Part shown: positions 1 to 64,000 of the stretch, piece after piece
Layout of the letters: every line of letters starts with the position of its first letter
Position numbering within the stretch: the stretch's first letter is position 1
Origin: Bugula neritina
Lineage: Eukaryota; Animalia; Bryozoa
DNA: 64,000 bases
Direction: 5' to 3'
Assembly (NCBI GenBank): GCA_964035545.1
Contig: OZ037766.1
Coordinates: 21,626,767 to 21,690,766, forward strand
Made by a program: the position numbers and the translations under genes
The notes under the pieces: model-generated
Told to the model about the DNA's origin: nothing
Seen by the model: the letters and a program-made list of their open reading frames with translations, nothing else
Database searches by the model: none

Positions 1-36
1 TTTAAACTGTGAACCAACATTAATATCTGTTGGCAG

Positions 37-3000
37 GTGAGGAAGGTTCTTGGTCTACCCCTGACACTGGTAAACTGGTTGTGGAGAAAGACACTGGCAA
101 TGCGCTGGCTATCAACTCTGGAACAGTTACTGTTAATTATAATATAGGTTATCAACTGATTTCAACACAGGTGATCTTTAATTCTTTTATTGTGTGGTCT
201 GTATCACTACTATTACTTTCTCCTGTCATAGAAACATGGATATAAAGTTTCATTTTTAATTGGCCATTTTAAATTCTGGACCAAATTTATCTATAGTTAC
301 GTCTTAACCTGTTTTAATAATATAAATTGCATATAGTAAAGCAATCAAATCAAAAGCAGCACAACTTGAAAAGGAGCACAACTCCAAAGTAATATTGTAT
401 CAGCCTTTTAATCAAGTGTGAATATTTTGTTGTTTAGTGAAATGATAGCCTTGTCGAAAATAAAATCAGTGTATAGATGTTATTTCCTGTCACAAAATTT
501 ATGTTTTCTCCAACAAGGTTGTTCACCCTGTTATATCAAACTTGTATATTTGTTTTATCCGGATAGCTTCAAATCCAGCCACTTACCCATCTAGACTTGG
601 ACACCAGACACATCAATTCTCTATCTTTATCTAAGCAAAAGTTCGACATTCCTGTACAGATTAACAATGCAGATAAAAGTAAGAATGTGTGTTATAGGAT
701 TTTATATTATTTATCATATTATGTAGCTGTTATATATTATACATCATGTTTATTTAAGAGAGTAGTTTTGCAATATATAAGTTTATGTAGAATGACAGGT
801 ATATTGAAAGATGAGAAATATATGACAATATTTATTGTAATGTTCTTTCCATGCTAAGCAACTGATTGTAATAGGATTTATATTGTAGGTTTAATTTGTC
901 TATTCTATATTATACAACATAAGAGTAAACAACCCCACAGACATAACAATATAGAATGTAGATGCATTAGTGGCGGCTTACACTCTTGTTTGATTACTAA
1001 AGTAAGAGTTGAATGTAGGTGGTGCTGCCGGTATACATAGACCAAATGCTGCTTATCCGTTCACATGTCACCTGTTGGCTGAATTCACTGGCTCTAATTC
1101 ACACCTACCAGATGTGTCTAGTTTATTTACTGCTGAACCTTCTCATGACCAACGTACAGGTAGGTCTGCAATAAATAGACTTGGAAGTTGTTTTTCCAGA
1201 TGTACTTTTTGATGACTATTGATATTAAAGAAAACCTGTGCCAATTGTATTTGTCTTTAATGCTTGGAATCTTTATAAATGCATATATTTTGATTTCATT
1301 TGTCAATACCTGTTTGTTAGTAAAGATAAAGTTTTAGGCCCAAACTATATTTATGGTGCAGTTTTCAATTGATTGTTGAATATTGCAGGGTCGTACAGCT
1401 GTACCCTCCTTGCTCAGTCTATTAATCCTCAGCTAAAGTTTCTACTTAGTGCGGTCGAGGGAAGTATTTTAGTCTCCGTCATATCTTTGGATAAAAAGGT
1501 CTCTTCTTTGCCATCAGCCATAACTTTCCTACCTCCCATAGATGTTCGCACCAAAGAGTTATATTTTACTGCAGCAGAACCACGGTCTTACTTAGAAGTG
1601 TCTGCTACTGCTACAACAATTTCTGAAGTAGATGTCAAGGTATAATATGTATTGTGTGTCTAGTGTAATATGCTGTTTTTTTGTCGGATCATAAAGTTTT
1701 GTTTACACCTCTGCTGAAAAAAGTACCGAGTTTTAGTTAATTTTACTCTTCCATGTACCAGTTTATAGTTCTACTGAAAATCGTTGAAATCAAATTGATG
1801 CGGAAGCTTACTTTCTAATAGTAAAATATGGCTCGCCTAGTTGCTATTTGATGCCCTTTGAAAACGTACTGAATTAGTAAAGTTGACAGCATAAAAGCGA
1901 TAATTGAGAAAGCAAGCCAATATAATTATAAACATGAAGTTTTTACTTGAATCGCTGAAGCTTTATTTAACGATTTTTAAATACTCAATCTATTAGCCAA
2001 AGTCATTATTGAATTTTTATTATTTTATATTTATTACAGTTTTGACGAGTGGCTTTTACAATGCAATGCAACTCGGTGAAGTTTCAACTCGGCAAAATTG
2101 AATTTCTGACTGTAAATCGTGATGATATAAACGCAACTTTATCTCAACATAATCTCAATCGTTTGAAGTTAAAAACATTCTCTTCACTCAATAGTGTTAT
2201 AATAACTCTTATTTACATGATGATATTTTTACCTATCTGCGCTCTGTCTTGTTCTAGTATTTATTTAGACGATGGTATAATCACTACTATGTGTATAATG
2301 TTGTTAGATTGAAGGAAGACTGTCATCTATGTTACACCATTCTTCCGCAAGCAGATATGGGGACGTGTATAGAATCCCCTTCCGTCTGTCAACTTATAGC
2401 CCTGAGTCTATAGAGGATACTATTGTGATAACAGACAGACTGAGTGAGGAAACCTATGAGATCAAAGTGCATATTCTAGCTAGTAACGGCACTGCTGGTA
2501 TGTTCTATGTAGTAGTCTGATTATACTGTGTTAGTGTGTCTTATACTCCCTATAATCTGTATTCTCATTGGTATTGGCTGTTAGATAGGGTAGTGCTGTG
2601 CAGTTAGTAGCATTGCCTCAAAATTAAGAAAATAAAATATTTTGTCTTCAAACTGACTCTCAGTAGGATGTTGAATTATCCATGACTGTGCTATTATCAT
2701 CTACTGAGAAGTAGTAATGCACTGCATGTGCTGTATACATATTACATGTGAATACACTGTATATGCTGCACTACTGTATACATGCATATTACACATGAAT
2801 GCACTCTATATACACTGCACATGCTGTACACTATATACCTATATTATTCTTTCTCCAGCGTCTCAGCCATCTCGAATAGGCCGTCTGCTGTGGGATAACA
2901 CAGACCTGCTGATATTTGTGGTGGCTTGTCTCATAGTCACTATAATCTGTCTCCTCATAGGTGAGAATTTACTTTACTAGCTACTGACTGTAAAGGAAGG

Positions 3001-4422
3001 GGAGGTCATTAGCAGACAGTTCTGTTGTACTATTTCTATATTGTCAATATCTTGTTGTGATTGGAACAGTTTCTAGCCACGTTATTGTGCACATGGAAAC
3101 ACTAAATTGTTTCTAGTCATTTATTGGGCATATGTAAATGTTCAACTAACACCTCAATTTGCTTTGATGATTATAACAACCACTGAGCATAATAAAAATT
3201 TAGTAGATAATCTGTAATGTGTAAAGTGTTTGTTATACTGTTTAGTATTAGCTTTTATAACACATTCATTGGTGTTGATCAGATCTAAAGTTTACCTGTT
3301 CATGGTTCAGGCTGTCTGAAGTCATATCTAATAGAAGTGATGGTAAATACCTTGTAAAGTCACATATATTTATACTTGTTTGTTGGATCTGTAGGATCTT
3401 ACAGTGTGCTCGGTTCTAAGAAACCTCCATCTCCTACTTCTGACAGCAGAATCTTTCAGAATGCCTCTCCGATCAGCTCTATTGGATACAGCCCTTCATC
3501 AGGTAAACATGTTCATGTCAATACAGCGTGGTCAATCTTTATGTGCTATAAAGATGTTTTTGCCCAGTACGCTATTGTTTCATTGGTTCATATTGGGTTA
3601 TAGTCAAAATTTTCTTGTAGCTATCAATCTCAGAGTCAAAATAGAAGTTGTGTTATTTAGTACGTTTTACTTAAGATTTTTTTGTGTTATTAATTACACT
3701 ATAATGATAATAATTTTGTGGTTAGATAATCACTTTAAAGAAGCAGTCATAGTTATGTGTTTTTGTTGGAAAAAGCAGTTCAGGATGATGGCAACATGAC
3801 CACTTTCGTAACTTGACCAAAATTATCCTTATAACAAGATAAATGTTATATTTATATATGTTTATATTATTTTATTTAGGTTATGTTATATGTTTTGTGT
3901 TGTATTATAAAAAGCTGTAGGCCAAGTGTAATTATAGTTGGTAGTTGTCTTTACTATAGCAAAACATTAGGCTGAATTGTTAGGATTTGTCTTACCAAAC
4001 AAGCATGTACTGCAATAAAGACAATGTTTGTTGAACTCTGTTTCACTTGACAATTTCTGAAAACTACTACAAACATGTTTTTTATTTCTAAGCTATGCAG
4101 TAGTGATTTTAGATTAACAATGAGTATATTAATATAAATATAACATTGATATAAAATCTTCGGTGATTACGGGACAAGTCTTTTATAATTAGTAATTTGT
4201 CTGATGACTGAATTGTGCACAGCAATGTGTAGTTATGCATCTTGTAAGGCTGATGAAGGAAATGTTGTAGGTGACTATGGGAGCTCACCATGGCAACGAC
4301 AGAGGAACTCGGGAGGTAAAGCTGCTCTTTGGAGCTCAGGCTATGAGCCACAGGAAGCTAGTCACGCAGACATCACACAGTTTAGAAAGTCTCCCAGTAA
4401 ACTGATGTCTCCATCTTTTTAG
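37..4422 (+). CDS. NUP210: Nuclear pore membrane glycoprotein gp210, 3' part (5'-truncated by window)
   Basis: Frame-compatible GT-AG exons 37-170, 567-678, 1019-1159, 1389-1639, 2308-2497, 2859-2960, 3395-3502, 4271-4422. Beta-rich Ig-like luminal sequence, one TM helix (LLIFVVACLIVTIICLLIG) and a Ser/Pro-rich tail containing ALWSSGY, resembling the gp210 C-terminal LWS motif. Confidence 0.75.
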
Positions 4423-6264
4423 TGCATAGTCTAAGTGTCTACCAACTGAATGGTTTACTATGCAGATAGTGACTCATGATATTTCAATTATTATTTTGAG
4501 TTTACAGGCAAGATAGACACCTCCTCTAAGGTCATACATTCTCATCTAACATACTGTTCTATATAATAAGTCATCTCAGCCTTCAGTGTCATATTAGACT
4601 TCAACATATGGAGTCTAGCCAAACTGCCAAATAGAAATAAACATAATTACATTATTATTTTAGCATTAAGTGTGAGTTTTGTGATGTTTAGAAAGCAAGA
4701 GCAGGGAATTTTGTACATACATCCTTATATTTACATGCACATTTTGTTGTACAGTTTATTAACTTTGTACTAGTATTTCTTTATCTTTTCCCAATAAATT
4801 CCTCATAAGTTACAATTTGAAGTTTTTTGTTGTTGGTAACTCTTTTCAGAAAAAAAGATTTGCTTAAAAGTCGATCCTGGGCTGTTGTGTTATTGTAGGT
4901 TAACATGTGAAAAATTTGGTCGGCATCTAGATGGCACTTTAGAAAAAGTAAATTTAATTTTTGCAAAAGTATATTGGAACAAGAGAGAGTCTATATAGCA
5001 TATTGGTTGGTGGCCTTTAACAATTTTTACACATGCATGTGTAAGTAAAAGCTTTCTGTCTGTAGGCCTAAGTATGTACATAAACTTAGACTGACTGTAA
5101 GTAAAATGTATAAAATAAACTGTACTTAAGGAAATTATAGTTGGCATGCACTTTATATTTGCACTGAATAGTAGACTTACAAACAGTAATTAAAATCAAA
5201 CTGTTATTTAGCATAATTTTAGTATTAAACATTTCTGCAAAATGATTTTTAATAGCTTATATGAAGCAAAAGGAAAAGAGAAGCCAACTCCTAGTTCGGT
5301 GATCTCGACAGCTGTACAGAATGTTATACAGCTATAGGAGAACAGTGTAGTTGAAATAATAATGTTATATAAGGGAGTTAGGAAAGTTGCACATGATAAT
5401 TTGTCAGCAAAGTGTGGAGTGATTGCAGTATTGTAAACTGCAAGGGCTCTATGAGATCTCTATATACTTTTCGGTGAGTCAAATTATTGAAATTGTAGTT
5501 CCATTATGATCTGATAACATATGAGAGTTTTACAACAGTTTTAATAATTATTCGCAAAAATACTGAAAAAACATCACACTATCAAAATTTTTTAATCTAT
5601 CAATTTTTTATATAGCATAGAAACGATATGTGCAAGTAAGAAATCACCGGCATGAGAAACCTCTTGGCATTGACACCTAACTTTGTATGTTGCATTGCAC
5701 ATACCTATATAATATAACAAAAATGTATTGCATGTGCAAAGTTGAATCATATCATAAGTGATGTTTTTGTTGAATATTTTTTGATTTCACAATGAAAAAA
5801 ATATTTTCTAAGTATTTGAGGAAGTAAAAAATCTACCACATCTCTTTGATACCATATGAGAAAATTTGCAGGCCTATGTTTAGTATTTGTACCCACACAA
5901 GCAACACAATATAAGTGTGTTAATTGGTTACTTAGTCCAACTCTATTGCTTGGTGCTATAATATACAATTATTATCCAGCAACTGGTTAACTACAAGTTT
6001 TGCAAAAAAATAAAATGATCCTGTCAAAATCTGCAGCAACTAACAGAAGTAAGCTTAGAGTGCAAGTAAACTAATAGCTCTACAAGTATATTGTACAATC
6101 ACTGTACACAATGTCTTAACTTAAACTTTATATAATCTCAATTTCAAAATGAGACAAGAAATACAGACTATTATAAAACATAAAAGCACTTTTAAGTTTT
6201 TGAGCATTTTTTCCTTTATACATATAAAAAAGCACCATTTTCGAAAAATGCTAAAATCTAGATG

Positions 6265-9200
6265 CTAACAGTCCCAGAACTCTTCCAACTGTGAAGAATT
6301 AACATGCTCAGCTGGTGAGGGAGTTTCGTCATTGTCAGAGTCTGACGATGTGTCGGGTTCCTCCATGTTCATAATGACACTATTTCCATCAGCAGTTAAC
6401 TCATAGTCCAATTTCTTCAGTCTCTCTCTAAACTCTTGTACAGTTAACTTGCTGCTAAGGTGACGGCTACATTGCCAGATGTGACTAACAGACAAATGAG
6501 TTCGACTCTTGTCTTCAACTTCAAAATTAGTGATGTGATAGTTGAACTGGCTGTTGACTGCGTATCTAATTTCATTGTTTATTAGTTCATCCTCAGTTTG
6601 ATTATGCCCAGGATATATGGCGGAGAACACCTACAATTATGATATAAAACTGATAAATAATTTATGTTTAGCCAATAAGAATTTTTTCAGATTTATTCAA
6701 ATTAGTGATGCATATCAAATTTTATTCAAGGCGCAACTTATTTTTGCTGTTCCAGTCTGATTACATGCAACTAAAAATGTAAAATATGTAAAAGGGAAAC
6801 ACTTTTTCAACTTTGAGTGTGGGCTCTTCATTGCCTTAAATTAGCTTTTCCAAGGTATCATAACTGGTTATTTATGAAAACCCAAACAATTTAGCTGGTT
6901 ATGCAGGCTCCTTACCATTTTATAAATTCCTTATGAGATAATTTTGGCTGAAAATTTGTTAGACCAATGCTGGCTATTTTAAGAACTATTTTCTATCCTT
7001 TTTTGCAGATTTCAAGAAAATGCCAAATTGTTATCAGATTGCAAAAGCTGATAAATAAATTTACACCAGCTGCAAGTAGTAACTGCTAAACAAATATGAG
7101 AAGTGACAATTAGTTTTAACGTGGTCACAAAGTTGAACTTGCTAAACTGTGAAAATTCTTATGAGGTAATTAAAAACAACCAACTATGAACTGGTTAACA
7201 TAAATTAATTTTACTCAGGTGTAAGCACAGCATTAATTTTAAATTGTCAAGTTGAACCAATAGCTGTGTATTTTTGAAATTATTATAAATATTTCAATGT
7301 TTTTTGAACACAGTTAAAAGAAACCTATAATTAGACCAAAATGTGCATTGAGCTGAGAGAGGACAACTTTGAATGATGTTAGATATTAAGTGCAAGCTAT
7401 GGCTTTTAAAGATGTAATTTTCCAACTATTAATTAACCAAAACAAACATAAAATTACTATAATTGAGAGCTGCCCAATTGAATTTATGTTAGTCAAAGCT
7501 AATAGGGTGCCTAGTGAAAAGCTGTTTAGAGTTCTCCGAAATACATGTTGACTAACGTCAAGTAGCATTTCCTATTCATTCAAAAGTTATTTAAACCTCA
7601 ATCATTAGCAAATAACAAGCTATATGCTGTAATACCATGTCAAGAGCGTTCTAACCTTCTCATAGAAAAGTGGGTGTGCGGAATCACCACAACCTAAGTT
7701 GGGTGTTGGAGACAGAGGATCTTTAACAAATACAGCTATTTGAGAGCAAGGACCCACATCTGCAGAGTTAGGGGGCGGGTCACCAACTCCGCTGTATGCC
7801 ACATTGTAGCCATAAGTCTGAGAGAGTCGCTCACTCCTGTAAAGAAAGTACCAACAAACAGTCAACTAGAGAATGATTAAACGTGGCACTTCAGTAGTAT
7901 ATTACCATGTGTAGCAATATTTATAACAAGTAAAAAGCAAGTCAGATTAACCAACGGCTATCAATACTTACCAGACGTTAAATTCTGCTCTCGTCCACTC
8001 AAACTTGTGGTCTGGATGTCTCATTCCAGAGAAATTAGGAAAAAGCACATTGAACTCTGAGTTTGGAGTTGTGACAACAACAACTTTCGGTCTGAGATAT
8101 GAGAAGACTGTTTCTTCAAATTGAGACAGAACTGAGGGATACAGGTGCTCTATGCTACAGCATAATACATTAGTAGTCATTATTTTACACTATCTAAACT
8201 CTAGAACTAATGGCTAGTTATAAATGCAGTCTGGAGAACACAACTCCTAAATATGTTATTCTCCATAACATTTATAAATTATAAATGAAGAGGCTGCTGT
8301 AGCCTGTAGTCTAATAAAATTAGTATACTCACACCTCAATAGCTGTGACCACATCTATCCCAAGCATCACCTGGTCTCTGTCAGCTATACTACCATGAAA
8401 TACCTCCACTTTTAAATCCTTCTTTCGTTTATGGAGGTAGTCAGTAGTGAGAGGTGTTAAACTATGCTGCACTGTATAATGTGAACAACAAAATAGACAG
8501 CTTGCAATACACTACAGGTAATCAAACATTCCATGAGCATTCAACATTCAGCCAAACAAAAAAGAGCCTTCTAGAATTAAGGGCAGAATTTTCGTAATTA
8601 TTTTCAAGTAATTGAATATGAATTATTTAGCCGATAACTCTATTTTACTGGTTTATTGGTGCAGCAAACACAATAGAATATTACAATAAGACATGTTAGA
8701 GGTTAAGACACGCAACCTACGCACCAGATGCAGATGCAACGAGATCTCTGTCGATATCAAGTCCAGCTATACGCTCCAGAAATGGTATTTGTATGGCTCT
8801 CTTCACAAACTTACATTCTGCACAACCAACGTCTAGCAGCTGCAAAGTAAGAACTCACATATAACACAATGTAATACCATATAACACAATGTGACACCAT
8901 ATAACACAATGTAATACCATATAACACAGTGTAATACTATAGAACACAGTGTAACAACATATACCACAATGTAATACCATATAACACATGCCAATGAACT
9001 ACAACATGGCTGTAGTAAAAACATAGCATGTAAACAGGCTCACTATAATTTTGTTAAAAGTAACTTGAACTGACATTCGATGGAAGTGAATTTCCCAACG
9101 TCAAAAGAAAGCATTATTCATAAAATGGTCAAATTAGCTGTTCAAAACATTTAATATATATGTTATATTTTATATAACAACATATAACTAAACAATCACA

Positions 9201-9805
9201 GCATTTAGATGTAATTCTAAGAACAAAATACGTAATTGAAAACAATTTACCGAGCTAAAACACACATTATTGTATCATCTTACATACAAATCCTAAACAT
9301 TTGATTGTGCTACATTAGCAAATGAACTCACGTAATAATCTATAATTAAACTTTCTAAATTTTAATGTAGCTACTATTTAATGATTTTTTGTTAGCTACC
9401 GAGACCAAATTTAGTAACATCAAACATGTTATTGTATTTAAAAATATGAAAAAAACCTTTGCAGCGAAACTGTTTTATATCAATGTATATAGTCAACAAC
9501 AAATTGCATGTGTGTACAATACTACACAATAAATATTTTCCAGCTGTAGTGTTCAACGAATTGAATTACTCAACATTTATAAGATGAGTCCCGCCATTGT
9601 GATAGTCTTGAATAACATTTCTAACAGCTTCATAGCGCTGACAGTAAAGAGGTGGAGAAAATTTCACATCGCATTTATCTTCTAACTGAGAAATAACACG
9701 GCTTTCTTCCTCAGTCTCTTTGTTAAAAGTACCGTGCACCCTGTCTTTTGCTGCAGTGTTGGGTAGAATGGACAGTGTATTGCTTGCTTCCTCTAGCTTC
9801 TCCAT
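6265..9805 (-). CDS. HENMT1: Small RNA 2'-O-methyltransferase (HEN1), ~404 aa
   Basis: Exons 9805-9575, 8839-8725, 8471-8333, 8154-7972, 7836-7656, 6630-6265. HEN1 motifs FSPPLYCQRY, SAM-binding LLDVGCAEC, IEVIEHL, TPNSEFN and RHPDHKFEWTRAEF. An in-frame TAA two codons upstream of ATG 9805 and an acceptor at 9817-9816 imply a non-coding first exon further upstream. Confidence 0.93.
8858..8990. repeat. ~20-bp minisatellite (ccatataacacaatgtaata), ~6-7 copies, in a HENMT1 intron
   Basis: Tandem units seen directly. Confidence 0.85.
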
Positions 9806-10953
9806 GAGTTACTCACTGCAAAATCACAGTAAAATTAGGTGACTAAAACATAGGACAATGAAAAGTTAGATGGGTGCATCTACAAGACCAAACATTTCTG
9901 TCAGCACAAGGACACAAGACTATATAAATGAGTCGAAAGAAGAAATAACTGTCTAGGCCTACAGAGTAATAGCACTGCAGCTAGTCAAAACACTGGGTAT
10001 GAGAGCAAGAATGACAGAATAGTTGAATTGCCACTAGAGGTCGGCAAAGTGTGACTAAATATCACTGTAGAGTCGAAACTGGATATAACTGTGATGCAGA
10101 GAGTATAATGTACAATTAACAGAGAGCCTGTATACCTATATATAACATCAATTTTTCCTTACACATTAACTTGCAATTCTAGCTGTTAGTGTCGTATTTT
10201 ATTTATACTGTTATAGTAATAGTAATAACCACCTCTTTAAAATTATCATCCTAATATTAATAATACTTGCTCTTAGCAATAGTATTAATATTATACTAAT
10301 ACTGATCAACAATTGATTACATAATTATTATTAAAGTTTACTATTACTAATACTGCTACTAGTAATATTAGACTTAGTATTACTAGTAGCAAACATTATA
10401 GATATAAGTAGAATACTCAAATTGACACACTCATACAATTATAGTGATACTAATGGTGCTAGTAAATTATAAATGTAATCTAATAGTTTAGGCTACCCTG
10501 ATAATTATATACTCTTATTGACGTTTAGTTTTACAAGAAATAGTATTACAAATAACAACAAAAATAAATATCAGTGTCACTATCAGTATGAGGATCAGAA
10601 TGATAATCAGGACCATCGACATTGCTAAGAGTTACTGTGACTGTTTTAGTCTATCATTCCATAATTAAGAGTATGACCAAGAGGAAGTCTAACTTAAGCT
10701 TATGACTCAGGGTGAGTGAAGCAGAAATATCAATATCAATATGAATATGAATACCAATACCATGACTATTATCACATTGAGTCTGACACTCACAAGAAAA
10801 CTCAAACTGAATCACAATAATAATATCACTATAATTATAGCATTATTCACAATCATAATGATAATGTAGTTCACTAATTGTAATAATCATAATAAAACCA
10901 CGCAAAACGCCTTCACAGCCACGTCCTATGAGTATCAGTATGAGTATGAGTAT

Positions 10954-11258
10954 TGTGGTGGTTCGTGGAACTACCAGCAGCACAACATGTAGGGTCGCGT
11001 AATTGACCCGGAACAATGGATAGCCAATTAGCGTATTTGATAGTTAGTAGCAATTATAGTTTCCCGCTGCTAAGTCAGTCGAAGCTAGAGTGTCAAATAG
11101 ATTAGATGTATAACTTGTCTGAATATAATGTATCGTTTTTATAATGTATAATTGTGTGTAAAATATACTCGTTCACTCGACTTATCCTGGTGCAGTTCGA
11201 TAGCAAATAAATAGACTCTCTGGATAGCATATCAACCCTAAATCTGAAAAACATAACA
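10954..11258 (+). repeat. 5' LTR (305 bp)
   Basis: Starts TGTGGTGG, ends TAACA; no differences from the 3' copy found by eye; AATAAA at 11206-11211. Confidence 0.97.
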
Positions 11259-11259
11259 G

Positions 11260-11277
11260 TGGTGGCAGCGGTGGGAT
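11260..11277 (+). other. Primer-binding site for tRNA-Leu
   Basis: TGGTGGCAGCGGTGGGAT is the reverse complement of the 3' 18 nt (ATCCCACCGCTGCCACCA) of eukaryotic tRNA-Leu(AAG-type), 1 nt after the LTR. Confidence 0.9.
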
Positions 11278-11289
11278 AGTGCATCCAAG

Positions 11290-12243
11290 ATGGAGACTGA
11301 AAATGCTGGAACTCAACCACCGGCAGTAGAAGGTGAGCGTAGAGACAATGCTGTAGAGACAATGCCTGTTAACCATGTAGTAGAAGAGCGAAGGGTTTCG
11401 CGAGAACTAACTGAAGACCGCTACCGGTTAAAGGCGCCCACCTTCACGGGTGAAGAGGAGGTGGAACAATTTATCCAAGAGTTTAGCGACGTAATGGACG
11501 TCGCCCAGTGGCCCCCTAGGGTGGCCTTGCTGAAGCTTAGAATGGCATTGATGGACAAAGCCAAGCCTTATGGGCTGGGCGTAGACATTGATAATATCTT
11601 TGCTTCTCTGCGGGCCCGCTTCGGCCTCTCTGCTACAGATGCCAGGGCCCGATTGCAGAGGTTGCGGCGTGATCTCCGCACCCCGCTGCGGGAGCACGCC
11701 GCCGCGGTCATGAAGCTGGCACAGATCGCGTACAGCGACTTGCCCCCAGTCAACCGCGAGAGGTATACCCTCGACGCTTTCATAGCATCTGTCGACGATC
11801 TGGGTCTCCACCACCAGTTTCTAGCTAGGGGAGTCACCACCGTTGAAGATGCTCTGACTGAGGGGGAAGCTTACCTCCTAGCTAATCAAATGCATAAAAG
11901 TCGCGGAAGCTCCCGTCAAGTGGAGATAGACCGCGCAGACACGGCCGCGGGACAAGAGGAGGAAACCCCCGCCGCGGCTGCCGTGTCCCAGTTGGCGACG
12001 GCATCGAAAGTCACTCAACTGACAGACATGCTAGCCAAGCTGATAGCCACACTGACACCACAAACCCCAGTGAGTACCGCCCCTGAGCCCATGCAGCCAC
12101 CGGCGCCGCCACCGGGAGAAACAGTCAGTTTTTGCTGGGAGTGCGGAAATCAAGGGCATTTCCGCCGATACTGTCCCTTCCTAAATCAGGGGTTAAACTA
12201 CCGCGGCCCGCAGATGTTCCCACCTCTTGCGGGCCGACGATGA
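11290..12243 (+). CDS. gag: Gag (capsid-like domain plus CCHC zinc knuckle)
   Basis: 317-aa ORF; KAPTFTG capsid-start motif and CWECGNQGHFRRYC knuckle. Confidence 0.95.
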   Translation: METENAGTQPPAVEGERRDNAVETMPVNHVVEERRVSRELTEDRYRLKAPTFTGEEEVEQFIQEFSDVMDVAQWPPRVALLKLRMALMDKAKPYGLGVDIDNIFASLRARFGLSATDARARLQRLRRDLRTPLREHAAAVMKLAQIAYSDLPPVNRERYTLDAFIASVDDLGLHHQFLARGVTTVEDALTEGEAYLLANQMHKSRGSSRQVEIDRADTAAGQEEETPAAAAVSQLATASKVTQLTDMLAKLIATLTPQTPVSTAPEPMQPPAPPPGETVSFCWECGNQGHFRRYCPFLNQGLNYRGPQMFPPLAGRR

Positions 12244-15200
12244 AACCCCCAGGGAAGAAGAAACGCAGGTCACCCAGACGGGTACCGCGTACTGGCAACC
12301 AACAGTGGCAACAGCCACGACGGACCAGCAAGGGGCTTCGCCCCGCGGCTGCCTTTTCTATGCCCCTTCACAACAGATTCACAGGGCTACAAGTCCAAGA
12401 ATCTGGATGGGAGCCCACAAAGGTAGCCGGGAATCTAGCCTCGGCACCCCCGAGGCCTACCTACCACCGCCCCAAGAGACCTCCTTCGCGACCCAAAGCG
12501 AGAGAGGTACTCCCTGCGAGAGTAAGGCCTGAAGAGAGAGTTCAGGTGCAGCCTCATGGGAACAGCTATTTCTTGCCCGGTAAACTGGAAGGCAAAGCTG
12601 TTACTTTCCTCATTGATTCGGGCTGTACCACAAACCTCTTAAGCCGCCAACTCTTCGACACCCTCAGTGCTAGGGTCAGGGGCGAGATGGAATCATACGA
12701 AGGGGAATACGGCACCCTAGCTGACGGGTCGTGCCTTCCCTTCTATGGTATAATTGAGCTGACGGGACGAGTCCGTGATCAAACGATCCAAGAGACGTTC
12801 ATAGTCAGTCAGCTCAAGGAGGATGCTATCCTCGAGATGCCGTTCCTAAAACGGCACGGATGTCACATAGATTTTAGCAGATCTGCCATGATGATGTCCG
12901 GGCGGGAACTCGCCTGCGTCGACAAGTTCGGCCGCCCTTTAGTGGGAGGTGTGCATGTGGTACGCAACCGTATCATACCAGGCCGCTCCCGGGCTACCAT
13001 TCACTGCAGGGTGAATAATAGCCGGATCTCTGGACTCGGGGTAGTTGAAGGCGCGCACGAAAAGATCCAACTTGCCAGCAGTCTGAATCAGCTGACTGAG
13101 CAAGGGGAGATCTTAGTGCAGTGCGTCAACCCCTTTACCGAGTCTATCAAGCTCCCAGCTGGGTCGATGCTGGGCCGTTTTCACTTTGTTCAGGAGGAAG
13201 ACGTAGGCCCGTCGCTGGGTGATGCGACAGAGGCACTCCCTCAGTGCCCTACTCAAGGGCGAGGGGCAGTCCCCACACATCTCCGGGAGTTGTATGACAC
13301 AGCCTGTAGCGGCTGCGCGAGTAACAGAGAACGCCAAGTTATGGCTAAGTTACTACGCGACTACGGTGATGTGTTCAGCAGCGGAGAGCATGACGTGGGA
13401 CTGACTGGAATTGTCAGACACGAAATACCGCTGACTGCAGGGACAGTCCCTGTCCGGCAGCCCACACGCAGGCTGGGGCCGGAGAAAGAGAAAGAGGTTA
13501 GCCGACAAGTACGGGATCTTTTGGACCGGGGACTGATAGAGCCCGCCCATAGTGCGTGGAGCTCGCCAGTCGTACTGGTCCGGAAGAAAGATGGCAGTTG
13601 GCGGTTCTGTGTGGATTACCGCAAACTCAATAGCGTAACCATACAGGACGCCTACCCTCTACCTCGTATTGACGAGTCATTGGACGCCCTAGCCGGCAGC
13701 AAGTACTTCAGTACGTTAGACTTGCTAAGCGGCTATTGGCAAATTCCTCTGAGTCCCGACGCCCAAGAGAAAGCGGCGTTTATCACACGGGACGGTTTGT
13801 GGAAGTGGAAGGTGCTGCCTTTCGGGTTGACCTCCGCCCCAGCCACCTTCCAGAGGCTGATGGAGCAAGTCCTCAGCGGGCTCCATTGGAAGACACTGCT
13901 GATCTACCTCGATGATGTCATCGTGATCTCCCCAGACTTCGAGACACATGTCAGTCGTCTGCAGGAGGTCTTTGAGAGACTCCGAGGTGCCGGTCTTAAG
14001 CTCAAGCCTTCTAAGTGCGCTCTATTGCAGACAGAGGTTAAGTACCTGGGGCACGTTGTCGGTCGAAACGGCGTGGCAACGGATCCCGAGAAGGTACGGG
14101 CAATAGAAGACTGGGTCACCCCCCAAGACCTGACCGGACTCCGGGCTTTCTTGGGGCTGGTAGGGTATTACAGACAATACATACCAGACTTTGCGGGCAT
14201 AGCACAGCCGTTAAACCGGCTCACCGCAAAGGGAGTGACGTGGCAGTGGACCCCAGTCGAACAAGAAGCGTTCGACCGCCTCAAGGGCTGCCTACTAACG
14301 GCGCCCATCTTGGCCTACCCAGACCCCACTCTGGAGTACATCCTCGACACCGACGCCAGTGACCAAAATGTTGGCGCTGTGCTGTCGCAAGTGCAAGAAG
14401 GCCGAGAAGTAGTAGTAGCCTACTACAGCAAGTCTCTCTCACCCACTGAACGAAACTACTGCACTACCCGCAAGGAGCTGCTGGCAGTAATCAAGTCAGT
14501 GAAGCACTTCAGACCATACCTATATGGCAGGAAGTTCCGGCTGCGTACGGATCATGCCTCGCTGATCTGGTTGTGCAAGAGAGCAGAGCCCTCTAGTCAG
14601 GTCGCCCGGTGGCTCGAAATCCTAGCTGAATTCTCATACCGGATCGAACATCGACCGGGCAAGAGACACAGCAATGCGGATGGGTTGAGTCGCCGACCTG
14701 ACGGAGGTTGCAAACAGTGTCTCCACATCGAGAGGAGGGATGGAGGTCCCCCGCGATGCGAGTTGGAGACGCTGGCTCACCACGGAGCACCGTTTGACTG
14801 GGACCAGGGTCAACTCAGGCAAGGAGTTGATGAGTCCCCGGAGGGTGTACAAAACCTCCGCGCCAACCCTGTACTGGCCGGTAATGTTCAAGAGCTGAAG
14901 AAGCTCCAAGAAGAGCTGCCTGGAGTCGTGGCAGACATATACCGGGCCAAAAGGGAAGGGCGACGACCCGGCGAGGAACGCATACGACAGGGATGCGCCG
15001 AGTTCCGGCTATACTGTCAGCGTTGGGACTCGCTGCGGATCGGGCAGGATGGGTTACTAACCATCTCTCTAGCTGCCAGCGGCAGACACCCGGAAAGGAA
15101 GAGGGTAGTCTGCCCCACGGCCATCCGCCGTGAGTTGATTTGGGATACTCACAAACAGGCCCACGCAGGGGTCAAGAGAGTGATGTCCAAATTACGACTC

Positions 15201-16763
15201 CGGTGGCATTGGCCACAAATGGAGCGTGACGTCCGACTCAGAGTCAAACAGTGTGAGATCTGCCAGGCCAGTAAGCATAGCCGCCCCCCTGGTGAAGCAG
15301 GACGGCGGAGGCTATATGCTGGTAGGCCCTGGCAAGTAGTCGCTGTAGACCTGGTCGGACCCATGCCCCTGACCCCCAGAGGCAATAATTGGATCCTAGT
15401 ACTAACCGACCACTTTACTAGGTGGGCGGATGCTCTGGCTATCCCAGATGCGTCAGCCCCAACAGTGGCCAGGGCACTAGACCAACATGTATTCTGTTAT
15501 TTTGGGCTCCCCGAACAGATACACTCTGACCAAGGCGCTCAATTCCAGTCTCAACTGATGAGCGACCTTTGCCACCTCTGGGGAGTAAATCAGAGCAGGA
15601 CCACCCCCTACCACCCTCAAGGTAACGGGGTGGTGGAGCGCAACAACCGGATGCTAGGTGATGCACTCCGGAGTCTCCTCCTTGGACGAGGTCAAGAGGA
15701 ATGGGATACGGTGTTGCCGCAAGTCATGCGTGCATATCGTAGCACCCCACACACCAGTACTGGTGAGACCCCAAACCTCTTGATGCTCGGGAGAGAGACT
15801 CGTGTCCCTGACCATCTCACCTATCACGTTCCAGAGCAAGGCAACTCGGTTCATGAGTATGCCAGTGAACTAGTGGAACGGATGAAGGCCGCACACGATA
15901 TACTGCGCGAACAGCAGTGGAAGGTGCGGCACGAAGATTCCGATGAACCACCCCTCTACCAAACGGGAGATAAGGTGTGGATGGTCAATTACCGTAAGCG
16001 TCGCGGACAGGCTGATAAACTGAAGCCTAAGTTCGTAGGACCCTACGTGATCGTCGAGGCTATGCCCAATCATACGTACAAGATTGAGCGCTCAGGACAG
16101 GTGTCTATCCAGAATGAGTCTTGCTTGAAACCGTATTGGGCTAGCCCCGACGGAGTGGGAGAAGCCCCCCCGTTGTTAGAGCCCAGGAGGCAAACAACAA
16201 CGCGCGGGCGACGGCGGCATGGACCTGAATACGAAGTGGTCATACCGCGGGAAGAAAACTTGGTGAGAGAGGAGCGGCAGCTTTTGTCAACAGAAGCGTG
16301 TCCGCCACCGCCAAGTCTAATTCCATCACTTCCGGAAACCGAGCCGGTTCCGGAAGTGCAAACCCCCACGGAGGGAGGGGCTCCATCCGGAGAACAAGAA
16401 GAGGTGACCGCTAACGGTGAAGTAGAGACGCCATTAGAGGCCCCTACTAACGAACCGGCAAGCGTGTCACCCCCCCTAGAAAGGGGACAGCGTACGAGGC
16501 AACCCCCCGCATACTTGAAGGACTTCATATGCGACTGCGTTAAAAGCGGCGTGTATGAAAGTCTAGGGGAAAACCGTACGAGAAAAGTATCGAGCAAATG
16601 TGGGAGTTGTCAACACCACGGAAATATCAACTTTTGTATCGGCGGAAATAGAAACAAAATTCATCCGCCGGGTGCACAAAGTCCTAATCACGCACCCCAA
16701 CCACGTTGCTCGATCTTTTCATACGCTGATGCAGTCAGGAGTAGACGTGTTTATAAGCAGTAG
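12132..16763 (+). CDS. pol: Pol polyprotein (protease, RT, RNase H, integrase), entered by -1 frameshift near 12198
   Basis: FLIDSG protease, LPFGL and YLDD RT, DTDAS RNase H, HHCC plus D-D-E integrase (VAVD, HSDQG, VVER), GPY/F motif; no stop codons. Confidence 0.97.
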   Translation: MLGVRKSRAFPPILSLPKSGVKLPRPADVPTSCGPTMKPPGKKKRRSPRRVPRTGNQQWQQPRRTSKGLRPAAAFSMPLHNRFTGLQVQESGWEPTKVAGNLASAPPRPTYHRPKRPPSRPKAREVLPARVRPEERVQVQPHGNSYFLPGKLEGKAVTFLIDSGCTTNLLSRQLFDTLSARVRGEMESYEGEYGTLADGSCLPFYGIIELTGRVRDQTIQETFIVSQLKEDAILEMPFLKRHGCHIDFSRSAMMMSGRELACVDKFGRPLVGGVHVVRNRIIPGRSRATIHCRVNNSRISGLGVVEGAHEKIQLASSLNQLTEQGEILVQCVNPFTESIKLPAGSMLGRFHFVQEEDVGPSLGDATEALPQCPTQGRGAVPTHLRELYDTACSGCASNRERQVMAKLLRDYGDVFSSGEHDVGLTGIVRHEIPLTAGTVPVRQPTRRLGPEKEKEVSRQVRDLLDRGLIEPAHSAWSSPVVLVRKKDGSWRFCVDYRKLNSVTIQDAYPLPRIDESLDALAGSKYFSTLDLLSGYWQIPLSPDAQEKAAFITRDGLWKWKVLPFGLTSAPATFQRLMEQVLSGLHWKTLLIYLDDVIVISPDFETHVSRLQEVFERLRGAGLKLKPSKCALLQTEVKYLGHVVGRNGVATDPEKVRAIEDWVTPQDLTGLRAFLGLVGYYRQYIPDFAGIAQPLNRLTAKGVTWQWTPVEQEAFDRLKGCLLTAPILAYPDPTLEYILDTDASDQNVGAVLSQVQEGREVVVAYYSKSLSPTERNYCTTRKELLAVIKSVKHFRPYLYGRKFRLRTDHASLIWLCKRAEPSSQVARWLEILAEFSYRIEHRPGKRHSNADGLSRRPDGGCKQCLHIERRDGGPPRCELETLAHHGAPFDWDQGQLRQGVDESPEGVQNLRANPVLAGNVQELKKLQEELPGVVADIYRAKREGRRPGEERIRQGCAEFRLYCQRWDSLRIGQDGLLTISLAASGRHPERKRVVCPTAIRRELIWDTHKQAHAGVKRVMSKLRLRWHWPQMERDVRLRVKQCEICQASKHSRPPGEAGRRRLYAGRPWQVVAVDLVGPMPLTPRGNNWILVLTDHFTRWADALAIPDASAPTVARALDQHVFCYFGLPEQIHSDQGAQFQSQLMSDLCHLWGVNQSRTTPYHPQGNGVVERNNRMLGDALRSLLLGRGQEEWDTVLPQVMRAYRSTPHTSTGETPNLLMLGRETRVPDHLTYHVPEQGNSVHEYASELVERMKAAHDILREQQWKVRHEDSDEPPLYQTGDKVWMVNYRKRRGQADKLKPKFVGPYVIVEAMPNHTYKIERSGQVSIQNESCLKPYWASPDGVGEAPPLLEPRRQTTTRGRRRHGPEYEVVIPREENLVREERQLLSTEACPPPPSLIPSLPETEPVPEVQTPTEGGAPSGEQEEVTANGEVETPLEAPTNEPASVSPPLERGQRTRQPPAYLKDFICDCVKSGVYESLGENRTRKVSSKCGSCQHHGNINFCIGGNRNKIHPPGAQSPNHAPQPRCSIFSYADAVRSRRVYKQ
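12192..12236 (+). promoter_or_regulatory. -1 programmed ribosomal frameshift signal
   Basis: Heptamer G_TTA_AAC (12192-12198) in gag frame, 5-nt spacer, perfect 9-bp stem CGGCCCGCA (12204-12212) / TGCGGGCCG (12228-12236); pol is in the -1 frame. Confidence 0.8.
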
Positions 16764-16787
16764 TCCAAACCATTTCACACATTAAGT

Positions 16788-17859
16788 ATGTCTTACGACA
16801 ACAGATCGTGGGGTGAGTTAACTATATCTTAATACGAAACTAGATTGCATCACTCAGCTCCGACTCACTGAGTCAATTGAGCTGGAGATAGGTTAGTGAA
16901 ATACCGTAGTAAGAACTCAGTTTGACTTAGAGATTTTTATAATCTCATTGCAATGCGTGTTCTATCTGACTATTCACTACCACAAATCTCTACGAGGTAA
17001 CTGAATTAGGAGTTGCCAAGCTATTCAAGCTGACAACACGGCAGTGTACTGTATTAACACTGTTGAAACTTTTTCAGATTACACTCGACCCGCTACAACC
17101 AGGGTACGGGATAGAACACTTCCCGCTCCACATCCGGAGGAGTATGCTAGTGGTGACCGGCCTGAGCCACTACGCCGCCGTTGGCGGTGGGTGGCTCCAC
17201 AAACAGAAGAAGAAATAGAAACGGCCTGGGGGTCCAGAGGACAGACGAGATGCCAGATTTGTGGTGAAGAATGCGCCTCTCACCGCTCCCTGAAACTACA
17301 CGTCAATGCTCATCTCCTACTAACATTCTGCCCCTGCGGGTACAATGATGTGTATCCCTACCCCGTCACCAGACATCGAGCGACGGGCTGTTTCCCTGGA
17401 GAAAACTACGTGGTCGACGCTAAGCTATACCCGGAGTTCCTCACACTTATACGACCCCTGGTGAAGAAGGCCATGCTGTTAGCCGTTCTGTCCTCGGGGT
17501 TCCAACGTGTATTAGACAACGCCCGCCAACAATCCCCGTTGGTGTCTGACCGCCCTCAGATTACATACACCCCCGAGGAGATTACATATCCAGAAGAAGG
17601 AGAGATCTCCCCTGCCCCGACGAAGAGACGAACTAGGTCCCCCAGTCCCCCCTTGCGCCGCAGACGGACACCGTCCCCAGACCCAGTACGCCTGGCCACA
17701 GTAGAAGAACGCCTCCTGCGACTACAAGAAGAATTCACCCAGCTGGCACCAGATCTACTTAACACTACAACAGGACTCTTCCAGCTAAAGGGATCCGTAT
17801 GCCGTATGAAACGGAAACTGCGTACATGCCAAGCCAAGCACCGGCGTGCCCAACAATGA
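16788..17859 (+). CDS. Spliced accessory ORF3 of the retrotransposon: zinc-finger, Arg/Ser/Pro-rich, coiled-coil protein (~268-274 aa)
   Basis: Main exon 17078-17859 follows acceptor TTTTTCAG. In-frame phase-1 donors at 16812 (mini-exon MSYDNRSW, G|GTGAGT) and 11332 (gag leader, AAG|GTGAGC). C2H2 finger CQICGEECASHRSLKLHVNAH. Confidence 0.75.
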
Positions 17860-18120
17860 CTCTGGTTCTGCTGCCGGAATAATCTGCCATTTCATCCTCT
17901 TGGGGAACCCAGGACCTCGTGTAAATGCTTGACTGCTCGACAGGTTATTCCCTGTCTAACCCCACAGCTAGCCGGTATCCCTCGTCTATAGCTGGTCAAT
18001 TGTAGGTAACGGATTGTTACAATGACTCTGCCTATTATTATGTCTCTTCCTGTGTATTATGTATTATTTTTGTCCACTGATGTATGCGGTTACTAATGAA
18101 TGTTTTTTTTTATATATATC

Positions 18121-18150
18121 AGAAAGAGGGCTTTCTGCTGGTGGGGGCGG
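18121..18150 (+). other. Purine-rich tract (PPT region) before the 3' LTR
   Basis: AGAAAGAGGG...GGTGGGGGCGG abuts the 3' LTR and includes a small hairpin CAGAAAG/CTTTCTG. Confidence 0.7.
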
Positions 18151-18455
18151 TGTGGTGGTTCGTGGAACTACCAGCAGCACAACATGTAGGGTCGCGTAAT
18201 TGACCCGGAACAATGGATAGCCAATTAGCGTATTTGATAGTTAGTAGCAATTATAGTTTCCCGCTGCTAAGTCAGTCGAAGCTAGAGTGTCAAATAGATT
18301 AGATGTATAACTTGTCTGAATATAATGTATCGTTTTTATAATGTATAATTGTGTGTAAAATATACTCGTTCACTCGACTTATCCTGGTGCAGTTCGATAG
18401 CAAATAAATAGACTCTCTGGATAGCATATCAACCCTAAATCTGAAAAACATAACA
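18151..18455 (+). repeat. 3' LTR (305 bp)
   Basis: Direct repeat of 10954-11258, followed by TSD GTAT. Confidence 0.97.
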
Positions 18456-19029
18456 GTATCACCATCAGCATACAAATACAGATCAGAGGTAATCAGAGAG
18501 TTACAGTATCAGTATGAGTATGTAAAAGTAAAATGTATTAACTTATTGAATAACTTACTGTTCTTAGACTAAGACTTATACTTAACTTAATCATTGTGAT
18601 TATGATTATAATGATAATCTCAATGATGATGATTAGATTTAGAAATACTCAAAAGTCAAAGTCAAATACTGAAATAGAATAAGAATCATACCAATAAATT
18701 TAATTATTCATAATAGCAAATGTGAAATTTTATGCTTTATTGATATGGAGATTTAAAATTATTGATATCAACATGAGTACCAATATTAATATACTTTCAT
18801 TGTCACAAACTTCACAGTTTATACATTTGCCATACCATAGTGATAGTAATACTAATAGTCATTGAATGATTGATCAGTGTTGAAAACTTCGAGTTTTTCA
18901 TAAAGACGAACTTGACTCGTGGTTTAGATCTAGTAAGTTTAAACTTTGAGTATCATTATAAGAATATTAAAATCGAGCACTCATTTTTCGGCTGTAATAT
19001 TTTCAGATCCCAGACTAGTTTCTGTTCAA

Positions 19030-19041
19030 CACCGGAAGTAT
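19030..19041. promoter_or_regulatory. ETS-type motif ACCGGAAGT in a candidate bidirectional promoter (HENMT1 / adaptor gene)
   Basis: Motif lies in a short ordinary-complexity island (~18870-19100) between two low-complexity tracts, between divergent genes. Confidence 0.35.
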
Positions 19042-21497
19042 TCCAGTTTTTGGCTTATCACTACATTTTACAGATGCGTTAAACACTCACAGCGACTGCC
19101 TCACTGTTCATGCTCATACTCATACTCATAGTCAATGTCATAGTGCATAGACCATCGTGATGGTAATAATAATCACACTAATAATAACCCGCTCAACAGA
19201 CATAGTATAAATAGTTGTTCAAGTTGTGGGCTTGTTAACAGTGCTACCTTTAATTCTAAGTTAATTCTAACAGTAACTGTAAGCGTAACACAGTAGCCGT
19301 AGGAGTATCAGTATGAGTATCAGTTTGGGTAAACACTGTTAGACTGTTAGTGTTAAACCTACTGTTAGTAGCGATAATACTAACAGTGACATTAACAGAA
19401 AATGTAAGTGTAGCAGTGACACTAACTTAAACTAAGTCAAATCCTAAAGTTAAACTTAAACTTAAAGTAAAAGTTTATCAGTTATGAGTTAATCATAATG
19501 ATAATGTTTAACTTTATGTTATTGTAATTGTTACGATTTTAATTTAATCAATATAACTATTAGTATTGGTGTGACTATCAGTACCACTATGATTGTGAGT
19601 ATCACTATGACTATCAGTATTACTGTCAAGTCACAAGTATCATGTCAGACACTAACAAAGGTTAAGAATTAGCAGTTATTTAATATTTATATTTAGCAGT
19701 TTTAATTATTTTAATGTTAATTTATTATAGTATCTATACTGTAATCGTGGGATCAGTAAAACTAAATGTAATCAGTAATGAGAATTAATTAGTATTACTT
19801 TGATTTTTAAATTTGATGAGTTATACATATTATTCCATCAATTACTAATTAGTATTGCTATTACTATTAGTATTTTTTAAGTTGAGGTTAAACCGATTCA
19901 ATTGAGTTTGATGATTTAATGATTATTCTCTCTTTTACTTTATTCTGTATTAATCTTATTATTGTAAATAAGAATCATACTACTAAGCTAGTTATAAATA
20001 ACCGTAACTTTAATTCCAATAATATTTTGGGTAGTCACTAGCTCCAGTAATTGTAATAGTAATACTAATACTACTTATAGTTATACTAATAATAATAGCA
20101 ATTGCTAATATACTAATAGTAATAGTAATTGCTAATATAATTTACTTGCACTTTGAGTTTACTTGAGTCGACTTAAGCTATGGTGATGGACTCCTTCGGG
20201 CTTCAGGCTGCTAAATTTTTTTAATCTTCTCTGTTTTGACTATGAAAGTCTAGACTCTAAACTCTAGAGGCTCACTCTTGGTTTAAATGTAAACCTGACA
20301 TGAATAGGTGACAAGTAAAGTGTACGTATTTGTTACTTAATCTGCTGCAAGTTTTTGAAATTTGATAGAAGTCTTAAAACTAAGTTAATTGAAATATTTC
20401 TTAAATAACCTTACTTTAGTTGTAAAACTAAAAACCATGCTTATTCTGTATAATACATGTATAGTAATATACAACTCATTAATTTTCTTTAAACAAGGTT
20501 TAAGTAAAGACTTTGTAACCATTTTTATAGTTAAGGGATTTTTTACTTCAGTTATTTCTTACGTATGTTGATGAATTTCACACCCATAATTATATGCATT
20601 TATCAGGTTTCTTTTTTAACTCATAACCCATAAATATTTTTCTGTTTTCATATTTTTCTACAGATGTTTAATACCAGGCTTTTATGAATCTGGAGTTATA
20701 CTTACTAGTTATTTTGTTAAACCTTCTTTTAGACTTGAAAAAAATAAATTATTTTTTGCCACTTTTCCAAATTGCTGATTGTATTCACGCGCTTTTCTAG
20801 TAAACTGATAGTGTTCTATTTTCAATAAATAATATAATAAATGTAAATATATAAATATAGTAACATCATATTAAAAAAAAATGATGTGTAGATGAAATTG
20901 CATTTACTTTAAGCCTTTGTCTGTGCTTTACCTTAGTTCTGCGCAATTGTACGTTTCTGCATTAATGGATATATAATGTACCTACAACTCATTATTTTGA
21001 TCTAATTTAGTTTAATAGTAATTGAAAAGGTAACAGGCATAGATATAGGGTTATATCAATCATTGAACTTTTTCTTATTAAGCATTTCTTTCATATCGCC
21101 TCTCTTGCTCTTTAACATAAAATAAATTTTTGTTTCATCAAAGTTTTGTTATAGTTGATATTTTTATATTTGAAAAAAAATTGAGACAGGGGAGCACTTT
21201 AAGTAGTTAAGTGAGTTAATAAATAATTTAAGTGCAGGTTTTTTTCTCATTTCGTATTCAACCTGTTTTATTTGCTCATCACGGCACCTGGTTGGAGTAA
21301 TCTTTCATAAACTTAAATTATAAACCTACATAATAGCTGCTATATGGTCTAGAAAAGTAGCTCTTATCTTCTAGTCATGTATACTGATTCCAAATTTATC
21401 ACAACCTTAGTAAATAAAGCTGGTTCTTATATTTTACTTTTAGATAAAAGCTAATCTAAATTCTTAGCAAGACAGTCATGTAAAGGCCAGCGCAAGT

Positions 21498-24207
21498 ATG
21501 ACTGTGTTCGTAGTAGTGGTGGTGGCATGCACGTCACTGATTGTAGTCCCAGTACTTATCCTACTATGTGGTGAGGGAGATAGTGAAAAAAAGTAAGTGT
21601 AAAACTTGAAGATAGTATTCATGAGACATGGAAAAGATTTTCAATTTTACTTTCAGTTTAATAAAAGCTATTCTCTGAAGAAAACTTTGTTTTAATATGA
21701 AGAAATGTTCGGTGTTGAGATTTTATTTAAGTATTTTGTAATATTTTTGTAGCTGCTCTTATATGTACGTTATATTTGTTTTTTTGCAGATCAAACCCTA
21801 AACTGAAGTCAATAAAAAAGAAATACTCTACCAAACCTGAAGTTTTAGAAAATGGCAATTCTAATGGCTCAATTAATCATGGTTCCGAGGTATGAATAAG
21901 TTTGTAGTTACAAAAAGTGGGTAGACACACTGCTATGGAGTTAGTTACTTTCAGAGTTGTTGCCATCAGATCTTGGTCAAATTAACAATTAAAGTTCCTT
22001 GACTAAGGTTGTAATATTTTTAATTGATATTTTATAAAATTATTTTTTTAAGGATTGTAAATTATTAAGCAATCATCAGTAGTTGTTTTGCATATTGTAT
22101 TTGATTTTATTTTATCACAAGCTTTAGTGATTGATTTGGTCCCACTGTGCTTATTAATTGTTAGTTTTGCTTATTCAACATAATCATATTGTTCAAAGTA
22201 ATAAACTTGAATATCCGTAGTATACTTTAGTGATCAACTGATTAACAGTTTGTTATATAATAACATCAGCTAATGATAACTATAATGATTATTTCAATCA
22301 CCAATATTCATTATTAACCTACGAATATCAGTTTTAATCCTGCATTAACAAATCACTTCTCTTGGTATTGGAGCACTATACTGCATGGTATTAGATAATA
22401 TTTTATTCTAGTTATCTGTGCAAATTGTAGTTAAAGGTAAAATAATTAAATATAGTGAAAATTGCTTTTTCTCGTTCAAAAAATTGTATTGAAGAAATTC
22501 GTAAGAGTGAAGCTTGCACAAGATTCGCAGAAGTATTTGCTGAGATGCTGCCGCTTATTCTATTGCCTATGTATTCACCTAGAACTATAGATGTGCATTG
22601 ATAGAAACTGAATTTCTGACTATTTCATTTTCAGATGGTAGTAATACATCAACTTGTAAGAATATAACTTTGGCAAACATCGATTTTTTTATAGCAATTC
22701 AATGTTCAAAATCATTGAGATATTTTGCATGTTTTTTACTCTGAAAGCAGCCTACAAGTCCTACTGGAGTGCTGATTGATAGTCTGTTATTCATGCTGCT
22801 TGCTAAAGCATAATTCTAAAGTTGTCAATAATTACCACTTCCTTTTCTATACTTCCTAGTTGAGATAGCCCAATCAATGGTTGCAGATAAATAGTATATT
22901 GACTTGCAGCTGTTATAGTTCTAATGCCTGGTCTCTTGTTATTCAATGGCATGGTGTTATTTTTGTTGAGAGTGAGTAGATAATGTGCTCTAATACCCAC
23001 TGCTAAAATTTTTGGTGACTGGCAGTTAACGAAATCGTTCAATTAGCAGGGTGCAAGCAACTTACTAGCTAAAGTCACTCGTCAACTCTTATATGCTACT
23101 TGATTTTTTAATACCGATTAAAGTACCCAGCTCTGTGATCTGTATTCACTGCATGGAAGTAGATCTATGTTCTATAAACACTCGTGACCTACCACCTTTG
23201 ATACAAAGTAGTTTGCTAGGCTACAGGAAGTGAGTTATACAAACATTCCCACAATACTCTGCACTCATTTTCAAAGTCACAGCACTGATCTCCCCTGTTC
23301 AGAATCTAATACTTCTACCCGAAATCAACTGGTAACCCTAGAAAGAAACATTTGTGTAGATAGACAACCCATTAGCTTAAATGAATATTCTACATAAAGT
23401 ATACATGAAGGCTATAGTGTTTTACCATTGCTAATATGTGCTAGCCAGAGTTGTATAGTGTAACTAAGTGACATACCAAGTTCAGTGAGTCATACTCATT
23501 TTGATCAAATGCCATTTTTATCTCGATTGATCAGTGGCAGCAATGATGTTAACTGCTGTAATTTTGAGTTGAATTAAATTGGATCTATACGTGCAGGAAT
23601 TGCTCAGCGCAAAAGAATAATTAATATGGGTGCCAGGTTAGGTGTAATGCAATAAGGAAATACAAAAAGCATACAATAAAAGTTCAAGAATGATAGAATT
23701 AGAATAAGAAAAATGGAAAGTTATACCAATCAAAAGTCTTACTACATTGTATGACTGCAAGACCAGGATTAGCAATGCAAAATGTGGGGCCCAAAATTTC
23801 TTTTTTTAGAAATATATTGTCAACTTGCTATTTATTTTTTGTAAGATAATTCTGATGATGGGTCTGGTTTAGTTTAATATACTGGTAATATAGGTTGCAA
23901 CTATGATAATGTCAGTATTCTATTACTATAGAGTAGAGTATGTTACTGTCAAGTAAGTATTTTATCATACAGTAAGTGTGTTGTTATACAGTGAGTGTGT
24001 TTTTCTAGGCAGCAATTGATTCTGAAAAGGTCACTGTGCTTTCTGACGGCCCAGCTGTGGCAGCTTACGAGGAGATCGCAGGTGGCCCAAGTTCCTCCAA
24101 TGCCTATGATGAACCTGGGGCTATTGCAGCTAACTCTAAACTTATTAATGATACCATCACTACCAAAGGTAGGTAGCTCTAGCATAACTCCAAACTACTA
24201 CTGCTCT

Positions 24208-24250
<43 letters not shown>

Positions 24251-24329
24251 GCTACTACTACTGCTACTACTACTGCTACTACTAATACTACTGCTACTAC
24301 TATGGCTACTACTACTACTACTACTACTG

Positions 24330-24364
<35 letters not shown>

Positions 24365-27300
24365 GCTACTACTGCTACTACTGCTGCTATTGCTACTGCT
24401 GCTATTGCTACTACTGCTACTATTACTACTACTATTACTACTACTATTACAAAACTGGTAGCAAGTATTCAAATAAACAATATACCTTCTATGTGTATAT
24501 CGTTTCCATACAATGTGTGTGTTGACAGGTACCCGTTCGTCCATAGTAAATGAGGTTTCTCCCGTTAGCAGCCAGAGAAGCTCTCGAGCATCTAATAGCC
24601 AGACGAGAGTCACGTCTCAGGACAGAGCTCTTCCCAACCTTCCAGGCCAAGAACACTCCGCAAGGTCAGTATTAGGTCAAAAATTTTGATTTTCGAGAAA
24701 TATTTAACTTTCAAGATGTTAATTTTTTGGGGCACTTATTTGCTGGATACTATGGTTAACTTCTATGATGCGACTTGTTCTCTAAGCAGCTCTAAATTGG
24801 GGATGACTGAGTGCAGTAGTTTGTGGTTCTCCAGTTTGGAGTTGGGGGTTTCAATAAAGGTTTTAGGACCCACAGCAAAGTAAGATATGGGAGGAGCACT
24901 GTAGTATGGTAAACTTCTATGATGCACCACCAGTGATTGTCTTATATCCCATAGGCTGCAGCAGTTAATATGTTGTGTAAGATAGTTGACTGTTCAACTT
25001 GGGGCAACTACGATGCCAACACTGAAGAAAGATTTAGTGAAATTTAATGTATGGATTAATGATGTGCTATCCTGACACATTTAGTCACGTAACACAGTAT
25101 ATTAACAGTGCATAGTCATCACGTAAGATGTGAGAAATGTTACTGACAAGTGCTGCCACTAGAAATGTGACGTCTCCTAGGAAATACTATGATTACACAC
25201 ACATATATAATATACTTGAGTTCCAATGCTGTAATAGCATATTGGGTGTACTTGTGACTCATGATAAATACCATCTATTGGATCAAACAGCATTTCAAGA
25301 AACGAATACTGAAACTAAGAGTCATATTCTTACTTTTATTACAACCAATGATATCCATAGAGTATGCTTATACCAGGAAGTTATTTGTTCATTAACAAGA
25401 TGGCGCCATATCCAAATAGACTGGCATATTGAATGTTGGCCCTTGGCTTTGTGTTTGATTCAAGCCATTGCTACATATAAGTTGTCTTAGTGCTCTCTCA
25501 ACAGCAGTAGGTGCTTCACAGTGGCAATGCAACTGGTAAAAAGAAGGTGCTTTAGGAAGTGCATAGGTTTGGGAGAATAATAGTAAAATAGCAAGTCAAC
25601 TGTCTATTGCTTAAAACAGCTCTGTTTGGACCTCAAACTCCAAACACACAAAGTAAAAACTCACATCTCTGCAAATAAGTATAAAATTAATTATTTTGGA
25701 AACTTTAATTTAAAGTAAGTGGAATTTTACAACTTTTCTAATAAAATGATTTTGGAACACCCGGGGCCCAGTAGTTAGAGACTAATATGACACAGGTCCC
25801 CTAGTATGACACAGGTCCCCTAGTATGACGCATGTCTCCTAGTGTGACACAGGTACCCTAGTGTGACACAGGTACCCTAGTATGACACAGGCCCTCTAGT
25901 ATGACACAGGTACCCTAATGTGACATGTGTCCCCTGGAAGATTGAAAAGAGTATTTTTATGTTACCAACAGGCATTCCGTTACAAGTGAGAGATCTCCTT
26001 CAACAAAGAGAGCCTTGCCAGATATTCCTGCTGGCTCATCAGCTCTCCCTCTTGAGGATGATGGCAGCGACTTGTATGATGAGCTGAATCGTAACGTTGC
26101 ACCCAATCAAATCAGAGCAAAGTCCAAGTCTGTCAAAGGCAATGCTCAGTTGGCTATGGAGGTTAGTGGTGCTTATTTTGCATATATGAGTTGTATGCAT
26201 TTTGGTGTTCAATTGCAAACTATTGAATTGGTTTGGATTTTACCACTTGCAAGTCTGCATGTTAATAGACATAGCTAAAAGTTATGTAACACCAAAGCCG
26301 AACATATTTTTCAACTAAGCACCAATATATCCGTTGTGTTTCACATTGCACAACTTATGGTAATGCAAAATTCAAGTAAATATTATACATTGCTGTAAAA
26401 TTTTGGCGACTTCTATTTCTTGTATTAGGTTTCTTTTATCACCTTCATTTTAGTAACTGCCTGCATATTTTGTTTAAACATGTATAGTAGCCTACAAATC
26501 AAGACTCTAATTTAGATTGCATATGCACTACAACTGGCTGTATTTGAATGTAGATTGCATATTTACTACAACTAGGCTGTATTTGTTGAACAGATGTATG
26601 AGTAGCTAGTCAAGGAGGAAGTTTAACTAGCTCATAGCTGCACACAGATAATACAGTCATTTTTTCAATCAAATAAGACCTTTGACATTGTTTGATAATC
26701 AAAGGTCTTTTTGTAACCTTTTAGGGTGTATAGTGACACTGTAGTAGTCACTCTTGATAATAATGTATAGCAAATTTTTATACCTTGTGTGTTATCTATA
26801 AGGCTTATCATGATTGCTCTGCAGCCTGCATGCTTATTAATAGCTCTAACTATAGGTTATAAGATATAGAAGTTGCATTCCCATCATGTTATAGTATACT
26901 AACTTAATATTACCTTTTTTAAATAAAATGCTAATTATATTGTATCTCACATTGGTTTACTTAAACTGGTATACAGTTGAAGTAAATATGATGAAGTTTT
27001 GCGGTCAAATCAAATTGTTGAATATTCATTATTATATATATTTTTGCAAGTAGTTTTCTTTTTTAAAATGCTACTCTTTCTAATTGAATTATGACTTACT
27101 GGAATTTGTTTAGTTAGCAGCTATAGTTATTTGCACAAAGAAGTTTATCTATATAAGGCTAATGACGACTACTCTGAAGAAATACAGCCTGATGAGGTGA
27201 CGAGGAACTCTATAGTGTTTGGGGGGTCCACCTTCTCCCCCACTACACAGACCAATGAGCTCTACTGTTTGGTAGGAGATCCTGACGCATCAACAAGTGA

Positions 27301-27963
27301 ACCAGTTAAACCTTCTGGGACTAGTCTGGCGGTGAATTTACCAGATGATACAAAACATAAGGTACTGCTAGCGTGTATGAGGCAGGTGCAGGAATGGAGA
27401 AATTGAGAAAAGCCTGTGCACTAGATTAAAAATGTAGCTTAAGAAGTTATGTTCTCACGAGAATTTCAACCAGCCCCCCAAACCCAATTTTTTTTAATGA
27501 AGTTGAAGATCTTAGGCTATCTCAGTTTCTCCACTACTGCTCCTAGATGTCTTGTATAGCAACATCTCACAAAGAATAGGCCCTTTGAAACCACAACATT
27601 TTCATTCCTGTGAGAATTTCATTTATGAAAGTGTGTTGATGTTTTCTTTAGTTTTGTATTTTATTTTGGATTGTTATTTTAAACCTCTGAGTCATTATTG
27701 TTTATTAGTATGAGAGGTAATGCTAGGTTTTGATTTTAAGTGGTCAACATTTGTAAAACTTTGTTCCTGTTGTCATCTGTTGAAAATAATTAGCATAGTG
27801 TAAACTTGACAGCTTGCTGCCCGCTGATTTATGTATAATTTATTTAGGCTAAGGCTCCATATTCCAAGGTGAAGAAAGAGTCATATAAGAATGGTGTAAA
27901 ATCTCCAACCAATCAGGTAAAGAATAATTGCTACCATCACTGTCACAACTGATGCTACTGCGG

Positions 27964-28034
<71 letters not shown>

Positions 28035-28156
28035 GCTACTACTGCTGCTACTACTACTACTACTACTACTACTGCTACTGCTGCTACTGCTACTACTACT
28101 GCTACTACTGCTGCTACTACTACTACTACTACTACTACTGCTACTGCTGCTACTGC

Positions 28157-28209
<53 letters not shown>

Positions 28210-30936
28210 CTGCTGCTGCTGCTGCTGCTACTACTACTACTACTATGACTACTACTACTGCTACTGCTACTGCTACTACTACTACTACTATGACTACTAC
28301 TACTGCTACGACTACTACAATTGGAAGAACACTATTCACTAGGTGTTCCTCAAATATATTTATGTAGGTATTTGAGATATAAGTACTAGCAAGCCAGTTC
28401 AGCAAATCATAATTCTAGTAATATGAAATAAAAGGTTGAATTTTTCGGGTAATTCTTAGTTTCAGGATATACATTAGTTTAATAGGTCATAGAAAAAGTA
28501 GCATCAGAATAGTTTCAATGTTACAGACAGTATTTAATATCAACAAGTAACTGTGTTATTTGAACAAATTGACCTATTTTTGAAATTGCAATTTTTGTAC
28601 TGACTTGCTCAAAGTAAAACTGATGGCGGTTTTTACGTCTTCAATTTCATTTTCTCGGTCTAAAACTAAGTGCAGAATTTCAATTTTTCAAATAGTGTGA
28701 GCTTTGGTGGATGTTCGTAGTATGAGATGTTGAATGTCTATGAAATCATACCACAACCCCTAAATTTTAATTAAATTCTAAACTCCAGCTGAGAAAAATT
28801 TACACCTTTTCAACTGTCTGTAAAACTTCTAGAAAATTCTATGAGGAATTTATTAGCATGAACTGTGTTTAATGTAGGCATTAAGTTGAAACGTCTGCTG
28901 TTAGATGACTCATATGTTAGACAACACATCACGTCGCTGTCAAATAAATAGCTAGTCATATGACGGTATTCTGGATGATTTTGTACAGTTTAAACTAAGA
29001 ATAGGTGGAGTGTTTGATTTGTTACCACAAAAAGACAATTTTAAATGATTAGACTGACTGCTCAGTTTTGCCAACGTTGAGTCATATTTAACTTACTACT
29101 GTTCTAATACAACTTGTAAACTATTATAGGGCCTGCTTGATAGATAATAAATTCAACTAAGTGGGTTGTGTTATTTTAGGAATATAGCTTACAATTGGTT
29201 TGATCAGAGCTTTTAACTGCAAGTATTACAATTATTTTGATTAATTGTTGTGAGCTCCTAACCAGTGATGAATATCACAGAAATTCTACCTCAAAGAGTA
29301 TCTATAGTCTTTACTCCAGCCTTTCAACAAGTAGAGCTCACTTTCTAGTCTATTGCAGTCTTTCAAGAAGCAGGGATTACTCCATAGTCTCTTTTGCAGT
29401 CTCCCACTTTGTAGGGATCATTCTGTAGTCTATATTGCAGTCTTTCAATAAGTAGTATTTATTGTAGTTGAACGAGGCAACAGAGCCAATCTATTCAACA
29501 GCCCCTCCTGTTCCCCAGAAGATGTATGATCCTGACGTAGAGGCTGGTGAGACGGGTGCTGTCAACATGCGGAATGTTAATGTAGTTGTTGATGACCAGG
29601 CGACGGATAGTGGCAGCGGCTACTACGCTGTAGCCGGTGACGATCCATCTCCTAACCTTGAACCAACCCAACCTGGTGAGCAATCTACTAAGGAGCTGCA
29701 TTTGCTAGCTGGTTTTAGATATTTATATATTTTTTCGTTTTGTCTTTTCTAAAAGATTTTATTTAAATTGGAAAATTGTTCACTTTTTGAAACTTTATTA
29801 GCTTTTTTTTGGTAGTAGAATAGTACTAAACTAGCTTAATTTTATGCATTTGTGCCATAGCAATGTATTTAATGTCCTTTGAGAGCCAACATGCTTCATG
29901 TATGTTTAAGAGTTGCTTAACTTTTTTCTATATACATGGGGAATGTAGTTTTTATTCTATTTAAGTTCCTTCGTATATTTTCAGAGAGTTACGATACCCT
30001 GACTGCCCGAGAATCTATTGCTACAGTTCGAGCACGACAGGCTAGTAAATCTCAAGTAGATGATGACTATGAGTCTGTTGACGAAGTGAGTACCGCACAC
30101 TCCTTGCTCTTATGGCTGTTAAACAATGTTTCAACTTGCAGTGGTTTTTCTGATGACTAGCAAAACATTGAAATGGTTACATATTTTGAGTCATCAATAA
30201 GTTAAATAATTTGCTCACGTACATTTGCTAAGGCACACGAAGGAAGTAGATTAAAGTAAGAAAGTTTGCGAGTAATAAACCAAGTATTAACTTATGCAAG
30301 GTTCTATCATGTTTTGTTTCTTTGGATTAGAAGCAAGAAGGAAGTGGCTCAATACCAACTGTCTCAGTCACTGGATCCTACACTGATGGTGGTACTGAAA
30401 TTTACGCTGAAATTGACAATCTGACTGGTGCTGCAGCTACCAGCCGCCCAGCTAAGGAGGAACTGTACGATGAAATTGACTTGCTATCTGCTAGCAATGC
30501 CGCTGCCTCAGGTGCTGTTGGTAGTCAGCGCAAACTTTTGGCTCCTTCCCATGCTAGTGACCCTGGTTACGAAAAAGTTGACTTCAGTAAGGTTGGTTCT
30601 GCTAAGGTAAATGGTCCTGCTAGCGCTTCTAATGGTCCTGTGGATGAGGACGAAGAAGATTACGCAGAATGTGACCCACTGCCAGCTGGTGCAAGCGCTA
30701 ACTCCATCTCCGCTTCATCTGCCCAGCTCTCCCGTACAGGAAGTGATGTGTCAGATTACGCGACCGTAGAGGACAGCACTCGACCTCCCCTGCCCCAATC
30801 TTCTCTTCCCAATGGGACGGCAGCCACCAGTCAGGGTAAACCATTCCAAAAGTATAGTAAAAAGAAAGAACATCTGTATCAGGAAATTGATGAAGTGAGA
30901 GAGGAGGCAAAGAACCCACCCGACAAAAAGAATTGA
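21498..30936 (+). CDS. Single-pass transmembrane adaptor-like protein with many Tyr motifs (PAG1/Cbp-like architecture), ~622 aa
   Basis: Ten frame-consistent exons: 21498-21592, 21790-21889, 24009-24168, 24529-24664, 25972-26161, 27158-27361, 27848-27916, 29468-29675, 29985-30085, 30331-30936. N-terminal TM segment ending in Cys, then a disordered tail with YEEI, YDEP, YSKV, YESV, YAEI, YDEI, YEKV, YATV, YQEI and RALPNLP / RALPDIP. Confidence 0.8.
24193..24450. repeat. (TAC/TGC)n microsatellite
   Basis: Intronic trinucleotide run. Confidence 0.95.
25782..25935. repeat. 19-bp minisatellite (ctagtatgacacaggtccc), ~8 copies
   Basis: Tandem units just upstream of the exon at 25972. Confidence 0.9.
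27953..28318. repeat. (TAC/TGC)n microsatellite
   Basis: Intronic trinucleotide run. Confidence 0.95.
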
Positions 30937-31899
30937 TAACTTTTTGGAATTTTATTGATTATCTTATGATATTATTTTTGTATATATACATTGCTATTGA
31001 TAATAGTTTGTATCATAATTGATGTAATTTATTTATTAAGACATATTCTAGGTGCAGACGCGGGTATACATGTTATTGTATCCCTTGTGATGCTAAGAAA
31101 GGATAATTCCAATTTATATCTTGTTGTGTCTTCCAACATTATTATAAAATTTGATTACACATGATATTTTTGCCTTGAGTGTGGGTTATATATTAAGTAG
31201 TAATATGATTTTATAATTCTTGTTGTTAAAACAATACAGTTTATACATTTTAATATCAGTTTTAATACATACTTTTTTGTCACTTATTAATGTTTTTAGA
31301 CATATATTTATCTTTCCATATTGGTTAATACTTACTACTTTCTGTATCTTAATAGTTTAATGTTTAATATCACGTGTCCTCTTAGCTTTGATCACCATAA
31401 TCTTTAGTTTTCATAATTTCACTGTTCGATATTTTTTAAAGTTGATTCATATCTTCACTGCCACATTTTTCATCCTAATTCATGCGTAGTTATTTGTTGA
31501 TGTCCTCATTATAATAAAGAAATATTGTTTATAATAATTCATAAAGTAATTCTCATTCAGATGAACCATCTACTTAAATAACAATTATCAATATGAAACA
31601 GTAGTTCCTGCAGCAATCGAATGTCTGTGGCTATCAAAATTAGCATTATTTACTTAATGTAAATATACATATATATATAACGCCTATTATGCTCTTACTT
31701 AATGCTCAGCAATGACATTCAGTGACCACTCTAACCATGGTCACAAGTTCAAGCTGCTAGCACTTTGGATGGCTCGTGACTCCTAGGTGACCCCTAGAGT
31801 CACCTGAGCTCTCTGGCTTGAGTTTACACACCTTTTAAATATGCTTTAATAAAAACTTAAGTTCCTACTATTTCGAAGGTGTGGGCCATGGTACTCTGT

Positions 31900-31946
31900 T
31901 CTGTGCTGATGAGGGGACAAATCTCGAAACAGCTGTTGTACACAGA
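31900..31946 (+). ncRNA. Minimal type I hammerhead ribozyme (Penelope-like element type)
   Basis: Stem I TCTGTG/CACAGA, core CTGATGA (31906-31912), short stem II, GAAA (31926-31929), palindromic stem III ACAGCTGT, GTA cleavage triplet (31938-31940). Confidence 0.8.
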
Positions 31947-31961
31947 TTGATATACAATATA

Positions 31962-32096
<135 letters not shown>

Positions 32097-32202
32097 ATAT
32101 AAGATGCAGTTGAGAAGAAACTTTACAAAAATGTTAACATTCTTTCACAATATAGACGATTTATTTATTTTTGAACATGAACTTTCAATTTATTAGTACC
32201 CA

Positions 32203-37175
<4,973 letters not shown>

Positions 37176-40100
37176 GTTGTAGTGTAGTGTTAATATTATA
37201 CTGATATGATTCGAATAATTAAAATGTAAACTTTTTTCCCTGAGAAGTTATAATCTCCTGATAAGACTCTGTAACCAGTAGACTCTCTTGCAGGCTGGCT
37301 ATAATATCTATAAAGGAACAATGTAAGGGAAACACAGCTATAAAGCTATAAAGTGATAGCATATTATTGTTATACACAGTGCTCCACCACATCTCACTAA
37401 GGTCTCGTAACCATGTCATAGCAGAACACCAGAGTTAACCCACGGATCTGTGTAACCTTTATGCTAATGTATTAGATTTTTCAGTAAGCACAAAATAATA
37501 TAAATGATATCCTGTTTTGGTAAATGTAAATTAAACTATACTTTATTGTAGGCTATCTGTTGTAAAGAAGTTTCGAAAATTGCATTTGGCCAGCCACATA
37601 GCCGCTATAAATTTCCATGATTCCAATTATTTGCGTTTCAATTTTTTATATTGTTGAACATCTTGATTGTAGAACCATCAATATAGCGAAACTTATCTAT
37701 TTTGGATTATATTGTTAGTTTTTTGACTATTAGTTTGAGAGGCTGTCATGACTTTTAAATTTGTCAAATTATTTACTATTATAAAACCTGGAAATGAATT
37801 TTATTGTGTTAATTTATAATTCATAGTATCATGTAGCCTATAATAAAAATTTACCGTAATATCATACTTGTAGAACACTTACCATAAGATACTTGCTGAG
37901 TACATTTACCATTTCTGCTACGAAGTCAAAATGCAGTTCAAGGTCCTTGCCTGCTTGCCTGATTAATTATTTCACATTTACTCTGTCTGCCTATATACTT
38001 CACTTGAAAGCAACTGCAGCCATTAGTAGTGTATAGTCTTTATTTGTTTTAAGTTTGTAACTACACAAAAGATTATTAGTAATCTATTGTTGATGATTTA
38101 ATTAGATAGTTACAGTGTTATTCATTTCTACACCAGTTCACATTATTCCATTCAATATTGTGTTTTTGTATTTAAACAATTATTCAGAAAAATAGCAACT
38201 CAATCTAATATGAAATTCCTAAGGTTTGAAAAGGTTGAGCTTACATAACATTATGCTGCAATTTCTAATTTGTTTCACTTTTCTGTTACAATGATTATAT
38301 TTTAATTGTAGTACGCTATATATAAAAAGTTTTAATAATCACCACTATTGTGCAATGTTTATAATATGCACTACATACAAATTCGTAAAGATTAGGTAGA
38401 AGGACCAACACTAGGGATATTTTGGTCTCTCAAATTCATTTGCTTAAAGTTGTCTTTCCATGGCATAAATATTCATTGAATTAAAGTTGCTCTTAGGCAG
38501 TTACTAGCTGTTTAGGGAAATTAGGAACTTGGAGGACTAAGTTTTTAATATGAGGGTTATTAGTAGCTACAGAGATAGCATGTGACATGACTATGACACG
38601 ATATGAATTTAGACCCTTATATATTGTTGAAAGCAATTCATTAATTAAAACATTCAACCTTTCTAGCAGCACACTTATACTACTGAAGCTCTTCAAAAGA
38701 GAGCTCCACTATAAAATAAAGCACAGATCAAGTTCTATTTTAATGTTGCAGGACCAAAGAGTGGAACAGCATAATCTGCCTTAAGGTAGACTTCCAAAAA
38801 AGTCATAACTTGTACAAATACACTTGAAAGGAACAATTACTGACCATGCAAAGTTTGAAAAGGATTTAGAATGGTGATATTGCGAGCCAATATAATCATC
38901 AATCACTATAGTTACGTCACAAAACTGATATTATTTGTCCTTGCCGGTTATTGTTTTGAATTCACTTGTAACTATGCCAGTGTCAACTGAGGCTCCATTG
39001 CTGGACTAGTCACCGTAGATTGAGAAGAACAGCTTAGTTATATCCGTAATAACTGGTGCTGATGCTACAATATTTGAAATTTATTGGTATTCCAATTACT
39101 TGGTAGCAATAACTGAATAAAAAATGGTATAGCTGCAAAAATGGCAATCAACCCAACACTAACTTTATTAAGAGCACTGCTTGCATAAGCTTCTAAAGTT
39201 TGTTAAAAATCAGTCACCACAATGATTGATGTTATCTATAAACTTCGTTTTTAAAGTAAAGGTGGATTAAGAAATCTTGATGCTGCGTGTAATGCAACAG
39301 TTTGACTTTTGCAATGATATGGTCCCATTGGGTTTAATATAAAGTTATATCTGCAGTTAATTCCTTTATCCTGGGCTATATTTGACTGAAGGTTTGTGAT
39401 TCTCAAAGCAAATGTCCAGCATGTTCCACTGTATTGGAAGATAAAGTATTGAGATGTATACTTCATTGTGTTCAACCACCATACCCTATCGAAAAAATAC
39501 TGTTTTGCATATGTTCTAAAAAATAAACAACATTTTTAATTTTAAAAATTAATTGAAAGTTGAAAACATTTAAATAGCTGATGTTTTTATATAGTACACT
39601 ATTACTTTTTGCATGGTAGTTGGTTACCTAAAATTTCAGTAGCAGTTGATGGTGTTTAGATAGTTGCAACTTCCCATATATCAGCTGATCTCAATACATG
39701 CAGATCTATTATACTGGTTTCAACACGAATATCTTGGCCAGTCAGTTCTGAATTTGGATATATTCTATTATCATCAGTTTTAGTTCAAACCGGTTCTCGC
39801 TGGTTGAGATGAACTCATGAGCATATGTGCTGGCAAAGTACCAAATTTTTTGATCTTTTCACAACATTGATATTTTAGCAACACCTACTTGCACAGCTTA
39901 TGGCTAGTATGGTTAACTTGTAAAGATTTGAATGTGAAGCAATATGAAGCATGCTAAGAATAAGATGGGAAATCCATTACAACTGCAATTAAATTATGCT
40001 TTGTTTAGTTGAGCTTAGAAGCTAGGTGCTATTTTTATTTTTCTAATGGAGGAGTAGTATTAAACTATGAAAGCAAGTTGGTTTTGATCTACAAATATTG

Positions 40101-41252
40101 GATTATTTATGTGTTATTTACTCTTCAATTTTCTTTAAGACCATCGAAACTTAATCTCTAACCACTTGCGTGCAACTTTACCCGGCTTTATAACCTTCTT
40201 TTCGCCTTAATATTGTTTGCAAGGGCATATTACCTATGTAGTCGATGACATGCAAGTTAGTAATGTAGGTGCTATTTTCTACAACTGAACGTTTAAAGCT
40301 TAGATTGAACAACAATTATTGCACTGGCAATATCAATTTATTCTACAATTATTAGTCAAAAATTTCACACTGTGCACCTATCTTTATAGGGCAGTTTGTT
40401 GTACTGGCCTCAAAACAAAATTGTAAACTGAAGCTAAGCAAAAATCTTCAATTCTACTCTTTCAAAGGGAAGCTTCAGGCTCAGAGATAGTACAATCTTG
40501 AATCAAATGAAACATGGTATAGTAGCTGTAGCATTTGATATTTAGAAAAGGGTAAACGGTTTTAGGGTATTGGAAATGGAATTGTTGCAAAGCTTTATAT
40601 CAAAACCTGCATAAAACTAAAATTAACATTTAAAGCTTGTAATAATAATCTGCACTAACATTTAAATGATAAACTAAGGCAATATAGCTATTCCACTCTA
40701 GAAGTAGTAGTACTGCTTGTTTACATTTGTAGTCATGACTATGCTTTGACTACTTGCATTGAAGTTGTTGTCGAGTTGACCTGTTACTGGGAAATTTGTA
40801 TTGACCAAAACATCACTCTGTCATAAAGCCATAGCAAGTAACCGAAATAAAACAATACAGGCTAAACAATAACAATACTGACTATCTAACCAGTTTACTC
40901 CAGCTTGGAATAAGTTTGAGTCAGTGGTGCGGATTACCAGGGTGTTTGTTTTTAAAAGGGGTAGCAACTAAACATAAGGCAACTTGCATATAATAAGTTA
41001 TATCTATATTTTTTTAATTTGAATATGTACAAATTTTTTTCACATTTTTCTTTAATTTTATTGTCAAATTTAAAATTCATCACAATAAAAGTTTTACAAC
41101 TAACTACAGACAGACATAAAGCTACACATTTTGCCATAGGTGTTGCTGATTCCGGCTGCAGTGAGTAACAGTATAAAAGGCTTTGCCAGAGCCACTGGTG
41201 AGAAAACGAACTCGAAGACAAGTTGGCTTTGGCAGTGTCGCAACAGCACTTT

Positions 41253-41258
41253 TATAAA
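41253..41258 (+). promoter_or_regulatory. TATA box of BHMT
   Basis: TATAAA 43 bp upstream of the ATG at 41296. Confidence 0.55.
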
Positions 41259-41295
41259 TCAAGATATTACTACTATATTGTTACATACAATCATA

Positions 41296-44200
41296 ATGAC
41301 CAGCAAAAAGGTGAGTAGTTTTTTTAAATGCAAATTTGATTAAATAAATTCTACTTTATAACTTGGTCTTATGAGTTATGAGGCCATTTTATTTATTATT
41401 ATAATTATATACATGCACATAATATTCTAGAAATGTGCACAAATTGTGCTATGTTTATCATTATGCTGATTGGATAGTTGTAAATGGAAAGAAATAGTAC
41501 AACCAGTTATAAAAGCTTATTGCTGGTCAGCCTTTAATAGGCATAAGTTTATCGTTGCATTTTGTTTAATTTGTCCTGATTTTATTTTGTATAGAATATG
41601 CAAAGATAAAAGAGTTTATAGAACAAATGTTACTTTAAATTTTTGATCAATAAATTAATTGATGTCTTTACAGAGCATCCTTGAACGCTTGGACGAGGGT
41701 GTGGTAGTCGGAGATGGCGGCTTTGTGTTTGCTCTGGAGAAACGAGGCTATGTCAAGGCTGGACCTTGGACTCCAGAGGCAACCATTGAGCATCCTGAAG
41801 CTGGTAAAAAATAGTAAAAACGAAAAGGGGCAATGCCAAGGGGCAATGTCAAGGGGCAATGTCAAGGGGGAGTTTACAGGCATGTACTTTACTTTTATGG
41901 GCCGTTTTCTATGGAAGCAGGACTTGTGGTGTTCCTAAGTATTGCTAAAACAATTTCAGATTGAGAAATGTTTTTTTAAATTCAGTCATTAGAAATACTA
42001 TCTTTATAAACTGTTGCTGACAAAGTTTTTCTGAATTTTTTTTATTTCAATAACCTAAACTTTGAGAATAACTTGAAACCCATTAATATTATTAAGGCTG
42101 CAAAGAAGTTTCTTACTCTTGAAATGTGCTCCATATATCCTAGACATTGGCGCAATTTCTTTAATGCTGAACATCTGGATGTTGTATTTTATAGTAAGAC
42201 AACTCCATAGAGAGTTTCTCCGAGCTGGTTCAACTGTGATGCAGGCTTTCACTTTCTATGCTAGTGATGATAAGTTGGCCAACAGAGGGAACGAGGCATC
42301 TCAAAAACTAACTGTAGGTCTACTTCTAGTGTTGATTTACTTGAAAAGGATTTGTCTAGTCATGTGTCTGAAAAATAATTGCCCCAACTGGGATTCGAAC
42401 CCAAGACCTCTGACTTGCAAGCAAGTTTGCTAGCCATCGCACCACAGGGACCACTGGGTAAACTCACCACTACAGTATCTTTAGTGCTTTTAGTTGCTGA
42501 TAATTACATGTTTGTCCTGGTACAGCATATACTGAGTTTATTTATTTATATTTCCTATAGAATTTCTTCGTTGTAACATAAAACTTAAAGCTATATATTT
42601 GTAAAAATGCTGTTGCTTGGACCGTTATTTAGGCTAATATTAGCTGTTCCGATATCTCGAGTAAAAGCTTTCCAAAATTGTTTTTTCAAAATTTTAGCAA
42701 AACTTTTTGGAAAATTATTTTGTAGTGTGCTGCAATAAATGAAGCTGCCTGTGAGCTAGCCAGAGAAGTAGCTGATGAAGGGGATGCACTTGTTGCGGGT
42801 GGTATATCGCAAACCCCCACTTATCTGAGTGGTGGTAGCAAAGAAGAAGTTCAAGCTCAGTACAAGCAACAGCTTGATCAATTTGTTAAATGTGGAGTAG
42901 ACTTTTTGATTTGTGAAGTAAGTGGTTTAAATAATGCAATTCTTTATGACTATTTACAGGTATTTTTCAAGAAATCATGTAATCATGTCTGTCATATTCT
43001 ACTAGATGAATGTTTTGTATAAGCTGTTACACTTCACTATATTTGATCAATAGGATTATTGCTATGCTTTGACATAATTTTTAGTTTAATTTAAGTAGCT
43101 CTTCCTTGTGTACCTGTAGTTTGTAGTGCTATAATAAAGTTTTAATGAAATTACATTTTCATTTGGTTTTTTGATTTGCAGTACTTTGAGCATATTGAGG
43201 AGCTGGAATGGGCTATTGAAGAGAGCCTTAAGACTGGGATGGCTGTTTGTGCCAACATGTGTATTGGACCAGAGGGAGATCTTCATAATGTATCAGTTGG
43301 AGAATGTGGTGTACGCATGGCTAGAGCAGGTAAACTACTGAGTCCATTTTTCCTTTGAATAAACAGGAAGTTAAACATCATACTTTTCCTGATAGATAGT
43401 CCAAGCCTTAATTGATAAATATGCTATGCATTTTAAGTATAGTTTGTAAATTAGACAATTTAAGCAATAAAAATTGTAAATATTTGTTGCTCAATTAAAA
43501 GCATATAAGTGTAGTTTGCACCAATAACTTCAGCTTTATCAGGGTAGTAAAATACTCAACCCGACTAGAAAACATGGATCTATGTATGTATTTTACAATT
43601 GCTTGCTTTCAGGAGCTCATGTGGTTGGTTTGAACTGCCACTTTGATCCAATGACAACTCTTGATGCAATGCAATTGATGAAGGATGCTTTGGATGAAGC
43701 AAACCTCAAGGTTCATCTCATGTGCCAACCCCTTGCATTCAACACCCCTGACGTATCAAAGCAAGGATTCATCGATCTACCAGAGTTTCCCTTTGGTGAG
43801 CTTTAATTCTTATAAATGTCAAACGTCAATTTTATTCACATACTTGTGAGAGTTTTTGTGTGAAATATTAGAACATCAAAATTCAATATATCCATTTAAA
43901 GCACTTTTTATTGTTTAAAAAAAGTATGTTGAATTTTTTACTTGTTGCTGCTGTAGGTCTTGAGCCAAGGATATTGACAAGGTGGGACATGCATGCCTAC
44001 GCCCGCAGAGCATATGACATGGGAGTCAGGTACATAGGCGGTTGCTGTGGGTTTGAACCCTACCACATTAGAGCAGTGTCTGAGGAGCTGTCTAAGGAGA
44101 TTGGGAAGTTACCAGAAGGTTCTAAAAAGCATGACCCATGGGGAACTGGCTTGAAGATGCACACAAAGCCTTGGGTTAGAGCAAGGTACCAGATATTCAA

Positions 44201-44995
44201 TATAATTTTATTCTTTCTTGTTGCATATTTTCTCGATAGAAGATTTCCCAAGGCTTAACTTGTGTATCTGCAGTTGAGGCTTCTGCAATGTTTGAGTAAG
44301 ATTTTATAAAATTAGCAACTTGCAATTGTTACACCTACTTAATTTACTAGCCATTTTCTTACTAACTGACTTTCCTTTAATACAACAATGTAGTATTAAT
44401 AGGGGCAACTTGGGTAAACTCGTAAAAGTCTGTTCATGACATTGCATGTCAGTGTGCTTTATGTAAACAAGATGGGAAATAAGGAGTTATCCTCCCAATT
44501 GTTCCAATCAATTTTTTATGTTGATGAGGGTTAAATTGTTATTACTTATACCCTTATACCCATTTCTCAATAATATGGCATAGTATAGCATATACATGAG
44601 AATTTAGAGAATTTCTATATTCACTGTAGAGCTTCACGAAACTATTGGGAGGTTCTGCAACCAGCCTCGGGGCGTCCTTTTGCACCCTCATTATCTAAAC
44701 CTGATGCTTGGGGCGTTACTAAGGTGAGACTACGCTACAAATTTTTATAACATGATCATACTGACTCAGAAATCTTGATCAGCAGTCTCATACATAGAAA
44801 TAATGTTGCAGCTTAACCTATTCTCATAATGTGTTGTAATGATTATGTAAACAATGGTTTGATTTGTAGGGCTCAGAGATGTTGAAGCAGCAAACTGATC
44901 GCACTAAAGATGAAGATATCTCCAAGCTACAAGAGTACAAGCATACTCATAGTGGAAAGTGCCACACTCGTCATGGTATTGCTGCTGCATCATGA
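41296..44995 (+). CDS. BHMT: Betaine-homocysteine S-methyltransferase
   Basis: Exons 41296-41310, 41674-41803, 42195-42313, 42726-42917, 43182-43329, 43613-43795, 43957-44185, 44630-44723, 44870-44995. Motifs [66 protein letters not shown]. Confidence 0.97.
42375..42455 (-). mobile_element. tRNA-derived SINE head or tRNA pseudogene in BHMT intron 3
   Basis: Minus-strand A-box TGGTGCGATGG and B-box GGTTCGAATCC; poor acceptor and anticodon stems. Confidence 0.6.
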
Positions 44996-46896
44996 AATTA
45001 ACTCTTCGTATTACCTTACTGTAACATAATTCTGTGTGTTAATTCCTATTTTTCATTGTATTAATATTGAGCAGCTTTTTTCTTTTATAAACTAGTCTTG
45101 TATGTTTCGAATCAACGTTTCCATTGCGATGTAAAACTAGCTAAATATGTATGTATATATTTCTAGATAATTCTTTTATATATGCATTAGTCTATATTAA
45201 TAAATATAACAATAAAGTGAAAACAAGAGGTGCTGATTTAGAATGCCAATACTTAAGTTTCCATCTATATTCTATTCATACACTTGGAAAGGTTTATGCT
45301 TTTGTACATCTAGCCTTATAAAATAAAAGTACTTTGCTTTATCTGCTGTTTTGTTTTAAAACTTGAGGTTGCATATCTACAGGGTGATAAGAGACCATAT
45401 ATCTAGTTATGAAAAGTTATTCAATAGGTAAATACTAATAGAATTGTTACTTAATTTGTTGTATATAATTACTATACAGTGTTAGCAGTAACTAGTACTA
45501 TTGTAATGTGATATGAATACAAAACATCAAGTTAATTTCGTGACAATCCGGCAACAATTAGTGTTTCTAGTGCCACCAAGCCTAACAGAACCATCACCAC
45601 AACGGTGTCCTCATATCCAATTATTTTCAGATATGTACATATGTACAAAATGTATTACAAAACAAACTTACCTTCCAGGAAGTTGGACTTAATTGAGAAC
45701 CAAAACATATTATGTGAATAACTTTATACTACGTAAATGTAATTCGTTGGGGATTCTTATGATACATCTATGCAAAGCTCTGACAAATTATTGAATTATT
45801 TATAAAAAATTGTGCATTCTACATGCATAAACTGCATTAATTTATCCAGGACAGAAAAAGTTCTGGGCGAACTTGAACTTGAGCATAGATTGCAAATTAT
45901 CCACTAAGTGCAATATTCCAGATTCTGTAGCATTAACAAAAAAGTTTTATAAATTTGCCCCTTAATTTTTATTATGGTATAAGCTTAAAAAAGATTTATG
46001 ATTGAATATGACTTAATATTATACTTCTGAAGCATCAGTTTACTGTATATAGTAAATCGTGAGTTTTTTGGGCCTATAATAATAACAATAATCATATGTA
46101 CTTCTCGTATAAATTTACAATTTATCAGATTTGAGAACTGATATAAATGAAATTCTTGTATGATAAAATTATAAATGATAAAACAATACTTAAGAAAATT
46201 ATATTATAAACTGCATTTTATTGCTTTTAATACACTCTATAAAACATTTTACAGTGGTACCTGTTGTAGCTTCCCACACGACAGCTTTTCAGCATAATGC
46301 AATGACTACTGGTTTAATCATCATCTGGCATGTATATCAAGTTTAAATAAATTATAACTATAATCTAAATTCTAATATGTGTGTATATAATGTACATATA
46401 ATATTATACACGCAAATGCATATGCACATGCCCACGTACACGCACATACATACATACACACATGCACATGCTCAAACACATAGAATTATTTTTTAGGACT
46501 TATATTTTATTTTACATTATTACGTCAATACTCCTGATACTAGGCGACGAAATCATGGTAAAACTATAATTTGACCGAGTTGTGCTCTCTCTAATACGCA
46601 TCTCCCGTAAAAAAGAAACTGTTTTTAGCTTAAATGATCATTTGTTTATGGCATAACAGGTATGAGAGACAATACCAGATGCCCGTTGAAATAACGTAAA
46701 GTTGCTGATAAGGAATTACACTATTTTGAAAATGTTGCGGAATAGTGCCTACACAGTGATAAGAAAGCAGTTGAGATATTTGTACTCCTTCAAATTCAAT
46801 CAGCCTGATAGTCATACTTGTAGTAAGAAGTCTTTCAGTCCAGCACTTACTTATTTTCAAAACTTTTTAAAACGAAGCTTTCAAACTACGTCTAAT

Positions 46897-57500
<10,604 letters not shown>

Positions 57501-58092
57501 ACTTGCTCATGACCCATCATTATGACTGGGCTAGATAAACCTATTAAACTTCTTGTGACATTGTTGTTACACACACCCACAGTGTTGCGTTACATATTCA
57601 AATTATTTGTATTAGAACAAATCTAATCTTTTGTACTTTTTAGTGTGCTGCTTTTCAGCCAATAGAACAATTATACTTTATTTTACTTTCTATAAATTTT
57701 ATTTCATTAGTGAATTATAAGTTTCACAATCTCTTTTGTAATGATATTACAGTATATGTAAGTAGTATTAATATTTGTGATTCTTTAATTGGGATAACAT
57801 TTTTTAATATAAACATTTATGTTGTTGCCTATAATTTAATTTACATTAGCACATAAAACAGCAATATTGCCAAATATAAAAATCATATTTTTATGACCTT
57901 TGGAAATTGTGATGTCTACATTATAATATTTTCAAAATATAAGTAGATAGATACAAGCTTGCGTATGGTAAAGGTTGTGTGGTAGATAAAAATACATATA
58001 TGCACATTAACATAGTTACCAAGAAGCAAACTTGATAAAAATAAATATGATAGAATGAGGCTTTAAACTAGAAAAACATTGAATACCAATGA

Positions 58093-60012
58093 CTAAATTC
58101 TGTTCAGTGGTATAATGAAGGATATCTGGTCTCCTATAAGCCCCCACGAAGCTCGGTTTATTTGATAGAGAGAAATCCATATAATTAGAGCTATTGTCCA
58201 AACAACACATCCAACCAATGACTGTAGCACGTCTAAAAAACAAACAATTTTTTACAATTCTTCACCTGTAGGCAATTGCACCTTTTACTCACCAAGTTAT
58301 TGTTGCACACTTGAAAATTATAAGACGAAAAACTAAATTTAAATGTGAAGTGCCACAAAAAGTCACTAAAATTAACAAAGTTTGCTTACAAGATCTCATC
58401 TTTTTTTGCTCAGGGAATTCTGTTGACTTGAAGGCATATTTGAAGAACCATACAGCATTGATAGCCCATACAAATGGCAAGAGAGCAAATCCAGCTAAAA
58501 CAAAGAAATGAAAACTTGATTCAAATATTTGCATATTGCAAATGAAATAGTTAGCAGTCCCAGTCTACTAGCATGGCACAAGTTTTACAAGGTAGGTGGT
58601 TTAAATCCTAAATGGGCCATTGGTGAAGGTAAGAAAGACAGTTATAATTTCGTATGTGCTATTTTGTAGCTCTGAAACCTTATCAATAGCATGGCTAGTG
58701 CCATAGCCCTCAGAAACACATCACATTCAAGTTCCCACAAAGACTGCCACTAAAAACGAAGCACATTACACATATAATTACAAAATCTCACAAACATAAC
58801 GTAATGTAGGTAGTGTTGTAATGTTGCTAATCACTATACATGTATTTTAGAAAAAAGCAATAAAGTTTAAACAAGAATATTATTTTGATGCTGAAATGGG
58901 AGCCGACGAAATCAAAAGTGATAAGTACACACTAAAATAGCCAAAAACATTTGATTTCTACTCCGGATATGACAGTTATGAAACAAGAGAACGCCAAGTA
59001 TAAACTTAGACTTACCGAGGTAGTATTTCCTACATATCTTCAGTTTTTCCTCATTAGAAACTTTTGACAGATCCACTGAAAATATATAAAATTCAGCATC
59101 AACAGCAAGCAATAATAACAGTTGCTGCATCAGAACTTAAACTTGGTTAATTATTTTCTCTTGCCATTATAAGCATAAAGGGAGCATAACTCTATTCAAA
59201 TAAATCTAGTAATTTTAGTTGCATTAACATAAATATAGTGTAGGTGTGGCCTGCCTGAATGCAATAAGTATAAAAGAGAGTGAGAGAAGACAACAATAGG
59301 GAGCTAGAGAGAATGCTATAGAGACAATATAAAGAGAGAGATAGAGTGAAGTTTTGAATACACAGAACTTGTGTGTATGGATATATAGGAATATAAGATA
59401 AAAATGGGTTAGGAGGGTGTGCCGATGAACTAAAACTTCAGTTACAGTTTAACGGGGTGTGCTGTGCGTGCTCAGTCCTAGACTGTGGAGCATCACCAAA
59501 CGAATACCCTAACCAGAGGCTTAACTCCCCATACAGATTGACAGGAGCTAGAGTTACCTTGCACCCCAGCTCAGCAACCAGTAATAATATACTGACCCCG
59601 AGCTAACTCGAAAGCTAAGATATAATATTATTTGGTGAGTTGACAAAAAAACCCTAAAAATGAATACACATTTTTATACAGACTACTAAAATCGCAAAAT
59701 CGTACATATAAATATATAATCTGGCTGCAAAATAGTTTAAATTGTAAATATAACATGAGTGGCCAGCAGTTAGCACCAAGTATTCCTATACAGCTTTGAC
59801 ATCATATTTGTTGCATTGGATTTATATGTTTGCTCAACGTAAGGATTAAAAATCCAGAGGGTTGTAATAGTACATCTTCTGAACATGACAAAATTTCGCT
59901 GTATATCTTTAATATTTTAAAAAAAGTGATTTTGGAAGTTGATGGACCAAAATTGTTTGTACGGCTATATTATAATATACATATATATAGCAATACAAAT
60001 TTATATCTTACT
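58093..60012 (-). CDS. PSENEN: Gamma-secretase subunit PEN-2 (101 aa), start codon split by an intron
   Basis: Exons 59075-59016, 58494-58390, 58232-58093 plus one upstream A (probably 60012): [38 protein letters not shown]...WGLIGDQISFIIPLNRI. Confidence 0.92.
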
Positions 60013-60689
60013 TGTTTTTACTAAATCACCAGGTGAGGTATCAGATATTTGTTGAGGCTATATCTTCTCAAAATCTGCTCTCAAAACCTAAAACCAAAGC
60101 AATTGCATTCAACTTCAGCCTTCGAGAATGATCTACGCTACAAAATAACAAAAATCACATGCAGGTGAAATGTGTTTAGACAAGTTTGGCGCTGAATGTG
60201 AGCGTAATTCAAAATGCCAAATTGTCAAATTTAATTTTGCTTTTGTTATAGAACTTGCATCTCACCTCAATATTGTTTGTTACTGTTATAGGCACTTAGT
60301 TTTACAATTACTGAGTCACGAATATAAAACAGAGTATTCTACTATTCGATAGTAAAACTTTAGTTTTTACTGTTGATACTTATAATCTCTTTCCAATTTA
60401 TATGTTGTAGGCTATAAGTATATCTGATACTAATAGTAATATAAATAAAATACATAATATCAGTTTATGTAACTATAAGATGCACAATGGCAAGCTGTAT
60501 CAGTATGAGTATAGCAATAGTTATTATATAATTGCTATTTCATGCAATTCATATGCTGGTAAGTTTGAATTTCAATAATTAGATTGTTAACAGACAGGAC
60601 TCGCTATCTTGATCACACACTCCTGCAAGATCTGAAGCTTGACTAGCACTTTGATTAAAAAACAAGAAAAGCGATCAAAATTTTGTGAG

Positions 60690-61090
60690 CTATTAATCAC
60701 ATGCTATACTCTGCATCTACCGAAAGTGTGACTGATACTAAAGTATAGTGCCACTTTGTGGGATCCCACCAGCAAACAAACCATTGAATCAAAAGTATTT
60801 AACAGAAAACTGTCAAGAAATGAGAAAGTGTCCGGAAGCCGAGAAATTTTCTTGAACTTATAATACAAGAGATGAAATCCATGACATTACTACACAAAAA
60901 TCTATGAAATGAAATCTGAAACAATCATCTATATTCTAATTATGACGAGGTCATTAACAGCCAATAGAACACAACTATGACAACTATAGATGCAAGCAGA
61001 AAACAGTCGACATAAATATCTGCAAAGACCAATATTCACCTCAACCGTTTTCTTCCTTGAATAATAGCAGACTTGAGAATAAATTGTCGC
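60690..61090 (+). mobile_element. Degraded non-LTR retrotransposon 3' fragment (CR1/L2-like RT C-terminus)
   Basis: Translatable remnants LILKYSATLWDPTSKQTIE and KTNIHLNRFLP resemble the usual RPxLEYxxxxWDP and FFPRT motifs; many stops. Confidence 0.45.
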
Positions 61091-62314
61091 AACTCTAAGT
61101 CACAACAAATTAGTAGTGTGCTGATTCACTGTTATACTCACTACAACAGACTGTTATAAATAAGGCATTTAAGCTGAAAATTTTGTAATAAGTTCTAAAT
61201 GTTTATTGATTATTTGACAAAGAGTGAAAATATCATTAATTGATCATTTTGATTATCAATATGATTATTATAATGATAACCACTATCAGAATGTAATTCT
61301 ATATTTAAATTTATTTCTAGATTTATTTATTAATTTTCAGCACTATAACTTATAAGCTATAACATTAACTATTGTTTGGTGCATTAGTTTGACAATTAGT
61401 ATTACTAATAGTATAAGTATTACCTGTTCTAAATTGACTAATAGTAATACTAATAAGTAATAGTAATAGTAATAGTAATAGCAATAGTAATAGTAAGACT
61501 AATAGCAATAGTGATAGTAATACTAATTCAATTACTATTACTATTAGTATGAATATGATTATCAGTATCAGTATGATGCTAATACTAATAGTGATAGTCA
61601 GTATGACTCTATGAGTATCAGTATGAGCTATGAATTATGAGTCTATCACTCTAAGTCTATGTGAGTATCACTATCACCATCAGTGTGAGTGACTATAACT
61701 ATAAGTATAAGTATAAGTGTAACTATTACTGTATTAGTATTAGTACTACTAGTATTACATTTACTACTATTATTATGATTATCAATATTACTGTTGATAA
61801 TATTAATAATAATAAAAAGTAAAACGGGCAACATTCAACAACTTGAAATATCAATTTAAAATTCAAATAATATTTATATTAAATTAATTAATTATTATCA
61901 TCATTATCATTATGCTCATTATGATTATAATAATCATTATTATTTTGGCTAAACACAGCATAAAAAATCAAACTTTTTCGTTTTAATCTCATCAACTTTT
62001 ACTTTGAGATTGTGATTAGGTTGAAATTAAAAACTGAATCAGTGAAAATTAATGTCAAACTCAATGCAAATACCACAGGCACTTGAAGTTGAATATAATA
62101 TTTATACGGAACTACATTACTTTTAACACTCCATGCGAGAGTTGTTATATTTTGACAAAAAACTCTTGCACGAATTTGGGCGAATCACAAGTAAGTATGA
62201 GCTGTGCTTGAAAGGACTGCACGCAATAAAAACCCCGATGTAATGTTCCAGTATTATTCGACAAATATTGATCTCGGTCTATTTTAGAAATAAATTGGTG
62301 AACAAAATATCAAC

Positions 62315-64000
62315 ATGGCGGAATATCTTGCTTCCATTTTTGGAACAGAAAAAGACAAGTAAGTCTATTACAATGATTATAGCCAACTTAATTTTTGTAA
62401 GTTTTACTTATTTATATATAAGCATAAATTGATTTTTAAATTGTCTGTTGTTTGCATTGTCTATAATTTATTCATATTAAGTTCGATGGTTAGTCATACT
62501 GATACTCATACTCATAGTCATACTCATAGAAATAGTCATAGTCATAGTCATAGTCCTGCTCATGCCCATGCTCATGCTCATACTCATACTGTCATAGTCA
62601 TAGTGATAGTGATACTGATAGTCATAGTACTCATAGTCATACTCACATAGTGACCGTGAGACTTGACTGACTTTGAGACTCAGTTAAAGTCAAGAGTGAA
62701 GAGTGAGACTCTCATACTTGTCATTACATAAAATTGACACCCTATTAGTATTAGCCTATATCAATATGCAATTAATTTTTCTCTGTAATACTCTACTTCT
62801 AGTTCTAGTATTACTAAGCAACTGTTACTTGTACCGGTACCTGTTGACATTCATCATTCATGTTGATGCTGATACTGAAACGACTGATAGTGATAGTGAT
62901 ATTCAATTTCATATTCACTTATTGATATTCATATTGCTATAATAACTTCATATAAATCAAATTGTAATCATAATCATAATGCTTATAGTTATATTATTGT
63001 AGTTTACTACTAGTAGTGTTAGATGTTAGTACAAGTATCCTAGTAGTTTTTATATTATAATAATGATCCACTTAGAGTTAGTTAAGTAGTATTTACTATT
63101 ACTAGTAGTACTAGTAGTAGTAGTAATTTCTTGACGACCATTTAAAATTTATTACTTTTAATTTTATTTAATCAACAGTAATTTTAATAGTTATAATAAT
63201 ACTATGAGTATCAATATGTGATGAAATAAAAAATTATGTCATGCTGATAGCTAGTTAATACTTAAAGTTAATATCAATATTAATATAGATAAAAATAATT
63301 CTAAAGTTTATTTTTCAAGCCAAATATTAAAAAAATAATCCTATTGTAGGTAATGTTATTATGATGAATTAGTTTCAATAATAATTTAGAGTATTCATGA
63401 TGATAATGTGTTTAAAATTTATTTATTTCAATATTAATAGTGATACTAATAAGTAATAATATTATACAGTGTTATTACTATAATACTATTAACATTAATA
63501 TATTATAGACTATAGTTATAATACCTATAAGTATAAATGTGAGCTTGCTTCTATTCATTGGAATTACCTGCAGTTATTAACAATATCAATGTAAATATGG
63601 GGCTTAAAACTTTACAATGGTTGTTTCATTATCTTGATCTAAATCGGTGCAAATCAAGTTAAGTTCAGCTGATATCTCAGGCAAAACTTTCAGGTTTAAT
63701 TTATTTTTCAACTCCACTAATGCAGTAACTTAGTGAACACGTATTTTGCTTGCAAGTCATTGAAGCAAGTCAATAGTTTTGATACTCTTCTAGATATTTA
63801 TATGTATTCAATGGTTCGATTAAAAATTCATTTGGTCCCTAATATAAGCTGAGTTGATAAAGTAGGAGCATCAACTAATGCTACTCGTGTGTTTATTCTA
63901 TGCTTTCAATATTTGTTTCAATATTTTCAGGGTCAACTGCTCGTTTTATTTCAAAATTGGAGCTTGCAGGCATGGTGACAAATGTTCTCGTCTTCACAAT
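62315..64000 (+). CDS. U2AF1: Splicing factor U2AF small subunit (U2AF35), 5' part
   Basis: Exon 62315-62358 ([15 protein letters not shown]) and exon from 63931 ([23 protein letters not shown]), the invariant U2AF35 N-terminus. Confidence 0.97.

Follow-up and report, generated by a model that had tools for sequence, protein, structure and literature searches.

What does a Ty3/Gypsy retrotransposon encode in the env position when the reading frame found there has no start codon of its own, and what might the product do? The element in question lies in the 64,000-nucleotide stretch of Bugula neritina DNA analysed here (the window, from contig OZ037766.1). A first, sequence-only reading had proposed that it encodes a spliced accessory zinc-finger protein that is not Env, with an organisation like that of complex retroviruses. 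That this frame, ORF3, is a real, spliced, non-env accessory gene appears well supported by the comparisons described below.

An intact Ty3/Gypsy element with a third reading frame

The element is intact, spans 10954-18455 (7.5 kb) and sits within AT-rich DNA (Table 1). It has the paired TG...CA LTRs and target-site duplication of a Ty3/Gypsy element, with a primer-binding site and a purine tract (PPT) beside the LTRs, and Pfam recovers pol in the Ty3/Gypsy order of protease, RT, RNase H and integrase. Relatives of the RT are 49-72% identical to the element's own. The two LTRs are identical and are flanked by the GTAT duplication, and the insertion is therefore young. The primer for the binding site is presumably tRNA-Leu. 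The insertion lies within a degenerate hexamer repeat (GAGTAT-like; 10930-10953 and 18456-18520) that is common in the AT-rich flanks. The pol frame is open at -1 relative to gag, and at the gag-pol junction (12192-12243) the gag stop overlaps a pol-frame ATG (ATGA at 12240); frameshifting and reinitiation are both possible there. Elsewhere in the window, 43872-44258 is a likely host exon with a partial match to homocysteine S-methyltransferase (E 2.8e-7).

Table 1. Features of the element, by position in the window
Feature	Position	Strand	Description
Target-site duplication, left copy	10950-10953	+	GTAT
5' LTR	10954-11258	+	305 bp, TG...CA, no difference from 3' LTR
Primer-binding site	11260-11277	+	TGG at start
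gag	11290-12243	+	317 aa, one CCHC knuckle
gag leader exon	11290-11332	+	14 codons and 1 nt; donor at 11333
Likely -1 frameshift signal	12192-12238	+	heptamer of slippery type with GC-rich stem (z -4.1)
pol frame, stop to stop	12087-16763	+	protease, RT, RNase H, integrase, SH3-like, variable tail
Mini-exon	16788-16812	+	ATG, 8 codons and 1 nt; donor at 16813
Intron	16813-17077	+	265 nt, AT-richer; branch-like site near 17054-17058, then acceptor
ORF3 exon	17078-17859	+	
Two-finger zinc domain	17152-17550	+	compact, helix-wrapped; C2H2, then CxC-x12-H-x4-C
Basic SP tract	17614-17688	+	confined to subfamily
Predicted coiled coil	17692-17856	+	seven heptads, Arg/Lys-rich helix at end
Purine-rich tract (PPT position)	18140-18150	+	adjoins 3' LTR
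3' LTR	18151-18455	+	
Target-site duplication, right copy	18456-18459	+	GTAT

In the interval separating pol from the 3' LTR a third frame is open from 17005 to 17859. The first methionine of the ORF3 exon (from 17078) is residue 132, beyond both zinc fingers. This copy of ORF3 therefore requires an upstream exon, and the proposal of an intact frame in the env slot with no usable 5' ATG holds. Two first exons could supply the start. The gag route begins at the ATG at 11290 and runs for 14 codons and a G to a GTGAGC donor from 11333. The mini-exon route begins at the ATG at 16788, past the pol stop at 16761-16763, and runs for 8 codons and a G to a GTGAGT donor from 16813. Both end in phase 1, matching the ORF3 frame, and by arithmetic give products of 274 and 268 amino acids; the two in-frame consensus donors are thus positioned and phased as first described. 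In a donor scan of the whole 7.5-kb element six sites fitted GTRAGY and four fitted GTRAG preceded by G, and only the sites at 11333 and 16813 passed both tests.

The intron at 16813-17077 has a GC content of 0.38, compared with 0.56 for the ORF3 exon and for pol, which confirms the AT-rich intron of 265 nt. The acceptor, TTTTTCAG, ends at 17077. It had been called strong, a description of which the position and the conservation stand but the pyrimidine tract does not, the site not ranking with the 24 YAG sites richest in pyrimidines (10 or more out of 14). It is an acceptor of the short T-rich type, whose strength rests on conservation rather than on the tract. The sequence-only reading also held that keeping an intron implies regulated splicing. 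This was too strong, since any env-type intron stays in genomic RNA. The small intron would likewise survive if the RNA that bears the mini-exon begins within pol and is no template for reverse transcription.

A conserved ORF3 family

A word-seeded search found 64 ORF3 homologs among 1274 candidates, and an exhaustive search of 1.84 billion representatives found 108, down to 25% identity; the relatives were examined mostly as proteins from metagenome records. Two alignments were used. Alignment A1 combines the window with 53 of the 64 word-seeded matches, which are close relatives, and so holds 54 sequences. Alignment A3 holds 94 hand-picked sequences, 61 of them distant; the longest proteins and most of the fragments were excluded from it. 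Each of the eight zinc ligands is present in 86-98% of the rows of A1 that cover it. Among the 61 distant rows of A3, seven ligands are kept in 95-100% and the last cysteine in 40 of 59. For finger 1 (C-x2-C-x12-H-x3-H) the four ligands are kept in 34/37, 35/37, 36/42 and 40/43 close rows, and in 56/59, 60/60, 59/60 and 60/61 distant rows.

Median identity to the window is 0.77 in the coil (n=50), 0.56 in the zinc domain (n=43) and 0.23-0.27 in the N-terminus and linker. One homolog, P0029, reads through the intron and so provides a baseline, agreeing with the window at 27 of 83 residues in the intron frame, 66 of 124 in the zinc domain and 37 of 52 in the coil. The retention of zinc ligands and leucine heptads, and the identity of both domains, above this intron-frame baseline points to selection on the protein. 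On these comparisons ORF3 is almost certainly a real, selected gene.

Several homologs have ties to this type of element. P0067 ends in a translated purine tract. In P0044, P0201 and P0313 pol-tail sequence is joined to ORF3-type sequence, and P0208 is an ORF3 without the zinc domain; all four are likely deletion derivatives. P0286 and P0295 are single ORFs of 1145-1208 amino acids with a protease 36% identical to that of this pol and an ORF3-type domain near the end; Pfam finds no RT or integrase in them. Locus scans with the ORF3 alignment gave no relative in metagenome or viral contigs, which show presence and not absence, and scans of viral contigs with integrase and RT found none either. 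The RT scan gave 79 loci, none of which matches ORF3 (best E 0.54) or this gag; most of them end at or soon after pol and are therefore of little weight here. Clusters from two Atlas searches were unnamed or labelled C2H2 only, and no description of the family was listed in searches of the openly accessible literature.

A distant homolog at 32% identity, XP_067940964.1, is a gene model, annotated in another bryozoan, Watersipora subatra, that contains the domain twice. This entry and XP_067940963.1 correspond to P0200 and P0293, which have two domain copies and a C-terminal coil and come from a 66.5-Mb record. The gene model may be a domesticated copy, a source gene or an annotated transposon. 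Its existence favours the idea that ORF3 is a captured host gene fragment with no role, which we consider together with an Env-like or fusogenic protein. Both are very improbable and already largely refuted. The host-annotated match is distant, and ORF3 is conserved chiefly at zinc ligands and heptads. Hydropathy over 19 residues peaks at 1.51, in the middle of the protein, and 5 of 53 homologs reach 1.6. Pfam gives no env family, and the fold and Pfam matches listed include no fusion-glycoprotein family or fold. By direct reading both first exons and residues 1-25 are polar, giving no signal peptide. With polar N-termini, a basic C-terminus and no transmembrane anchor, the protein is not Env, as had been proposed. 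The accompanying statement that there is no furin site needs correcting, furin-like R-x-[KR]-R strings being present at residues 193 and 242; these are irrelevant because there is no signal peptide.

The gag-leader junction

A trace of the gag-leader splice was found in the database protein P0022, which opens with the same 14 residues as the Gag protein P0129 and continues directly with the opening of the ORF3 exon. The join coincides exactly with the predicted donor and acceptor. P0022 is alone among 173 ORF3-family proteins in matching a Gag N-terminus. The longest contig of this single record is 5320 bases, about three times the expected spliced element, and it is therefore likely to be a retrotransposed spliced RNA.

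The N-terminus of Gag is reached by 42 of 121 Gag rows, the window's own included. Residue 16 is E in all 42 and is the sole invariant position between 2 and 44; at residue 15, 37 rows have G, 3 have S and 2 have D, and codons for G or S can retain the GT of the donor. For the acceptor, we searched 169 homologs with a motif pattern that itself selects on the downstream side, obtaining 18 matches: 15 have [FL]-[SL]-[DG] at the acceptor, one is P0022 and two lie elsewhere. This motif is compatible with TYAG, and the exchange of S and L is what would be expected if TYAG were held. An acceptor-like motif also lies 57-72 residues before finger 1 in 6 of the 42 scorable proteins from the exhaustive search, the distance in the window being 58. 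The footprints in relatives are read from proteins, not DNA. At that level the splice sites do appear to be kept, as the sequence-only reading would predict, with gag donor codons, acceptor codons and mini-exon footprints found in diverged subfamilies. The gag-leader splice is very probably used.

The mini-exon

The mini-exon was compared at the protein level in 77 pol tails, 36 of which could be anchored; these are related sequences, not independent events. In P0358 the pol tail shifts into the mini-exon frame and reads L-S-M-S, six further residues and then G-K, matching the window's mini-exon in ATG, length and donor position. Ten of the 36 anchored tails end exactly 25 residues past the anchor, in R or G, the endings that the same donor would give in another frame. 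The remaining 25 terminate 5-13 residues past the anchor, before the ATG. P0029 begins with V-S exactly 88 codons before the acceptor, just like the window's intron.

Two further routes to ORF3 were considered and rejected. A Pol-ORF3 read-through fusion is not conserved, as the pol frame relative to the mini-exon varies among subfamilies, and no piece of ORF3 occurs in the 77 pol tails or in 120 Gag relatives. As for an in-frame cassette after the gag leader, only one of the 11 AG sites at 16600-16800 yields a length divisible by three, and that exon would contain the pol stop. It is likely that the mini-exon is kept, though in neither of these two forms, and these footprints make its use probable. 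None of the aligned ORF3 homologs has the mini-exon peptide at its N-terminus, which could be explained by an RNA that starts inside pol and is not reverse transcribable. Double splicing, or reinitiation after a stop, may be alternatives.

At 16712-16736, the end of the variable pol tail, a FSYADAV-like motif is present in 36 of the 77 relatives and may mark an RNA or promoter signal. The same stretch serves as an arm in two inverted repeats, and the mini-exon lies between the arms of one of these. At 16780-16790, just before the mini-exon ATG, run X2 differs by one base, making an acceptor-like triplet; a 26-nt exon from this triplet is out of frame with the gag ATG.

The ORF3 protein

Using a deeper alignment, residues 25-157 (133 amino acids) gave a predicted fold with a pLDDT of 94.7 and a pTM of 0.87. 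The model consists of an N-terminal Trp/helix, the C2H2 finger, the CxC-x12-H-x4-C finger and four helices, and confidently predicts a domain of two packed zinc fingers. The full-length model was poor (pLDDT 58), and fold searches with it, BFVD included, gave nothing at E 0.001. The fold search called for by the sequence-only reading returned no Foldseek match to the domain at E 0.001 and no VIA match at Z of at least 5, and there was no clear whole-domain match in Pfam or the PDB. The lack of a Foldseek or VIA match would not by itself indicate a new fold. What the search did show was that residues ~28-82 of the model overlay tandem C2H2 finger pairs, weakly (Z 3.0-3.6, rmsd 2.7-4.3). In the family profile only finger 1 matches classical C2H2 proteins, with a best E of 6e-8 over four weak stretches, and the best sequence-profile matches are all multi-finger C2H2 proteins, many of them solved on DNA.

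These resemblances favour the view that ORF3 is a DNA-binding dimer that activates the LTR or undoes host silencing, as foamy-virus Tas does, with the mini-exon RNA arising from an internal promoter as the first, basal supply of the protein. This is possible, if somewhat unlikely, and comes close in likelihood to the export role proposed below. In the 61 distant rows the finger helices are indeed basic, with R/K at helix positions 2, 3 and 5 of finger 1 and an R-D pair in finger 2. In the 32 close rows, however, finger 2 has a hydrophobic, proline-rich helix and finger 1 has Leu at position 6, unlike base-reading fingers, and the two fingers are linked by 5 residues rather than by the canonical linker. 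The aromatic core of finger 1 is F in 32 of 60 distant rows and C, L or R in the close rows, and its Pfam score is below the cut-off. An ATG exon conserved where pol ends would suit an internal promoter, comparable to that of Tor env in the accessible part of PMC4402516, but no promoter or binding site was identified in the element, the repeat search giving short repeats only. The DNA-binding view is also favoured by the lack of a clear export signal in ORF3: our scan found none of class 1a, 1b or 2, and two class 1c and four class 3 matches, three of them heptads.

Residues 205-247 form seven heptads, in which 12 of the 13 scored a/d positions are hydrophobic in at least 47 of the 49-53 rows, and a heptad pattern near the end is present in 19 of 61 distant homologs (2.5 expected). 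Residues 241-259 contain 8 K/R and no D/E. A dimer prediction for residues 198-259 scored 0.03. The zinc motifs, Leu-rich heptads and basic tail first described are all present. The SP-repeat tract described with them is specific to a subfamily, its exact form occurring in 2 of 53 aligned homologs and a basic/SP tract in general in 4 of 26 close homologs (0.7 expected) and 6 of 29 distant ones (2.3 expected), too few for a family trait.

The coil being the most conserved part of the protein (see the medians above), ORF3 might instead work together with Gag, integrase or a host protein, acting in the particle, in integration or in copy-number control. The hydrophobic finger 2 could serve as a protein surface, and P0286 unites a protease of this clade and the ORF3 domain in one ORF. 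We think such a role quite unlikely, given pol tails and Gag relatives free of ORF3 pieces and a pol frame too variable for a conserved Pol-ORF3 fusion. Overall the predicted anatomy is that of a soluble, likely oligomeric and likely nuclear nucleic-acid-binding protein made from processed RNA only.

RNA reads and RNA folding

Spliced reads across the two junctions had been put forward as a check on the proposal. The RNA library X1 had a word share of 0.07 and 22 contigs, which missed the junctions, with no depth in the gag-donor bin and almost none at the acceptor. Run X2 gave 6868 contigs on the element at 80% likeness, covering all 30 bins, ORF3 included, and the element is a large family in that run's organism. 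No splice joint was seen in X2 among the four joints at 93% likeness or among the 15 listed of 110 at 80%, and no spliced RNA read was found.

The folding of the RNA was compared with 25 shuffles per scan window. In the spliced-out part 26 of 56 scan windows have z < -2, compared with 0 of 6 inside the ORF3 exon, a signal that is not specific to any response element. At 16254-16503, in the variable pol tail, folding is strong (z -5.4, with 0 of 200 shuffles as stable), making this a candidate response or packaging element. An outlier at 12754-12903 was set aside after its z of -8.2 dropped to -3.9 with 200 shuffles.

A possible role in RNA export

We tentatively propose, by analogy, that ORF3 is a nuclear regulator of the element's own RNA with a role in RNA export, similar to CERV or Rev, a reading we regard as plausible rather than probable. 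LTR transcripts would by default have the gag leader joined to 17078, and a second RNA, perhaps promoted inside pol, would use the mini-exon. The protein would self-associate via its heptads and bind nucleic acid through its basic segments. In the nucleus it would then let unspliced genome RNA evade splicing and exit, as CERV does. We prefer the export role because the layout matches one tested Gypsy case, because the coil ends in an Arg-rich helix, because finger 2 of the close family is without base-reading residues and because the spliced-out RNA is broadly structured and the ORF3 exon is not.

Comparison with known systems

The tested case is CERV of Cer1, a Ty3/Gypsy element of C. elegans. 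In the accessible text of PMC10309623, CERV is a non-env ORF that lies after pol and before the 3' LTR and that is required for export of the genome RNA, is spliced to gag-frame exons and is absent from unspliced RNA. The same text describes a protein of 517 amino acids whose mRNA has 5 exons and which carries a C4-type loop, M and G domains, a candidate zinc site, a leucine zipper and an NLS, and states that it has no obvious homology outside nematodes. The contrast that the sequence-only reading drew with 'simple' Gypsy elements overlooked this spliced non-env regulator. ORF3 is like CERV in being a non-env ORF in the env slot with a gag-frame splice layout, inferred here from sequence rather than from an RNA read. 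It also resembles CERV in its candidate features (zinc site, leucine zipper, NLS) and would likewise be missing from unspliced RNA. It is unlike CERV in its length of 268-274 amino acids, in taking only 14 residues from Gag, in its C2H2 and C2HC fingers and C-terminal coil, and in having a second, dedicated ATG exon. CERV was not identified among the ORF3 homologs of either search, in which matches are mostly unnamed, and the two are set apart by published description (length, zinc motif) rather than by sequence alignment.

In Oikopleura, according to the accessible part of PMC4402516, the env of Tor3a and Tor3b/4b is expressed by splicing from a donor near the start of gag or by way of an internal promoter that lies within pol or after it. 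The Tor elements use one route per group and make a transmembrane Env, whereas here both first exons are apparently present in one element and the product would be soluble. The spliced env of other Gypsy elements is not known to need a Rev-like factor, a point against the export role. HTLV Tax/Rex and foamy-virus Tas are small regulators from spliced RNA, and in tax/rex a short exon near the end of pol supplies the ATG, which the mini-exon resembles. ORF3 would be like these and HIV Rev as a small regulator from spliced RNA; it differs from the complex retroviruses in having no env, no clear export signal and no sequence or BFVD fold match to them.

Bdelloid Gypsy elements have ORF3 types, family-wide extra ORFs placed past pol and ahead of the 3' LTR, for which zinc and finger terms are absent from the accessible text (PMC5408684), and plant aORFs such as Retand TRP28 and Grande occupy the same position (PMC7264820, PMC11963269). 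As far as these texts extend, such ORFs encode enzymes, transmembrane or coiled-coil proteins or are antisense genes, unlike the two-finger ORF3. The accessible text of PMC13524379 and PMC8556966 contains nothing on such an ORF. Compared with classical tandem C2H2 proteins (HIC2, SALL, ZBTB, Kaiso), ORF3 has similar finger 1 spacing and a weak finger-pair overlay, but its CxC...H...C second finger, 5-residue link and extra helices would give one globular domain.

CERV already provides the spliced non-env design; what appears to be undescribed is the protein family, together with the second first exon. A broader view is speculative and, we think, rather unlikely. In it, an old and as yet undescribed two-finger domain would mark a broad invertebrate group of 'complex' Gypsy elements that reached the complex-retrovirus design independently. 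Two first exons would supply one regulator and act as an early/late switch, the gag leader being driven by the LTR and the mini-exon by an internal promoter, and the domain would have entered a bryozoan host gene. For the export of intron-containing genome RNA by LTR retrotransposons, CERV is the one tested Gypsy answer in the accessible texts found in print. ORF3 would be a second candidate regulator, apparently unrelated to CERV and much smaller. Its proposed splice sites are exact, its domain is modelled with confidence and its family counts more than 100 homologs, and the question is testable with small reporters. It bears on the question of whether Rev- or Tas-like regulators arose more than once.
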